DNA from: Chloroflexota bacterium
Lineage (GTDB): Bacteria; Chloroflexota; Dehalococcoidia; Lucifugimonadales; GCA-002723415
Reading direction: 5' to 3'
Length of the DNA: 64,000 nt
Assembly: GCA_002721445.1 (NCBI GenBank)
Contig: PBKN01000007.1
Location: forward strand, 75,211 to 139,210
Position numbers and translations under genes: made by a program. Below, piece by piece: positions 1 through 64,000 of this stretch; within the stretch, counting starts at the first letter, position 1; the number at the start of each line of letters is the position of its first letter. A model generated the notes under the pieces. The model did not search any database and had not been told where the DNA came from. It was given only the letters and a program-made list of their open reading frames with translations.

Positions 1-441
1 GTTGTTGGGACAGTACGTATTTCTGAGGCTTATTCTATACCGACATTAGCAATAAAAGACTTAGTTGACCAGGCTACATTTATGGGTCAAACTCTTTTTC
101 AACCTCCTTCAGTTGAAGGTTGGCATGAAGGTGTAGAATGGATTGATAGTGGCACATTAATCGAAAGAGTAAACTTTGCATCCTCAGAAATTTCTAATTT
201 AGAAAAACCAGGAGTGAGGAAATTGATTTCGAGAGTTAAAAGTGATATTTCAACATCAACTTCTAATAAAGAAATATTAGATATATGTAGTGAAATAATT
301 GGTTGTAATTTGTCAGATAATACGAGAGGGTTTTTATTAGATTCAATAGATAATTCTCCAAATAACAACCAAAAAATTGATGAACATATTGGGCAAGTTT
401 TAGGATTTATTGCAGCTACTAAGGAATATCAGCTAGTATAA
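1..441 (+). CDS. DUF1800-family protein, C-terminal part (5'-partial, continues upstream of window)
   Basis: Frame 1 is open from base 1 to TAA 439-441 (no stop before the ORF-track Met at 82). The PPSVEGW...WIDSGTLIERVNFA block resembles the conserved region of DUF1800 proteins. Confidence 0.55.
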   Translation, partial: VVGTVRISEAYSIPTLAIKDLVDQATFMGQTLFQPPSVEGWHEGVEWIDSGTLIERVNFASSEISNLEKPGVRKLISRVKSDISTSTSNKEILDICSEIIGCNLSDNTRGFLLDSIDNSPNNNQKIDEHIGQVLGFIAATKEYQLV

Positions 442-474
442 TTTATTAATTATTTTAATTCAAAAGGTATCAAA

Positions 475-1515
475 ATGACATCATTAAAAAATTTGAACAA
501 ATTAGAATACTTAAAGACAATTGGGATAGTGAATATTGGAACTAATGGTGTTGGGTTTTCAAACCCTTATGATATAGCTTTTAGTTCTGATGATAGAGCC
601 TTTGTTATTAATAGACATGATGCGCCAATAAACTTTAAACCAGAAAATGCATCAGCTATTAGGGTGGGTATTTTGAATTATGAAGAAGAATATTTAGGAG
701 AATTTGGTTATGGTTTTGGAGATGGGGAGGGACAATTCAAACTTCCAGTTGCAATGTGTTTTGATAGCAAAGATAGATTGTATGTTACAGATGAATTGAA
801 TAATAGGATAACAGTTTTTAATTCATCAGGTAAATATTTGTTCAGTTGGGGTATATATGGTAGCGGGATTGGAGAAATTGATGGTCCTGCAGGGATTACT
901 ATAGATAATCACGATAATGTTTACATTGCAGATCAAAATAACCATAGGGTGCAAAAATTTACAAGTGATGGACAATTTATTACATCTTGGGGAGGGTTTG
1001 GTTGTGGAAATGGAGAATTAAATATGCCATGGGGGATATGTACGGATTCTAAAGGTGATATATATGTAGCAGATTGGAGAAATAATAGAGTTCAACAATT
1101 TACTAATAATGGAGATTTTAAATCGTGCTATGGAGATAATCTTAAGAATGGAATTAACTTAAACAGGCCTTCTTCAGTAGCTGTAGACGATTCTGGAATT
1201 CTTTATATTGCTGATTGGGGAAATCATAAAGTGAAAATCTTGAACAGAGATGGGGATTTGATTTCTGTATTAGATGGTGAAGCAACTTTATCAAAATGGG
1301 CTAAAGAATGGTATGATAAATCACCTGACCAATTACAAAGTAGAGAAAAAGCCAACTTAATACCTGAACTCCCTAGTCAATTTAGTACTCCTTATCAAAA
1401 ATCTGCGCAAACAGAACCGTATTTTTGGGGTCCAGTGTCAGTTAAAATTGATGCTAATAAAAGATTATATGTTGTTGAGAGTCTTCGCCATAGGATACAA
1501 GTTTTTAGTATTTGA
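475..1515 (+). CDS. NHL-repeat beta-propeller protein
   Basis: Repeated NHL-type blocks: NNRITVFNSSGKYLFSWG, NHRVQKFTSDGQFITSWG, NNRVQQFTNNGDF, GNHKVKILNRDGDL, RHRIQVFS. ATG start. 3' end overlaps xth by 11 nt. Confidence 0.8.
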   Translation: MTSLKNLNKLEYLKTIGIVNIGTNGVGFSNPYDIAFSSDDRAFVINRHDAPINFKPENASAIRVGILNYEEEYLGEFGYGFGDGEGQFKLPVAMCFDSKDRLYVTDELNNRITVFNSSGKYLFSWGIYGSGIGEIDGPAGITIDNHDNVYIADQNNHRVQKFTSDGQFITSWGGFGCGNGELNMPWGICTDSKGDIYVADWRNNRVQQFTNNGDFKSCYGDNLKNGINLNRPSSVAVDDSGILYIADWGNHKVKILNRDGDLISVLDGEATLSKWAKEWYDKSPDQLQSREKANLIPELPSQFSTPYQKSAQTEPYFWGPVSVKIDANKRLYVVESLRHRIQVFSI

Positions 1516-2272
1516 TATCAATTCCAGTAGGGCAATGATCTGAACCCATTATTTTAGATTGGATATAAGCTCTTTCCAGATTATTAATACTGTTTTCATC
1601 TATAAAAAAATAATCAATTCTCCAACCTACGTTTCTGTCTCTGGCGCGAGTGATCATGTCCCACCAAGTATAATTATCAGTACTTTTATCAAAATGTCTA
1701 AATGTGTCAATAAATCCAGATTCAATAAATTTATCCATCCAATTACGCTCAATAGGTAAAAATCCTGATGTACCTTCATTAGGTTTTGGCCTAGATAAGT
1801 CAATTTCTTTGTGAGCTGTATTAAAATCACCACATATAATTATCTTTTTTCCTGCATTTTTAAGAGCTATTACCTTTTCTAGAAAATAATCATAGAATCT
1901 AAGTTTGTAATCTAACCTTTCAGCTGAAGCTTTCCCATTAGGGTAATATATATTGAATAAAATAAAAGATTCATATTCTACAATTAAGGTTCTACCTTCA
2001 TTATCAAATTCTGGTTTTCCTAATCCATTTTCAATTGATTTAGGTTGTTCTTTTGAATAAACTGCTACACCACTATAGCCTTTTTTTTCTGCAGAAGAAA
2101 AAGCTGAATAATAATTTTTCATTGGATTTATCTCTTTAGGTAGTTGATCTGGATGAGCTTTAGTTTCTTGTAGGCATATTATGTCAGCATTTTCTGACTC
2201 TACCCAGTCTAAAAAGCCTTTTTTATATATAGCTCTCAAGCCGTTAACGTTCCAAGATAATATTTTAGTCAA
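1505..2272 (-). CDS. xth: Exodeoxyribonuclease III (AP endonuclease, EEP family)
   Basis: MTKILSWNVNGLRA N-terminus, LQETK, GDFN, SDHCP C-terminal motif; 255 aa. Confidence 0.9.
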   Translation of the reverse strand: MTKILSWNVNGLRAIYKKGFLDWVESENADIICLQETKAHPDQLPKEINPMKNYYSAFSSAEKKGYSGVAVYSKEQPKSIENGLGKPEFDNEGRTLIVEYESFILFNIYYPNGKASAERLDYKLRFYDYFLEKVIALKNAGKKIIICGDFNTAHKEIDLSRPKPNEGTSGFLPIERNWMDKFIESGFIDTFRHFDKSTDNYTWWDMITRARDRNVGWRIDYFFIDENSINNLERAYIQSKIMGSDHCPTGIDIKY

Positions 2273-2303
2273 TTTTTTCTCCTGTTGAATTTATTTAAAT
2301 ATT

Positions 2304-3629
2304 TTATTTGAGTATTCTTTCAATATCAGTGATTTCCTTGGGAATATTATTAGATAATATTTTATGGCTAGATTCAGTTACTAAGATATTATCTTCAATT
2401 CTTATTCCAATATTTTTATATTTTTGGGGAATATTTTTAATATTTTCACCGAAGTAAATACCTGGTTCTACAGTAAAAACCATACCTGGTTTTAGAATAG
2501 TACTCTTATTATTTTGTTTGTAATTACCTACATCATGTACATCAATTCCGAGCCAATGTGATGTTCCATGCATAAAATAATCAATATAGTCTTTATTTTC
2601 TAAAATATTTTCTTTTGTATCATTTAAAATTTTTAAATCAATTAACCCTTGGACAATAATTTCTAATGCTTTTTGATGAATCATAGCTATTGGGACTCCA
2701 GGTTTTATAATTTCTATAGATTTTTTTTGAGCTTCCAGTACTATTTCATATATAGCTCTTTGTTCTTTATCAAAAATTCCTTTAATTGGCCATGTTCTAG
2801 TTATATCAGCAGTATAATAATTAAATTCTGCACCAGCATCAATTAGGAGTAATTCTGAATTTTTCAAAATCGAATTGTTCTCAATGTAGTGAAGAGTACA
2901 AGCATTACTTCCGCTAGCAACTATTGAAGGATATCCATTTCTTTTTGATCCACCAGCTCTAAATTCATATTCTAAAACAGCTTGTATTTCGAATTCATTT
3001 TTATCATGTTTAGTAAATTGCATAGCTTTTAAAAAGCCTTTTTCGGTAATATCTATTGCTGTTTGTATTAAATTAATTTCTTCTTTGGATTTTATTAATC
3101 TCATTTCATTAATTAACGGACTAGGGTCTTTGATTTCAAGAGGGTTTTTATTTCTTCTATCAGAAGATTGTCTTCTTTTAATCAATATATCTTTAATAAT
3201 GGGATCAATAATTGGGTCATCTCCGAAGGAATAATATATACGTTCGTGTTGTTCTGTGATTTCATATAGTTTTTCTTTTAATTTATTAATTGATATACCT
3301 TTATCTGCACCAAAATCTTCTTCTATCCCTTTGGCACCTACTCTTGCTCCTACCCATATAGCCATGTCTGGGTCATATGGATTTACAAACATAGTATATT
3401 TTTTCTTCGATTTACCATCTAATACCATTACTGCATCTGGTTCTTCAAACCCTGAAAAATACCAGAAAGAAGAATCTTGTCTAAATTCATAATCAACATC
3501 ATTGTTCCTTATTGATGAGTGCATTGCAGGTATGATTAAAACTCCATCTGAAGCCATATCAATTAATTGGTTACGTCTTTTTTTAAAAATATCATTTGTT
3601 ATATTTTGTGTTTTTGAATTTATTTTCAT
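2304..3629 (-). CDS. pepP: Xaa-Pro aminopeptidase (M24B)
   Basis: 441 aa with creatinase-like N-domain and M24 motifs: DAGAEFNYYTADITRT, HGTSHWLGIDVHD, VEPGIY, RIEDN. Confidence 0.85.
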   Translation of the reverse strand: MKINSKTQNITNDIFKKRRNQLIDMASDGVLIIPAMHSSIRNNDVDYEFRQDSSFWYFSGFEEPDAVMVLDGKSKKKYTMFVNPYDPDMAIWVGARVGAKGIEEDFGADKGISINKLKEKLYEITEQHERIYYSFGDDPIIDPIIKDILIKRRQSSDRRNKNPLEIKDPSPLINEMRLIKSKEEINLIQTAIDITEKGFLKAMQFTKHDKNEFEIQAVLEYEFRAGGSKRNGYPSIVASGSNACTLHYIENNSILKNSELLLIDAGAEFNYYTADITRTWPIKGIFDKEQRAIYEIVLEAQKKSIEIIKPGVPIAMIHQKALEIIVQGLIDLKILNDTKENILENKDYIDYFMHGTSHWLGIDVHDVGNYKQNNKSTILKPGMVFTVEPGIYFGENIKNIPQKYKNIGIRIEDNILVTESSHKILSNNIPKEITDIERILK

Positions 3630-3655
3630 TTATATTTACCTTTATGAATAAATGA

Positions 3656-4588
3656 TTAATTTAAATGGTTAATTATAGAATTTAAATCTTTTGGTAATTC
3701 TGATTTAAATTCTATATCTTTATTTGTAGAAGGCAATTTAAATCCTAAAATATTAGCATGCAAAAATTGTCTATTTATTAAATCTGTTTTTCCTCCATAT
3801 TTTTTGTCACCGACAAGTGAATGTTTTAAAAATGCAAAATGAACTCGTATTTGATGAGTTCTCCCAGTAATAGTCTTTATATCTAATAGTGTATATTTTT
3901 GAAATTGTTTGATTTTCTTAAATAGTGTAATCGATTTTCGTCCATCTTGCCTTACCGACATTTTTTGTCGGTTGAAAGGATTTCTACCAATTGCCTCGTT
4001 TATAGTTCCAGAATTACTTTTAATAACTCCATGAACTAAGGCAATATAATGTTTATTGAAGCCGACCGTTAGTTGTTGATTAGTTAGATGGTTTTGAGAA
4101 TTTTCATTTTTAGCAACTACCATTAAGCCAGAAGTATCTTTATCTAATCTATGAACTATTCCAGGTCTAATAGTTCCATTAATTGCTTTTAAATCAGGGC
4201 ATCTATATAGAATAGCATTTGCTAAAGTGCCTTTTTTATTGCCAGCTCCTGGATGTACCGTAAGACTCGGGGGCTTATCTATAACTAATATATCTTTGTC
4301 TTCATATATTATATTCAAGGGGATGTCTTCTGCTATTAGGTGACTCTTTACTGGATCAGGGATTAAGATTGAAATTTTTTGTCCAAATTGAAGTTTAATT
4401 GAAGGTTTAATTAATTTATTTTCTATAGTTATATTTCCGTCATTAATTAACTGCTTTAATCTGGAGCGTGAAAGTTCTGGATAATGATCAGATAAGAATT
4501 TATCTGCGCGTTCTCCATAGGTATTTACTGTTACAGTTAATGTTTTACTCATCTGAATTCGAAATTTTAGTTTGTTTTGATTTGTCAA
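3656..4588 (-). CDS. rluD: RluA-family 23S rRNA pseudouridine synthase (RluD-like)
   Basis: S4-like N-terminus (ERADKFLS) and catalytic motif HRLDKDTSGLMVVAK. The track start is TTG 4588 (44-nt overlap with lspA); an ATG at 4552 (MSKTLTV...) is an alternative start. Confidence 0.85.
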   Translation of the reverse strand: MTNQNKLKFRIQMSKTLTVTVNTYGERADKFLSDHYPELSRSRLKQLINDGNITIENKLIKPSIKLQFGQKISILIPDPVKSHLIAEDIPLNIIYEDKDILVIDKPPSLTVHPGAGNKKGTLANAILYRCPDLKAINGTIRPGIVHRLDKDTSGLMVVAKNENSQNHLTNQQLTVGFNKHYIALVHGVIKSNSGTINEAIGRNPFNRQKMSVRQDGRKSITLFKKIKQFQKYTLLDIKTITGRTHQIRVHFAFLKHSLVGDKKYGGKTDLINRQFLHANILGFKLPSTNKDIEFKSELPKDLNSIINHLN

Positions 4589-5054
4589 AGATTAATAAAA
4601 CTGTAACAAGAATAAATGTTCCTACTGATACTGAGGAGTCAGCTATGTTAAACCATGGCCACCACCATACTCCAATAAAATCTACTACATAGCCTTGATA
4701 TACTCTATCAAATAAATTTCCCAAAGCACCTCCAACCATTAACCCTAATGCGAATCTAAGTATTGGTTTGGAATTTGCCTTGTAGTAATATAAATAGAAT
4801 AAAAAACAAATTCCAATTATTGATGCAATGGTAAGGAAAAGAGTTGCATTTTGAAAAAGCCCAAATGCTGATCCAGTATTAGTAACATAAGCTAATCTTA
4901 TTGGACTTTCCTCAGGCCAAATTTTTCCGTCTTTAAATATATTAGTTACAATATTTTTACTTAGTTGGTCTAATAAAAATACAACTACAATTGTTGGCCA
5001 GAAAATGAAGTCTTTTAGAATGTTTTTATCTTTTATAATATCCATCATATGCAA
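4545..5054 (-). CDS. lspA: Lipoprotein signal peptidase (signal peptidase II)
   Basis: 169 aa, four hydrophobic segments, conserved NTGSAFG and FNIADS motifs. Confidence 0.85.
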   Translation of the reverse strand: MHMMDIIKDKNILKDFIFWPTIVVVFLLDQLSKNIVTNIFKDGKIWPEESPIRLAYVTNTGSAFGLFQNATLFLTIASIIGICFLFYLYYYKANSKPILRFALGLMVGGALGNLFDRVYQGYVVDFIGVWWWPWFNIADSSVSVGTFILVTVLLIFDKSKQTKISNSDE

Positions 5055-5133
5055 AATATTTTTATTGATTTTTTATTATGTATAAATTTATATATGAATA
5101 TAATATCAAAAATTTGTATAAGTATTCTAATAA

Positions 5134-6399
5134 TTATGTTTTAAGTTCAGGCTTTTTTACCATTAATATACCTATAGCTCCTATATATGCTAATATTGCA
5201 AAGAATATTAATGGCAAATTGTATGTACCTGTTTTTTCAAAAATATATGCTGTTAAAATAGGAGAAACAAGCATGCTTAGGTTGTTTGGCAACATTGATA
5301 TTCCCATAATAGATCCAAAGGCTTTACGTCCAAAATATTCTCCTCTAATAGCTGTTAATAAAGGAACCCTTCCTCCTACTGCAATTCCCCAAAAAATAGC
5401 AAACAAGAAAGCGGAAGGAATTTTAAAACTGGAATCATTAGGCGCACTGTTTCCGATAATTAATATTGTTAACGATATACCTTGTAATACATAGAAAAAC
5501 ATTGCAACTTTTGGTTTTGGCAATTTGTCTCCTAGATATCCTGCTAATAATTGAGCAGGTATTGCAGTCGTAGTAAATGTAGCAATAACTAATGCGGATG
5601 TTGTAAGAGTCATTCCCATATCAGTTAGTAAAGGTACTAGATGAACTTGTAATGTCACTAATGAAATCGTAGAGAACATGTGTACAAATGCTAATAGCCA
5701 GAATGTTTGAGTTCTTAAAGCTTGACTAACAGTAAAATCTTGATTTTCATTCTCTTTAAGCTTATTATTATTTTTGTTTTGAGGGTTATATGGAGTTAGG
5801 TTAATATCTTCAGGCTTGTTTTTTACTAAAGAAGCAATTGGGATAAAGCAGAAAATTATTATTGCTACTGTAAGAGTAGTTGCTTCAAATCCATATTTTT
5901 CTAGACTCCATGATAAAGGATATATAAGAAATCCACCTACATATACACCAGTCATTGATGTAGCAAGAGCAAATGTTCTTTTTGCTATAAACCAATTATT
6001 TACTAAAGACATTATAGCTAGCCATCCACCAAATCCTGCTCCAATAGTAATTATTATGTATGAAGCATAAAATTGCCATAAAGTTTGAATTTGAGAGAAT
6101 GCAAGAATGCCAATAGCTACTATTGTAAATCCGATTAATATCATAATACGGCTGCCGATTTTATCGATTAACCAGCCTTCTATTGGACCAAAAACGGCAC
6201 CTTGAATTCTAGAAAGGCTAAATGGAGCAGATAAAGCAGTTCGACTCCAGCCGAATTTTTTCTCTAACACATATATGTATGTTCCAATACTTTGAAAGCT
6301 ACTTGCGGATATAAGTGTTAATGCTAAGGAAGCAAAGCCTACTATCTTCCACCCGTAATATATTTTTTTAGGGTTTTGATTTAGGTTACTTGAATTCAT
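5134..6399 (-). CDS. MFS transporter
   Basis: 421 aa, about 12 hydrophobic segments in two halves joined by a polar loop (KNKPEDINLTPYNPQNKNNNKLKEN). Substrate unknown. Confidence 0.8.
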   Translation of the reverse strand: MNSSNLNQNPKKIYYGWKIVGFASLALTLISASSFQSIGTYIYVLEKKFGWSRTALSAPFSLSRIQGAVFGPIEGWLIDKIGSRIMILIGFTIVAIGILAFSQIQTLWQFYASYIIITIGAGFGGWLAIMSLVNNWFIAKRTFALATSMTGVYVGGFLIYPLSWSLEKYGFEATTLTVAIIIFCFIPIASLVKNKPEDINLTPYNPQNKNNNKLKENENQDFTVSQALRTQTFWLLAFVHMFSTISLVTLQVHLVPLLTDMGMTLTTSALVIATFTTTAIPAQLLAGYLGDKLPKPKVAMFFYVLQGISLTILIIGNSAPNDSSFKIPSAFLFAIFWGIAVGGRVPLLTAIRGEYFGRKAFGSIMGISMLPNNLSMLVSPILTAYIFEKTGTYNLPLIFFAILAYIGAIGILMVKKPELKT

Positions 6400-6451
6400 G
6401 TGTGCTTATTCTATCAGAATAAAATAGTTATTCAAGTAAGTGTATGCATTA

Positions 6452-7543
6452 TCAGCGTGATTGAGAAATTGCTTCTTTAAATGAATCAAAAATTTTAGTT
6501 ACACTTTGATTTAAAACTGTAACGTTAATATTTAGTCTAATTTTGTTTGATTGTATTTCATCTTGATTTAATAATATAGACTTGTTTTCTAGATTCTTTA
6601 TAAATGATTGTAAGTTTATATCAGAATCTAATTTTACTAAATAAACATTCGAACCATTTTCAATTGTTTCAATATTTAATTGAGGTAGTGTATTTAATTT
6701 GATTAATAATTCTTTGGAATTACTTATCGAATGTTTAAATTTTTTTTGGAATTCTTCAACTCCATTTAATGTAGCAATAGCAGCTATATTAGCTGAGTGC
6801 ATACTGCCTCCAAACATCCTTCGGTCATGATGTAGTCCATCTATTAAATTTTTATCACCTGCAAGTATTGCCCCAAAAGGAGATCCAAAGTATTTATATA
6901 GTGAAATATAAACTGAATCAAACATTTGGGAGTAAGCTTTAATATCTATTTTTGTTATTGCAGACATTATAAATAGCCTTGCTCCATCCATATGTATAGG
7001 TATTGATTTAGATTTACAATAGTTTGAAATAGATTCAAGATGTTTAAATGGGACTATTTGACCATATTTACGCCTAACAGGACTTTCTAAGCTAACTGCT
7101 CCAACAGGATTATGCGCTCGTGTATTATTTAGTTCATGTAAATAATTTTCTAATTCTTTCAATGTAAAATAGGATTTATTTTTACCTAAAGGAGTTAATT
7201 TTATACCGCTTAGCCTACTTAAACTATCTCCTGAATCATGGTAAATATGACTTTGCTCTTGGACAACAACATTTTGTTTTGTTCCGCATAATTTTCTAAT
7301 AGCTAAATGATTTGCTAAAGTGCCAGTAGGAAAAAACATAGCATCTTCTTTACCTAAAATATCTGCAAATGTATTCTCTAATATTGAAACTGCACCACCT
7401 ATACTATAATCATCTTTTTGGTAATTATTTTTATTTAAGATTTCAAAATTTGAAAAAGTATTTATAGATGTTTTATGATCGCTATCACCTATGAAAGTAA
7501 CAATATGGTCTGTTTTATTTTGTTTACTATTGTTAGAATTAAT
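6452..7543 (-). CDS. Threonine aldolase-like / beta-eliminating lyase family PLP enzyme, putative ATT start
   Basis: GKEDAMFFPTGTLAN, HMDGARLF and SLYKYFG (PLP Lys) motifs. The frame is open to TAA 7555-7553 and the homologous N-terminal 68 codons lie upstream of the first ATG (7339). The only plausible start is ATT 7543-7541, 6 nt after AAGGA (7554-7550). Confidence 0.7.
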   Translation of the reverse strand: MNSNNSKQNKTDHIVTFIGDSDHKTSINTFSNFEILNKNNYQKDDYSIGGAVSILENTFADILGKEDAMFFPTGTLANHLAIRKLCGTKQNVVVQEQSHIYHDSGDSLSRLSGIKLTPLGKNKSYFTLKELENYLHELNNTRAHNPVGAVSLESPVRRKYGQIVPFKHLESISNYCKSKSIPIHMDGARLFIMSAITKIDIKAYSQMFDSVYISLYKYFGSPFGAILAGDKNLIDGLHHDRRMFGGSMHSANIAAIATLNGVEEFQKKFKHSISNSKELLIKLNTLPQLNIETIENGSNVYLVKLDSDINLQSFIKNLENKSILLNQDEIQSNKIRLNINVTVLNQSVTKIFDSFKEAISQSR

Positions 7544-7700
7544 TTTAAATCCTTATGATTAGATCGTATTTTTTAAATAAATATAAATTTGGAATATATT
7601 TTTGGGATGTTATTATTATGTTTTTCTTATGTCAAGTATAGGCATTAATTAAAAAATACTAATATTTAATTAAGGTTAAAGATAATAATAGGATTAGAAT

Positions 7701-8810
7701 ATGGAAAAATTTATTTTTAAATGTACAAATTGCTTAGAAACATATACGCCTTCTTTAAATATTTTAGAGTGTTCTAAATGCAATAGTCCTTTAATAGTTG
7801 AATATATTGATATGAAAAAAAATTCAATTTTAAATGATTATATTCCTTTACCTTTGAATCGAGTAAGTAATGTTACCTTAGGAGAAGGCAACACTCCTGT
7901 TATAAAGATGGAAAAAATTTCTAAATTAATAGGGTTAGATAATTTATTTACTAAATTGGAATTTTTAAACCCGACAGGTTCTTTTAAAGACAGAGGAAGC
8001 CAGATTATGTTATCAGTTATTAGTGAAAATAAAATTCATGAAATAGTTGAAGATTCTTCAGGAAATGCTGGTGCATCTATATCTGCATATTGTGCTAGAG
8101 TTGGAGTGAAAGCTAATATTTTTGTACCTAGTTCGGCTCCTTTGGCAAAAGTTGAACAAATAAAAGTATATGGAGGTAATATACATAAAATTGAAGGGCC
8201 TAGAGAAAACGCAACTATAGAAGCATTCAATTATTGTAAAGAAAATAATTTAATTTATGCTTCGCACAATGCAAGTCCTTATTTTTTGGAAGGTATTAAA
8301 ACTTTTGCTTATGAAGTATTTAATCAATGTTCAAATAATTTCCCTGATCATATAGTAATACCGGTTGGCAATGGGTCATTAATATTGGGGACATTTTTTG
8401 GGTTTAAAGAATTGTATGAAGCAGGTCTTATTAATAAAATTCCTAAACTACATGCAGCTCAGTCAGCCAATATTATGCCTATTGCTTCAGCTTTTAATGG
8501 TGAAGATTGGAATGATTCAATGGCAACTCATACTATAGCTGGAGGAATATCTTCTATTAATCCACCTAGGAAATTGCAAATTTTAAATGCTTTAAAACAA
8601 AGTAAAGGAACCGCTTTAGCAATTTCTGATAAAGAAATTTTAAGATATCAGAAATTACTCTCAACTTTAGAAGGTTTATATATAGAACCAACATCAGCTG
8701 TTGCTTTTGCTGCAATTGAAAAGATGTTTTTTGATAAAACTATCAATATATCTGAAAATATATTAGTTCCTATAACTGGTTTAGGATTAAAAGATAAACC
8801 ACCTGTTTAA
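7701..8810 (+). CDS. thrC: Threonine synthase (short type with N-terminal CxxC..CxxC zinc ribbon)
   Basis: CTNC...CSKC N-terminus, PLP-lysine motif TGSFKDRGS, SSGNAG; 369 aa. Confidence 0.8.
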   Translation: MEKFIFKCTNCLETYTPSLNILECSKCNSPLIVEYIDMKKNSILNDYIPLPLNRVSNVTLGEGNTPVIKMEKISKLIGLDNLFTKLEFLNPTGSFKDRGSQIMLSVISENKIHEIVEDSSGNAGASISAYCARVGVKANIFVPSSAPLAKVEQIKVYGGNIHKIEGPRENATIEAFNYCKENNLIYASHNASPYFLEGIKTFAYEVFNQCSNNFPDHIVIPVGNGSLILGTFFGFKELYEAGLINKIPKLHAAQSANIMPIASAFNGEDWNDSMATHTIAGGISSINPPRKLQILNALKQSKGTALAISDKEILRYQKLLSTLEGLYIEPTSAVAFAAIEKMFFDKTINISENILVPITGLGLKDKPPV

Positions 8811-9991
8811 TTAATAAATTTATTTATTGCAGATTGGAATCCTTTGAGAGATCCTTTTAAAGTTTTATCATCTAAACAATATGAAATTCTGAAATAACCT
8901 TCTATCCCAAATCCTCTACCTGGGACAACTAAAACATTTTCTTTTTTTAATTCTTCAATAAATTCTAGCTCATTTTTAATAGGAGATTTTGGGAACATAT
9001 AAAAAGCTCCCTGAGGTTTAGTAATATAATATCCCATATCTGTTAAGTTTTTATACATAAAATCACGTTTTGATTTATATGTGTTTACATCGATAGTGAT
9101 TTCTTGCAAGTTTTCTACAATATGTTGCATTATTGCAGGAGCATTAACAAATCCAAGTGTTCTGTTGCAAAACGTAATTCCATCTATAATCTCTGATTTA
9201 TATTTATATTTAGGATTTATAGCTATATATCCAATACGGTTTCCTGCTAACGCAAGGTCTTTTGAATGAGATGTAGCAATTATGCTTTTATTAAAATAGT
9301 AAAAAATTTCAGGACATTTTACATTATCGAAAGTTATTTTTTTATAAGGTTCATCACTTATTACAAATATATCTGTTTGAAATTCTATTTCCTTTTTATT
9401 TATTATAATAGATAGTTTTTCAAGTAGTTCTGGAGGATATATTATTCCACTTGGGTTGTTGGGTGAATTAATTAGTATAGCTTTAGTTTTTTTTGTTATT
9501 GTTTTATCCAACATATTTAAATCTGGATAAAAATTATTATCAGGTGATACTATTTTGTACTTTCCGTTATGGTTTTGTATATAAAAAATATATTCAGCAA
9601 AAAATGGTGAAAATATTATAACTTCATCTCCTGGATCTAATAAGGTTTTCAAAGTTATATTTAGTGCTCCTCCAGCACCACAAGTCATAACTATGTCTTC
9701 TGCTATAAAATTCAGGCCAATCTCTTTTGTTAGTTGTTTAGCAATACTTGTTCTAGTACTTAAATAACCAGCATTTGGCATATATCTATGTAATCCAGGT
9801 TTTGGGTTACTTGCTAAATACTGTAACTGCTCAAAAAATTCTTCAGGAGGCTCCATAATGGGATTACCTAAAGAAAGATCAAATACGTTTTCTTCTCCAT
9901 ATTTTTTTTTAAGTAAAGCTCCTTCTTCAAACATTTTGCGAATCCATGAGCCACTTTCAATTTGAGATTTTATTGTTGAGGATATAGTCAT
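8807..9991 (-). CDS. Class I/II PLP-dependent aminotransferase (aspartate/alanine aminotransferase-like)
   Basis: LSLGNP, NSPNNPSG, SHSKDLALAGNRIGY (PLP Lys), FRISY; 394 aa. Its stop shares TTTAA with the thrC stop. Confidence 0.85.
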   Translation of the reverse strand: MTISSTIKSQIESGSWIRKMFEEGALLKKKYGEENVFDLSLGNPIMEPPEEFFEQLQYLASNPKPGLHRYMPNAGYLSTRTSIAKQLTKEIGLNFIAEDIVMTCGAGGALNITLKTLLDPGDEVIIFSPFFAEYIFYIQNHNGKYKIVSPDNNFYPDLNMLDKTITKKTKAILINSPNNPSGIIYPPELLEKLSIIINKKEIEFQTDIFVISDEPYKKITFDNVKCPEIFYYFNKSIIATSHSKDLALAGNRIGYIAINPKYKYKSEIIDGITFCNRTLGFVNAPAIMQHIVENLQEITIDVNTYKSKRDFMYKNLTDMGYYITKPQGAFYMFPKSPIKNELEFIEELKKENVLVVPGRGFGIEGYFRISYCLDDKTLKGSLKGFQSAINKFIN

Positions 9992-10036
9992 TAAATCTCC
10001 CCTGAGTACTTATTGTTAAAGAATTATTTGATTCGA

Positions 10037-10065
10037 ATTTAACTTTTTTATTAAGTTGTTGTCAA
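10037..10065 (-). promoter_or_regulatory. Predicted sigma70-type promoter for the aminotransferase gene
   Basis: On the - strand, TTGACA (10065-10060), 17-nt spacer, TTAAAT (10042-10037), about 45 nt upstream of ATG 9991. Confidence 0.35.
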
Positions 10066-10167
10066 ATTTTAATGTAAATTTTTAACTGTGCCCTCTGTAA
10101 AATACGCAATATAATCTAGTTATAACTTAATATTGTAATTCAGGTCTAATTTAGTATTAAAATAACG

Positions 10168-10195
10168 TTGACAGTAAATTTCACCATGGTATAAT
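10168..10195 (+). promoter_or_regulatory. Predicted strong sigma70-type promoter of the str/ribosomal cluster
   Basis: TTGACA (10168-10173), 16-nt spacer ending in TGg, TATAAT (10190-10195), i.e. consensus -35 plus extended -10, about 65 nt upstream of the rpsL GTG. Confidence 0.6.
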
Positions 10196-10206
10196 TTTCT
10201 TTTGTT

Positions 10207-10224
10207 ACTTGAAATAGTTCAAGT
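10207..10224 (+). promoter_or_regulatory. Perfect 7-bp hairpin in the predicted rpsL 5' leader
   Basis: ACTTGAA-atag-TTCAAGT lies just downstream of the predicted transcription start. Function unknown (5' stabiliser or regulatory). Confidence 0.3.
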
Positions 10225-10259
10225 TTACTTCTATTTGTAATTTTTATTAAGGACTGACC

Positions 10260-10670
10260 GTGCCTACTGTAAGACAGCTGATTAGAAAACCTAGGAGAAG
10301 TAAGAAGAAGCAAGGTAAAGCTCCTGCTTTAGGCTTGTCTTTTAATGCTTTAAAAAATAGATCTGAGAGGAATGTTAATTCTCCTCAGAAACGAGGTGTT
10401 TGTGTGCAGGTAAGGACTCAAACGCCAAAGAAGCCAAATTCTGCTTTACGCAAAGTTGCTAGAGTAAGATTAACAAATGGAATGGAAGTTACAGCATACA
10501 TACCTGGTGAAGGACATAACTTGCAAGAGCACTCAGTAGTGCTTATTAGGGGAGGGAGAGTAAAAGATCTCCCTGGTGTGAGATATCACATTGTAAGGGG
10601 TGCGCTAGATACAAATGGAGTGGAGGATAGAAGCAGGGGTAGAAGTAAATATGGTAGTAAAAAGAGTTAG
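10260..10670 (+). CDS. rpsL: 30S ribosomal protein uS12
   Basis: [12 protein letters not shown]..., [15 protein letters not shown]; GTG start after AAGGA. Confidence 0.97.
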
Positions 10671-10746
10671 TAAATTAATGCTTAATTTCAAATTTTTTAT
10701 TATTTCAAGTTTTTTATTTAAATTTAAGATGTTTAGGTGATTATTT

Positions 10747-11217
10747 ATGGCGCGTCGTAGAGCTGCAGAAAAGCGTAAAGTTGTACCAGATTATAAATAT
10801 AAACAGATTGATGTTAGTCGTTTTATTAACAAGGTAATGGTAAATGGTAAAAAGAGTATCGCTCAAAAGATAGTCTATCAAGCATTAGATATTGTTGAAA
10901 AAGATGCAAAAAAATCGGGTTTAGAAATTTTCAGGCAGGCTATGAATAATGCTATGCCTGTTTTAGAGGTTAAATCTAGAAGAGTAGGTGGTGCTACATA
11001 TCAAGTTCCTACTGAAGTTATTCCTGCTAGGCGCACAACGCTAGCAATAAGATGGATAGTAGATGCAGCACGTTCTAGGAGTGGGATATCAATGGCTCAA
11101 AGTTTATCTAGGGAGCTTTTGGAAGCTTCTAAAGGACAAGGAGCTGCTGTTAAAAGAAGGGAAGATTTATATAAAATGGCGGAAGCTAACCGGGCGTTTG
11201 TGCATTTCAGATGGTAA
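10747..11217 (+). CDS. rpsG: 30S ribosomal protein uS7
   Basis: [12 protein letters not shown]..., [22 protein letters not shown]-terminus. Confidence 0.97.
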
Positions 11218-13316
11218 CTAAAGATCAGATACCTCCAGATTCTCAAAGTGCTGCTTCTAATAGCGGTAGCGACTCTATTGTTAATATGAGAAATATAGGT
11301 TTTATTGCTCATATTGATGCGGGTAAAACTACTGTAACAGAGCGGGTTCTTTTTTTTGCTGGTGTAATTCATAAAGTAGGTGAAGTACATGATGGTGCTG
11401 CCACAATGGATTGGATGGAGCAAGAAAGAGAGCGTGGGATAACTATAACTTCAGCTGCAACAACATGTACTTGGAAAGATTTCACAATAAATATTATTGA
11501 TACTCCTGGGCACGTTGATTTTACTGCAGAAGTCGAAAGAAGTTTGCGAGTTTTAGATGGAGGGGTGGTGGTTTTTGATGCAGTCGCAGGTGTTGAGCCT
11601 CAGTCTGAAACTGTTTGGAGGCAGGCAAATAAATATAAAGTTCCTAGAATTTGTTTTGTAAATAAAATGGATAGAATTGGTGCAGGATTTCAGAAGACTA
11701 TTGATAGCATGGTGAAAAGGCTAAAGGCTAGTCCTGTAGCTGTGCAGTTGCCAATCGGTGCTGAGAGTGATTTTTCAGGAGTAATTGATTTAATAGAAGA
11801 AAAAGCAATTATATATGATTCACAAGATGGTTTGTCTTTTGAAGAAGCAGCAATTCCTGATGAAATGTTAAATGAAGTTGATTCTTATAGAAAATTGATG
11901 GTTGAAAAAATTGCTGAAACAGATGATGTCCTTTTAGAAAAATTTTTAGAAGATAAGCCTATTAGTAATGAAGAGCTTAAAGCTGCTCTCCGTAGGGCTA
12001 CTATAGCTTATGAGTTAGTTCCTGTTTTTTGCGGTAGCGCTTTGCAAAATAGAGGGGTTCAGCCTTTATTGGATGCTATAGGTGATTATTTGCCAAGCCC
12101 TTTAGATGTTCCTGCTATTGAAGGAACAGTTTATAGAAGTGAAGACTCTGTTACTAGGAAGCCAGAAAATTCAGAGCCTTTTTCTGCATTAGCTTTTAAA
12201 ACTCTTTCTGATCCATTTGTTGGTAGGTTGGTTTATTTAAGAGTTTATTCAGGTACCGCTGTGACAGGAGGTATGGTTTTAAACTCTACTACAGGTAATA
12301 GAGAGAGATTGGGTAGGATATTGAGAATGCATGCTGATCATAGAGAAGATATTGAGAAAGTTTTGCCAGGTCAAATTATTGCTGTGGTTGGATTAAAAGA
12401 GACGTCTACTGGAGATACTATTTGTGATAGAGATAATCCAGTTGTATTGGAATCGATTACTTTTCCTGAGCCGGTTGTTTCCGTTGCTATTGAGCCTAAA
12501 TCTAGGGCTGATCAAGACAAGTTAGTTGATGCTTTAAATAAATTATCTGATGAAGATCCTACATTCAAAATAGCATATGATGATGAAACTGGCCAGACTG
12601 TTATGTCGGGCATGGGGGAGTTGCATTTAGAAATTTTAGTAGACAGAATGAAAAGAGAATTTAAAGTTGAGGGGAATGTAGGCAAGCCTAAGGTTGCATT
12701 TCGTGAAGCTATTACTAGGACTAGTAAAGCTGAAGCTAAATTTATACGTCAGACTGGTGGGCATGGTCAATATGGTCATGTTTGGATAGAAGTTGAGCCT
12801 TTAGAGCGTGGGTCAGGTTATGTTTTTGAAAATGTTATCAAGGGTGGAGCTATACCTCAGGAATATATTCCTTCAGTTTCTCAGGGAGCTAAAGAAGCTT
12901 TATCTTCTGGTTTGATAGGCGGTTATCCTGTCGTTGATGTCAAAGTTATCTTGCTTGACGGAAGTTATCATGATGTCGATTCTTCTAAAGTTGCTTTTCA
13001 GATAGCTGGTTCAATGGCTATGAAAACAGCTTTAGGTAAGGCTAAGTCAATATTATTAGAGCCTATTATGAGTTTGCAGGTGATTACTCCTGAAGAAAGT
13101 ATGGGGGATGTTATAGGTGATCTTGGTAAAAGGCGGGCGAATATAAAAAATATAGAAGCAGAGACTGGGACTCAATATATAAATGCTAGCTTGCCTTTAG
13201 GTGAAAGTTTTGGGTACGCGAATACTCTTAGGTCTTTAACTCAAGGTAGGGCTTCTTATAATATGGAATTTGATCAATATGAACAAGCTCCTTCTCATCT
13301 TGTTGAGAGTCAATAG
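11211..13316 (+). CDS. fusA: Elongation factor G
   Basis: [21 protein letters not shown]; 701 aa. ATG 11211 overlaps the rpsG stop. An alternative start at ATG 11286 (MRNIGF...) would remove a 25-aa Ser-rich N-terminus. Confidence 0.95.
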
Positions 13317-13344
13317 GTTATAAATTAGGTAGATAGAGGTTAAG

Positions 13345-13656
13345 TTGACTACAGAGCAAAACATAAGAATAATATTAAAAGCATTTGATCATAAAATACT
13401 TGATCAATCTGCTGTTCAGATAGTTCAGGCTGCTGAGCGTACTGGTGCACGTGTAAAAGGCCCTGTACCAATGCCAACTACAATAAAGAGGTTTTGTGTT
13501 ATACGTTCGCCTCATATAGATAAGAATTCAAGAGAGCATTTTGAAGTTAGAACACATAATAGATTAATAGATATAACTGGGCCAAGCTCAAAGACCATTG
13601 ATTCTCTGACGCGAATTAATGTTCCTGCTGGCGTAGATATTTCTATTAAGTTATAG
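13345..13656 (+). CDS. rpsJ: 30S ribosomal protein uS10
   Basis: [14 protein letters not shown]; TTG start. Follows fusA directly (28-nt gap, no tuf). Confidence 0.97.
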
Positions 13657-13665
13657 GTGGTATAA

Positions 13666-14307
13666 ATGTCAGTCCAAGGTTTAATAGGAAAAAAAATAGG
13701 AACAACTCAGGTTTTTCGAGATGATAATTCTGCTGATTGTGTCACAGTCATAAGGGTGGAGTCTTGTGTTATTACACAAGTGAAAACAATTGAAAAAGAT
13801 GGTTACAGTAGTGTGCAAGTTGGGTCGATTAAGTCAAAAAATCCTAATATGCCTTTAAAGGGTCACTTAGGAGTGGGCAATGCTGCGTATAAAGTATTGC
13901 GAGAATTTAAAGTTTTTGATTCTTCTCAAATTAATACTGGGGATGTTTTAGATGTGGGTATGTTTGAAGTTGGTGAAAAAGTTAACGTATCTGCTTTGTC
14001 TAAAGGCAGAGGTTTTGCCGGAACAATAAAGAGGCATGGTTTTCATGGTGGGCCTAAAACTCATGGTCAGTCTGATAGACATAGGGCGCCTGGTTCAGTA
14101 GGTGCTGGAAGTAGTCCGGGTCGAGTATTTAAAGGTAAAAAAATGTCTGGACATATGGGTGCTTCTAAAGTTACCGTTAGGAATTTGGAAGTAGTCGTTG
14201 CGGATGTTGATAAAGGTGTAATATTTTTAAAAGGTGCTGTGCCTGGGCATAGAAATTCTTTGGTGTCTATAAATAAGGTTTCTTCGTATAATGGAGGCTC
14301 AAAATGA
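13666..14307 (+). CDS. rplC: 50S ribosomal protein uL3
   Basis: GLIGKKIGTTQVF..., GRGFAGTIKRHGF. Confidence 0.97.
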   Translation: MSVQGLIGKKIGTTQVFRDDNSADCVTVIRVESCVITQVKTIEKDGYSSVQVGSIKSKNPNMPLKGHLGVGNAAYKVLREFKVFDSSQINTGDVLDVGMFEVGEKVNVSALSKGRGFAGTIKRHGFHGGPKTHGQSDRHRAPGSVGAGSSPGRVFKGKKMSGHMGASKVTVRNLEVVVADVDKGVIFLKGAVPGHRNSLVSINKVSSYNGGSK

Positions 14308-14924
14308 AGCTAGAATTGAGAGCTCCTAATGGTTCGGTATCTGGAAGTGTTACTGTTGATGAGAAAATTTTTGATGCTGGAATAAACCCTGTATTGACTC
14401 ATCAGGTAGTTGTTAGTCAATTGTCTAATGAAAGGCAAGGTAATGCAGCTACTAAAAATAGGTCTGCTGTTTCTGGGGGTGGGGCTAAGCCAAGGCCTCA
14501 AAAACATTCGGGTCGTTCTAGGCAGGGAAGTATACGCTCTCCTCTGTGGAAAGGTGGAGGTGTAACTTTTGGCCCAAATGGAAGGAATTATTCGCAAAAA
14601 ATTCCAAAAAAAATGCGTAGAAAGTCTATATGTGGATTAATTTCTGATAAAGTTCGTTCCGGTCAAATAATTATTATTGAAGATTTAATTTTGCCTGAAT
14701 TTAAAACTAAATATATGGATGCTTTATTGAATACACTTGTGGGAAATTCTAGGGTATTATTGGTAACTAATAAAGTTGATGAAAATATATTAAAATGTGC
14801 CCGCAATATTCCTACTGTTAAGATGTTGCCGGTTCAGTTATTAAGCCCTCTAGATTTATCAAATAATCGTATATTAGTTATGACTATTGACTCTGTGAGA
14901 GAGATTGAAAGGTTGTGGGGGTAG
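14304..14924 (+). CDS. rplD: 50S ribosomal protein uL4
   Basis: ATGA overlap with rplC; GGGAKPRPQKHSGRSRQGS motif. Confidence 0.96.
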   Translation: MKLELRAPNGSVSGSVTVDEKIFDAGINPVLTHQVVVSQLSNERQGNAATKNRSAVSGGGAKPRPQKHSGRSRQGSIRSPLWKGGGVTFGPNGRNYSQKIPKKMRRKSICGLISDKVRSGQIIIIEDLILPEFKTKYMDALLNTLVGNSRVLLVTNKVDENILKCARNIPTVKMLPVQLLSPLDLSNNRILVMTIDSVREIERLWG

Positions 14925-14925
14925 T

Positions 14926-15213
14926 ATGAGTGAATCTTTTGATATATTAAGGAAGCCTATAATTTCTGAAAAAGCTTCAGATTTGCAAGGCTCGCATAAA
15001 TATACTTTTGAAGTAAGTAGGTCTGCAAATAAGCAACAAATAAAAATAGCAGTGGAAAAAGCTTTTGGAGTTAATGTCGTTAATGTAAATGTTTTGACTC
15101 TAAGGCGTAAGAGGAAAAGATTTGGTCCTCGTTTGTCAAAATTAAGTTTTTGGAAGAAAGCAATAGTAACTCTCAAAGATGGAGATGCTATTACTATGTA
15201 TGAAGGAGTATAA
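14926..15213 (+). CDS. rplW: 50S ribosomal protein uL23
   Basis: MSESFDILRKPIISEKA matches the usual uL23 N-terminus. ATG 14926 is preceded by GGGGG. The track start TTG 14905 would overlap rplD and add 7 aa. Confidence 0.93.
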   Translation: MSESFDILRKPIISEKASDLQGSHKYTFEVSRSANKQQIKIAVEKAFGVNVVNVNVLTLRRKRKRFGPRLSKLSFWKKAIVTLKDGDAITMYEGV

Positions 15214-15222
15214 CTCAAGCTT

Positions 15223-16053
15223 ATGGCATTAAGAGAACGTAAACCTATAACTCCTGGTCAGAGAGGGATGATACTGCAGCTTAGTGATGATATTACTAGG
15301 TCTAAGCCTAAGAAGTCATTGCTTAAGCCTTTGAAGAAAAGAGCTGGAAGGAATTCTAGTGGGCGGTTGACAGTAAGGCATAGAGGTGGAGGCCATAAGA
15401 GGCGTTTTAGAGAGATAGATTTTAAAAGAGATAAACATGGAGTTTTGGGTTCGGTGTTTTCTATAGAATATGATCCTAACAGGTCCTCTAGAATTGCTTT
15501 GATTAAGTATAGTGATGGAGATTGGAGGTATATAATTGCTCCTAATGGACTGAAGGTTGGAGATGAGGTGTCTTCCGGTAAAGATGTTGGAATATCTGTG
15601 GGGAATTCTTTGCCTCTTAATTCAATTCCTACTGGTACCTTGGTTCACAATGTTGAACTGACTTTAGGTAAAGGGGGGCAAATTGTTCGAAGTGCAGGTA
15701 ATTCTGCGCAAGTTTTAGCTAAGGAGGGAAGGTATACTTTGCTTAGGCTCCCTTCTGGCGAGGTTAGGTATATTTTAAGTGATTGTTCGGCTACTATAGG
15801 TGAATTAAGTGTTCCGGATCATAAAAATATAAAATTGGGTAAAGCTGGTAAAAGTAGGCATTTAGGTAAGCGTCCTTCGGTTAGAGGTTCTGTAATGTCT
15901 CCAAGAGATCATCCTCACGGTGGAGGTGAGGGCAGGTCTCCAATTGGGATGCCGGGCCCTAAGACCCCTTGGGGTAAACCAGCTTTGGGTTATAGAACGA
16001 GAAAAAATAAATCTACAGATAAATTCATAGTTCGTCGTAGATATCAAAAGTAG
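15223..16053 (+). CDS. rplB: 50S ribosomal protein uL2
   Basis: [25 protein letters not shown]. Confidence 0.97.
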
Positions 16054-16078
16054 GTTATAATTATAATGGAGAATTTTA

Positions 16079-16363
16079 ATGTCTAGATCTACAAAAAAAG
16101 GTCCTTATGTGGACCAAAAATTAGCAAAAAAAATTGAGGCTGCAAATAAGAGTGGTTCCAAGGAAGTTATTAAAACTTGGTCTAGGGCTTCTATGATAAT
16201 GCCAGAGATGATTTCTTTAACAATAGCTGTGCATGATGGAAGAAGGCATGTGCCAGTCTTTATCTCAGAAAACATGATTGGTCATAAATTAGGAGAATTT
16301 GCACCTACGAGAACATTTAGAGGTCATGCATCTAGGTCTGAAAAAGTAAGTTCTATAAATTAA
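16079..16363 (+). CDS. rpsS: 30S ribosomal protein uS19
   Basis: [24 protein letters not shown]. Confidence 0.97.
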
Positions 16364-16377
16364 TTCAGGAGTAAATT

Positions 16378-16716
16378 TTGGTTATTAAGGCTGTTACAAC
16401 TAACACTGGCATATCTGCTCAGAAAATGGGCAGGATCACTTCTATGATTAAGGGTATGTATGTAGAAGAGGCTCTTAATATTTTAAAATTTATGCCATCT
16501 CCTGCAGCAAAAAAAATTTCGAAAGTCGTTAAGTCAGCTACAAATAATGCTGAAGAGGCTGTAAGTTCTGGTTCTAGTAATTTAATTATAAAAGATATTT
16601 TTGCTAATGAAGGTCCGAGGGCAAAGCGTTTTCGAGCTAGAGCTAGAGGGAGAATGTCAAGGATTATAAGACGAAGCAGTAGTATTACTGTTTATTTAGA
16701 TGAAAGTGAGGTATAG
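16378..16716 (+). CDS. rplV: 50S ribosomal protein uL22
   Basis: Position in the S10 operon; FMPSPAAKKISKVVKSA, RAKRFRARARGR; TTG start. Confidence 0.95.
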   Translation: MVIKAVTTNTGISAQKMGRITSMIKGMYVEEALNILKFMPSPAAKKISKVVKSATNNAEEAVSSGSSNLIIKDIFANEGPRAKRFRARARGRMSRIIRRSSSITVYLDESEV

Positions 16717-16719
16717 GAA

Positions 16720-17484
16720 GTGGGTCAAAAAACACATCCTATTGGATTTCGTATTGGTATAGTTAAAGGTTGGCAAGCTAATTGGTTTGCTAAAAAACCT
16801 GCTGATTACCGTAATTTACTTAAAGAAGACATTGCTATAAGAAAATCTATAATGGCTAGATATCCTGATGCAGGAATATCTAGAATTGAAATCGAGAGAA
16901 GCAATGAAACTGTTGCTACTATTTATACTTCTCGCCCTGGAATAGTTATTGGTCGTGGAGGTCAAAGAGTTGATGAACTCAAAAAATTATTAGAAGGTAT
17001 TATTTCTGGAAATGCAAGGTTGAATGTTCAAGAAATTCGGCAACCAGAATTAGATGCTTATTTAGTTGGGCGGTCTGTAGCTGATCAGCTAGAAAAAAGA
17101 GTTGTTTATAGGCGGGCAATGAGGCTGGCTATTAGTAGGACAATGCAGGCTGGAGCAAAGGGTGTAAAAATTCTTGTTTCTGGCAGACTTGGTGGGGCCG
17201 ATATAGCAAGGCAAGGCAAAATGATGGAAGGTAGGGTTCCTTTACATACGCTTAGGGCTGATATAGATTTTGGTATTGCAGTTGCAGCTACAGAATTCGG
17301 GTCTATTGGCGTAAAGGTTTGGATATATAAAGGTGACATTATTGGTGATACCGCTGAAGAAGAAGAGATAGAGGATACAGTAGGTACTATTGAAGTGTTG
17401 GTTACTGCAGATGGAGTAGATGGAGAAGAGTCTAAAGATATTTCTCCTGGGGAGGTTGATAATGTTACAACCGAAGAGAGTTAA
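16720..17484 (+). CDS. rpsC: 30S ribosomal protein uS3 (with acidic C-terminal tail)
   Basis: [15 protein letters not shown] domain GIVIGRGG; GTG start. The C-terminal 45 aa or so are Asp/Glu-rich. Confidence 0.96.
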
Positions 17485-17875
17485 ATTTCGTAACCATCAT
17501 AGAGGTAGGAGGCGAGGTATGGCTGTTGCTGGAAGTAAATTGAACTTTGGCGAATTTGGTTTGAAGGCTACAGAAAATGCCTGGATCACTTCTCGTCAAA
17601 TTGAGTCTGCAAGAAGGGCGATGACTCGCTCTGTTAAAAGAGGCGGAAAAATGTGGATTCGAATTTTTCCAGATAAATCTGTTACAGCCAGGGCTGCTGA
17701 GACAAGGATGGGTAAAGGTAAGGGTGCGGTTGATCATTGGGTGGCAGTTGTTCGTCCTGGTCGTATATTGTTTGAAATGTCTGGGGTAACTTTTGAAGAA
17801 GCAAAAAAGGCTTTTCAATTGGCGTCTTCTAAATTACCCATATCTACAAAAGTAGTTGAGAGGAATATTATATAA
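17462..17875 (+). CDS. rplP: 50S ribosomal protein uL16
   Basis: [19 protein letters not shown] is the canonical uL16 N-terminus. ATG 17462 overlaps the rpsC end by 23 nt. The track start 17420 adds a non-homologous 14 aa. Confidence 0.95.
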
Positions 17876-17909
17876 ACATAGTCTTTTACGAGATGTTTAG
17901 GTGTGAAAT

Positions 17910-18113
17910 ATGGAAATTGATGACATAAGAAATTTATCAGATATTGAATTAGAAGAAGAATTAAGTTCTGTAAAAAGAGAGCTTATGAATTTAAGATTCA
18001 AGGTTGCTACTATGCAATTAGCGAATGTTAATGAAGTTAGTAAAGCTAAAAAAAGAATTGCTAGAATTCATACAGTTAAAAGAGAACGTGAGTTAGTTAA
18101 GGAAAATTTATGA
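17910..18113 (+). CDS. rpmC: 50S ribosomal protein uL29
   Basis: Position and LMNLRFKVATMQL motif; 67 aa. Confidence 0.95.
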   Translation: MEIDDIRNLSDIELEEELSSVKRELMNLRFKVATMQLANVNEVSKAKKRIARIHTVKRERELVKENL

Positions 18114-18373
18114 GTTTTGATAGGAGAAAAATTCGAACTGGAAGAGTTGTTAGTAACAAAATGGAAAAAACCATTGTTGTTCAGCTTGAATCTAGGTATG
18201 TCCATAGATTGTATCGTAAAGCTGTTAAAACTCGATCAAATATTAAGGTCCATGACCCAGAAAATTTATGCAAGGTTGGTGATCTTGTAAAAGTGATGGA
18301 GAGTAGGCCTATGTCTAAGCATAAGAATTGGTTACTTAAGGAAGTGGTATTAGAATCTAGTGAGCCAATTTAA
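18110..18373 (+). CDS. rpsQ: 30S ribosomal protein uS17
   Basis: ATGA overlap with rpmC; GRVVSNKMEKTIVV, YRKAVKTRSNIKVHD. Confidence 0.96.
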   Translation: MSFDRRKIRTGRVVSNKMEKTIVVQLESRYVHRLYRKAVKTRSNIKVHDPENLCKVGDLVKVMESRPMSKHKNWLLKEVVLESSEPI

Positions 18374-18414
18374 TGGGTAGTATTAAATTATAAGGATAAA
18401 AAGGGAGAGTAGAT

Positions 18415-18783
18415 TTGATTCAGCAGTATACAAGATTAAAAGTTGCTGATAATTCAGGTGCAAAAACAATTAGTTGTATTGGCATACCTGGAGGAACAGG
18501 TAAGCAGTATGCTTGGTTGGGTGATGTTATAGTTGCTTCAGTAAAGGAAGCTTCACCTGCGTCTGCTGTCAAAAAAGGAGAAGTGGTAAAGGCTGTCGTT
18601 GTTAGAACCTCAAAACCTCATGGAAGAGATGATGGCTCAAGAATTAAGTTTGATGACAATGCTGCAGTTATAATAAATGATGAAAAAATGCCAAGAGGTA
18701 CTAGAATTTTTGGTCCTATTGCCCGTGAATTACGTGAAAAAGATTTTATGCGTATTGTTTCTCTTGCTCCAGAGGTGTTGTGA
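18415..18783 (+). CDS. rplN: 50S ribosomal protein uL14
   Basis: [17 protein letters not shown]; TTG start. Confidence 0.97.
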
Positions 18784-19094
18784 TGAAATTGCGTGAAAAA
18801 GATAATGTTTTAGTTATAAATGGTAGGGATAGAGGTAAGCGTGGTGAAATAAAGCAAGTTTTTCCTAAAGAAGGTACTGCATTAGTTGAAGGAGTTAACA
18901 TAGCTACTAAGCATGTTAAGTCTCAAGGTCAAGGAAGGGAAGGCGGAATAATAAAAACGGAAATACCAATTAATGTTTCTAACTTAATATTAATATGTTC
19001 TGTTTGTACTAAGCCTTCACGTATTGGTTATAAAAAATTAGATGATGGTACTAACGCCAGGTTATGTAAATTGTGTAAGGAAGTAATTGAGTGA
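18783..19094 (+). CDS. rplX: 50S ribosomal protein uL24 (CxxC...CxxC C-terminal zinc-ribbon type)
   Basis: KOW motif [19 protein letters not shown]; CSVC...CKLC near the C-terminus. ATG 18783 (TGATG overlap); the track lists GTG 18780. Confidence 0.95.
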
Positions 19095-19888
19095 TTGAAG
19101 ATGAAATGAAATCTGATTCTAATTTAGAGTCAAATAGTGATATTGATAAAGAAAGTGTTAAGAAGTCAAAACCTAAGTCTAAAAAGATTTCGGCTAAAAA
19201 GCCTGTAGCTAAAAAACCTGTAGCTGCTAAACGGGCAGTAAGTAAAAAATCTGTTCAAGTAGATAAAGTATCAGGAAAATCCAATGTAAAGAAAAACAGT
19301 GCTGATGGAAGCGTTTCTAAATCTAATGGTATAGGTTTAGCTCCTCCTAATATGTTGACTAAAGTTCGTGATGATATAGCCCCTCTTTTAATTAAGGAAT
19401 TTAATTATAAGAGTTCTATGCAGGTTCCTGGACTTACTAAGGTTACTTTGAATATTGGTATGGGTTCTGAGGCAATACAAAATTCTAAATCTTTAGATGC
19501 TGCAGCCAATGATGTGGCAATTATAACTGGACAAAAACCTATTGTAACTAGAGCTAGGAAGTCAATTGCAGCTTTTAAGCTTAGGGAAGGGATGCCGATT
19601 GGTGTAAGTGTTACATTAAGGCGAAGGAAAATGTATGAATTTATGGAAAGATTTATAAGTTCTGCTTTGCCAAGAATAAGGGACTTTAGAGGTTTAAGTA
19701 GAAACTGTTTTGATGGAAGAGGCAATTGTACTATAGGTATAAAAGAGCAAGTTATATTTCCTGAAATTGACTATAACTCTATAGATAAATTAAGAGGGCT
19801 TCAAGTCATAATATGTACAAGTGCTAATAGTGATATTGAAGGAATTAGGTTCCTAGAATTGTTGGGAATGCCTTTTGTTAAAAAATAA
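19091..19888 (+). CDS. rplE: 50S ribosomal protein uL5 with 87-codon Lys/Ser-rich N-terminal extension
   Basis: The canonical uL5 core begins at [38 protein letters not shown] (ATG 19352). The frame is open upstream to GTG 19091, which forms a GTGA overlap with the rplX stop. Confidence 0.9.
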
Positions 19889-19921
19889 TGGATAAATAAT
19901 TAGTTTAGGAGTATATGACGC

Positions 19922-20107
19922 TTGGCAAAAGTATCTAAAATAGCTAGATGGAAAAGACCTCAAAGGTTTAAAGTTAGAGAGATGAATAGGTGTAATAATT
20001 GTGGAAGGCCTAGGGCTTATATCCGACACTTTGGACTTTGTAGGATTTGTTTTAGAAATATGGCATTGCAAGGATTATTGCCGGGTGTTCGAAAGGCTAG
20101 TTGGTAA
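19922..20107 (+). CDS. rpsN: 30S ribosomal protein uS14, short zinc-binding type
   Basis: 61 aa, [22 protein letters not shown]; TTG start. Confidence 0.95.
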
Positions 20108-20113
20108 ATAAAA

Positions 20114-20521
20114 ATGCATAAGATAGTTACAGATCCAATAGGCGATATGCTTACCAGAATTCGTAATGGTGTGTTGCCTCATCATGAATCAGTAGAAATA
20201 CCTGCTTCAAAAATAAAAACAGAAATAGCAAATATTCTTAGAGATGAAGGTTTTATTAAAGGTTATGAATTATTAAATGACGATTCATTATACCCCATTA
20301 TTAAGATATATTTGAGTTATTCTAAAGATGGAACACCTTTAATTTCTGGTTTGAAGCGTGTTAGTAAACCTGGTCTAAGAGTTTATGTTGGTAAACATGA
20401 AATACCTAGGCATTATGCAGGATTGGCAGTCGCTATATTGTCTACTTCTCAAGGAGTTATTACCGGTAAAAGTGCCTGGAAATCTGGAGTTGGAGGAGAG
20501 TTGTTATGTTATATATGGTGA
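20114..20521 (+). CDS. rpsH: 30S ribosomal protein uS8
   Basis: DPIGDMLTRIRNG, ILSTSQGVITGK. Confidence 0.97.
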   Translation: MHKIVTDPIGDMLTRIRNGVLPHHESVEIPASKIKTEIANILRDEGFIKGYELLNDDSLYPIIKIYLSYSKDGTPLISGLKRVSKPGLRVYVGKHEIPRHYAGLAVAILSTSQGVITGKSAWKSGVGGELLCYIW

Positions 20522-20536
20522 TATGGAGTAGTTATT

Positions 20537-21076
20537 GTGTCTAGAATAGGTCAAATTCCCATTAAGGTACCGTCTGGTGTTGAAATAAAACTAGAAGGTA
20601 ATAAAGTACAGGTTAAAGGTCCTAAAGGTTCTTTAAGTGATAATTTTAAGCCTAGTATTAAAATATCACATAAAGAAGGTGTTTTAGAGCTAGAACGATC
20701 TTCTGATGAGCCTGAAATTAAAGCTCTTCATGGTTTGACTCGAGCTTTGTTAAACAATATGGTCATAGGTGTTACGGATGGTTTTTCTAAAACCCTAGAA
20801 CTAGTTGGAGTAGGTTATAGAGTTCAACAAAAAGGTAAAAGTTTGACTCTAAGTGTTATGTTTAGTCATCCTGTTAATATAGATCCTTTACCTGAAGTGG
20901 ATTTAAAAGTAGATGAGAATAGAATTATTGTTACAGGTATAAATAAACAAAAAGTAGGCGAAATGGCAGCGCAAATTCGAAAAGTTAGGCCTCCAAATGC
21001 TTATACAGGAAAAGGTATTAGGTATCTTGGGGAATATGTAAGAATTAAGCCTGGTAAAAGCGCTAGGGCGGGTTAA
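20537..21076 (+). CDS. rplF: 50S ribosomal protein uL6
   Basis: SRIGQIPIKVPSGVEI, YTGKGIRY; GTG start. Confidence 0.97.
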   Translation: MSRIGQIPIKVPSGVEIKLEGNKVQVKGPKGSLSDNFKPSIKISHKEGVLELERSSDEPEIKALHGLTRALLNNMVIGVTDGFSKTLELVGVGYRVQQKGKSLTLSVMFSHPVNIDPLPEVDLKVDENRIIVTGINKQKVGEMAAQIRKVRPPNAYTGKGIRYLGEYVRIKPGKSARAG

Positions 21077-21082
21077 AGAAAT

Positions 21083-21460
21083 ATGGCTATTGATAATATA
21101 CGAACAAAAAGAAGAGTAATGAGGCATGCAAGAGTTAGGAAGAAAGTTAATGGAGTTAATACAAAGCCTCGTTTATCTGTGTTTAGGGCAATTAAACACG
21201 TTTATGCTCAATTAATTGATGATGATAAAGGTGAAACATTGGTTTCGGCATCAAGTTTAGATGCTGAAATAATTAGTGGAGCATCTAGTAATGGAAATAA
21301 TACTAAAATGGAAATTGCTAAACAAGTCGGTGAATTGTTGGCACAAAGAGCTAAAAAGAAAAAAATAAAATCTGTGGTATTTGATCGTGGAGGATATAAG
21401 TTCCATGGACGAGTTAAGGCTTTGGCTGAAGCAGTAAGGGATGGAGGATTGAAATTTTAA
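21083..21460 (+). CDS. rplR: 50S ribosomal protein uL18
   Basis: [46 protein letters not shown]. Confidence 0.97.
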
Positions 21461-21970
21461 ATGGTAAATGATTTTAATGAAAAAGATAATGAGCCTGTCA
21501 TAACTGAACGGGTTGTAAAAATATCTCGGGTTGCTAAAGTTGTTAAAGGTGGAAGGCATTTAAGTTTTAGCGCTATGGTAGTTGTCGGAGATGGAGAAGG
21601 GAGTGTTGGGATTGGTTTAGGTAAAGCTGAAGCTGTTCCTGACGCTGTTAAAAAAGGATCTACAGAAGCTCAAAAAACTTTAATGCAAGTACCTTTAAAA
21701 AATACTACTATACCGCATGAAGTTACTGCTAAAAGTGGAGCATCTACTGTTAAATTAATGCCGGGTACTATAGGTACTGGAGTTAAAGCAGGTGGAGCAG
21801 TTAGGGCTGTAGTGGAACTTTTAGGAGTTAGAGATATTTTAACCAAAGTGTATGGTAGTAGAAATCCTAAAAATGTTGTTAGGGCTACAATTAAAGCTCT
21901 AAGCAATATAAAAGATCCGGAAATTGAATTCGCAAAGCGTAAAGCTGTTAGAGAACAAGGTCTGGGATAA
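21461..21970 (+). CDS. rpsE: 30S ribosomal protein uS5
   Basis: RVAKVVKGGRHLSFSAMVVVGDGEGSVGIGLGKA. Confidence 0.97.
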   Translation: MVNDFNEKDNEPVITERVVKISRVAKVVKGGRHLSFSAMVVVGDGEGSVGIGLGKAEAVPDAVKKGSTEAQKTLMQVPLKNTTIPHEVTAKSGASTVKLMPGTIGTGVKAGGAVRAVVELLGVRDILTKVYGSRNPKNVVRATIKALSNIKDPEIEFAKRKAVREQGLG

Positions 21971-21997
21971 TTTTAATGAAAGTAATAGGTTGTTGAA

Positions 21998-22183
21998 ATG
22001 GGTAAAATATCAATTAAATGGGTAAAAAGTGGTATAGGTAGGCCTTCAGACCAGCGTAAAACATTGGAGAGTTTGGGTTTGAAAAAACTTAACCAAACTG
22101 TAATTCATGAGGAAACTCCTTCAATTTTAGGAATGGTTAGAAAAGTTTCTCATTTGATTACTATTGAATCAAAACCTAAATAA
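21998..22183 (+). CDS. rpmD: 50S ribosomal protein uL30
   Basis: 61 aa, [24 protein letters not shown]. Confidence 0.95.
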
Positions 22184-22203
22184 TGTTTTGGAGTGATTGA
22201 ATT

Positions 22204-22647
22204 ATGAGACAACATCTTTTAAAACCAAGCATAGGGAAAAAATCTCGAAAAAGAGTAGGGAGAGGTAATGCTAGCGGTTTTGGTAATTATTCTGGTAGAG
22301 GCATGAAAGGTCAAAAATCTCGATCAGGTGGTGGCGTGAGGTTAGGATTTGAAGGTGGGCAACTACCATTAATTAAGAAATTACCAATGATGAGAGGCTT
22401 TACAAATATTTTTAAGAAAAAATATTTTATTATAAATGTTGGTTCACTTAGTGTTTTTCCATCTGGAGCCTTAATTGATTCAAAGTCATTATTTGATAAA
22501 GGGTTAATAAAAAACATAAAAACTCCAGTAAAAATATTAGGTGATGGTGAAATTACTCAACCTTTAGAAGTAACAGCAAATAAATTTTCAAAATCTGCTA
22601 TAGATAAAATTGAATCTGTAGGTGGCACTATTAAGGAGATTAATTGA
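22204..22647 (+). CDS. rplO: 50S ribosomal protein uL15
   Basis: RKRVGRGNASGFGNYSGRGMKGQKSRSGG. Confidence 0.97.
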   Translation: MRQHLLKPSIGKKSRKRVGRGNASGFGNYSGRGMKGQKSRSGGGVRLGFEGGQLPLIKKLPMMRGFTNIFKKKYFIINVGSLSVFPSGALIDSKSLFDKGLIKNIKTPVKILGDGEITQPLEVTANKFSKSAIDKIESVGGTIKEIN

Positions 22648-23984
22648 TGCGCCAAAGGCAAGCTTCTAATACAAACACTGAAAATAGGCCTCAGCTTATT
22701 CAATCATTAATTGATGCTATAAGGGTTCCTGATCTAAGGGCTAAGATATTTTTTACGTTTGCTATGTTGATAGTGTTTAGATTTGTTGCACATATTCCTG
22801 TGCCGGGAGTTAATTTGCAGCAATTACGACAAGCATTTGAGCAACAGCAGCTTTTAGGGTTCTTAGATCTCTTTAGTGGGGGAGCTTTGGCCGATTTAAG
22901 TGTAGCAGCTTTAGGGGTTTACCCTTATATTACTGCATCTATATTAATGCAAATATTAACTCCAGTTGTTGGACGGCTTAAAGCTTTATCTCAAGAAGGT
23001 GAATTTGGACGTCAAAAAATTAACCAATATACCCATTATTTAACTGTGCCAATTGCTTTTTTGCAATCATGGGGTACTTTAACTATTTTGAGGCAATCTG
23101 GAGTATTGCCTGGAGTCGAATTTGGTATGAATTCTCATACAGCTGCTATGTTGATATCAATGGTAGCTGGTACTATGTTTCTAGTTTGGATAGGTGAATT
23201 AATTACTGAAAGAGGTTTAGGTAATGGGATTTCTATTATTATATTTGGAGGAATAGTTGCGGGATTCCCTTCAGCCGTTGGGAGAGGTTTATTACAAGGA
23301 GGAGTTGGTGGAGGGCTACTACTATTAACAATTTTTGGATTTGGAATAATATATATTATAGTTTTATTTACTGAAGCTCAAAGAAGAGTTCCTGTTCAGT
23401 ATGGGAAGAGTGTGTTTAGAGGAGGTAGAATGCAAAGACAAACAGGGTCAAGTTTTCTTCCTTTGCGTGTAAATTCCGCAGGTATGATACCTCTTATTTT
23501 TGCTTCATCTATAATTATTTTGCCTGGAACAATTGCAAGCTACTTTAAAGGAGGGCTTAACCCAAATTTCTTTGAAAGAATAGCAAGGTTTTTTTCTTCA
23601 GCATTGGATCCAGCTAATTTTGGGTACTGGATTGCTCTATTTATTTTAGTATTTGTTTTTACATTTTTTTATACTATGGTTGTGTTTCAGCAGCAAAATT
23701 TGTCTGAGAATTTACAACGAAATGGTGGGTTTATACCAGGTATAAGACCAGGTAAGCCGACTCAGGAATATTTAAACAAAGTAGTGCTTAGAATTACTTG
23801 TGGGGGAGCTTTTTTCCTTGCTTCTGTAGCTATAGCTCCATATTTTGTTACTCTTTTAACTGGAGTGAGATCACTTACTTTAAGTAGTTTCGCTTTACTA
23901 ATTATGGTAGGTGTTGCATTAGATACTATGAGGCAGTTGGAAACTCAATTATTAATGCGCAATTATGAAGGATTTATAAATTAG
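22647..23984 (+). CDS. secY: Preprotein translocase subunit SecY
   Basis: About 10 TM segments, GVNLQQL...LFSGGAL, ITERGLGNGISIIIF. ATG 22647 lies 8 nt after AAGGAG; the track lists TTG 22644. Confidence 0.96.
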   Translation: MRQRQASNTNTENRPQLIQSLIDAIRVPDLRAKIFFTFAMLIVFRFVAHIPVPGVNLQQLRQAFEQQQLLGFLDLFSGGALADLSVAALGVYPYITASILMQILTPVVGRLKALSQEGEFGRQKINQYTHYLTVPIAFLQSWGTLTILRQSGVLPGVEFGMNSHTAAMLISMVAGTMFLVWIGELITERGLGNGISIIIFGGIVAGFPSAVGRGLLQGGVGGGLLLLTIFGFGIIYIIVLFTEAQRRVPVQYGKSVFRGGRMQRQTGSSFLPLRVNSAGMIPLIFASSIIILPGTIASYFKGGLNPNFFERIARFFSSALDPANFGYWIALFILVFVFTFFYTMVVFQQQNLSENLQRNGGFIPGIRPGKPTQEYLNKVVLRITCGGAFFLASVAIAPYFVTLLTGVRSLTLSSFALLIMVGVALDTMRQLETQLLMRNYEGFIN

Positions 23985-23992
23985 GTATTGAT

Positions 23993-24646
23993 ATGAAGTT
24001 GATATTATTAGGCGCACCAGGAGCAGGAAAAGGTACACAGGCATTAACTTTATCTGATAAATTAAATGTTTCTTGGCTTTCTTCAGGTGATTTATTTAGA
24101 TCCCATCGTAAAGAAAATACTCAATTGTGGAAAGAATCTTTTGTATATATTGAAAAAGGTCTATTGGTTCCTGATTCTATTACAATAAAAATGGTTTTAA
24201 AATGGATTGATGAAAATCAAGGGAAAGGTTTTATTTTGGATGGATTTCCTAGGAATATAAAACAAGCGGAATCTCTTGATAATCATTTAAATAAATCCGG
24301 CGGAATTGATAAAGCTATATATATATCTGTTCCTGATGAAATACTTATAAATCGACTATCTTTGAGGTTGATATGTAAAGAATGTGGATTTCCGAATAGC
24401 AATATTAACTTAAATAATTCTAATAAGAATATATGCGTTAAATCTGGATGTCTAGGTGAATTATATCAAAGAGAAGATGATAAGCCTGAGTCAATCAAAA
24501 AAAGACTCGAAGTTTTTATGGATGAGACTAAGCCATTATTAGATTATTATAAAAAAGAATCTAAGCTAATAGAAATTGATGGAACTGGTTCGATTAATTC
24601 TGTTAGTGAATCATTAGATAAATTATTCGTGAAAAATAATGTATAA
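23993..24646 (+). CDS. adk: Adenylate kinase (Cys-containing lid)
   Basis: P-loop GAPGAGKGTQ, ILDGFPR, lid CKEC-x16-CVKSGC. Confidence 0.95.
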   Translation: MKLILLGAPGAGKGTQALTLSDKLNVSWLSSGDLFRSHRKENTQLWKESFVYIEKGLLVPDSITIKMVLKWIDENQGKGFILDGFPRNIKQAESLDNHLNKSGGIDKAIYISVPDEILINRLSLRLICKECGFPNSNINLNNSNKNICVKSGCLGELYQREDDKPESIKKRLEVFMDETKPLLDYYKKESKLIEIDGTGSINSVSESLDKLFVKNNV

Positions 24647-24684
24647 GTATAAATTGGTAGAAATATTTAATTTGGAATTAAAAT

Positions 24685-25467
24685 ATGATAAATAAACAAT
24701 TAGGTATAACAATTAAATCACCAAGGGAAATGGATTTAATGAGGCAAGCTGGTCAAATTGTTGCAAAAACTAAACTTGCAGTTAAAGATGCTATTGAGCC
24801 AGGTATTAATACTAAAGAATTAGATGTTATAGCTGAAAAGGAAATAAGAAAATTAGGAGCCACTCCTTCTTTTAAAGGTTATAAGGCTGGAGGTAATATA
24901 CCTTTTCCAAGTACTATTTGCGTATCAATTAATGACGAGATTGTACATGGTATTCCTAGTAATAGAGTTATTAATGATGGAGATATTATAAGTGTTGATG
25001 TTGGTGCAATAGTAGAAGGTTATCATGGAGATTCAGCATTTACTATTGGTGTGGGATCTATCTCAAATGATTCTCAATTATTAATTAATTCTACTGAGAA
25101 AGCTCTTGAAAAAGGTATATTAGAAGTCAAATCTGGAGTTAGAGTCGGAGATATTTCTTGTGCTATTCAAGATTATAGTGAGGGATTAGGTTATTCTGTT
25201 GTTAAGCAATATGTTGGACATGGTATCGGTAGAGAACTTCACGAAGAGCCTCAAATTCCTAATTATGGTAAAAAAGGCTTGGGTCCAATTCTTTCATCAG
25301 GAATGGTGATAGCTATTGAACCTATGCTTACAATAGGTAAGTCAGATACTATGCTTTTAGATGATGGTTGGACTGTTGCAACTGCTGATGGAAGTTTATC
25401 TGCTCATTTTGAAGAAACAGTTGCTATTACCTCTTCAGGTAGTGAAATTTTAACTCAGGTTAAATAG
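24685..25467 (+). CDS. map: Methionine aminopeptidase type I
   Basis: VHGIP, VDVGAIVEGYHGDSAFT, GHGIGRELHEEP, IEPM, FEETV. Confidence 0.95.
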   Translation: MINKQLGITIKSPREMDLMRQAGQIVAKTKLAVKDAIEPGINTKELDVIAEKEIRKLGATPSFKGYKAGGNIPFPSTICVSINDEIVHGIPSNRVINDGDIISVDVGAIVEGYHGDSAFTIGVGSISNDSQLLINSTEKALEKGILEVKSGVRVGDISCAIQDYSEGLGYSVVKQYVGHGIGRELHEEPQIPNYGKKGLGPILSSGMVIAIEPMLTIGKSDTMLLDDGWTVATADGSLSAHFEETVAITSSGSEILTQVK

Positions 25468-25479
25468 GAAGAATTTTAT

Positions 25480-25698
25480 ATGGCAAAAAAAGAAGTTATA
25501 GAAGTTGAAGGGACAGTTATAGAGGCATTACCAAATGCTACTTTTAAAGTTAAATTAGCTAACGAACATGAAGTTCTAGCTTATATTTCTGGTAAAATTA
25601 GGATGTTTTTTATTAGAGTTTTACCTGGAGACAAAGTATTAGTAGAGCTTTCACCATATGACCTTAAAAGAGGTCGTATAACTTATAGGTTTAAATAA
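25480..25698 (+). CDS. infA: Translation initiation factor IF-1
   Basis: 72 aa, [34 protein letters not shown]. Confidence 0.97.
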
Positions 25699-25724
25699 AG
25701 ATTGAAAATATTGGAAGTGAATAT

Positions 25725-25838
25725 ATGAAAGTTTCTGCATCAGTAAAAATAAGATGTGCAAAATGTCAGGTAATAAGGCGTAATGGCATTGTAAGGGTTA
25801 TTTGTGATAATCCTAGGCATAAACAAAGACAAGGTTGA
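25725..25838 (+). CDS. rpmJ: 50S ribosomal protein bL36 (zinc type); below the ORF-track size cutoff
   Basis: Hand translation gives [37 protein letters not shown] (37 aa), in the canonical position between infA and rpsM. Confidence 0.93.
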
Positions 25839-25867
25839 ATATAAATATTTGAATGTGAGGGAAAAAT

Positions 25868-26242
25868 ATGGCTATTATAGCTGGAGTTAACATACCAGAT
25901 AATAAAAGGGTTGAAATATCTTTAAGGAGGATCTTTGGTATTGGTCCTACTAAAGCCTTAAATATTGTCAAAGAAGCTGGTATATCAGGTAACCCAAGAG
26001 TTAAAGATTTGACAGAATCTGACCTTAATTTAATTAGAGATATTGTAGATAAAGATAAGATTGAAGGAGACTTAAGGCAAGAAGTCAATTTAAATATTAG
26101 AAGGTTAATTGATATTGGATCTTATAGAGGATTAAGACATAGGAGAGGTTTGCCTGTTAGAGGACAACGAACTAGTACGAATGCAAGGACTAAAAGAGGA
26201 AGACGTCAAGCAATTGCTGGTAAAAACATAGTACGAAAATAA
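25868..26242 (+). CDS. rpsM: 30S ribosomal protein uS13
   Basis: [34 protein letters not shown]. Confidence 0.97.
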
Positions 26243-26259
26243 TAACATAGGAGAATCAT

Positions 26260-26646
26260 ATGGCCAGAAAGCCTAGAAATAGACGTAAAGATAGAAAATC
26301 TAATCCAGTCGGTAGAGCATATATTCATTCTACATTTAATAATACTTTGATTACATTGACTGACCCTCAAGGTGCAGTGCTTTTATGGGGCAGTGCTGGT
26401 ACTATTGGTTATAAAGGATCTAGAAAATCTACTGCATTTGCTGCTCAAAAGGCAGGTGAAGATGTAGGTAAAAAGGCTTTAGAGCATGGATTAAAACAAT
26501 TAGATGTGTATGTCAGAGGTCCTGGGGCTGGCAGAGAATCAGCTATTAGAGCACTTCAAGGTGTAGGTTTGTTTGTTACCAGTATTAGAGATGTTACTCC
26601 TATACCTCATAATGGTTGTAGGCCTAGAAAAAGAAGAAGAGTATAA
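26260..26646 (+). CDS. rpsK: 30S ribosomal protein uS11
   Basis: [48 protein letters not shown]. Confidence 0.97.
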
Positions 26647-26669
26647 ACAAATTTAGGAGTTAAAATAAT

Positions 26670-27260
26670 ATGGCAAGGTATATAGGTCCAATTCAAAAAA
26701 AATTAAGATCTCTAGGGTTAGATCGATTTGGAGCTTACAATGAGAGAAAAAAAGTATCAACTACTTTTTCTCGTAAAAGGGTTTCAGAATATGGATTGCA
26801 ATTAATTGAAAAACAGAAAGCTAAATTTCTTTATGGTGTTTTAGAAAGGCAATTTAGTAATTATTATAAGAAGGCTTCTAAAATTTCAGGTTCTACAGGA
26901 GAGAATCTTATTGTTCTATTAGAAAAACGACTTGATAATGTATTATATAGAGCTGGATTATTTTCTACTAGAAAACAATCCAGACAAGCTGTAAACCATG
27001 GACACTTTTTAGTAAATGATAAAAAGGTTAATATACCTTCTTATCAGGTGAAAAGTGGAGACAAGGTATCTTGGACTGAAAAATCACAAAAAAGTAAGTT
27101 GTTTGAATTAGCATTGAATACTTCTAAAGACATTCCGTCAGCTTCGTGGATACAATTAGAGCAAAGCAAGATAGGCTTGACAATAATTAATGAACCTAGT
27201 TCTGCTGATGGTGAGCTAGTGATAGATACTAGGCAAATTGTAGAATTTTATTCTAGATAG
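26670..27260 (+). CDS. rpsD: 30S ribosomal protein uS4
   Basis: MARYIGP, EYGLQLIEKQKAKFLYG, S4 domain RLDNVLYRAGL. Confidence 0.96.
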   Translation: MARYIGPIQKKLRSLGLDRFGAYNERKKVSTTFSRKRVSEYGLQLIEKQKAKFLYGVLERQFSNYYKKASKISGSTGENLIVLLEKRLDNVLYRAGLFSTRKQSRQAVNHGHFLVNDKKVNIPSYQVKSGDKVSWTEKSQKSKLFELALNTSKDIPSASWIQLEQSKIGLTIINEPSSADGELVIDTRQIVEFYSR

Positions 27261-27306
27261 TTAGTTTAAGGATATTTAATTTATTTAATTTATAGGAGTT
27301 GTTTTT

Positions 27307-28368
27307 ATGGTTATAGAATTCCAAAATATTAATTTGGGTAATGAAGAAAATCAAATAGAAGAAGATATTATCCCTGATCCATCCTTTGAGCAGATAGAAT
27401 CTCTTCATAGTTATGCTAAATTTAACATATCCCCACTTGAATCTGGCTATGGTTTAACTATTGGAAATTCTTTACGAAGAGTTTTGTATAATTCTTTGGA
27501 AGGTGTTGCTGTGACTTGGGCTAGAATTGAAGGAGTACTTCATGAATATGCAACTATTCCAGATGTTAAAGAAGAAGTTGCAGAAATTCTTTTAAATGTA
27601 AAAAATGTTAGATTGCGATCTGATGTTGATAGATCAGGTAAATTGAGATTAGAAGTATCGGGTTCTGGTAAAGTTTGTGCTGGAGATTTAATGGCATCAT
27701 CAGATTTTGAAGTTGTAAACCCAGAATTACATATTGCTACCTTAGATTCGGAACAGGCAAAATTGTCAATGGAACTTAACGTTGCTAAAGGAACTGGATA
27801 TGCAGTTGCGAGTGATTCTGAAGGGTTACCAATAGGTACTTTACCTATTGATGCTGTATTTTCTCCCATTAGAAAAGTCAACTATTCTGTTGAACCTATT
27901 AGAGTTGGTAAGCACACAAATTATGAGAAATTAATATTTGAAGTATGGACTGACGATACAATATCTCCTGTTGAAGCTATAAAGAAAGCTGCTAATTTAT
28001 TGATAGGTAAATTGTTTTTATTTACATCCGTTGATGATAATGGTGAGGTGATATCAGATTCTACTTCAGCTAAGATCCCTCATGAACTTTATAATATTCC
28101 CGTTGAAAAATTGGATTTATCTTCAAGGACTTTAAATTGTTTAAAAAGAGCTGGTTTAGATAAGGTAGCTAATATTTTTGAATTACAAAAGAGTGAATTG
28201 TTATCTATAAGAAATTTTGGAGAAAAATCTTATAATGAACTTTTCGATAATTTGAGGAAATTTGAAATGTTGCCTGCTGAATTAGATCCAAATATTAATA
28301 TTAGTGATGATGTTCAACAAGATATAATTGATGATAATGTTGAGGAGGATAAATCTAATGAGGCATAA
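27307..28368 (+). CDS. rpoA: DNA-directed RNA polymerase subunit alpha
   Basis: NTD GYGLTIGNSLRRVL, CTD LDLSSRTLNCLKRAGLDKV; acidic C-terminal tail; 353 aa. Confidence 0.96.
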   Translation: MVIEFQNINLGNEENQIEEDIIPDPSFEQIESLHSYAKFNISPLESGYGLTIGNSLRRVLYNSLEGVAVTWARIEGVLHEYATIPDVKEEVAEILLNVKNVRLRSDVDRSGKLRLEVSGSGKVCAGDLMASSDFEVVNPELHIATLDSEQAKLSMELNVAKGTGYAVASDSEGLPIGTLPIDAVFSPIRKVNYSVEPIRVGKHTNYEKLIFEVWTDDTISPVEAIKKAANLLIGKLFLFTSVDDNGEVISDSTSAKIPHELYNIPVEKLDLSSRTLNCLKRAGLDKVANIFELQKSELLSIRNFGEKSYNELFDNLRKFEMLPAELDPNINISDDVQQDIIDDNVEEDKSNEA

Positions 28369-28711
28369 AATTGCTGGAAGAAAATTAGACCGCCCTACTG
28401 CACATCGAATGGCTATGTTGAGAGGTATGGTTTGTGATTTAATTGAACATGAATCTATTTCTACTACTCATGCTAAAGCTCAAGAAGTCAGAAGGTTAGC
28501 TGAAAAAGTTATTACTACTTGTAAAACTCCTAATTTAAGTAATAGGCGCAAAGCAATATCTATTTTAAGGAATAAGAATATTGTAACTAAATTATTTGAT
28601 GAGATAGCCCCAAGATTTCAAGATAGAAATGGAGGTTATACTCGAATATACAAAATGGGACAAAGAAGTGGTGATGCTGCTAATTTATCTAGAATTGAAT
28701 TAGTATCATAA
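28358..28711 (+). CDS. rplQ: 50S ribosomal protein bL17
   Basis: MRHKIAGRKLDRPTAHR is the canonical N-terminus. ATG 28358 lies 8 nt after GAGGAGGA and overlaps rpoA by 11 nt. The track start 28328 adds 10 non-homologous aa. Confidence 0.95.
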   Translation: MRHKIAGRKLDRPTAHRMAMLRGMVCDLIEHESISTTHAKAQEVRRLAEKVITTCKTPNLSNRRKAISILRNKNIVTKLFDEIAPRFQDRNGGYTRIYKMGQRSGDAANLSRIELVS

Positions 28712-28733
28712 TTAATCATTATAGGCATATAAA

Positions 28734-29501
28734 ATTACTAGAATAGCTTTATTAATAGAATATGATGGTACTAATTTTTCTGGATTTCAGATTCAGAATC
28801 ATAAGAGTTCTATTCAAGGTGAATTAGAAGAAGCTATAAAAGAATTTACAGGTCAAAAAACTAGGATTAAATATGCAGGTAGAACTGATAGTGGAGTACA
28901 TGCAGAAGGACAGGTGATTTCCTTTGATTCTAAAGTTGATAGAGATTTAAGACAATATATAGAAGGAATTAATTATTATTTACCAGAATCTATTGCAGTA
29001 AAAGAAGTTAATGTGATGTTAGATCACTTTGACCCTAGAAAGCATGCTTTAAGTCGTACTTATAGATATAACATTATTAACAGTGAAAAGCGTTATCCTT
29101 TATTAAATAGGTCACATTTTAGAGTTGTAAATAAATTGAATATATCAAAAATTAATGAATCAATTAATTTGTTCGTTGGGGAACATGATTTTAAACAATT
29201 TTCTGGGCCATTACCAAAAGGAATAAATACATACAGAGAAATTTTAGATATTTGCGTTTCAAAAGAGCAAAATGTGGTACAATTTATAGTTAAAGGTAAA
29301 TCTTTTTTGAGAAGACAAGTTAGGAGAATGGTTGGAACATTAGTCGATATTGGTTTAGATAAGGTTTCTTATGATCAATTGAAATCATTTTTGGATTGTT
29401 CAAATAAACCTATAGTTTATACTACATTGCCTCCACAAGGATTATGCCTTGTAAATGTTGAATATCCAGATATATTTTATAAAAATGGTGAAAAGATATG
29501 A
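28734..29501 (+). CDS. truA: tRNA pseudouridine(38-40) synthase TruA, putative ATT start
   Basis: In-frame upstream of the track start (GTG 28914) I read IALLIEYDGTNFSGFQIQ...KYAGRTDSGVHAEGQV, the conserved N-terminus including the catalytic Asp. The frame opens after TAG 28722-28724 and has no ATG/GTG/TTG before 28914. ATT 28734 gives a 255-aa protein. Confidence 0.75.
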   Translation: MTRIALLIEYDGTNFSGFQIQNHKSSIQGELEEAIKEFTGQKTRIKYAGRTDSGVHAEGQVISFDSKVDRDLRQYIEGINYYLPESIAVKEVNVMLDHFDPRKHALSRTYRYNIINSEKRYPLLNRSHFRVVNKLNISKINESINLFVGEHDFKQFSGPLPKGINTYREILDICVSKEQNVVQFIVKGKSFLRRQVRRMVGTLVDIGLDKVSYDQLKSFLDCSNKPIVYTTLPPQGLCLVNVEYPDIFYKNGEKI

Positions 29502-29962
29502 TAAAACAAAATAATGAATTTAATACTTCAATAAATGATGTTAAGCCTGAATGGCATATTATAGATGCTACAGACCAATCGTTAGGAAGAGTTTCTTCTG
29601 AGATTGCTACGATATTACAAGGGAAGAATAAAGTATTGTATGTCCCTTATATAAATACGGGAGATTATGTTGTCGTAATAAATGCAGAAAAAATTAAAAT
29701 TACTGGTAAAAAATTAGAACAAAAAACATATTATAGGCATAGTGGATATCCTGGAGGAATTAAACAGAAAACTTTGGCAGAGATTATGAATCAGTCTCCA
29801 ATTGAAGCAATTAAACATAGCGTAAAAGGAATGCTTCCAAAGAATTCTGTAGGTAGGAAAATGCTATCTAGATTGAAAATATATGTTGGTGATAAACATA
29901 AACATCATGCACAATTTAAGTCTGGAGAAAGCTTAGCTACTCCTATAACTAAGGAGGATTAA
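29498..29962 (+). CDS. rplM: 50S ribosomal protein uL13
   Basis: WHIIDATDQSLGRVSSEIATILQGK, HSGYPGG; ATGA overlap with truA. Confidence 0.96.
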   Translation: MIKQNNEFNTSINDVKPEWHIIDATDQSLGRVSSEIATILQGKNKVLYVPYINTGDYVVVINAEKIKITGKKLEQKTYYRHSGYPGGIKQKTLAEIMNQSPIEAIKHSVKGMLPKNSVGRKMLSRLKIYVGDKHKHHAQFKSGESLATPITKED

Positions 29963-30360
29963 TGACTACAGATCAAAAATATTTTTATGGGACTGGAAGA
30001 AGAAAAACATCTGTAGCTCGAGTTCGAGTTTATCTTGATAAAGGCCCTATAATTATTAATGGTAACCCTATGGAAGAAGTTTTCCCTTGGGGAGAATGGC
30101 AGAACACTATTACTGAACCTTTGAGAGTTGCACACGGTAAAGGTGACTTTAGAGTTGTTTCAAAAGTCTCAGGTGGAGGAAAATCTAGTCAAGCAGGTGC
30201 GATAAGACATGGTTTATCTAGAGCTTTAGTTGAAAGTGATCCTGAATTAAGGCCATTATTAAAGAAAAATGGATTGTTAACTAGAGATAGTCGTGAAAAA
30301 GAACGAAAGAAATATGGATTAAAAAGGGCTCGCAAAGCACAGCAATATACTAAGCGTTAA
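29962..30360 (+). CDS. rpsI: 30S ribosomal protein uS9
   Basis: GTGRRKTSVARVRV, GGGKSSQAGAIRHGLSRAL, KKYGLKRARKAQQYTKR. Confidence 0.97.
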   Translation: MTTDQKYFYGTGRRKTSVARVRVYLDKGPIIINGNPMEEVFPWGEWQNTITEPLRVAHGKGDFRVVSKVSGGGKSSQAGAIRHGLSRALVESDPELRPLLKKNGLLTRDSREKERKKYGLKRARKAQQYTKR

Positions 30361-30374
30361 TAGTTATAGATTTT

Positions 30375-31445
30375 ATGAATAATGGTAAACTTATTCATAA
30401 TCCTTATATTGAAATTATTTCTCAAAAACTTTTGTTTGAAAACAAACAAAATGAGCAACATAAAGCACCAAGTATAATTAGGTTATCCAATGGAATACTA
30501 ATAGTTACTTTTGCTTTACATCAAGACAGTAAGACCTTAGAAAGCTATGTAGTCTTAACTAAATCAAATAACAATGGAGTCACTTGGACAAAGCCTGAAA
30601 TTATTTATAGAAATTCTGGTTTTACTTGTATAAATATGGGAGGTCTTGTTAGGTTTTCTGATCATATGATTCGATTAATAGTTGGAAGTATGAAAATAGA
30701 TTATTCTCTGGGAGGAGATGAACCATTTTCAGATTGTATTACAGGTTATCTAGATTCTAAAGATGGAGCTAATACATGGTCTCATAAATTAGAAGAAATT
30801 AATCTTTTTCCAATGTGGACTGAAGTTTATGGTCAAAGTAACCCTCATATATTAAAAGATGGTAGATTTCTTTTAGCAATGATGGGAACCATTGGAAGGG
30901 ACAAGGAATGGCATTCAGGGGTTTCTTTTTGTGACCCTAATGATAACTATAGTTTTAGTAAACCGATTATTATAGCTAAAGATAAATATAAAAATTATAG
31001 TGATATTGATGTTGTACGAATTAAAGATGGAAGATTACTAGCTGTAATTAGAGAGCATAATTTAAAAAAGAGTGTTTTTTCTCACTCTGAAAATGAAGGA
31101 ATTACGTGGTCTCCAATTAATTTTACAGGTTTTCTTGGATCTAATATTAAATTACTCAAACTAAATTCTGGAGATATTATTTGTGCGTATAGAGATGAAA
31201 ATCCTGATAATTTGGGTGTAAGTATTAGTATTTCAAGAGATTGTGGCTATAAATGGGAATATTTAGGACAAATATATTCTGCCTCGAAAGATTCATTACA
31301 TATACCTGGTCTTAAATGCGGATATCCTGATATGTTATACATTAATAACGTAGATATAATTGGAGTTTTACATACATATCCAAATAAAGAAGGGGCTATG
31401 AATATAAAGCAATTTAAACTTAAAGACCTTACAGTATCTAACTAA
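30375..31445 (+). CDS. BNR/Asp-box repeat protein (sialidase-like beta-propeller fold)
   Basis: Four Asp-box-like motifs: SNNNGVTWTKP, SKDGANTWSH, SENEGITWSP, SRDCGYKWEY. No obvious signal peptide. Confidence 0.7.
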   Translation: MNNGKLIHNPYIEIISQKLLFENKQNEQHKAPSIIRLSNGILIVTFALHQDSKTLESYVVLTKSNNNGVTWTKPEIIYRNSGFTCINMGGLVRFSDHMIRLIVGSMKIDYSLGGDEPFSDCITGYLDSKDGANTWSHKLEEINLFPMWTEVYGQSNPHILKDGRFLLAMMGTIGRDKEWHSGVSFCDPNDNYSFSKPIIIAKDKYKNYSDIDVVRIKDGRLLAVIREHNLKKSVFSHSENEGITWSPINFTGFLGSNIKLLKLNSGDIICAYRDENPDNLGVSISISRDCGYKWEYLGQIYSASKDSLHIPGLKCGYPDMLYINNVDIIGVLHTYPNKEGAMNIKQFKLKDLTVSN

Positions 31446-31489
31446 TTATTTATATAGAAATAATAGATAAAATATTATTATATGAAAAA

Positions 31490-32140
31490 CTAATTAGAAT
31501 TATTTAATTGAATTAGTTGAACTAATTGCCAACGGTCATAATCAGTTAAAAGACGACCAAATTCAGGCATTATTGCTTGTGGCCATTTACCTCTTTTACG
31601 AGAGCTATAACCTTGTCTTCCTCCAGCAGATATATATGCAAATAATTCCGTATCAGTATATTTTTGAATAGTTAAATTAGGGGGTAGAGGACTTTTATCT
31701 CCATAAAAGGCTAATATTTTAGCTTGGTATTTGGGGTCAGATTCATCTATACCTTTAAAAGTAGATCCATGACAAACTAAACAGTTTATATTGTATATAT
31801 GTTCAGCTTTTTCTTTGTCATAAATATCTTTAGGCATAGTTATTTGAGAATTTTCTGAAATATCCATTGTCAAATAATCTAAACTAGCTCCAGTTATTGG
31901 TACAGAGTTTTTTGGAGGTAATAACCTAGGAATTTCTTGACTTCTATACGATGGCTGGAAATGCATTTCAGTAAATGCCTCAACTCTATGGCTACCTGTT
32001 TCCATAAGTGCAGGTTGTTCAAATTTAATTGACTCCCCAATTTTTACTTCACCTGTTTTTGAATTATAGCAAGATACAAATAATATAATTGAAAATAAAG
32101 ATATAATTATAAGAGATGTGCTATTAAAGTCTTTAAACAT
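31490..32140 (-). CDS. actE: ACIII monoheme cytochrome c subunit ActE-like (lipoprotein signal)
   Basis: Single CLVCH heme motif, N-terminal signal ending in lipobox-like FVSC, last gene of the act cluster. Confidence 0.7.
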   Translation of the reverse strand: MFKDFNSTSLIIISLFSIILFVSCYNSKTGEVKIGESIKFEQPALMETGSHRVEAFTEMHFQPSYRSQEIPRLLPPKNSVPITGASLDYLTMDISENSQITMPKDIYDKEKAEHIYNINCLVCHGSTFKGIDESDPKYQAKILAFYGDKSPLPPNLTIQKYTDTELFAYISAGGRQGYSSRKRGKWPQAIMPEFGRLLTDYDRWQLVQLIQLNNSN

Positions 32141-32144
32141 TAAA

Positions 32145-32654
32145 TTATTCCCAACCTCGTTTTATATCTTCTGCACCAATATTTTTTAATATTTTTTCAG
32201 CTTCTTCAATTTTATCTTCACTTGTAGTGACAGTAACCCCTATATATCCTTCAGTAATTCGTGTGTCATATGCGCCCATAAATATTCTAGGTAATCTAGA
32301 TTCAAATACTACTCCAATAATTGTAAATATAATTGCTCCAAGCATAGTTCCTTCATACATTATTATTGCCATTGGAGGGACACCTAATACAGGCTTACCA
32401 CCTGTAACTAGAGGATAGGCTACTTGAGTGCCTGCAGTAATCATAAATCCCATTATAAATCCACATACAGCACCAAATAATGGCCACCTATAAAGTTTAT
32501 GCTTAGGTTCATCTTCTCCAAATGTTCCTTCAGGGTAAGGTAGGCCAGTTAATACTTCATATTCATCCATTTCATAACCAGCTTTTCTTAAGTCATCTAG
32601 CGCATCTGCAGCTAAATTTTCATCTAAAAATAATCCTATAATACTACGTTTCAT
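32145..32654 (-). CDS. actD: ACIII subunit ActD-like (DUF3341-type membrane protein)
   Basis: 169 aa, soluble N-terminal part (LAADALDDLRKAGY) followed by two hydrophobic segments. Positioned between the NrfD-like and cytochrome c genes. Confidence 0.65.
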   Translation of the reverse strand: MKRSIIGLFLDENLAADALDDLRKAGYEMDEYEVLTGLPYPEGTFGEDEPKHKLYRWPLFGAVCGFIMGFMITAGTQVAYPLVTGGKPVLGVPPMAIIMYEGTMLGAIIFTIIGVVFESRLPRIFMGAYDTRITEGYIGVTVTTSEDKIEEAEKILKNIGAEDIKRGWE

Positions 32655-32663
32655 ATTAATTCC

Positions 32664-34037
32664 TCATTCTCTGATAGACGCAGGAACTGTTCTGCGTCCA
32701 ATTTTAATTTCGTCTCTAAAGACCATTCCTTCTTTAATATCAAAAAGAGGTATTAAAGGAAAGAATTTAGAAAATAATAATAATCCAAAAATTACGAAAG
32801 CAAATGTTTCGGTTACAATTAATATCTCAACTATACTTGGTGTATAGCTACCCCAGTCAAATGCAAATGGGGTTTTACGAGATAAACTTGGTACAATAAT
32901 TAAAAATCTTTCAAGCCACATTCCTACGTTCACTAATATAGTACTTATAAACATTAATGGAAGACTACGACGTACATTTTTAAACATCCACATTGGCACA
33001 GGAATAAAATAAGATGTAAGTAGGAATAATATAAATAGACCTGAAAAAGGCCATTTAAAAAATTGCAACTCCCTTAGAGCAATTTCAGGCCTCTCTAAAG
33101 TGAACAAGGCAAAAGCTACTTCTAAAAATAAAAATAGAAACCATGTAGTAGCTACTATTATTAATAATCTTCCAATTGCATCTAGATGGTCAGGTCTTAA
33201 TATTTTATCATTCCCTTTCCATACCCACATCATTACTACCATGAAAGTAGCAACCGCAGATACTCCTGAATGAATTGCTCCAATAATAAAATATGGTGCA
33301 AATATTGTAGAATGCCAACCTTCAACTCCAGCAATTACAGCGAAATCCCATGAAACTATGCTATGAACTGATACAAATACCGGAAGTACTAAGGCAGATA
33401 ATAAAATACCTACAATTGTTTGCATTTTCCATTGCCTAGGAGTCCCTCTCCAACCAAGACATAGAATTCCATATATTTTACTTCTTAATCCTGTTGTTCT
33501 ATCTCTAATTATTGCTAAATCGGGTAATAAACATATTATTACAAATAATGTACTTGCAATTAGATATGTTCCTACCGCACTAGGATCCCAAACAAAAGGA
33601 GATCTAACATTTGGCCATACACCTCTACTAAAATCATATGGAAATACCCAGTAAGTTCTCCAAGGCCTACCTACGTGGAATAAGGGAGTATGAAGGGCTG
33701 CCATTAATGAGAATACAGTGAGCACTTCAGCAGCTCTAGTTATTGGTCTTCTCCATTCTGCTTGAGTTAGTCTTAATATAGCTGAAATCATTATTCCTGC
33801 ATGGCTGATTCCAATCCAAAACACAAAATTAACTATAAAAAATCCCCAGAAAACAGGCCTGTTAAGACCTGTAACTCCTAGGCCGTGGTAAACCATATAA
33901 AAGAAAGCAGCTAACCCCGTGACAATAAATCCAAAAGTAATTAAAACAGCCGGAAGCCACCATTTAGGAGTTTCCAGAATTGGCGATAGAGATATATCGT
34001 TAATTTCTTTTTGGTTAAGCTGTATGTGTTCCTGCAT
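32664..34037 (-). CDS. actC: ACIII NrfD/PsrC-like quinol-interacting membrane subunit (ActC-like)
   Basis: 457 aa polytopic protein with classic NrfD-type blocks WGFFIVNFVFWIGISHAGIMISAILRL..WRRPITRAAE..HVGRPWR. Confidence 0.75.
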   Translation of the reverse strand: MQEHIQLNQKEINDISLSPILETPKWWLPAVLITFGFIVTGLAAFFYMVYHGLGVTGLNRPVFWGFFIVNFVFWIGISHAGIMISAILRLTQAEWRRPITRAAEVLTVFSLMAALHTPLFHVGRPWRTYWVFPYDFSRGVWPNVRSPFVWDPSAVGTYLIASTLFVIICLLPDLAIIRDRTTGLRSKIYGILCLGWRGTPRQWKMQTIVGILLSALVLPVFVSVHSIVSWDFAVIAGVEGWHSTIFAPYFIIGAIHSGVSAVATFMVVMMWVWKGNDKILRPDHLDAIGRLLIIVATTWFLFLFLEVAFALFTLERPEIALRELQFFKWPFSGLFILFLLTSYFIPVPMWMFKNVRRSLPLMFISTILVNVGMWLERFLIIVPSLSRKTPFAFDWGSYTPSIVEILIVTETFAFVIFGLLLFSKFFPLIPLFDIKEGMVFRDEIKIGRRTVPASIRE

Positions 34038-34086
34038 ATTTTTCTCTTTTACATATTAATTATTATAATGTTTTTTTATCAATATT

Positions 34087-35499
34087 TTAATCAGGTTTTC
34101 CTAATATTTTAACTTCTGTTCGATGGAATTTTTTGTGTATTTCATACATAACTACTTCTCTTTGTTCCCATATATTTATTACTGGTATTATTTTTGTAGC
34201 AAGCATAAATACTAATATAGATCCTGAAATGTATCCAAGCATAATAAAAACATCAGATATTTCTGGTAAATGAGTAGGTAAAGAATGAGTAGGTAATGCA
34301 TGCTTAGAAACATTTGGATCACCAATTCCAGGTACGGAATACGCAGCTACATATAGTCTAATTCTATCTAGGAAAGTACCAATAATAACTCCAACTGCTA
34401 TTAATGGAGGACCCCAAAAACTTCGTCTAATTGGATTCCAAATCATCATAAAAAGAGGGAAAACAAAATTTAATAAAAATACACCTATAAAAATTATTAA
34501 ATATGGTCCAGTTGTAAGTAGATCTATAACTGATAATTCATTAGGTTTTTTACCATACCAAAATACATTGAAACTAGAAAACCAAAACCAAAACCATAGT
34601 AATGATAAAGCAAATAATAATTTGCCTAGACCCCAAACTTGATCGTATCCGATATAATCTTTATATCCTCCAAATTTTCTTAAACAAAACATAGTTAACA
34701 TCATTGTAGCCACACCTGCTTGTAATGCATTAGCAGCGTGAGTTATGGGAAGAAGTGCATCTATCCATCCAGGGACAAGAACAAGTAGAAAATCTATACT
34801 TATCAAAAAATGGACAAAAACCATCATTGCAAAATATAATGCACCTAATATACCTAATCTATGGTAAAGCCAATGCCATTGCTTAGAAGTGCCTATCCAA
34901 TTTTTAGATAATTTTTTTGCAACCTTTTGTTGCCATCCTGTACCTTTATCACGAATTAATGCTAAATCAGGTAATGCAGAAAGCCATAGAAGCATAATGC
35001 CAATAAAAACTAATGAGCACAATGCTAATGTAGTCCAAATATGTGGAGAAAATACTGGTACACTTTCAAACCCAGGAGCTGCATCCCAAAACCATAATGA
35101 CCTTCGCCTATCTTCAAGACTTGGTAGCACCCACAATATTGGAATAAATAATATTAAATTAAATAAACCAACTATTGACCATATTTCTGCTGTACGAGAT
35201 ATAGGTCTCCTCCAATGTGCCTTAGCAAGCCTTGGAGCTATAGCAACCATAGGTGCTGCCTGTGCAGTTGTTAATATAAATGCAAACATTGCAGCATAGT
35301 AACCCCATATAACTTTGTCGTTGAAACCAGAGTTTAATTTCATGACAAATCCAATAATTCCTAAAATAAAGAATACAGCTAATAATGAAATAATGCGCCA
35401 AAAATAATTCCCATTTCTCTGGTGCCTCTCAAGAAGAGTATTATTAATTTTAGATTTCTTATCTAATGTTGATTTAGCTGTAATCACATGAGGATTCAT
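34087..35499 (-). CDS. actF: Second, more divergent NrfD-like membrane subunit (ActF-like)
   Basis: 470 aa polytopic protein; HWRRPISRTAEIW parallels the ActC motif but the rest is divergent. The ActF assignment rests on divergence and context only. Confidence 0.6.
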   Translation of the reverse strand: MNPHVITAKSTLDKKSKINNTLLERHQRNGNYFWRIISLLAVFFILGIIGFVMKLNSGFNDKVIWGYYAAMFAFILTTAQAAPMVAIAPRLAKAHWRRPISRTAEIWSIVGLFNLILFIPILWVLPSLEDRRRSLWFWDAAPGFESVPVFSPHIWTTLALCSLVFIGIMLLWLSALPDLALIRDKGTGWQQKVAKKLSKNWIGTSKQWHWLYHRLGILGALYFAMMVFVHFLISIDFLLVLVPGWIDALLPITHAANALQAGVATMMLTMFCLRKFGGYKDYIGYDQVWGLGKLLFALSLLWFWFWFSSFNVFWYGKKPNELSVIDLLTTGPYLIIFIGVFLLNFVFPLFMMIWNPIRRSFWGPPLIAVGVIIGTFLDRIRLYVAAYSVPGIGDPNVSKHALPTHSLPTHLPEISDVFIMLGYISGSILVFMLATKIIPVINIWEQREVVMYEIHKKFHRTEVKILGKPD

Positions 35500-35536
35500 T
35501 ATTTTATATTTTTTCCTATTTTATTTGATAAATTTA

Positions 35537-36322
35537 TTAATGTTTTTCAACTGTTTTAGATTCGTAGTCAACCTTTTTCAAATACACAACACTTGGGTGA
35601 GTTCCATATTCTTCTAATAAATGATATCCACGTTTTTCATCATGCTCTTCGTGGCCATCATGATCAGAGTGATCTCCATGTCCTCCATGTCCTAGTTCTT
35701 TTTTCTTCATTTTAGATACTTTACTTTCAGGGTTATTAAAATCACCGAAAACAAGAGCATCAGTAGCACAACCGTTTACACAGGCAGGATTTAATTGTCG
35801 ATCGCCATCTTTAATACTGGTATTATTCTTTTCAGATTCTCTTTTTGTACGCTGTATTCTTTGAACGCAGAAAGTACATTTTTCCATTATTCCGCGTGTT
35901 CTTACAGTAACATCTGGATTAAGTTGATTTTCTAATGAATCGGGCCATTCAGGTTCCCAAAAATTAAAATGTCTTACTTGGTAAGGACATCCATTAGCGC
36001 AGAATCTTGTACCTATACATCTATTATATACTTGAACATTCAATCCTTGGTCATTATGATATGTTGCATAGACAGGACATACAGGTTCACATGGTGCATC
36101 AGCACAATGCTGGCATAATACAGGAATAAATCTAGCTTTTACATTGGGGAATTCTCCTTCCCAATATCTTTCAATTCTAATCCATTGGATAGGTCTTCTC
36201 TGAGTAAAATGGTCTTCTTCATTAATAGGTATATTGTTTTCTGATTGACAAGCAATAACACAAGCATTACATCCCGTACATTTATCATTATCAATAACCA
36301 TTCCCCAACTTGGATTTGCCAT
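35537..36322 (-). CDS. actB: ACIII iron-sulfur subunit (ActB2, 4-cluster ferredoxin-like) with His-rich C-terminal segment
   Basis: CTGCNACVIAC, CQHCADAPCEPVCP, CIGTRFCANGCPY and CTFC...CVNGC cysteine clusters; GHGGHGDHSDHDGHEEHDE segment. Confidence 0.75.
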   Translation of the reverse strand: MANPSWGMVIDNDKCTGCNACVIACQSENNIPINEEDHFTQRRPIQWIRIERYWEGEFPNVKARFIPVLCQHCADAPCEPVCPVYATYHNDQGLNVQVYNRCIGTRFCANGCPYQVRHFNFWEPEWPDSLENQLNPDVTVRTRGIMEKCTFCVQRIQRTKRESEKNNTSIKDGDRQLNPACVNGCATDALVFGDFNNPESKVSKMKKKELGHGGHGDHSDHDGHEEHDEKRGYHLLEEYGTHPSVVYLKKVDYESKTVEKH

Positions 36323-36340
36323 TATAATCTCCCTTTAATA

Positions 36341-38680
36341 TTATGTGTCATATCTCGTGATTTTAATTATATGTTGCTCGTAATCTGTAGGAAATTCAGA
36401 TACATCATTTTCAAATTTAGGTAAACGCCTCCATTTACCTGTATTAGTTATGTTAACTTTAGTAGAGGCCCAAGCAAGTGCACCTGATGTTTTTACATTT
36501 AATGGTGCAAGTATTGATAATATATTTGCACCTCTTTTTTCTGAAAACCTGCCTCCACCTAAATGTCCTTGTCCTAATGGAACGCATATTACGTCAGTAG
36601 GGGTTCCTGGATTAGGATAAGCTATAGCTTCAATGTTCCCAAAATTTGAAGCTATTCTAATTATATCGCCTTCTTTAATATTCATATCTTTTGCAACTTT
36701 TGCGTTAATTTCTGCCCATGTTTTCCAGACAGCAGTTGACATTGTGTCAGGCAAGGCTTGTAGCCAAGGTAATGAAGAATTTCCTATTCCATTTCTTAAC
36801 CCGTATGATTCAAAAGGTATGAGATAAAACTCTTTATTTGGATTTTCACTACTAGAGAAGTTAGGTTCTTCAATTAGATTGTCAAACTGAGGTAATTTAT
36901 GTGATTTTTTATTTTTATATTTTGAATTTGTGTCTTGCCAGAATCCATGTTGTAAAACTGAATTCCAGAAAGATTCAAAACTTGCGAAATCTTTAGTATT
37001 TTTTAATCCCACAGTTCCTTTACCACTATCAAATAAGTTTTTAGCTTTAGATTTAATTATAGATAGATAGTCTTCTTCTTCAAAATTAGTATTAAGATTA
37101 AGATTAGGGTCTTTCGATATAGATAATAAGATATTGGGAAAACTTTTTGTACCTAAATATTCTCCTCTGTTTTCAAAAAAAGGCCTTACAACTGGTTGCT
37201 GGAAAGCGACTATTTCATGACCAGGAGCAGGGTTAGGAGTATTTATACCCCAGTCTTCTAAAAAGTGATGAGGAGGTAAAATTAAATCTGACATATATCC
37301 AATGTCATCCATAATTGTTGAAAAGCTAACTATTAAAGAAGTATTTGATATTCCATTATTTCCTTCAATTATTGCATCTTTAAACCCAGCACTGTCAGGT
37401 AATCCATACCATGGATCTGAGCCATAATTTAATAGTATTTTTACATCACCATTATTCATTTTTTTGATTAATTCATTCCAGTCAGAGAAACTTGTCTCTG
37501 TTTGTCTCAAATCAGATATATTAACTGGATCTGGGTTTAATATTACTCCACCTTTATTATTGACAGACCCTATTAAATAATTTAATAAATATATATTTTT
37601 TAGATTAAACAAACCATTTGTACTTGCTGCTGTAGATCCTCCGCCTATTACTAAAGGATTATTATGACTAGCTAGTTCTTTAGCAATTTTAGTAATTTTA
37701 TTTATTACTTCCTCAGTATTTTGACTAGGATCAGATATTTTGCTGGCTATTAATGAAGGTGCAAATTGGTCTAGGTAAGTTAAATCATTATTAGTAAGGT
37801 TGTTTATTATTTGAGTATCAGCAAGGCCCTCAGATATTATTACCTGAGCTATACTTAAAGCCAAAATCCCTTCAGTCCCAGGTTTTGTGTAAATCCATTC
37901 ATCTGCATTAGCTGCAGTAGATGAAAATCTTGATTCCACTTGGACTAAATATCCTCTTGTTTTATTTCCTTGACGGAATTGGCCATAAGCTTTTGCATAT
38001 TCAGTAGGAGAAATCCATGTGCTAAGAAAATCAGACCCAAAAGACACAATGTAATCAGAATTTGCTATATCAAATTTAGGAATTTTTTTATCGCCAAATA
38101 TGACTTGAAAAGCATTCTTAAGTGTTGTTTGTTCTAAAGGTTCATGAATAACGTGATTTCCTCCAAAACTAGTAGTGAAATTTGAAACTATTGAGTTGAT
38201 TTGGGAATTAAGAGGCTTTGTTGCAAAAACCATTTTTGAACTTTCCCCAGAATCTTTGAGTTTTTTTAATTCCGAACTAAGTCGGTCTATAGCGTTGTCC
38301 CAGCTTATTTCTTCAAATTTTCCTTCTCCTCTGTTTCCTACGCGTAATAGAGGACCTTTTATTCTGTCAGGATGATATAAAGATTGTAAAGAAGCTTCAC
38401 AAACTGCACTATGCTTTCCTTCATTAATTGGGAAATCAACATTACCTTCTATTTTCTTTGCTCTCCCTTCCATTATACGAACAATTAGCCCATTAGAAAC
38501 TGGAGAGTTTGCGTCAGTAGTTGCATACCAATTATCTAAGCCGGAAACCATATCTTCAGGCATTTCATAAGATGATTCTACCAAAAGTTCTTCAGGCGGA
38601 ACCCCACAGGCTTGAAATAGTACAGCAGCACCAGTAGAACCCCCAATAAGTGTTAGAAATTGTCTTCTAGTTAGTCCCAT
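36341..38680 (-). CDS. actB: ACIII molybdopterin-oxidoreductase-like subunit (ActB1) with Tat signal
   Basis: Twin-arginine signal MGLTRRQFLTLIGG; 779 aa CISM-family fold. No CxxCx3C FS0 motif visible after the signal, as expected for cofactor-less ActB1. Confidence 0.75.
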   Translation of the reverse strand: MGLTRRQFLTLIGGSTGAAVLFQACGVPPEELLVESSYEMPEDMVSGLDNWYATTDANSPVSNGLIVRIMEGRAKKIEGNVDFPINEGKHSAVCEASLQSLYHPDRIKGPLLRVGNRGEGKFEEISWDNAIDRLSSELKKLKDSGESSKMVFATKPLNSQINSIVSNFTTSFGGNHVIHEPLEQTTLKNAFQVIFGDKKIPKFDIANSDYIVSFGSDFLSTWISPTEYAKAYGQFRQGNKTRGYLVQVESRFSSTAANADEWIYTKPGTEGILALSIAQVIISEGLADTQIINNLTNNDLTYLDQFAPSLIASKISDPSQNTEEVINKITKIAKELASHNNPLVIGGGSTAASTNGLFNLKNIYLLNYLIGSVNNKGGVILNPDPVNISDLRQTETSFSDWNELIKKMNNGDVKILLNYGSDPWYGLPDSAGFKDAIIEGNNGISNTSLIVSFSTIMDDIGYMSDLILPPHHFLEDWGINTPNPAPGHEIVAFQQPVVRPFFENRGEYLGTKSFPNILLSISKDPNLNLNTNFEEEDYLSIIKSKAKNLFDSGKGTVGLKNTKDFASFESFWNSVLQHGFWQDTNSKYKNKKSHKLPQFDNLIEEPNFSSSENPNKEFYLIPFESYGLRNGIGNSSLPWLQALPDTMSTAVWKTWAEINAKVAKDMNIKEGDIIRIASNFGNIEAIAYPNPGTPTDVICVPLGQGHLGGGRFSEKRGANILSILAPLNVKTSGALAWASTKVNITNTGKWRRLPKFENDVSEFPTDYEQHIIKITRYDT

Positions 38681-38717
38681 ATTTATTTAATTTCTACCTC
38701 TTTAAACTTCTTAAATT

Positions 38718-39413
38718 TTAATAATGGCAAGTTGTACAATCCGTAGGTCCATTGTTTTCTCTGTGGCAATCTACACAGTCACTCATTTTAAGAGTTCTTA
38801 CTTGTTCAACTTTATGCATTTTTGATACATCTCCATGACATATAGAACATGTGCCTGATGCAGCAATATCAAGAGTTTCTCCAATTTTTGCATTAGGGTT
38901 AATAACTTTAGCTTCTATTATACGAATTTGATTACTACTGTCAGTTATCTTTTCTACTACTTGCCTTGAACCCGAAAATCTTTTTACATGAGCTTCATGA
39001 ATAAATCTTACATGGTCAGGCATTCTATGTACTCTTGTCCATTGAATTACATCTTGTTTAGCATGTATATCTCTAAGCTTTTCAATTTCAGTACTTCCGT
39101 CTCCTAATTGCGTATGACATGACATACATAGGTTGACAGCTGGAATGGAAGCAGATGCTCCCTTAGTAACATTTGTATGGCAAAATGTACAATCTAAACC
39201 AAGTTCTTGAACGTGAACAGTATGAGGAAATGCTATAGGTTGATCCGGGGCTTCAGCAGCAAAAATAACTGGCTTATCAATCCATGAAGATATATGAAAA
39301 GTAGCTAACAATGCAACACCTATAAATATTACAAAACCTATAAAACCTATAACACCAAATAATATCAACTTATTTTTTGGGGGTTTATAAAACTGAAAAT
39401 CGCCTGGTATCAA
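38718..39413 (-). CDS. actA: ACIII pentaheme cytochrome c subunit ActA
   Basis: N-terminal TM anchor and five CxxCH motifs (CTFCH, CMSCH, CSICH, CVDCH, CTTCH). TTG start 7 nt after AAGGA. Confidence 0.8.
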   Translation of the reverse strand: MIPGDFQFYKPPKNKLILFGVIGFIGFVIFIGVALLATFHISSWIDKPVIFAAEAPDQPIAFPHTVHVQELGLDCTFCHTNVTKGASASIPAVNLCMSCHTQLGDGSTEIEKLRDIHAKQDVIQWTRVHRMPDHVRFIHEAHVKRFSGSRQVVEKITDSSNQIRIIEAKVINPNAKIGETLDIAASGTCSICHGDVSKMHKVEQVRTLKMSDCVDCHRENNGPTDCTTCHY

Positions 39414-39446
39414 ATTGTAATTCCTTTTTTTATTTAAATTTAGACT

Positions 39447-39737
39447 TTATATCCAGTAATCTGGCCAAAATGTTTTCAAAAAACTTGCATTTCTTATAAC
39501 TCCTGAGAAGAAAAATAAGGCAACAGCAAATGATATTATCGCAACTATATATAAAGGCCTGCGTATCTTTTCCCATGATAAAGGGATGTGTTTAGATTCA
39601 ACTAATGAAGGAATAACATTATGTGCAAGTAACATATTTGCTGCAAAAATTATTACAAATATAACAGTCATCCATAAGCTTAAAAGAAGCTTACTTACTT
39701 GCTGCCATTCAGTTATTCCTAATGAATTTGGATCCAT
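39447..39737 (-). CDS. Small two-TM membrane protein, first gene of the act-oriented string
   Basis: 96 aa with two clear hydrophobic segments; 33-nt gap to actA on the same strand. No family recognised. Confidence 0.55.
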   Translation of the reverse strand: MDPNSLGITEWQQVSKLLLSLWMTVIFVIIFAANMLLAHNVIPSLVESKHIPLSWEKIRRPLYIVAIISFAVALFFFSGVIRNASFLKTFWPDYWI

Positions 39738-39865
39738 TTAACCTGCCAGATTATCGGATAAAAATTATATATATTTATATCTTAAAAAATTAAGTTAATT
39801 TTACCATAAGCATCTTTTTAGTGTCTATAGATATATATGTATTCAATCTCTATTATTTACAATTT

Positions 39866-42043
39866 TTATATTTTTTCAATATTAGCAAGACTTAATAATA
39901 ATTTTTTTATGCCAATAGGTTTTTTAAAAGCTATTGTAGCTTCACAATCTGTTTTTACGGGATTTAAGGAAATTATTAGACCTTTTCCAAATTTAGAATG
40001 AGTTACTTTATCACCTGTTTTAAACCTGATAGTGTTTTCAATTTTATTTGATTTTGGTTTAGTTTGTATTTCAGATTTATTTTGGTTTTTGTTTAATTTA
40101 ACATCAATAGAATCCCGGGGAATTTCTTTTAAAAACCTTGAAGGAATACCTACTCTAGTTTCACCCCAGATCCCATGCTTAAAAGATCTAGTAAGAAATA
40201 AATTGGTCTTAGCCCTAGTCATTCCTACATAAAACAATCTACGCTCTTCTTCTATTTGTTCAATACTTTCTAAAGATCTTGAATGTGGAAGTAAACCTTC
40301 TTCCATTCCAATAATAAATACTGCTTTATATTCAAGTCCTTTTGATTGATGTAGAGTAATTAAAGTAGCTTTTTTTGAGTTTTCTTCCATAGAATCAATA
40401 TCACTTACTAAGCTTATGTTTTCTAAAAAATTGTTTAGGCTTTCTTTTGTGTCTGTGTCTATAAATTCTTGTGCAGAAATTCGGAATTCTTTAATGTTTT
40501 CCCATTTTTCTTCAGGATTTTCTTGAGTATTTCTTACATGATTTTCATACGAGAATAGTTCTAAAGTTAAATCAATTATTTCTAATAAATTTAAATTTTT
40601 TATTTGGGATCTTATTTTTGAAAAAATATTTAATACATTTATTAAAGTTTTTTGTTGTGAAGGAGAAATATTTTCCGAATTTAATTCAATTTCTTTTTTA
40701 TCAGAAGTTAAAATTTCTATTGCTGAATATATAGATGTATTTAAAAATTCAGCTGAATTTTTTATTCGTTCTATAGTTTTTTTACCAATTCCTTTAGCAG
40801 GTATATTTATAATTCGCGTTAAACTTATATCATCGTTAGGGTTATTTATGACTCGTAAATATGAAGTTAAATCTTTTATTTCTTGCCTTCTGTAAAATTT
40901 TAAACTACCTATTATTTGATAAGGGATTCCAAATTTCAAGCATGCATTTTCAATCGCTCTAGATTGTGCATTCACTCTGTACATTATGGCTATTTCATTC
41001 AGGGGTATGTTTTTTGTTAGAAGTTTTTTTATTTCATTAATTACAAATGCAGCTTCATCTTCTTGATTAAATGCTTCCTTAATAACTATTGGGTCACCAA
41101 TTTTATTTTTTGTCCAAAGTTCATTTTTTATTCTAAGAGTATTTACTTCGATTAATTTTTTTGCAGCAGATAAAATAACTGATGAAGACCTGTAATTTTC
41201 TGATAAAGATATTGTTTTAGAATCAGGGAAATCTTCTTGAAATTTAATTAAATTTCTGACATCTGCATTTCTCCAAGAATATATAGATTGGTCAGGATCT
41301 CCAACTACGCATAAATTACGGTTAGATGATGAAAGCATTTTAGCAATTTTATATTGAACTAAATTAGTATCCTGAAATTCATCAACTAATACATGTTTAT
41401 ATCTTTCTTTAAGCTGATTTTCCAGAATTGTTGTTTCGCTAAATAGAGAATAAACTTTCAATAATAAATCATCGAAGTCTAAAGAGTTTAATTGAGTTAA
41501 TTTTAGAGAGTATTTTGCATATATTCTTGCTAGTAACTCATCAAAATAGCTTTCAGTATTAGATGCAATATATTCATATGTCAATAATTTACTTTTAGCC
41601 GCTGAAATATTAGATTGGAATATTTTAGGGAGGAATTTTTTTTGATCTATTTCTAATTCATTCATTATTTGCTTAATTAAAGCCAACTGATCTAAGTCAT
41701 CGTAAATTGAAAAATCTGAACTTATATTTATATGATCACCGTATATTCTTAATGTTCTAGCACAAAAAGAATGAAACGTGCTTGCATGTATTGCGTCAGG
41801 GTTTATTTGATCAATTAATGATGATAGCCTAGACTTCATTTCTTCTGCTGCTTTATTTGTAAAAGTCATAGCTATAATATTTTCTGATGAGCATTTGTTA
41901 TTCTCAATTAAATATGCGATTCTATGAGTTATCGTTCTAGTTTTACCACTGCCAGGGCCTGCAACTACCAATAATGGACCATTAATAGTAGTTACCACTT
42001 CCTTTTGAGGATCATTTAAATTTTTTAATAAATTATTTTTCAT
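39866..42043 (-). CDS. pcrA: ATP-dependent DNA helicase, UvrD/PcrA family
   Basis: Walker A AGPGSGKTR, DEFQDTN, LSENYRSS, TLHQSKGLEY, VGMTRAK; C-terminal GDKVTHSKFGKG Tudor-like tail. Confidence 0.9.
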   Translation of the reverse strand: MKNNLLKNLNDPQKEVVTTINGPLLVVAGPGSGKTRTITHRIAYLIENNKCSSENIIAMTFTNKAAEEMKSRLSSLIDQINPDAIHASTFHSFCARTLRIYGDHINISSDFSIYDDLDQLALIKQIMNELEIDQKKFLPKIFQSNISAAKSKLLTYEYIASNTESYFDELLARIYAKYSLKLTQLNSLDFDDLLLKVYSLFSETTILENQLKERYKHVLVDEFQDTNLVQYKIAKMLSSSNRNLCVVGDPDQSIYSWRNADVRNLIKFQEDFPDSKTISLSENYRSSSVILSAAKKLIEVNTLRIKNELWTKNKIGDPIVIKEAFNQEDEAAFVINEIKKLLTKNIPLNEIAIMYRVNAQSRAIENACLKFGIPYQIIGSLKFYRRQEIKDLTSYLRVINNPNDDISLTRIINIPAKGIGKKTIERIKNSAEFLNTSIYSAIEILTSDKKEIELNSENISPSQQKTLINVLNIFSKIRSQIKNLNLLEIIDLTLELFSYENHVRNTQENPEEKWENIKEFRISAQEFIDTDTKESLNNFLENISLVSDIDSMEENSKKATLITLHQSKGLEYKAVFIIGMEEGLLPHSRSLESIEQIEEERRLFYVGMTRAKTNLFLTRSFKHGIWGETRVGIPSRFLKEIPRDSIDVKLNKNQNKSEIQTKPKSNKIENTIRFKTGDKVTHSKFGKGLIISLNPVKTDCEATIAFKKPIGIKKLLLSLANIEKI

Positions 42044-42100
42044 AAATTTAATTTAGGTTGAAATGTATTTATTTGGTAAAGAAAAGTATACTAAATTTTT

Positions 42101-42532
42101 TTATTTAGTTATTTTAAGTTTTTCTTCACTTATATTCCCTGATTCAGATATTGAATATATTTTTAAAACTGGGTTTTCTTTATCTTCTAAGGATATTAAA
42201 AAATAAATTATATCAGTCCAGCCACTTTCTAGAGCCATCCTTACATCTGTATCGGAAGGGTATGCTTTGCTATGAGTATGAGAATGGTAAAAAGCAATAA
42301 AATCTATATTTTTATCTCTTGTGTCTTTATCAGCATCAAGTAAATCTTTGGAGTCCATTAAATATCTATAAGGACTTTTAGCAGTATTCTTGACTAAGTA
42401 AATATTTGAAACATTATTATTTTTACCTGCTAGTATTCCGCAGCATTCATTAGGAAATTCATCTAATGAATGCTGATATATTTTATCAATAAAATTTTGA
42501 TTAATACTTAACAATTTTATTCTCTGATTCAA
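42101..42532 (-). CDS. JAMM/MPN+ metalloprotease (Mec/QbsD/HcyD-like)
   Basis: 143 aa with ECCGIL (catalytic Glu) and JAMM motif HSHTHSKAYPSDTD. Confidence 0.8.
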   Translation of the reverse strand: MNQRIKLLSINQNFIDKIYQHSLDEFPNECCGILAGKNNNVSNIYLVKNTAKSPYRYLMDSKDLLDADKDTRDKNIDFIAFYHSHTHSKAYPSDTDVRMALESGWTDIIYFLISLEDKENPVLKIYSISESGNISEEKLKITK

Positions 42533-42646
42533 GTGTCAATTTTAGTTTGTAAATATATTTAACATTGATTTTCATGTTATACTTTTAGTATAGATTGTAG
42601 CAAGTGATTAAAATTTAGAAATATAAATTTTGCACATAAAGAAGGG

Positions 42647-43705
42647 GTGTTTTTGAAAAAATCTAAAATAATTGATCTTAATCTAGTTAGATCTGATAAA
42701 CTTTTGACTCCAGCTGAATTGATTGAAAAATTGCCGCTTACAACCGAAATAGAAGAGACCGTATTTAGAGGTAGAAAGCAAATTAGAAAAATCTTAGATG
42801 GAGAGGATTCTAGGTTTATCATGATAGTTGGACCTTGCTCAATTCATGATGAAAAAGCTGCATTAGAATATGCTACTAAATTAAAAGAAATTACGAAGCC
42901 TTTCGAAGATAAATTTTTGACAATTATGAGAGTGTATTTTGAAAAACCTAGGACTACAGTTGGATGGACTGGTTTTTTATATGATCCTGATTTAGATGAT
43001 TCATTCAATATGGCGGAAGGTTTGTTTAGAGGTAGGAAGCTTTTACTTGATTTAACTAGTAAAGGCATTTATTCTTCTACTGAAATACTTGACCCATTTG
43101 TTCCTCAATATATATGTGACTTGATCTCTTGGGTAGCAATAGGTGCGCGAACTGTTGAAAGCCAAACTCACAGACAATTAGCTAGTGGCTTAAGTATGCC
43201 TGTAGGCTTAAAAAATGGTACCGGAGGGAGTACTCAAGTTGCAATTGACGCTATGATTGCTGCAAAATCTGAACATGGATTTTTGGGTATAAATTTTGAC
43301 GGCCAGCCTTCTTTAGTTCGTACTAAAGGGAATCCTTATGTTCACCTTGTTTTAAGAGGAGGCAATAAGTCTCCAAATTTTGACTCTGAATCAGTAATGG
43401 AAGCATTGTCTAGCTTAGAAGATTCTAAATTAAAACCTCAGGTTTTAATTGATTGTAGTCATGCGAATTGCCAAAAAGATCATAAGAAAATGAATATTGC
43501 TTTTCGTAGTGCTATTGAGCAAAGAGCTAAGGGTAATTTAGGTATAATTGGTGCTATGTTGGAAAGTAATTTAGTTGCAGGTAAGCAAAGTCTTGATCAA
43601 TCTAACATTAATTTAGAATATGGAAAATCAATTACTGATCCATGTATAGATTTAGATGAAACAAAAGAGCTTTTAACATGGGCTTATAATACTTTGGATA
43701 TTTAG
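42647..43705 (+). CDS. aroG: 3-deoxy-7-phosphoheptulonate (DAHP) synthase, class I
   Basis: GPCSIHD, EKPRTTVGWTGF, GARTVESQTHRQLASGLSMPVGLKNGT, IDCSHAN. Isozyme not determinable. GTG start. Confidence 0.88.
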   Translation: MFLKKSKIIDLNLVRSDKLLTPAELIEKLPLTTEIEETVFRGRKQIRKILDGEDSRFIMIVGPCSIHDEKAALEYATKLKEITKPFEDKFLTIMRVYFEKPRTTVGWTGFLYDPDLDDSFNMAEGLFRGRKLLLDLTSKGIYSSTEILDPFVPQYICDLISWVAIGARTVESQTHRQLASGLSMPVGLKNGTGGSTQVAIDAMIAAKSEHGFLGINFDGQPSLVRTKGNPYVHLVLRGGNKSPNFDSESVMEALSSLEDSKLKPQVLIDCSHANCQKDHKKMNIAFRSAIEQRAKGNLGIIGAMLESNLVAGKQSLDQSNINLEYGKSITDPCIDLDETKELLTWAYNTLDI

Positions 43706-43736
43706 AAATTGAATAATTAATAATTTAGGAGAATAT

Positions 43737-44108
43737 TTGTTAATGGAATATGGTGAATTAATATTAGGCCAAGGTATTGATATTGAAACTACTGTTACAA
43801 TCGAAATGACTATTAACAGAACAGGTAAAGAAGGGGATGAAGTTTTATCAACACCTCAGCTTCTTAATTTAATGGAACAAGCTTGTATACAGTTATCAGA
43901 TCCACTACTAAATGATGGTTACACTACTGTAGGATATGCTGTTGATGGTTTAAGGCATATTGGTCCAGCAAAAATAGGTCAAAAAGTTTCAATAAAGTCT
44001 GAGCTTATAAATATTGATAATAATAAACTTTCATATAATATTGAAGCTTTTGAATCCAATAATAAATTTGGTTTTGCAACTCATAAAAGAGCAATAATAT
44101 CTAAATAA
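43737..44108 (+). CDS. Hotdog-fold thioesterase-like protein
   Basis: 123 aa; the pattern STPQLLNLMEQAC...GYTTVGYAVDGLRHIGPAKIGQKV resembles small hotdog thioesterases. Weak by-eye assignment. Confidence 0.45.
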   Translation: MLMEYGELILGQGIDIETTVTIEMTINRTGKEGDEVLSTPQLLNLMEQACIQLSDPLLNDGYTTVGYAVDGLRHIGPAKIGQKVSIKSELINIDNNKLSYNIEAFESNNKFGFATHKRAIISK

Positions 44109-44260
44109 CTATAGATTCTAATTTTGGATTTATTTTTATTATAGATTGTAAAGATTTGTTTCCTTTGATATACTTTGAGCATCTTAGGGTGTATAATTTA
44201 TTTTCTTCATTATTTAAGAATATATAAGGTTTTAAGATGTAATTTTTTAAGGAGGTAGAA

Positions 44261-45133
44261 GTGAAATGGGTTGATTATGCGCAGCCATCTACATTAGATG
44301 ATGCGTTGAATTTATTAAAGAAACATGGTGATAAAGCTGGCCTGCTAGCTGGTGGAACAGACTTGCTTGTATTGTTGAGAGCAAATGCTAAAGCGTCTGA
44401 TGTTATTGTTGATATTAAAAGTGTACCTGAGTTAAATCAAATTAAATTTGACAATAATTCTGGTTTAACTATTGGGGCTTCTGTACCTTGTCATGAAATA
44501 TACAATGATAGTAATGTTAAAAAATATTATCCAGGTATAATTGATTCGGCATCTATTATTGGAGGGACCCAGATTCAAGGACGTGCAAGTCTTGGAGGTA
44601 ATCTTTGTAATTCTGCACCTAGTGCAGATGCGGTTCCTGGAATGATAGCAATGGGAGTTACTTGTAAAATAGCTGGTTCTAATGGGCATAGGGAAATTCC
44701 TGTAGAGGAATTTTGTCTAGCTCCTCGTAAAAATGTTTTAAAATCTGATGAATTATTAGTATCATTGAATTATCCAGCACCAAAACCTAATACAGGTGCA
44801 AGATATATAAGGTTTATTCCAAGAAATGAAATGGATATAGCTGTTGTAGGTGTTGGAGTATATGTAGAATTGGATAATAATAAATTTAAAGATGTACGTA
44901 TTTCTTTGGCATCTGTTGCGCCTAAGCCCATTTTTGTTAAAGAAGCTGGAGATGCTGTTATAGGTAAGGATGTTAACGAAGATAGTATAAATATTGTTGC
45001 ACAAAAAGCAAAAGAAGCTGCTACACCAATTACTGACATGCGCGGTACAATTGAATTTAGAAAACATCTTTGTGAAGTTTTAACTAGAAGGGCATTAATT
45101 ACCGCTATCGAAAGAGCTAAGGAGACAATATAA
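44261..45133 (+). CDS. Molybdenum hydroxylase family FAD-binding (medium, CoxM/CutM/XdhB-like) subunit
   Basis: AGGTDLLVLLR FAD motif; 290 aa. GTG start 6 nt after AAGGAGG. Confidence 0.85.
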   Translation: MKWVDYAQPSTLDDALNLLKKHGDKAGLLAGGTDLLVLLRANAKASDVIVDIKSVPELNQIKFDNNSGLTIGASVPCHEIYNDSNVKKYYPGIIDSASIIGGTQIQGRASLGGNLCNSAPSADAVPGMIAMGVTCKIAGSNGHREIPVEEFCLAPRKNVLKSDELLVSLNYPAPKPNTGARYIRFIPRNEMDIAVVGVGVYVELDNNKFKDVRISLASVAPKPIFVKEAGDAVIGKDVNEDSINIVAQKAKEAATPITDMRGTIEFRKHLCEVLTRRALITAIERAKETI

Positions 45134-45619
45134 ATGAATGCGAAAGTTCATGTTCAAACAAAAATAAATGGAGAGCAAGTAGATTTTCTTTGTGAGCCAA
45201 GACAAAGTTTATTGGAATGCCTTAGAGATATTATTGGTTTAACAGGTTCGAAAGAAGGCTGTAATGATGGTAATTGCGGCGCTTGTACTGTACTTTTTGA
45301 TGGCAGAATTGTAACTTCTTGTTTAGTATTAGGTGTTGAAGTCCAAGGTAAAGAAATAACTACTATTGAAGGAATTGCATCTCCTGAAGGGCTACATCCG
45401 ATTCAGGAAGCATTTCTTGAAAATGCTGCTTTGCAATGTGGTATTTGTACTCCAGGATTTATAGTAGCAACTAAAGCACTTTTGGATCATAATCCTAATC
45501 CTTCTGAATATCAGATTAGATTTTGGTTAGCTAATAATCTTTGCAGATGCACTGGGTACGATAAAATTGTTCTTGCTGTCCAAGATGCAGCTGGAAGGTT
45601 AGCAGCGTCTAAAAATTAA
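45134..45619 (+). CDS. Molybdenum hydroxylase family [2Fe-2S] (small, CoxS/CutS-like) subunit
   Basis: CNDGNCGACTV, CGICTPGF, CRCTGY cysteine motifs; start abuts the medium-subunit stop. Confidence 0.9.
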   Translation: MNAKVHVQTKINGEQVDFLCEPRQSLLECLRDIIGLTGSKEGCNDGNCGACTVLFDGRIVTSCLVLGVEVQGKEITTIEGIASPEGLHPIQEAFLENAALQCGICTPGFIVATKALLDHNPNPSEYQIRFWLANNLCRCTGYDKIVLAVQDAAGRLAASKN

Positions 45620-45689
45620 TTTAATATTATTTAACTTGATTTAGATTATTGCTTTAATATTGCTTTTAGTTTATTTATTGGAGTAGCTT

Positions 45690-45968
45690 ATGGCTTGTGT
45701 TTACATACCTTCTCTTATGCAAAAATTGTCTAATGGGATTTCTCAAATTGAAGTTGACGGGCAAAATGTAAGAGAAGTAATAGATAATTTAGATTTAAAA
45801 TTTCCTGGCATTAAAGATAAATTAGTTGAAAATAAAGGACCTATACCAAAATTAAAGTCAAGTATATCTGTAGCAGTAGATGGTCAAATAACTAATGTTG
45901 GTTTGATACAAAAAATTTCACCAAATTGTGAAATTCATTTTTTGCCAGCTATTGCCGGAGGAAGTTAA
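45690..45968 (+). CDS. ThiS/MoaD-family ubiquitin-like sulfur-carrier protein ending GG-S
   Basis: 92 aa; C-terminus ...CEIHFLPAIAGGS, a typical beta-grasp sulfur-carrier ending plus one extra Ser. Confidence 0.7.
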   Translation: MACVYIPSLMQKLSNGISQIEVDGQNVREVIDNLDLKFPGIKDKLVENKGPIPKLKSSISVAVDGQITNVGLIQKISPNCEIHFLPAIAGGS

Positions 45969-45974
45969 AATATA

Positions 45975-46241
45975 TTAAATTTTTAACCCCATATCAGACC
46001 CTTTTTTTAGTGATTTTGATATAGTTTCAATTAATTTTTTTGCAGATTCGGGGGTTAACTCTATAGCTATTCGTTTATTATTTTCTTCTACTTCTTGTAT
46101 GAAATCAATATTGATTGAATAATCCATGTGTAGATGCGTAGGGTGGTCAAATGACACATTGGCTTGCGAGAATTTAAACCAACCTTTACTACCTTTTCCG
46201 CTACCTTGCACATTAGTTTTTTCTATTAGCATTGTGCACAT
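45975..46241 (-). CDS. Hypothetical protein
   Basis: 88-aa ORF filling the gap between convergent neighbours. No family recognised with confidence. Confidence 0.45.
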   Translation of the reverse strand: MCTMLIEKTNVQGSGKGSKGWFKFSQANVSFDHPTHLHMDYSINIDFIQEVEENNKRIAIELTPESAKKLIETISKSLKKGSDMGLKI

Positions 46242-46266
46242 TTTATACCTCCGTTGATAAATTTAA

Positions 46267-47031
46267 TTATAATTTTCTTTCAAGAAAGTCAAATATTTTT
46301 TCCCATCCATCTTGGCATGCTTCTGGTCTATATACAGGTTTATCGTAGTAAAAGAAGCCATGACCTGCTGATTCATACATATGAAATTCATAATTTTTGT
46401 TATGTTTTTTTAATTCATTTTCATGTATTTTTACTTGTTCTGGTGTAGGGCTTTCATCATCTGCTCCAAAAAGTCCAAGAATTGGGCAATTCAATTCTTT
46501 AGTGTAATCGACAGGTGAAACTGGTTGCTTATCATTTAATTCTTCTTTTGACATAACAACTTTTCCTCCCCAACATTCTATTACAGCATCAAATCCTTTT
46601 TCATTACAAGCAGTAAGAAATGCATGTCTTCCTCCAGAACATGTTCCAAATACTGCAACTTTACCATTAGAATAAGGAAGATTTTTTAAGTACTTCATTG
46701 CTTTAGTGACATCTCCAATTACTTGTTCGTCTGGAGCTCCTCCTTCAGCTCGAACCTTAGCAGCTATATCATCAGGTTCCCCGTGTCCATCTCGAAAATA
46801 TAAATTTGGAGAAATAGCAGCAAATCCATGATGAGCAAATTTCCTTGTCGTTTCCCTATACCATTCATCCCAGCCTGGTAAGTGATGAATTAAAACTATA
46901 CCAGGGACAGCTTTACTGTTTATTGGTCTAGCAAAATAAGCATTTATTTGGTCATTGTTATGTCCATTTATATTAATTGTTTCAGCTATCATTCCTTCAT
47001 ACATATCAGTGGTATACATTTTATCTCCCAT
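46267..47031 (-). CDS. Dienelactone hydrolase family protein
   Basis: 254 aa alpha/beta hydrolase; VLIHHLPGWDEW, FGTCSGGRHAF nucleophile region, HGFF near the C-terminus. Confidence 0.75.
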   Translation of the reverse strand: MGDKMYTTDMYEGMIAETININGHNNDQINAYFARPINSKAVPGIVLIHHLPGWDEWYRETTRKFAHHGFAAISPNLYFRDGHGEPDDIAAKVRAEGGAPDEQVIGDVTKAMKYLKNLPYSNGKVAVFGTCSGGRHAFLTACNEKGFDAVIECWGGKVVMSKEELNDKQPVSPVDYTKELNCPILGLFGADDESPTPEQVKIHENELKKHNKNYEFHMYESAGHGFFYYDKPVYRPEACQDGWEKIFDFLERKL

Positions 47032-47060
47032 GTCATTTTGTATTTTTATTATATCAATAC

Positions 47061-47903
47061 TTATAAATTCATAGTAAAGTTAGGCATTAGGTCTGAATCT
47101 AGTTCTTGTGATTTCAATATTTGATTTTGAGGATTTATTAATACCGAATCTATTCCAAATTGGTTAGCACCTTTTATATCTGTCATTATTTGATCTCCTA
47201 ACATAACCATGTTATTTGTTAGGGTTAATTTATAGACAATTTCAAATAGATATTTATAAGGTTTCCCAATTCGAAATAGTTTGTAATTAGTCCATGTTGG
47301 AAAATTATATTTTATTGCCTCTTCTATTATAATTGCAATAGTTGCAGGTCCATAAGCCCAAGTATTAAGTTTTATAGGAAATATAACGTCAGGATTTAAT
47401 AATATAATATTTATAAATTCATCTTTATTAATTTTATTGAAGACAGAATTTATAACTGAATTAATAGTTTTAGTAAATTGAAATCCGGATTGATCGCCTA
47501 TAATTAATGTATCAAAATCATCTTGAGGTGAAACATAAATTCCACCAGCATTTTCTACATATTTAATGGTGTCGTTGTTTCCTATTATTATACATTTACT
47601 ATTTAATAAAGATTTTTCTTTAAAAAATAGTTTTAGTGCACAACCTGAAGTAATTATGTTATTTGTATTAATATTTAGTCCAAGTTTTTGATATTTTAAT
47701 GCAGTCTTATTTGGGAGAACAGATGCGTCATTGGTTAATACGTAAAAAGGTTTTTTTGCTTCTAATAAAGAGTTAACTAAAGTTTTTGCGCCATTTACCA
47801 AACCAAATTCTCGAATTAATACACCATAACTATCAAGTAAAACTACAGAATATTTATTAAGTATTTTCTTAATAGTTATGGGTGCAATATTAATTGAATT
47901 CAT
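47061..47903 (-). CDS. HAD-superfamily class IIA hydrolase
   Basis: Motif I VVLLDSYGVL, LTND, MLGDQIMTDIKGA motif IV; 280 aa. Confidence 0.7.
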   Translation of the reverse strand: MNSINIAPITIKKILNKYSVVLLDSYGVLIREFGLVNGAKTLVNSLLEAKKPFYVLTNDASVLPNKTALKYQKLGLNINTNNIITSGCALKLFFKEKSLLNSKCIIIGNNDTIKYVENAGGIYVSPQDDFDTLIIGDQSGFQFTKTINSVINSVFNKINKDEFINIILLNPDVIFPIKLNTWAYGPATIAIIIEEAIKYNFPTWTNYKLFRIGKPYKYLFEIVYKLTLTNNMVMLGDQIMTDIKGANQFGIDSVLINPQNQILKSQELDSDLMPNFTMNL

Positions 47904-47950
47904 AACTTAATAGACATACGTCTAATTTAAAATTAAATTATATTTAATTG

Positions 47951-48292
47951 TTATTCAGTTGATTCAGTTGCTTCTGGGCTTGAAGTTTTACCACCACGAG
48001 ATTCATAGCAGTCACTGCAATAAACTGGCCTATCGCCTCTTGGGCGAAAAGGTACAGTTGATTCTTTGTTACAATCAGCGCATTCGATTGTATGCATTTC
48101 TCTAGGCCTTCTGTTGCCAAATCCTCCACCACCCATAGAGTTTCGATTTGAGCGTCTTACAGCCCTACATGTTCTGCACCTTTTTGGGTCATTCTCATAA
48201 CCTTTTTCTGCATGGTAGCTTTGGTCTTCTGCGCTAAAAGTGAAACTTTCATTACACTCTACACAACTTAATTCACGGTCGGTAAATTCCAC
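47951..48292 (-). CDS. Double zinc-ribbon protein (CxxC-x17-CxxC type) with Arg/Gly-rich linker
   Basis: CVEC...CRTC and CADC...CSDC pairs separated by RRSNRNSMGGGGFGNRRPRE; 113 aa. Confidence 0.75.
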   Translation of the reverse strand: MEFTDRELSCVECNESFTFSAEDQSYHAEKGYENDPKRCRTCRAVRRSNRNSMGGGGFGNRRPREMHTIECADCNKESTVPFRPRGDRPVYCSDCYESRGGKTSSPEATESTE

Positions 48293-48488
48293 TGGGGTAT
48301 CCTCCTAAAACAATTTAATGTTTAATGTTTAATAAAAATAAAAAAATTCAATATCAAAAAATAATAAAAAATATTACTAAAAGTTGGGGTAAAAGTTAAA
48401 TGGGCCATAGAAAAATGTGACAGGTAGAAATTAAATTATTCCAAAATTATATTATAAATAAAATATTATTATATCACATTTATATAAA

Positions 48489-49940
48489 TTAGTCGATTTG
48501 ATTGTATTTTATAGCCTTATTAGCAATTTTAGATAACATTCCTTTAAATACAATTACGTGTATTGGAAATAATGCTTTCCAATATAATATTCCAGTAATC
48601 TTATTGGTGATAAATGTTGCAGTTTGTTTTATGATTACCCCATTATCTTTAGGCAATAATTCAAATTTAAGAAAAGCTTTACCTGGTAGTTTCATTTCAG
48701 ACTCAAGTTTTACCATTTCATTTGGTATTGAATCACAAATTCTCCACCAATCTAACGTGTCTCCAATTGTAAATAATTTACTATCTCTTCTTTCGCGTCT
48801 TAGACCAACGCCACCAATCAATAAATCTATCCAACCTCTGATTTTCCATAAAGTGTTAGCAAAATACCATCCGTTTTTACCACCAATTTTATTAATTGGC
48901 TCAAATGCTTTTTCTTTGTCTACTAAGACAAATTTCTCTCTTACATCTTTATATTTATATTTATATTGTGATTTTTTATCTTTAGGAGAATAAGGAATAG
49001 ATGAAGAAATTGAATCATTCCATCTTGATTCAATTATGTCATTATTATTATTTAATGAAAGCAGTATTGATTTTTCTACATTTATAGTTTCAACAGGGTA
49101 TGAATTACTTGGTAATGGATCAGTTATAATACTGTCAGTAGTAAGACTGTCAATTAATTTTCTTCCAACTCTTGAATATACTGGAGTGACTAATCCCAAC
49201 CATAAACTAGAAAGTCTTGGGGTAAGTACTGGTACAGATAACATAAATCTTCTTACTCCAATTGTTTTAGCATAAATTTGCATTAACTTTTTATACGAAA
49301 TAATATCTGGACCGCCAATCTGAACTATTTTAGAAGAATTATAATTATTATTAATTGATATAGTAAGATATGATAGGACATCTTCAATCCATATAGGTTG
49401 AGATAATGAAGAAACCCATTTAGGTGTTATCATTGCAGGCAGGCGTTCAACGAGGCTTTTCATTATTTCATATGATATTCCTCCTTTACCTATAATTATT
49501 GAAGCTTGAAATTCAATACAAGGAATATTTGAAGACCTTAGTATATTTCCAACTTCATGTCTACTTGTTAAGTGCTTAGATAGACTATTTTTTTTATTAA
49601 TTCCTAATCCACCTAAATAAATTATTTTTTTTATTTTAGACTTAGAAGCTTCTTTTATAAAATTTTGTGCACATTCTATTTCATATTTATGAAAATCAGC
49701 TTTTTCACTTAAAGAATGGACTAGGTAGTATGCTATATCAATATTTTCACAAATATTAATTATTGATTTTGAATCTAAAAGATCCCCTTGTTTTATTTCA
49801 ACGTTTAAATGTTCAAACTTATTTTGAATATTTTGAGGTTTTCTTGCTAAACATATAACATTGTAATTTTTAATTTTAGCTAATTTATTAGTTAATCTTG
49901 ATCCTATATAACCACTAGCTCCCGTAATTAATATATTCAT
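48489..49940 (-). CDS. SDR-family NAD(P)-binding domain fused to DUF2867-like C-terminal domain
   Basis: Rossmann motif ILITGASGYIGS at the N-terminus; 483 aa; C-terminal half resembles DUF2867 (by-eye). Confidence 0.7.
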   Translation of the reverse strand: MNILITGASGYIGSRLTNKLAKIKNYNVICLARKPQNIQNKFEHLNVEIKQGDLLDSKSIINICENIDIAYYLVHSLSEKADFHKYEIECAQNFIKEASKSKIKKIIYLGGLGINKKNSLSKHLTSRHEVGNILRSSNIPCIEFQASIIIGKGGISYEIMKSLVERLPAMITPKWVSSLSQPIWIEDVLSYLTISINNNYNSSKIVQIGGPDIISYKKLMQIYAKTIGVRRFMLSVPVLTPRLSSLWLGLVTPVYSRVGRKLIDSLTTDSIITDPLPSNSYPVETINVEKSILLSLNNNNDIIESRWNDSISSSIPYSPKDKKSQYKYKYKDVREKFVLVDKEKAFEPINKIGGKNGWYFANTLWKIRGWIDLLIGGVGLRRERRDSKLFTIGDTLDWWRICDSIPNEMVKLESEMKLPGKAFLKFELLPKDNGVIIKQTATFITNKITGILYWKALFPIHVIVFKGMLSKIANKAIKYNQID

Positions 49941-49986
49941 AAGTATTATCTGATCTTATTATTTTCTATACATAATTTATAATTTG

Positions 49987-50338
49987 TGGTGGAGACGGGG
50001 GAGGGTCGAACTCCCCGTCCAGAAGAATCCTTAACTAGAATATCCTACAGGCTTAGTCGGAGTAATAATTCCCTATATGTACTGCACCGACTCAGCTAAC
50101 AATTAGGTTTAGCCAAGAATCTTTTATTCGCCTATTTGGCATTTAGCGAATAGCACCTCGAATTATGGCGCCCATATATCAGCTTCGAGGAGAGCTGATA
50201 CTGGACGTAGCAGCGATTAAGCTGCTAAGGCTAAGTCTTGTTTGTCTTTTAAAACTTTTGTCATCTTATTTACGAGGTTAGATGACGCCTCGGCCTGCAA
50301 TTCTGCAAAAATTTCCCCTGTCGAACCCACGCGTCCCC
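49987..50338 (-). ncRNA. ssrA: tmRNA (SsrA), CCA encoded
   Basis: The reverse complement starts GGGGACGCGTGGGTTCGACAGGGG and ends GGACGGGGAGTTCGACCCTCCCCCGTCTCCACCA (tRNA-Ala-like acceptor/T-arm). The internal tag frame ends ...GAC AAA CAA GAC TTA GCC TTA GCA GCT TAA (..DKQDLALAA*). Confidence 0.92.
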
Positions 50339-50346
50339 ATCTTTTA

Positions 50347-50374
50347 AGTATATCAGACTTGGCAATTTTATTAA
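50347..50374 (-). promoter_or_regulatory. Possible ssrA promoter (extended -10)
   Basis: On the - strand, TTAATA (50374-50369), 16-nt spacer ending TGa, TATACT (50352-50347), 8 nt before the mature 5' G. Confidence 0.3.
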
Positions 50375-50497
50375 TTTAAGGACAATTGTTATATAAAATT
50401 AAGTTATATGCTTGATGAGTATTTATCATACTGATAGTATAAATTATATTTATTTTTTTAATGAATATCACAAAATAAAATAACAATTTATGAGTTA

Positions 50498-52873
50498 GTG
50501 AATAAAATGATTTTAGAAACTCCAAAAGAAAAATCAAGGATTGATTATAAAAATTTGTTAGATATCCAGGATAAAGTTCTATGGATATCAATGAAAATGA
50601 TTGATTATGCAAATAACCATAGGGAAAATCTTGATGGTATTAAAATTGGAGGGCATCAGGCTTCTAGTGCATCAGTAGTAACTATATTAACATCTTTGTT
50701 TTTCGACTTTCTTAAAGCAGACGATAAAATTTCTATTAAACCTCATGCTTCCCCAGTATTACATGCAATACATTATCTCCTCGGAAATTTAGATAAGAAA
50801 TATTTAAATAAATTAAGAGCTTTTCACGGTTTACAAGCATATCCTAGTCGAACTAAAGATCCTGATAGAGTAGATTTTTCAACTGGATCTGTTGGTTTAG
50901 GAGCTATAGGGCCGAATTTTGCAGCTTTAGTCAACGAGTATGTACATGACCATTTTGATGGAGGTAATAATGGACGTTTTGTCAGTGTACTTGGTGATGC
51001 AGAATTAGATGAAGGAGTTGTATGGGAAGCTATTGCTGAACCTTCTATGGCAGATTTAAAAAATGTTTTATGGGTAGTTGATTTAAACAGGCAAAGCTTA
51101 GATAGGGTTGTGCCTGGAATTAGGATGTCTGCATGGAGAAAAATGTTTGAGGCAAACAACTGGAAAGTTATTGAAGCTAAATATGGAAAAGAACTTCAAC
51201 GAGTGTTTGCACAAGAAAAAGGAGAATTATTAAAAAATGCAATAGATGATATGCCTAACGAAGTATATCAACGTCTTTTACGTGTTCCTGAAGATATTTT
51301 ACGTGAATGGATTCCAAAGACAAGTAAATTTCCAAAAGACTTAGAAAAATTCATAGCACAGTGGAATGACAAAGAATTACAATCTCTTATTAGAAATTTA
51401 GGAGGACATGATTTTGAAATGCTTAGAGAAGCTTTTACTGAATCAGACTCTATTGAAGGGCCAAGGGTAGTATTTGCATATACTTTAAAAGGATGGAATT
51501 TACCTATAGTTGGAGATCCTCAAAATCACTCTGCTATGTTGAATAGTAATCAAATGGAAGAACTTCGAGAAAGTTTAAATATAGATATAGGCGATGATTG
51601 GCCTAATATTTCTGAAGATAGTGAAGAATATAATTATTGTAAAGAAATAGGTGAATCTTATAAAATAGTTGAAGAACAGAAATCTAATTTAAATTCATTT
51701 GAAATACCTAAAGAATTTAAACATGTTTATCGTGGGAATATGTCTACTCAGCAGTCTTTTGGCTTAGTGTTGACAGATATTTCTAGAATTGGCAATGAAA
51801 TATCTGATAGAGTCGTTACTGTTAGTCCTGATGTTGCTAGTTCAACTAATTTAGGAGGATGGATTAATAAAGTAAACGTTTGGGCTAGAGGAGATAGAGG
51901 TGTTATGCCTCAGGAAATAGAGAAAAGGGCTTTAGATTGGCAAGAATCACTTAAGGGTAAACATATAGAATTAGGAATATCAGAGAATAATCTATTTATG
52001 ATGTTAGGTCAATTAGGATTATCTTATGAAATTGAAAATCAAATTCTATTTCCTATTGGTACAGTATATGACCCTTTTGTTAGAAGAGGACTGGACGCTT
52101 TTTTTCAAGGTATTTATAGTGGGGCAAAATTTATAGTTGTAGGTACGCCTTCAGGAGTAAGTTTGTCCCCTGAAGGTGGAGCTCATCAAAGCATTATAAC
52201 TCCTTCTATTGGAATTGAACTTCCTGAGGTTGATTTTTATGAACCTTGTTTTGCTCAAGAATTAGAATGGATTATTCTGAATAGTATGGAAAAAATTCTT
52301 GCAAGGGATAAATCTACTTATCTGAGATTGAGTACAAGAAGAATTGATCAATCTCTTTTTAGTATCCCAGATGATTTTGAATCCAGAGAAGTTTTACGTA
52401 AACAAATTATTTCTGGTGCTTATTTAATTATTGATCGAAGAGATGATATTAAGTATGATGTTAATTTGAATGTTGTTAATATATTTGCTTCAGGTGTAAT
52501 GGTTCCTGAAGCTATAAAAGCTAGTAATAAGTTGATAGAAGAAGGGTTATTTGCGAATGTTATAAATGTTACTGGGGCTGGGCCATTGTACAGAAGTTTT
52601 CAATCTTCTACGAATGCGATTTTTGAAGGTGGAAATTCTAATTTATTTATAAATAATATTTTGTCTTCTGATGATACTAAAGCTCCAATTGTATCAATTG
52701 TTGACGGACATTCTCATTCATTAGCATGGCTGGGTGGAGCATTAAAAACTTCTATTATTCCTCTTGGTGTAAGTAATTTTGGCCAATCTGGATTGCCAAG
52801 TGAATTATATAAAGAGAATAACATTGATTCAGATAGTATTATAGAAGCCTGTTTTACTGCATTAGATAATTAG
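50498..52873 (+). CDS. aceE: Homodimeric-type 2-oxoacid (pyruvate) dehydrogenase E1 component (AceE-like)
   Basis: 791 aa; ThDP region GGHQASSASVV...HASPVLHAIHYLLG...LGDAELDEGVVWEAI...VVDLNRQSLD. GTG 50498 or ATG 50507 as start. No E2/E3 adjacent. Confidence 0.8.
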   Translation: MNKMILETPKEKSRIDYKNLLDIQDKVLWISMKMIDYANNHRENLDGIKIGGHQASSASVVTILTSLFFDFLKADDKISIKPHASPVLHAIHYLLGNLDKKYLNKLRAFHGLQAYPSRTKDPDRVDFSTGSVGLGAIGPNFAALVNEYVHDHFDGGNNGRFVSVLGDAELDEGVVWEAIAEPSMADLKNVLWVVDLNRQSLDRVVPGIRMSAWRKMFEANNWKVIEAKYGKELQRVFAQEKGELLKNAIDDMPNEVYQRLLRVPEDILREWIPKTSKFPKDLEKFIAQWNDKELQSLIRNLGGHDFEMLREAFTESDSIEGPRVVFAYTLKGWNLPIVGDPQNHSAMLNSNQMEELRESLNIDIGDDWPNISEDSEEYNYCKEIGESYKIVEEQKSNLNSFEIPKEFKHVYRGNMSTQQSFGLVLTDISRIGNEISDRVVTVSPDVASSTNLGGWINKVNVWARGDRGVMPQEIEKRALDWQESLKGKHIELGISENNLFMMLGQLGLSYEIENQILFPIGTVYDPFVRRGLDAFFQGIYSGAKFIVVGTPSGVSLSPEGGAHQSIITPSIGIELPEVDFYEPCFAQELEWIILNSMEKILARDKSTYLRLSTRRIDQSLFSIPDDFESREVLRKQIISGAYLIIDRRDDIKYDVNLNVVNIFASGVMVPEAIKASNKLIEEGLFANVINVTGAGPLYRSFQSSTNAIFEGGNSNLFINNILSSDDTKAPIVSIVDGHSHSLAWLGGALKTSIIPLGVSNFGQSGLPSELYKENNIDSDSIIEACFTALDN

Positions 52874-52874
52874 T

Positions 52875-55121
52875 CTAAATTAGGTTTTCAGGTTCTATTT
52901 TTTCAGGTTCTATTATTGTTAAATTTTTCAAATCTGGTTTATTAAGAAAAATACTAAATAGCCTTCCTGACGAACCGATCCATGACCTTTCTATTATTTC
53001 TGTTTTCTTGATTAGTGGTTGATTATTTATTCTAAGTCGAGGGATATCCTTAATATTTTTTATTGATATACTAGATTTATTAAATTTAAACTTAATATTT
53101 TCTAATTCTTGTATACTTAATTCTTTTCCTTTAATTATGTCTTTGTAAACCAACCTCAGTATTTTATTTCTTTTAAGTTTTGAGAAATCGATCAGTAGTT
53201 TATTTTTGTCATCATATATATAGCCAAAAGGTGCATTTCTTGTTTTAAAATAAATTAAAAATAATAAACTAATAATAATTAATATTATCGCTATAAATAA
53301 TATTGTGTTTAATATGTTCTCATTCTTTGATGATTTAATTTCAATATTATTTATAGGGTTTGTTGTAGGCAATACAGAATTAGATTCTAATCCTAAAATT
53401 GTTGGAGTCGGAACTATTGGTGAGTATAGAGTAGGCGGTATAGATGATATTAATATATATTCTGATCTGTACTTATATTCTTCTCCAGCGTATTTTATAT
53501 TCATACTAAAATTTACAGTATATGTTCCTTCCCCGTAAGGAGTAAAATAAATGTAAAATTCAGAAGCAGTATTTCCAGATATATTTTCTGGAATTATTTC
53601 AATTAACCCAGATTCTTTAATATTAGAATTTATTGTGAATAAAAGTTCCTCTGAAGGTATACTGTATGGAATACCTTCAATATTAATTAGTAATTCTGCT
53701 ACTTTGACACGAGAATTTAATGAAAGATTTTTACTCTCTATAGATGTAATATTGATTGAAGGAAATGGCTTTGTTATTATTTCAGACTTAGATGTAATCA
53801 TATGACCTGATTCGAGCCAATTAATATCTAAGTCTACAAAATGTATTCCTGTTTGGTTTAATGAAGGAATAGTAGCTGAAAAATATCCATCGTTAGCTAC
53901 AGCATCTCCAGTTTTAGCTTTATCATTTAACTCATATATTAATTCTGTTTTTGATTCAGTAGTTATCTTCGCAATTATTTGTATTTTTTCTAATGTAATC
54001 GGTGTATTTTTATCAGCTACATATGCAATTAAAGTAATAGGTTTATTATTAGGAAATGGTCCTTTAGTCGATAATATTGGCCTTAAGTCATTACTTGAAA
54101 AATAGTAAATTAATAAATCACCATCATAATTATTCACTTCTAATTCCCATTTTCCTGCTTCTGGATTTTCTATTTCCCATATATTTATATGAGGGGTATC
54201 AATAGTATAAAAATTTATTTTATCTAAGTTATTTCCATTTAGGTTATCAGATGATTTATTTATTTTAATTGTGCCATCAATATCTTCTTTAAATATCCAG
54301 ATGTTAGTTTTGGTTGTTCCAGGAGCTATAGTGAATTCTTTACTAAATGTTTGATTAGATTTCAATTTTTCATTTAATAATTCAGAAAATGAAAAATTAG
54401 GGTTGGAGTCAAATGTATTTTTAAACAGTGTATTTAATGAATATACATCAATTAAATCTAGTTTTTCCCCACTTGTTCTGTTTGATAAATCAGACAAAAA
54501 TTTATCAGCACTTATTGTATTTTCATTACTTGAACTTATATCACTGGAGTTAGAGGGTAGTTCAAATGAATTTATTTCCCATTGATTATTAGATAATAAA
54601 TTTAATGTTGGGTTTATGTTGTCTATATTGGGGAATGATTTTTCCCCTCCAGAAATCAATAAAATTTTTGAGCTATCAGCTGCCGAATTTATATTAAGCA
54701 GGTTGTATGATTTTATTAAAGCCGATTCAAAATCAGGTTCTAATTTTTTATAATAAGTTATTTTTTCTATAGATGAATTATATTGTCTTATTTCTTCTAA
54801 TATATATTGATAATTAATTTCAATCTTTGATTTATCTTTTGATAAAAAAGAATTTGTTGATTTTTCTGGATTGTCAGCTGGTATAAAATATAAGGACGTA
54901 TTTTCTTCAATTTCCGATACCATGCCAATTAATGATTGTAATAAATTTGAACCTTCTACTTCATTATCTATCAAAGCTTGGCGGTCTATAATAAAGATTA
55001 TATATTTATTTGTGTTATCCTCATAGGCAACAACTACTTGACTAATAAATAAAGTAAATAGGATTATTAGTAATGCTGAAATACTAGTTTGGATGACTCT
55101 ACTAATGCTCATTAAATACAC
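52875..55121 (-). CDS. Large single-pass membrane protein of unknown function (VWA-like N-domain, Ig-like repeats, TM, FHA-like cytoplasmic tail suspected)
   Basis: 748 aa. N-terminal signal/anchor; YIIFIIDRQ...ILLISGGE (VWA-like, MIDAS absent); TGDAVANDGYFSATIP motif; TM ILNTILFIAIILIIISLLFLIYF near residue 610; about 130-aa C-terminal tail. Confidence 0.7.
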   Translation of the reverse strand: MYLMSISRVIQTSISALLIILFTLFISQVVVAYEDNTNKYIIFIIDRQALIDNEVEGSNLLQSLIGMVSEIEENTSLYFIPADNPEKSTNSFLSKDKSKIEINYQYILEEIRQYNSSIEKITYYKKLEPDFESALIKSYNLLNINSAADSSKILLISGGEKSFPNIDNINPTLNLLSNNQWEINSFELPSNSSDISSSNENTISADKFLSDLSNRTSGEKLDLIDVYSLNTLFKNTFDSNPNFSFSELLNEKLKSNQTFSKEFTIAPGTTKTNIWIFKEDIDGTIKINKSSDNLNGNNLDKINFYTIDTPHINIWEIENPEAGKWELEVNNYDGDLLIYYFSSNDLRPILSTKGPFPNNKPITLIAYVADKNTPITLEKIQIIAKITTESKTELIYELNDKAKTGDAVANDGYFSATIPSLNQTGIHFVDLDINWLESGHMITSKSEIITKPFPSINITSIESKNLSLNSRVKVAELLINIEGIPYSIPSEELLFTINSNIKESGLIEIIPENISGNTASEFYIYFTPYGEGTYTVNFSMNIKYAGEEYKYRSEYILISSIPPTLYSPIVPTPTILGLESNSVLPTTNPINNIEIKSSKNENILNTILFIAIILIIISLLFLIYFKTRNAPFGYIYDDKNKLLIDFSKLKRNKILRLVYKDIIKGKELSIQELENIKFKFNKSSISIKNIKDIPRLRINNQPLIKKTEIIERSWIGSSGRLFSIFLNKPDLKNLTIIEPEKIEPENLI

Positions 55122-55217
55122 CTATATTTTTAAGAGTAATGATAGTATTGTTTATAGTCAATCTGATTTAAGTCTTTATTTTTACAATTATTATATTTGT
55201 AAAAAATTGATATTCAA

Positions 55218-55583
55218 ATGGAGACTCAATTGTTTATTAAAAATATTAAAAGAAGTAGAAAAGAACTTATTACTCTTTTCCTATTTTTAACTATAGTCAG
55301 TATGTTTAATATAAATTGCAGCAAATTATTCCAGAACCAAATAGATGATAAACATATGACTAGAGGTTTAATTCAAGAAGTAAAATCAGATTCATTAAAA
55401 AATTATGATTTTTTTATTCTTAAAGATATTAATAATAAGGAATTTGTTTTTGTACAAGGGAATTCAAATATAATTGGCTTTTCACCTTCTCACCTTAGAG
55501 AGCATATGCTGTTTGGTTTACCAGTCACTGTTGAATATTATATATATGAGGATAGATATATTGTAATTAATTTATATGATTAA
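55218..55583 (+). CDS. Hypothetical small exported/anchored protein
   Basis: 121-aa ORF with an N-terminal hydrophobic segment (LITLFLFLTIVSMF). No family recognised. Confidence 0.5.
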   Translation: METQLFIKNIKRSRKELITLFLFLTIVSMFNINCSKLFQNQIDDKHMTRGLIQEVKSDSLKNYDFFILKDINNKEFVFVQGNSNIIGFSPSHLREHMLFGLPVTVEYYIYEDRYIVINLYD

Positions 55584-55586
55584 AGT

Positions 55587-56117
55587 TTATTTTTTTGTTT
55601 TGTACGTTTGACTCCAAATATACAATGATCCAGATATTAATATTGCAAATGTAATTGGGAAAACTAATGAGGCAGTTTGAGACGGTAATGGGACTCCAGC
55701 TATGTACATTGGGAAGGTTATTTCAGTTTCTTTATTGTTTGCTTTTATATTTAATATTATTTCCCAATCACCAGGGTAATCGAAGGTAATATTTGCTGAA
55801 TAAATTTTTTGATTATTAGGCTGATTTAATGCTAAAACTTGATAAGCTTCGGCGGATTCTGTATGTTTAGCTATTAATGTAATTATTGCATCAGAGGGGT
55901 AAGTTTCTAGGGTTGTGTCATAGGGTATTATAGAAAAATGAATAATTCCTATTTGTATTTTTTCAGGTAATATTTTAATTTTTACATCAAAATCATCCGC
56001 CTTACCTGAATATATTGTAGTACCTTCACTGCTATATAAGTAATTTTCTGAATCTACATATATATATAATATTATACTTAATAAAAAAAATAGATATAAA
56101 AATTTAGTAAAAATAAT
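55587..56117 (-). CDS. Hypothetical exported/membrane protein not in the ORF track; putative ATT start (FixH/YtkA-like Ig-fold suspected)
   Basis: I hand-checked all 177 triplets: no stop between TAA 56123-56121 and TAA 55589-55587. GGAG (56128-56125) lies 7 nt before ATT 56117. Translation: IIFTKFLYLFFLLSIILYIYVDSENY...DWEIILNIKANNKETEITFPMYIAGVPLPSQTASLVFPITFAILISGSLYIWSQTYKTKK. Confidence 0.6.
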   Translation of the reverse strand: MIFTKFLYLFFLLSIILYIYVDSENYLYSSEGTTIYSGKADDFDVKIKILPEKIQIGIIHFSIIPYDTTLETYPSDAIITLIAKHTESAEAYQVLALNQPNNQKIYSANITFDYPGDWEIILNIKANNKETEITFPMYIAGVPLPSQTASLVFPITFAILISGSLYIWSQTYKTKK

Positions 56118-56185
56118 AAATTATCTCCTGAATTTTAACTTAATATATACATATTATATTATATTAGAATTATTACTTAAACTTT

Positions 56186-56214
56186 TTGACATCAATATAG
56201 CCTGATGATAAAAT
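56186..56214 (+). promoter_or_regulatory. Predicted sigma70-type promoter for the zinc-ribbon gene/dtd pair
   Basis: TTGACA (56186-56191), 17-nt spacer ending TGa, TAAAAT (56209-56214), 50 nt upstream of TTG 56264. Confidence 0.5.
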
Positions 56215-56263
56215 TTAGACTAATTTTAGTTTTTTTTAGATTCTTTCGTTAGGAGTAAATATT

Positions 56264-56629
56264 TTGCCAAAGTATGATTATAAATGTACTGTTTGCAATC
56301 ATATGTTTGAAATTTCACAGAGTTTTTCATCTGAACCTATTTCTGATTGCCCAGAATGTTCTAGTTTAGCTAAACGTCAATTTCAAGTTGTTCCTATAGT
56401 ATTTAAAGGTAGTGGATTTTATGTTAATGATTATGGGAAAAAAGGTTCTACTTCAACTAGTAGCAATTCAGATAACTCTAATAACGAAACTTCTGAAACA
56501 AAAAAACCTAATAAAGATAACCAAAATGATAATTCTGGAAAATCAAATACCAAGGCTAAAAAAGAAAAACCAATTTCTGATTCTAAGCAAAATATAACTA
56601 CTAATTCAACTAATAAAGAAATTAATTGA
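56264..56629 (+). CDS. FmdB-family (CxxC_CxxC_SSSS) zinc-ribbon protein with long Ser/Asn/Lys-rich tail
   Basis: MPKYDYKCTVCNHMFE...DCPECSS; TTG start after AGGAG. Confidence 0.8.
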   Translation: MPKYDYKCTVCNHMFEISQSFSSEPISDCPECSSLAKRQFQVVPIVFKGSGFYVNDYGKKGSTSTSSNSDNSNNETSETKKPNKDNQNDNSGKSNTKAKKEKPISDSKQNITTNSTNKEIN

Positions 56630-57072
56630 AAGCTTTATTGCAAAGAGTATCCTCAGCTTCTGTTAGAGTTGAGCAAGAATTATTAGGTTCAATTAGAAAA
56701 GGCTTAGTAATATTATTAGGAATTGAGTCGGAAGATGATGATTTAGATATTCAATATATTGTTAACAAATCCTTAAATCTTAGAATATTTGATGATGATT
56801 CTGGTAAATTCAATTATTCATTATTAGAGACTCAAGCTGAAATACTTCTAATATCACAATTTACATTATGCTCTGATACTAGAAAAGGTAGAAGACCAAG
56901 TTTTATAAATGCTGCTCCTCCTGCTAAAGCTGAGGATTTGTTTTTTAGATCATTGCAAGAATTTAAGAGTTTTGGAATAGTTGTTGAAACAGGTAGATTT
57001 CAGTCCTATATGTCTGTAGAAATTAATAACGATGGTCCTGTTACGATAATGTTAGATTCTAATGATAGATAA
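56626..57072 (+). CDS. dtd: D-aminoacyl-tRNA deacylase
   Basis: MKALLQRVSSASV N-terminus, SQFTL, NDGPVT; TTG start overlapping the upstream stop. Confidence 0.9.
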   Translation: MKALLQRVSSASVRVEQELLGSIRKGLVILLGIESEDDDLDIQYIVNKSLNLRIFDDDSGKFNYSLLETQAEILLISQFTLCSDTRKGRRPSFINAAPPAKAEDLFFRSLQEFKSFGIVVETGRFQSYMSVEINNDGPVTIMLDSNDR

Positions 57073-57082
57073 TTAAAGTTGA

Positions 57083-57952
57083 TTATTTGTGTTCGAATTT
57101 TAGACTTAAGTCAATTATTTTCACTGAATGAGTAATTTCTCCTATTGATATTAAATCAACACCAGTTTTTGCAATATCTTCAACATTTTCTAAATTGACA
57201 CCTCCCGAGGCTTCTAAGAGTATTTGCCCGTTACATATTTTCACTGCTTCAGTCATATCATTAAGTGACATGTTATCTAACATTATAGTGTCGGGTTTGG
57301 CAACAATAGCTTTTTTTAAATCTTCAAGTGATTCTACTTCAATTTCAATTTTCATATTATGGCTAATATTTTGCTTTGCTTTTTCAATAATATCTTTTAA
57401 TTCAAATCCTTTATTTTTCATAATTTGAATGTGAGTATCTTTAATTAATATTCCGTCACCAAGGTTAAATCTATGGTTTCTACCTCCCCCAATTTTAACT
57501 CCATATTTGTCTAATTCACGTAAACCTGGAATAGTCTTTCTAGTATCTATAATTTTTGCTTTGTAGATGTGAACCTTTTGGCAAAAAGTTTTTGTTATTG
57601 TTGCGATTCCGCTTATTCTTTGCAAAAAATTTAATGCTGTCCTCTCTGCTTGAAGTATTGATGTAACACTACCATATATTTCGAATATAATATCTTTTTT
57701 TTGAAATTGTTTAGATTCTTCAACTAATTGATTAATTGTTAGATTTGAGTTTACCTTTTTGAGTATGGCTATAAAAATATCAGAACCTGCCAGTGTTCCA
57801 GCTGATTTTGCAATGACTAAGGCTTTACCAATTTCTGAAGTTGATATTAAAGATTCTGTTGTGATGTCACCAAGAAAAAGATCTTCCGATAATGTTTTTT
57901 CAATCAGATTATTAATTTCTGGAGTAATAATTATTTTATTTTGATATATCAA
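57083..57952 (-). CDS. nadC: Nicotinate-nucleotide pyrophosphorylase (quinolinate phosphoribosyltransferase)
   Basis: EDLFLGDITT, ERTALNFLQRISGIAT, DTRKTIPGLR, IMLDNM, ASGG. Confidence 0.92.
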   Translation of the reverse strand: MIYQNKIIITPEINNLIEKTLSEDLFLGDITTESLISTSEIGKALVIAKSAGTLAGSDIFIAILKKVNSNLTINQLVEESKQFQKKDIIFEIYGSVTSILQAERTALNFLQRISGIATITKTFCQKVHIYKAKIIDTRKTIPGLRELDKYGVKIGGGRNHRFNLGDGILIKDTHIQIMKNKGFELKDIIEKAKQNISHNMKIEIEVESLEDLKKAIVAKPDTIMLDNMSLNDMTEAVKICNGQILLEASGGVNLENVEDIAKTGVDLISIGEITHSVKIIDLSLKFEHK

Positions 57953-57988
57953 TTTTTATCTTTATGAATTGTTTGATAACAATTGAAT

Positions 57989-59200
57989 TTATTCTAATGC
58001 AAGCATTCTATTTAATGCTATTTTTGAATTATTAATTATTTTTTTGTCAACTTCAATTTGATTAATAATTTTACCACTTTCAATAGATTCTAAAACCCAG
58101 CACAAATAAGCTGGGTGTATTCTATACATAGTAGAACATGGGCAAACCATCGAATCTAGACAAAAAATTGTTTTATCTGTATTTTGTTTAGCTATTCGGT
58201 TAACTAAGTTTATTTCAGTGCCAACTCCCCATATGCTTCCAGGTGCACCTTCACTAATAGTTTTTATAATATATTCTGTAGATCCAACAAAGTCTGAATT
58301 ATCTACTACATCCATAGTGCATTCTGGATGCACTATAATATTTATTTCAGGAAATTTCTTCTTTGCATTTTCTATTTGATCAATATTAAACCTTGTATGT
58401 ACTGAGCAATGTCCTTGCCAAAGGATTAATTTTGAATTTTTAATAGAGTCTAAAGTATTTCCTCCAAGTTCTTTAAATGGGTTCCATATTACCATTTCAT
58501 CTAATTTTATACCCAATTTTTTTCCTGTGTTTCTACCTAAATGTTGGTCAGGTATAAATAGTATTTTTTCTCTATTAGAAAACGCCCATTTCATTGCTTC
58601 AGTAGCATTTGAAGATGTGCATACTAAGCCACCATTTTCTCCACAAATAGATTTGATAGCTGCCGTAGAATTCATGTATGTAATAGGTGTTACTATATTA
58701 TTACCAACTAATTCATTTAGGTCTTCCCAGCAATCTAATACATCTTCTGTAATAGCCATGTCAGCCATTGAACATCCAGCTGTTAAATTAGGCAAAATAA
58801 CTTTTTGATGCTTTTTACTTAATATATCAGCAGTTTCTGCCATAAAATGTACACCACAAAATATTATATATTCTAGTTCTGGTATAGATGCAGCATATTG
58901 AGCTAGCTTGAAAGAATCTCCTTGGTAGTCTGTATATTTGATAATTTGATCACGTTGATAGTGGTGTCCAAGGATTATAATTTTTTCTTTAAGTTTATTT
59001 TTAGATTTAGAAATTCTTGTATCAAGTTCATCAGGTGTTAACCTCATATATTCAATGGGTATTTTTTGCCATCTAGCTTTTGATTTAGTCTCTTCTACTA
59101 AAGGCTTAGTTTCTAGGTCAGTTTCTTCTCTACAAAAAGCAGACCTCTCAGTTTCAGTTATAGGCGTGATGGGAGTTTTAGTTTTAGTTTGAAAAATCAT
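57989..59200 (-). CDS. nadA: Quinolinate synthase
   Basis: ILGHHYQ, CGVHFMAETA, AGCSMA, HPEC, CPCSTM cluster ligand regions; 403 aa with an N-terminal extension. Confidence 0.9.
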   Translation of the reverse strand: MIFQTKTKTPITPITETERSAFCREETDLETKPLVEETKSKARWQKIPIEYMRLTPDELDTRISKSKNKLKEKIIILGHHYQRDQIIKYTDYQGDSFKLAQYAASIPELEYIIFCGVHFMAETADILSKKHQKVILPNLTAGCSMADMAITEDVLDCWEDLNELVGNNIVTPITYMNSTAAIKSICGENGGLVCTSSNATEAMKWAFSNREKILFIPDQHLGRNTGKKLGIKLDEMVIWNPFKELGGNTLDSIKNSKLILWQGHCSVHTRFNIDQIENAKKKFPEINIIVHPECTMDVVDNSDFVGSTEYIIKTISEGAPGSIWGVGTEINLVNRIAKQNTDKTIFCLDSMVCPCSTMYRIHPAYLCWVLESIESGKIINQIEVDKKIINNSKIALNRMLALE

Positions 59201-59205
59201 TTATT

Positions 59206-60501
59206 TCACTTTATTTTAAGGGGAATTTTTTCTCCTTGTAATGACCAAGGAGTACTTTTCTTTATTTTAATATTTGTCATTTGACCTTTCAAGTCTTCAT
59301 GAGATTCAAAATAAATTAATTTATCATTTCTATTTCTTCCATATTGACTATTCTTTTTTGAGCCTTCAACTAATACTTCAAATGTTTCTCCAGACAGTAG
59401 ACTATTCTTTTCTTGTAGTATGTTTTTTTGAATAGATTCAATTTTATTGAGTCTGTATTTTTTTTCTTCCATTGATATACTGTCTATCATTTTACGCATA
59501 GCAATAGTGTTGTCTCTAATCGAATATGCAGCAGCATGCACTTTATCAAATCTAATATCTTTGATTATATCTAAGGTTTTTTCGAATTGTATATCACTTT
59601 CACCACAAAATCCGACAATAATATCAGTACTAATTGATACATTGGGGATTTTAGATCTTATTTTGTCTATCAGTTGCCTATATTCTTCATTAGTATATCC
59701 ACGCCTCATTTTATTCAATATATCATCGTCTCCTGCTTGTATAGGTAGATTGATATGTTCACAGACTTTATCAAGTTCAGCAACTGATTCAATAATATTA
59801 TCACTCATGTCATTAGGATGCGAGGTTAAAAATCGTATTCTTTCAATTCCATCTATTTTATTGAGTTCTTTTAACAAATCACCTAGGTCTGGTTTACCTG
59901 GCAAATCATGTCCATATGAATCAATATTTTGGCCTAATAGAGTTATTTCTTTTACACCTCTTTGTGATAAATATTGTGTTTCTGAAATTATTTCTTTAAC
60001 AGGTCTACATATTTCTCTTCCTCGTCTGTAAGGAATAATACAGAAAGAACAAAATTTATCACATCCTTGAACTATAGGTATATAAGCTGTAACATCTGGT
60101 TTTGCAGTTAATTGAGTTAAGCAACCTTGAGTATCTATATTTAATTTTTGTTCAATATAGTCAATTAATGGAGCATAATTCTGAGGTTGTATAAATATAT
60201 CTGCATATGGGAATTTTTGATTTAAATCTTTTGTATTAGGCCCAACCATACAACCCATTAAAGCAAGTATCATTTGTGGATTTTTCTCTTTTATTGGTTT
60301 GAGACTAGTTAACATACCAACTACTTTGTCTTCTGCTCCCTGACGCACGACGCAACTGTTTAATACAATTAAATCTGATTGTGAAGGATTATTGGTATTT
60401 TTAAACCCAAGTTGACTTAAAGCATTTTCTAATCTTTCAGAATCTGCTTTGTTCATCTGACAACCTATGGTCCATATATAGTATTTAAGTAAATTATTCA
60501 T
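59206..60501 (-). CDS. miaB: tRNA-i6A37 methylthiotransferase MiaB
   Basis: YIWTIGCQMN, radical-SAM motif CDKFCSFCIIP, TRAM C-terminus; 431 aa. Confidence 0.92.
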   Translation of the reverse strand: MNNLLKYYIWTIGCQMNKADSERLENALSQLGFKNTNNPSQSDLIVLNSCVVRQGAEDKVVGMLTSLKPIKEKNPQMILALMGCMVGPNTKDLNQKFPYADIFIQPQNYAPLIDYIEQKLNIDTQGCLTQLTAKPDVTAYIPIVQGCDKFCSFCIIPYRRGREICRPVKEIISETQYLSQRGVKEITLLGQNIDSYGHDLPGKPDLGDLLKELNKIDGIERIRFLTSHPNDMSDNIIESVAELDKVCEHINLPIQAGDDDILNKMRRGYTNEEYRQLIDKIRSKIPNVSISTDIIVGFCGESDIQFEKTLDIIKDIRFDKVHAAAYSIRDNTIAMRKMIDSISMEEKKYRLNKIESIQKNILQEKNSLLSGETFEVLVEGSKKNSQYGRNRNDKLIYFESHEDLKGQMTNIKIKKSTPWSLQGEKIPLKIK

Positions 60502-60514
60502 TATTTAAAAGCGG

Positions 60515-60604
60515 CGGAGGGAATGGGATTCGAACCCATGAGAAGGGTATAACCCTCCTAAGCGCTTAGCAGGCGCCCGCACTAGGCCTCTATGCGACCC
60601 CTCC
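60515..60604 (-). tRNA. tRNA-Ser (anticodon GCU), CCA not encoded
   Basis: The reverse complement is GGAGGGG...GGCGC-CUGCUAA-GCGCU (anticodon loop with GCU). It has a long variable arm (AGGGT-tat-ACCCT), T-arm ATGGG-TTCGAAT-CCCAT and acceptor TCCCTCC+G. Confidence 0.9.
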
Positions 60605-60650
60605 TAATTCTTTATATTTAGAATGAATTATATCATTTAATATCATATTA

Positions 60651-61064
60651 TTAAAATTTTGGTTCATTTACCCATTTCGACTCGTCTTGAAAGAATTCTT
60701 TTTTCCAAATTGGCACTGTAAGTTTTAATGTGTCTATAACATACTCACAAGCAATGAAAGCTGATTTTCTATGTGGTGAAGAAATTGAAACAACTAAGCT
60801 TATTTCTCCAATTTCAACTTTACCTAGTCTATGTGCAATATAAATATCATTAATGTCCCATTTTTTTTGAATATATTTTATTATTTCATTTAATTTTTTT
60901 TCAGCCATTGGCGCATATGCTTCATATTCTAAATGTAAAACTTTTCGATTTTCTGTATAATTTCTAGTTGTTCCTAAAAATGTTATTACTGCTCCATTAT
61001 TAGGATTCTTAATTGAATTAGTTATCAATTCAGGATTTAATTTATCGAATGTAATTTTTATCAT
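60651..61064 (-). CDS. moaE: Molybdopterin synthase catalytic subunit
   Basis: GAVITFLGTTRN, LEYEAYAPMAEK, VPIWKKE; ATGA overlap with moaD. Confidence 0.9.
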   Translation of the reverse strand: MIKITFDKLNPELITNSIKNPNNGAVITFLGTTRNYTENRKVLHLEYEAYAPMAEKKLNEIIKYIQKKWDINDIYIAHRLGKVEIGEISLVVSISSPHRKSAFIACEYVIDTLKLTVPIWKKEFFQDESKWVNEPKF

Positions 61065-61312
61065 TTTGATCCTCCGCTAACAGGTGGAATTAAAGCAACT
61101 TCATCGCAATCATTTAGGATATATTTATAATCTTGGTATTCATAATTGACTGCAAAAATAAATTTATTTTTAAATTTGGATAAATTTGGATAATTCTTAA
61201 TTATTAGTTCAGATAAATCTTGTATTGTTGCATTTTGTTGCATTTCAATAATTGTATTTTTTGTTTTAGTTTTTTCCTTATAAAATGCAAAGAATTTTAT
61301 CTTAATTTGCAA
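61061..61312 (-). CDS. moaD: Molybdopterin synthase sulfur-carrier subunit ending GG-SK
   Basis: 83 aa; DEVALIPPVSGGSK C-terminus. TTG start. The GGA GGA Gly codons double as the moaE Shine-Dalgarno. Confidence 0.85.
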   Translation of the reverse strand: MQIKIKFFAFYKEKTKTKNTIIEMQQNATIQDLSELIIKNYPNLSKFKNKFIFAVNYEYQDYKYILNDCDEVALIPPVSGGSK

Positions 61313-61335
61313 GTTGTATCCTTTCCCATTATAAA

Positions 61336-62097
61336 TTAACTGTTTTTCTTATTTAAGAATGTTTTAAATCCTTCTTCTATAGGGATCTGTTCTAAGTTGG
61401 TTTCTCTTATTTGGATTTCTTTTTTATACATTATCTCCATTGTTTTTCCAATATTTTGCAACATTGCTATTTTCATATTTTGTACTATTTCCGGATAATT
61501 ATTTGATATTTGACTAGCTAATTCTATACTTTTATTTTTCAAATTTCTATGACTTACTAAATGATTCAATAATCCAATTCTGTAAGCTTCTTTTGCTTCA
61601 ACTTCTCTTGCACTGAATAATAATTCCTTAGCTAAAGGCCAGCCAATTTGTAAGGGTAGACACCATGTTCCATGTAATTTCCCATAATTTGAAGCACTAA
61701 ATTTAAATTTAGTTTTTTGAGACCCTATTCTGATGTCTAAACAACTAGCAAGTAAAGCTCCTCCACCGTAAGCTAGCCCATTAATCATCCCAATTGTAGG
61801 TTTGCTGCATTGAAGGATATTTAAATAATATTTTTGTCTAAGTTTATCAATGCTGTTAGAATCAATTTTTGAATTTAATTCAAGCATTTCTTTTATATCT
61901 GCACCTGATGAGAAAGCTTTATTACCTTTCCCAGTTATTATGATTGCGTTGATATTTTTATCTTTTTCTAAATTATTAAGAACATTATCTAGTTCTTTAA
62001 GTAGATTTATGTTGAGAGCATTTAAAACTTCAGGTCTGTTTAAGGTTATTATACCAATGTTATCAGTTTTTTCACAAAGGATATTTTTATAATTCAA
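61336..62097 (-). CDS. Enoyl-CoA hydratase/isomerase (crotonase) family protein
   Basis: ITLNRPEVLNALN, FSSGADIKEM, GLAYGGG; TTG start after GGAGAA. Confidence 0.88.
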   Translation of the reverse strand: MNYKNILCEKTDNIGIITLNRPEVLNALNINLLKELDNVLNNLEKDKNINAIIITGKGNKAFSSGADIKEMLELNSKIDSNSIDKLRQKYYLNILQCSKPTIGMINGLAYGGGALLASCLDIRIGSQKTKFKFSASNYGKLHGTWCLPLQIGWPLAKELLFSAREVEAKEAYRIGLLNHLVSHRNLKNKSIELASQISNNYPEIVQNMKIAMLQNIGKTMEIMYKKEIQIRETNLEQIPIEEGFKTFLNKKNS

Positions 62098-62211
62098 ATG
62101 ATTCTCCTAATATTTGAAAAGTATCAGTTTATTAATTTCTTGATTATACTTTGGATTTGATATATTTTCAGTTAAATTGATTTATAATTAAAAAAATAGG
62201 TTTATATAGTT

Positions 62212-63480
62212 ATGTATAATAATTTTGACATTTATAAAGATTCTGATCAAACACCAAATATTGCTTATCATTTAATTGATAAGCATGCTAATTCTCATAT
62301 CAAAGATAATATCGCTCTTTCATGGATAAGTAATGACAATCATAAAGAGGTTTATTCGTTTGCTGATTTAAGTGAGCTTAGTAATAAATTTGCAAATATG
62401 ATGATTAGTATGGGGGTGGAAAAAGGTGATGTCATTGTATTATTTATTGAAAATCTACCTGAACTATATGTTGGTTTTTTAGGAGGCCTTAAGACTGGAG
62501 CAATTGTAACATATATTTCAAATAATATAGATATAAATAATATAAAGAAAAGGTTAATTTCTCTCAAGGCAAAAATTATTCTGACTACACCTAGATTAAG
62601 GAATAAATTGAATGAAATCATTTTTGAGCTTTTTGAACTTCAGCATATAGTTGTTGTGAACAGGAGTAATCTGGATGATGGTTTATTAGATATAGCTGAT
62701 TTAGATTATTATCATGAGATGGATAAAAATTCATCTCTTTTTGATATTAATAAAACTTTTAAGGAAGATATATCATTGATTTATTATACTTCAACTGAAA
62801 ACAAGCATCTTCCTATATCAATTAGTCATGAGAATTTATTAAATTATTATTTAGTTAGTAATTATGTTATAGAGAATGCTAGTAATGAAGCATATTTTAG
62901 CAATGTGTCTCCAGAGGGTATAAATTTTATTAATTTTAATATTTGTTACCCGTGGATTAATGCGTCTAATAATGTTGTTTTTGAGAGATTAGATGATATT
63001 GGAAATATACTTACAATTATTGAGAAAGAAAAGGTAAACATTTTATGTATAGATGAAAGCTCTATAATGAACTCAGGGCAAACAAAATTTTATCAATCTT
63101 ATGTTAACAAGTCTAATAATATTAGATTGTTTAAATTATTATTATTGAATTTTTCGGCAGATTTATTTCTGAATAATAATAATAATAATAATTATATTTT
63201 TACTGATTGTAATCTGGGTATTGTTTTAGCATTTAATAAATCAGGTATTGATATCAAAACAGGATATTTAGGTCTTAAAATGATCGGCCAAGAATTACAA
63301 AATAGTTCAGATACAAATAATAAGTTTGGAGAATTGGAAATAGACATTTCTAAATCATTAATTTTTCATAGTTATTACAGAGAAGATGAGAATTGCAACA
63401 TGGATGTTAATATACGTAATTATTCTTTAGGATTAAAAGGTTATGTAGATTGTAAAGGAAATATATATTTGCAAATTTAA
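62212..63480 (+). CDS. Degenerate, C-terminally short AMP-binding (acyl/acetyl-CoA synthetase-like) homologue
   Basis: The N-terminal region is family-typical: YSFADLSELSNKFANMMISMGVEKGDVIVLFIENLPELYVGFLGGLKTGAIV. The P-loop position reads YYTSTENKHLPIS. The protein stops at about the hinge (GYVDCKGNIYLQI). Confidence 0.6.
   Translation: MYNNFDIYKDSDQTPNIAYHLIDKHANSHIKDNIALSWISNDNHKEVYSFADLSELSNKFANMMISMGVEKGDVIVLFIENLPELYVGFLGGLKTGAIVTYISNNIDINNIKKRLISLKAKIILTTPRLRNKLNEIIFELFELQHIVVVNRSNLDDGLLDIADLDYYHEMDKNSSLFDINKTFKEDISLIYYTSTENKHLPISISHENLLNYYLVSNYVIENASNEAYFSNVSPEGINFINFNICYPWINASNNVVFERLDDIGNILTIIEKEKVNILCIDESSIMNSGQTKFYQSYVNKSNNIRLFKLLLLNFSADLFLNNNNNNNYIFTDCNLGIVLAFNKSGIDIKTGYLGLKMIGQELQNSSDTNNKFGELEIDISKSLIFHSYYREDENCNMDVNIRNYSLGLKGYVDCKGNIYLQI
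63172..63192 (+). repeat. (AAT)7 trinucleotide microsatellite encoding Asn7
   Basis: aataataataataataataat read directly; lies inside the degenerate AMP-binding homologue. Confidence 0.9.
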
Positions 63481-64000
63481 GAATTGTTTGAAGGATTTAG
63501 AAATTTCTTTAAATCTTCACGGTTTTTATTAAGCCATATTGAATTCAGATTAATTTTTTCTATAGATTGCAGTATAGTTCTATTTGCTGATGGAGTAGGG
63601 TTATCTTTGAAAAATTTTTCTACATCATTTTTCATTTTTGTGTTTGAGAATATAGATGTTAACGAAACAAGTTGCATTAAACCAAATCCTCCTCCACCGT
63701 ATAATTTACTTAATGTTTTCCAGTTGTCTTTGATAAATCCCCATGATAGATCGCGACCATGTTTATTCATAGTTACTGATGCGATTACAGATATTGCATC
63801 TTGAGATCTAATATCTTTAGATATTGATTTTTCTAATGTTTTAATTAATAGATCTGTTTGTTTAAATTTACCTAAGGCGATTAATAAGCGTAATTTTTCT
63901 TCTGATGTTATGGATATTTTGTGAAGTTCCCATATTTTTTCGTAGGTACTAGTATTTCCATTTAAAGCACTTAAATTGAATACCAGACCTTTTATATCTG
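63477..64000 (-). CDS. pepN: M1-family aminopeptidase (PepN-like), C-terminal domain; 5'-partial at window edge
   Basis: I checked the frame by hand: it is open from 64000 to the stop at 63477-63479. ...SEEKLRLLIALGKF..IRSQDAISVIASVT..GRDLSWGFIKDNWKTLSKLYGGGGF resembles the ERAP1-like C-terminal domain. Confidence 0.65.
   Translation of the reverse strand, partial: DIKGLVFNLSALNGNTSTYEKIWELHKISITSEEKLRLLIALGKFKQTDLLIKTLEKSISKDIRSQDAISVIASVTMNKHGRDLSWGFIKDNWKTLSKLYGGGGFGLMQLVSLTSIFSNTKMKNDVEKFFKDNPTPSANRTILQSIEKINLNSIWLNKNREDLKKFLNPSNNS

Follow-up and report, generated by a model that had tools for sequence, protein, structure and literature searches.

A probable ATT-initiated gene for a YtkA-like envelope protein in a low-GC marine Chloroflexota lineage

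An apparent intergenic gap in a 64-kb stretch of DNA from a marine Chloroflexota bacterium (hereafter, the window) likely harbors a functional gene that starts at ATT and encodes a YtkA-like envelope protein of 176 residues (55587..56117, minus strand; start ATT 56117-56115, stop TAA 55589-55587). The original prediction, which had been made from the nucleotide sequence alone, proposed a gene preceded by GGAG and initiated at ATT, whose exported product would have a FixH/YtkA-type fold. The gene and the nature of its product were corroborated by comparison with related genomes and by structure prediction, whereas the ATT start proved to be demonstrably required only in the clade to which the window belongs.

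The open frame and its initiation region

The minus-strand frame 55587-56120 runs for 177 sense codons, bounded by TAA 56123-56121 upstream and by TAA 55589-55587 downstream, as originally predicted and as confirmed by translation of 55587-56135 (KFRR-stop-FIIFTKF...KTKK-stop). The only in-frame canonical start codons are ATG 55709 (residue 137) and TTG 55625 (residue 165), again as predicted; no ATG, GTG or TTG was found before codon 137 in either the ORF list or the sequence, and a 40-aa ORF (55587-55709) is the sole entry in the gap in that list of ATG-, GTG- and TTG-started frames. The claim that a run of this length is unlikely by chance held for the gap itself (680 nt, 25% GC), where none of 2000 dinucleotide shuffles reached 177 codons and the longest run was 133, but not for the window as a whole, because 3 of 100 shuffles of the 64 kb contained a 177-codon run somewhere. 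Length alone is suggestive, not decisive, and it is the comparative evidence that decides. An Rfam scan of 55400-56400 (E<=1) returned only a chance miRNA match and no RNA element accounting for the gap.

The only usable initiation codons are two adjacent in-frame ATT codons, 56117-56115 and 56114-56112 (56112..56117, minus strand), with the in-frame TAA that closes the frame directly upstream (56121..56123, minus strand). A Shine-Dalgarno sequence, AGGAG (56125..56129, minus strand), is located such that its GGAG (56128-56125) precedes ATT 56117 by 7 nt and ATT 56114 by 10 nt, in agreement with the original reading. Among the genes of the window, GGAG precedes canonical starts by 5-10 nt, most commonly by 7, and about half of the genes have a Shine-Dalgarno core 4-11 nt upstream of the first canonical start. 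Upstream of 56121, stops occur in all three frames, and the main frame contains a second TAA 11 codons farther upstream, which rules out frameshifting or readthrough from an upstream ATG. Because canonical starts are absent and all frames are closed upstream, the complete conserved protein can be obtained only from ATT 56117 or 56114. No other start would preserve the conserved N-terminal signal, and we infer that initiation occurs at this pair.

The frame also contains ATA at codons 17, 18 and 21, and ATA does initiate translation in some bacteria, for instance, in infC and ccpN of Staphylococcus aureus (PMC13009471). A start at one of these near-cognate codons, which would truncate or remove the signal sequence, is nevertheless improbable: no Shine-Dalgarno-like motif precedes the ATA codons, whereas AGGAG is placed for the ATT pair, and the ATA codons lie inside a hydrophobic core that follows the start, uninterrupted, in all members of the family. 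At the ATT pair, the ribosome would start at 56117 or 56114 after the strong AGGAG, and, given that the initiator tRNA reads AUU poorly, the protein would probably be made at a low level. A simple promoter and terminator scan identified neither a minus-strand promoter upstream of the YtkA-like gene nor a terminator between this gene and its convergent neighbor; the conserved upstream block corresponds to the -35/-10 elements of a divergent Zn-ribbon gene.

Orthologues, selection and the history of the start codon

Three database homologues cover the frame at 71-81% identity; orthologues from three other marine Chloroflexota lineages span all of it at 70-82% identity, and synteny is conserved across the orthologous loci L001-L008. 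The comparison involves four lineages, namely, window/L006, L002/L003, L001/L007 and L005/L008 (with L004 assigned to the last); genome and metagenome scans added four loci, with comparative depth staying small, at four lineages. Overall dN/dS of the frame was 0.14-0.26 in the orthologue comparisons. Upstream of the internal ATG (about 108 codons), it was 0.18 against L002, 0.09 against L001 and 0.16 against L005, ranging across orthologues from 0.09 to 0.25. Full-length syntenic orthologues and purifying selection that extends to the codons before the internal ATG thus bear out the prediction of a gene: judged by these substitutions, the minus-strand frame is a real, conserved protein-coding gene.

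The same comparisons speak to the possibility that the locus is a decaying pseudogene, its ATG having fallen to a point change and indels while the remaining frame has not yet been damaged. Two distant lineages do carry an in-frame upstream ATG where that of the window is out of frame and soon followed by a stop, and no full-length product has been called for the species, the only call found being a 69-aa fragment (P0004) with an unrelated N-terminus. However, the start-less layout is common to the window and L002, which are separated by a dS of 0.48; with both sequences lacking a canonical start and the frame evolving at the above dN/dS of 0.18, there is no stop or frameshift, whereas neutral drift would be expected to have introduced about 16 new stops (P about 1e-7). 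The pseudogene reading is strongly disfavored by this substitution pattern and appears very improbable.

Even less probable is a sequencing or assembly error that conceals a normal start codon. The region is rich in AT, has low complexity and contains homopolymer runs, and one related contig, L004 (2.4x coverage), is discordant with L005/L008 from the GGAG onward; this contig, a possible chimera, was left out of the comparison of upstream regions. Against such an error, the Tara assembly L006, which is independent and 98% identical, reproduces the 5' sequence of the window exactly, including TAA TTT ATT ATT, and the 5' regions of L002 and L003, two independent assemblies of the sister lineage, agree with each other. 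Expression of the 40-codon ATG ORF (55587-55709) alone, as a small membrane peptide with the upstream frame incidental, is refuted for practical purposes: although the gap contains no other canonical ORF, the 136 codons before it show protein-level conservation, with low dN/dS, and make up a confidently predicted domain common to more than 100 relatives, and in L001 its ATG is replaced by ATA (FPISIAG).

A functional gene with an ATT start is thus the reading that we retain, and the upstream regions of the four lineages suggest how this start arose. In the nearest lineage (L002/L003), TGA takes the place of the TAA of the window and is likewise followed by TTT ATT ATT. Across the four lineages, the codon at 56114 is invariably ATT, the codon at 56117 is ATT, ATT, ATA and ATA, and GGAGA is kept throughout (AGGAGA in three, TGGAGA in one). 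The two more distant lineages, however, have an in-frame ATG 11-12 codons farther upstream, possibly their actual start, and conservation of GGAGA and ATT in these ATG-bearing lineages could mean no more than that the positions encode Arg-Arg and Ile. The ATT start is demonstrably necessary only in the window/L002 clade, where it may be a derived, secondary rescue. The window itself contains an out-of-frame ATG TAT ATA TTA AGT TAA (MYILS and a stop; 56135..56152, minus strand), which, from our reading of its alignment with the upstream regions of L001 and L005, is probably a relic of the in-frame start of L001/L007 (MYINSK...). A hand-read TATAAT just before this ATG was set aside as too uncertain. 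With an in-frame upstream ATG still present in the distant lineages, and a similar ATG out of frame in the window, the ATT start is probably secondary: the ancestral in-frame ATG would have been lost in the window clade, with ATT beside a strong ribosome-binding site taking over. The locus would thus exemplify prolonged tolerance of the loss of an ATG start (dS about 0.5), made possible by an ATT adjacent to such a site. The proposed GGAG plus ATT start accordingly holds as the only one that preserves the signal and that is found alike in the nearest lineage, but may not extend to the distant lineages.

Among AUU-initiated genes, infC and pcnB of Escherichia coli are established examples. Others have been described in Borrelia burgdorferi (pncA; PMC13398362) and S. 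aureus (cvfC1; PMC13009471). Similar to these genes, the YtkA-like gene has a near-cognate AUU as its sole usable start, a strong Shine-Dalgarno sequence and normal spacing, and the layout recurs in the nearest relatives. It differs from them in having no evident regulatory logic of the kind seen in IF3 autoregulation, in that its ATT initiation is deduced from sequence, and in having a start that seems to have arisen secondarily, in place of a lost ATG.

Architecture, fold and genomic setting of the predicted protein

The predicted product consists of an N-terminal hydrophobic segment, a signal peptide or signal anchor (residues 1-26; 56040..56117, minus strand), a YtkA-like eight-strand beta-sandwich (residues 33-140; 55698..56021, minus strand) and a C-terminal transmembrane helix with a basic KTKK tail (residues 148-175; 55593..55676, minus strand). 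The segments FLYLFFLLSIILYIY, ASLVFPITFAILISGSLYIW and KTKK are all found in the translation, and the tryptic peptides predicted for the frame upstream of M137 include, for example, IQIGIIHFSIIPYDTTLETYPSDAIITLIAK, HTESAEAYQVLALNQPNNQK and IYSANITFDYPGDWEIILNIK. Kyte-Doolittle values of 19-residue windows exceed 1.6 at residues 1-24 and 148-169, and the AlphaFold2 model obtained with a 26-sequence alignment (mean pLDDT 88.9) comprises eight strands between two hydrophobic helices, residues 2-26 and 148-175; this run replaced an earlier model from four close sequences, with a pLDDT of 60. Remote family members all have Met and a signal peptide at the N-terminal position, and the C-terminal helix with its R/K-rich tail is conserved across the whole family. 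Under the positive-inside rule, the modeled sandwich would be located outside the cytoplasmic membrane, and the basic tail that follows the C-terminal helix would be inside the cell.

The 176-aa protein by itself matched no Pfam (E<=1) or NCBIfam model, falling below the PF13115 gathering score of 25.9 bits, and a phmmer search of PDB sequences gave only a chance match (E 0.97). By contrast, a profile search recovered 115 relatives, 170-200 aa long, among which the aligned members keep both the N-terminal signal and the C-terminal helix, and the window-clade profile recovered 44 proteins at E<=1e-10. Pfam YtkA-like (PF13115) was matched by 47 of the 56 aligned family members (best E 2e-8), a precomputed PF13115 assignment was present on 14 of 26 profile matches, and FixH was matched weakly by 9 of the 56 (best E 5.8e-4). 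By homology to the matching members, the window protein belongs to the YtkA-like family (PF13115). The best PDB match in a Foldseek search was the CopC-like copper-resistance protein CrdA of Helicobacter pylori (9ll2/9ll4; E 8e-7, TM 0.77-0.79 on the target, 107 columns, 21% identity), which was also the only PDB sequence matched by the family profile around the 0.001 range (E 1.4e-3); DUF4426, P19/FetP and PmoD were the other fold matches. The anticipated exported protein with a FixH/YtkA-type domain is thus supported by family assignment as well as by fold.

These relationships come with differences that bear on function. The window protein shares with FixH/CcoH (PF05751), which is linked to oxidase biogenesis, a membrane-anchored Ig-like domain. 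The anchor of FixH is N-terminal. FixH matches are weak and limited to a minority of the family, with none for the window protein, and no fixGIS/ccoGIS genes are found near the YtkA-like gene. With CtaK (formerly YtkA) of Bacillus subtilis and the C-terminal domain of YcnJ, the protein has in common a small, membrane-tethered, extracytoplasmic beta-sandwich with a conserved domain His; in the window protein, the only near-invariant His is H60, which is invariant in the 26-sequence alignment and replaced in several of the 56 members. CtaK, for which a role in CuA assembly has been described (PMC9145763, PMC13344008), is an N-terminally lipidated lipoprotein with conserved His and Met residues, H118 among them, and a His-rich C-terminal tail (PMC9145763). 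In contrast, a lipobox Cys is missing from the window family, in which a C-terminal transmembrane helix serves as the anchor; Cys is absent from the N-terminal region and, indeed, from the entire window protein, and there is no conserved Met in the family alignment. CrdA has a Met-rich Cu(I) loop, MMxEMPGMxxMxEM (PMC9182242), that the window protein lacks; the family profile is devoid of Met where this loop aligns, at positions of about 85-100. CrdA is, moreover, a soluble, periplasmic protein that lacks the terminal helices of the window protein.

Immediately adjacent to the YtkA-like gene lies a convergent gene for a 121-aa protein with a signal- or lipoprotein-like N-terminus (55218..55583, plus strand), a conserved partner beside the orthologues. 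Its product is homologous to that of the 115-aa convergent neighbor in a distant relative, L013 (E 4e-15), and shows no similarity to the products of the 168-173-aa convergent genes of L009 and L010. The next conserved neighbor encodes a 748-aa membrane protein (52875..55121, minus strand) with homologues in L013 and L001; homology to the 724-aa L013 gene product, encoded at the same relative position, spans the full length (26% identity, E 1e-92), and in L001 a 742-aa gene occupies the corresponding place. Other neighbors are the Zn-ribbon gene, dtd, nadC and nadA, and no copper gene adjoins the YtkA-like gene. Distant relatives carry, upstream of the gene and overlapping it by 4 nt, a lipoprotein gene whose product combines a weak YtkA-like domain with a thioredoxin-like CxxxxC domain; tblastn found no thioredoxin-like partner of this kind in the 64-kb window or in the close loci, yielding only weak matches to the YtkA-like gene itself. 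An alternative complex III operon is also present in the window and suggests aerobic respiration through a chain that uses c-type cytochromes.

Copper handling is the leading, if tentative, proposal for the role of the protein: the sandwich might bind copper or another metal ion and pass it on at the outer face of the membrane. Such a hand-over could serve, for example, maturation of a respiratory oxidase, possibly in joint action with the conserved 121-aa exported protein and the 748-aa membrane protein.

Other genes lacking canonical starts, and consequences for gene catalogues

Canonical starts are likewise absent from two further genes of the window: truA (28734) and a gene resembling threonine aldolase (7543). 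TruA proteins of other lineages are 74-87% identical to that of the window; in four lineages, no canonical start precedes the first strand, AAA/AAG-ATT is conserved, and the TIGR00071 alignment to the truA product begins at residue 3, which shows that starts of this kind are tolerated in the lineage. Prodigal-type callers truncate this gene, such that public gene calls shorten it to 193-195 aa in several lineages and the catalytic N-terminal third is missing in the JGI, Tara and ENA calls. The NCBI record of a related metagenome-assembled genome, however, includes a 255-aa truA product starting from ATT, so the blind spot belongs to callers restricted to ATG, GTG and TTG and not to all pipelines. 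That such callers miss or truncate genes of this type has been documented with StORF-Reporter (PMC10682499). Called lengths of the YtkA-like protein are 162 aa, with a false TTG as the start, 147 aa, with an internal ATG, and 69 aa, for the fragment mentioned above; where callers chose a TTG in L002, the window has TTA, and a start there would cut the signal peptide. The broader claim that automated annotation systematically errs in this lineage is therefore supported by truA and the aldolase-like gene, but qualified by the NCBI record and by control genes of the window, 10 of 10 of which start at canonical codons where their family models begin.

A canonical start is absent in 3 of about 75 genes in the 64 kb, compared with only four non-canonical initiation sites (infC, cvfC1, ccpN and citZ) detected by Ribo-Ret in S. 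aureus (PMC13009471). That AUU starts are far commoner in this streamlined, AT-rich lineage of marine Chloroflexota than in model bacteria is doubtful, although the idea merits consideration. If they are, start-codon discrimination might be relaxed through changes in IF3, the initiator tRNA or the 16S P-site; alternatively, AT-biased mutation might erode ATG faster than selection restores it, with strong or well-placed Shine-Dalgarno sites rescuing translation. A search for infC did not locate this gene in the window. Under the same premise, a measurable fraction of genes would be missing or truncated in Prodigal-based catalogues of such genomes. The catalogue errors seen for the YtkA-like gene and truA already make metabolic reconstructions and pangenome counts of such genomes slightly but systematically wrong; stop-to-stop scanning combined with homology is the remedy.

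Overall, the gene described here defines a new and sizeable YtkA-like subfamily, which comprises more than 100 clusters (50% identity) and is characterized by a membrane anchor at the C-terminus and by two partner genes that are conserved. It encodes a conserved envelope protein that is missing or truncated in public catalogues of an abundant, uncultured marine lineage.

A conserved reading frame in an apparent intergenic gap

Within the minus-strand stretch read here (55300-56500), translation of window 55587-56135 yields KFRR*FIIFTKFLYLFF...SQTYKTKK*, a frame of 177 open codons bounded by TAA 56123-56121 and TAA 55589-55587, at a locus with a local GC of 25% where the list of ORFs starting with ATG, GTG or TTG contains only a 40-aa ORF (55587-55709). 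The original prediction held that such a stop-free run is improbable by chance. This is the case for the 680-nt gap, with 0 of 2000 dinucleotide shuffles reaching 177 codons, but less so for the window at large; because 3 of 100 whole-window shuffles contained a run of this length somewhere, the length of the frame by itself is a hint, not proof.

That the gap hides a real gene was borne out by comparison with relatives. Among 5.8 billion predicted proteins, three homologues with 71-81% identity were recovered, all reaching far upstream of the internal ATG at 55709. From the contigs of these homologues, one genome match and three metagenome matches, we built four close lineages: the window with L006, a 98% identical locus from an independent Tara assembly; L002 and L003, independent assemblies of a sister lineage; L001/L007; and L005/L008, including the MAG 'Chloroflexota bacterium SP196' (PBOA01000005), together with L004. 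Synteny is kept as far as the contigs extend, encompassing the genes for a Zn-ribbon protein, dtd, an ~120-aa convergent product, an ~745-aa protein and a transketolase-family/Dxs-like protein. The dN/dS ratios, calculated by the Nei-Gojobori method, are 0.14-0.26 for the gene overall and, for the ~108 codons that precede the internal ATG, 0.18 (window versus L002), 0.09 (versus L001) and 0.16 (versus L005). The full frame is thus conserved with a synonymous bias, and the ratios show the signature of purifying selection. A pseudogene or chance ORF is excluded: 6.25% of single-base changes in the ORF create a stop, and at the window-L002 divergence (dS 0.48) ~16 new stops are expected under neutral drift, so that the probability of finding none (~1e-7) counts against both.

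Translation start and its history

An AGGAG sequence at 56129-56125 (-) is followed by in-frame ATT codons at 56117 and 56114, the region reading ...TAA TAT GTA TAT ATT AAG TTA AAA TTC AGG AGA TAA, then TTT ATT ATT TTT ACT AAA. Among the alternatives to an ATT start, the canonical TTG at which the gene caller began its L002 product (P0001, 162 aa) falls within the hydrophobic core, and the window has TTA in its place; the near-cognate ATA codons further downstream sit within the same core. Entry by frameshift or readthrough is ruled out because the other two frames upstream also run into stops. Assembly error fails as well: the L006 5' region is identical to that of the window and both L002 and L003 read AGG AGA TGA TTT ATT ATT, so that the start-less layout is older than the window/L002 split. 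In the 56-sequence family alignment, remote members always have a Met, an n-region and a hydrophobic core at the position of the ATT pair, and a comparable N-terminus would be obtainable only from this pair. ATT is the sole available start in the window, in agreement with the GGAG and ATT arrangement originally proposed, and initiation there is predicted. The 7-nt spacing from GGAG to 56117 is the commonest one before canonical starts in the window, and the codon at this position is ATT, ATT, ATA and ATA across the four lineages; the spacing to 56114 is 10 nt, and this codon is ATT in all four. Either of the two may serve as the start.

Ahead of the conserved ATT, in-frame ATG codons are found at a distance of 12 codons in L001/L007 (MYINSKIWRLLIINIKF...) and of 11 codons in L005/L008 (MLSKNYRRRIIIFKIF...), at different aligned positions; in these loci, AGGAGA/TGGAGA would code for Arg-Arg or Trp-Arg. 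By our own reading, the out-of-frame ATG at window position 56152 (MYILS*) appears to align with the L001 ATG. Under the simplest history, the ancestral start would have been an ATG that indels and a stop cut off in the window/L002 clade, and the codons that once specified Arg-Arg would now act as the Shine-Dalgarno (SD) sequence for ATT. The ATT, beside a strong SD, would then represent an apparent rescue of a lost ATG, unusual both in itself and in its long persistence.

Two further observations concern the upstream region. L004 (380-860; 2.4x coverage) has the protein of L005/L008, yet its upstream sequence diverges exactly at GGAG and leads to another gene, which reflects either a genuine rearrangement or a chimeric assembly. 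On the plus strand, a near-consensus promoter at 56186-56214 (TTGACA, 17 nt, TG-extended TAAAAT; 11/12 matches) serves the Zn-ribbon (FmdB-type) gene at 56264, which runs divergently, and its -35 region explains why the CATGTCAAAAAG block upstream of the YtkA-like gene is conserved across lineages.

Other probable ATT starts and public gene calls

Long open stretches ahead of the first canonical codon occur in just three frames of the window, and the two additional ATT candidates originally named, at 28734 and 7543, were likewise backed. The truA gene (28725-29501, +; start ATT 28734) opens with TAG GCA TAT AAA ATT ACT AGA ATA GCT TTA TTA ATA GAA TAT GAT GGT, and its first canonical codon is a GTG past the catalytic GRTDSGVHA motif; translated from the ATT, residues 3-239 match positions 2-228 of the TIGR00071 equivalog. 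In truA of three other lineages (L014, L015 and L016; four with the window), no canonical codon precedes the first conserved strand, RIALLIEYDG, and AAA/AAG-ATT is kept in all four, with AGG 8-9 nt upstream. The gene at 6452-7552 (-) encodes a threonine-aldolase/Beta_elim_lyase-like PLP enzyme, in which the first ATG corresponds to residue 69, well within the domain, and the match to the threonine-aldolase model starts at residue 38 (profile position 22); TAAGGA, 6 nt and ATT 7543 likely form its start. As a control, stop-to-stop translations of ten other window genes were scanned against family models, and where a full-length model matched (Adk, L24, L16, MoaD and DAHP synthase), it begins at the first canonical start or a few residues from it. 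The density of predicted ATT starts within these 64 kb is unusual. In Staphylococcus aureus, Ribo-Ret detected just four non-canonical initiation sites, all of them with extended SDs; reporter assays on three gave ~10% of AUG efficiency (PMC13009471).

Some public gene calls mishandle such starts. The truA products called by JGI, Tara and ENA are only 193-195 aa long (P0140 from JGI/Tara, P0142 and P0143), losing the catalytic Asp motif, and the L016 call begins at a TTG where this codon simply stands as a synonym for Leu. The 255-aa NCBI product of the MAG SP196 truA (MBN18212.1, MKINRIALL...) can only be derived from ATT. The sole database product near-identical to the YtkA-like gene of the window species, P0004 (69 aa), fuses an unrelated N-terminus, MHSMLKNKPSK, to residues ~119-176, illustrating how this gene is mis-called.

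Fold, neighborhood and possible function

The window protein has no direct match in Pfam, NCBIfam or PDB sequences. A family profile was built from the four close sequences and run against 1.84 billion cluster representatives. It matched 115 proteins at E<=1e-3, of which 44 reached E<=1e-10, and almost all have lengths of 160-230 aa. The 56-member alignment displays a signal peptide, mostly with an AxA-like end, the domain motifs P-x-x-P-x-V-G-x-V-H-F, Y-Q-x-x-A-L-N-x-P and Y-x-A-N-I-T-F-x-x-x-G-x-W, and a hydrophobic C-terminal helix followed by an Arg/Lys-rich tail. Pfam assigns 47 of the 56 to PF13115 (YtkA-like; best E 2e-8) and 9 to FixH, and 14 of 26 large-database matches carry a precomputed PF13115 assignment. 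The AlphaFold2 model from a 26-sequence alignment (mean pLDDT 88.9) comprises a helix (2-26), eight strands within 33-140 and a second helix (148-175), with hydropathy backing both terminal helices. Foldseek against the PDB placed Helicobacter pylori CrdA first (9ll2/9ll4; E 8e-7, TM 0.77-0.79 on target, 21% identity), followed by DUF4426, then P19/FetP/FtrA, copper-dependent iron-uptake proteins, and then PmoD; CrdA was also found by the family profile at the sequence level (E 1.4e-3). The n-region Lys and the KTKK tail fit a topology that places the domain outside. Both the observation of the frame at 55587-56130 and its interpretation as an exported FixH/YtkA-type protein with an N-terminal signal/anchor and a C-terminal transmembrane segment are thus supported.

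The gene lies in a conserved neighborhood. The window and L013 share the genes for the ~120-aa convergent product and the ~730-750-aa membrane protein (E 4e-15 and 1e-92), suggesting a functional module, and together with the YtkA-like gene this neighborhood (window 52875-55583) is kept down to 24-26% identity. The 748-aa neighbor (52875-55121, -) combines a signal sequence with a large region outside the cytoplasm, in which a 'choice-of-anchor X' motif is weakly matched, a single membrane helix around residues 605-625 and a cytoplasmic tail of ~100 conserved aa; family-model searches gave it no family assignment. The two convergent genes have stops just 3 nt apart (55583-55587), and the scan for hairpins resembling intrinsic terminators predicts none there or in the surroundings.

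Fold and topology are much firmer than a copper role. In Bacillus subtilis, CtaK (formerly YtkA) is a lipoprotein required alongside Sco for the CuA center of cytochrome caa3, with conserved His and Met residues and H118Y as a null allele (PMC9145763), and CrdA binds Cu(I) via a Met-rich loop (PMC9182242). The window family differs: it has no Cys, it lacks the Met-rich loop of CrdA, which aligns to a Met-free profile stretch, and its anchor is a C-terminal helix instead of a lipid. Every sequence of the 26-member alignment has H60, which is replaced in some of the 56. In four distant relatives (L009, L011, L012 and L013), the YtkA-like gene is preceded by a lipoprotein gene (product of 305-323 aa), and the two overlap by 4 nt in three of these loci; this lipoprotein has a weak YtkA-like match, thioredoxin/redoxin-like matches under the Pfam cut-offs and an FCxTAxCGP motif (thioredoxin-like CxxxxC domain), a pairing that recalls CtaK with Sco/TlpA. 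A search of the 64-kb window found no such thioredoxin-like partner. The window also carries an alternative complex III-type operon at 31490-39446 (-), comprising a multihaem cytochrome c, molybdopterin and 4Fe-4S subunits, two NrfD-type subunits, ActD and a cytochrome c, which indicates an aerobic respiratory chain and respiration through c-type cytochromes; the organism probably needs CuA assembly. Metal (copper) handling by the YtkA-like protein is a tentative assignment, at somewhat under an even chance. The gene joins two known kinds, AUU-initiated genes, by its predicted initiation, and YtkA-like envelope proteins.
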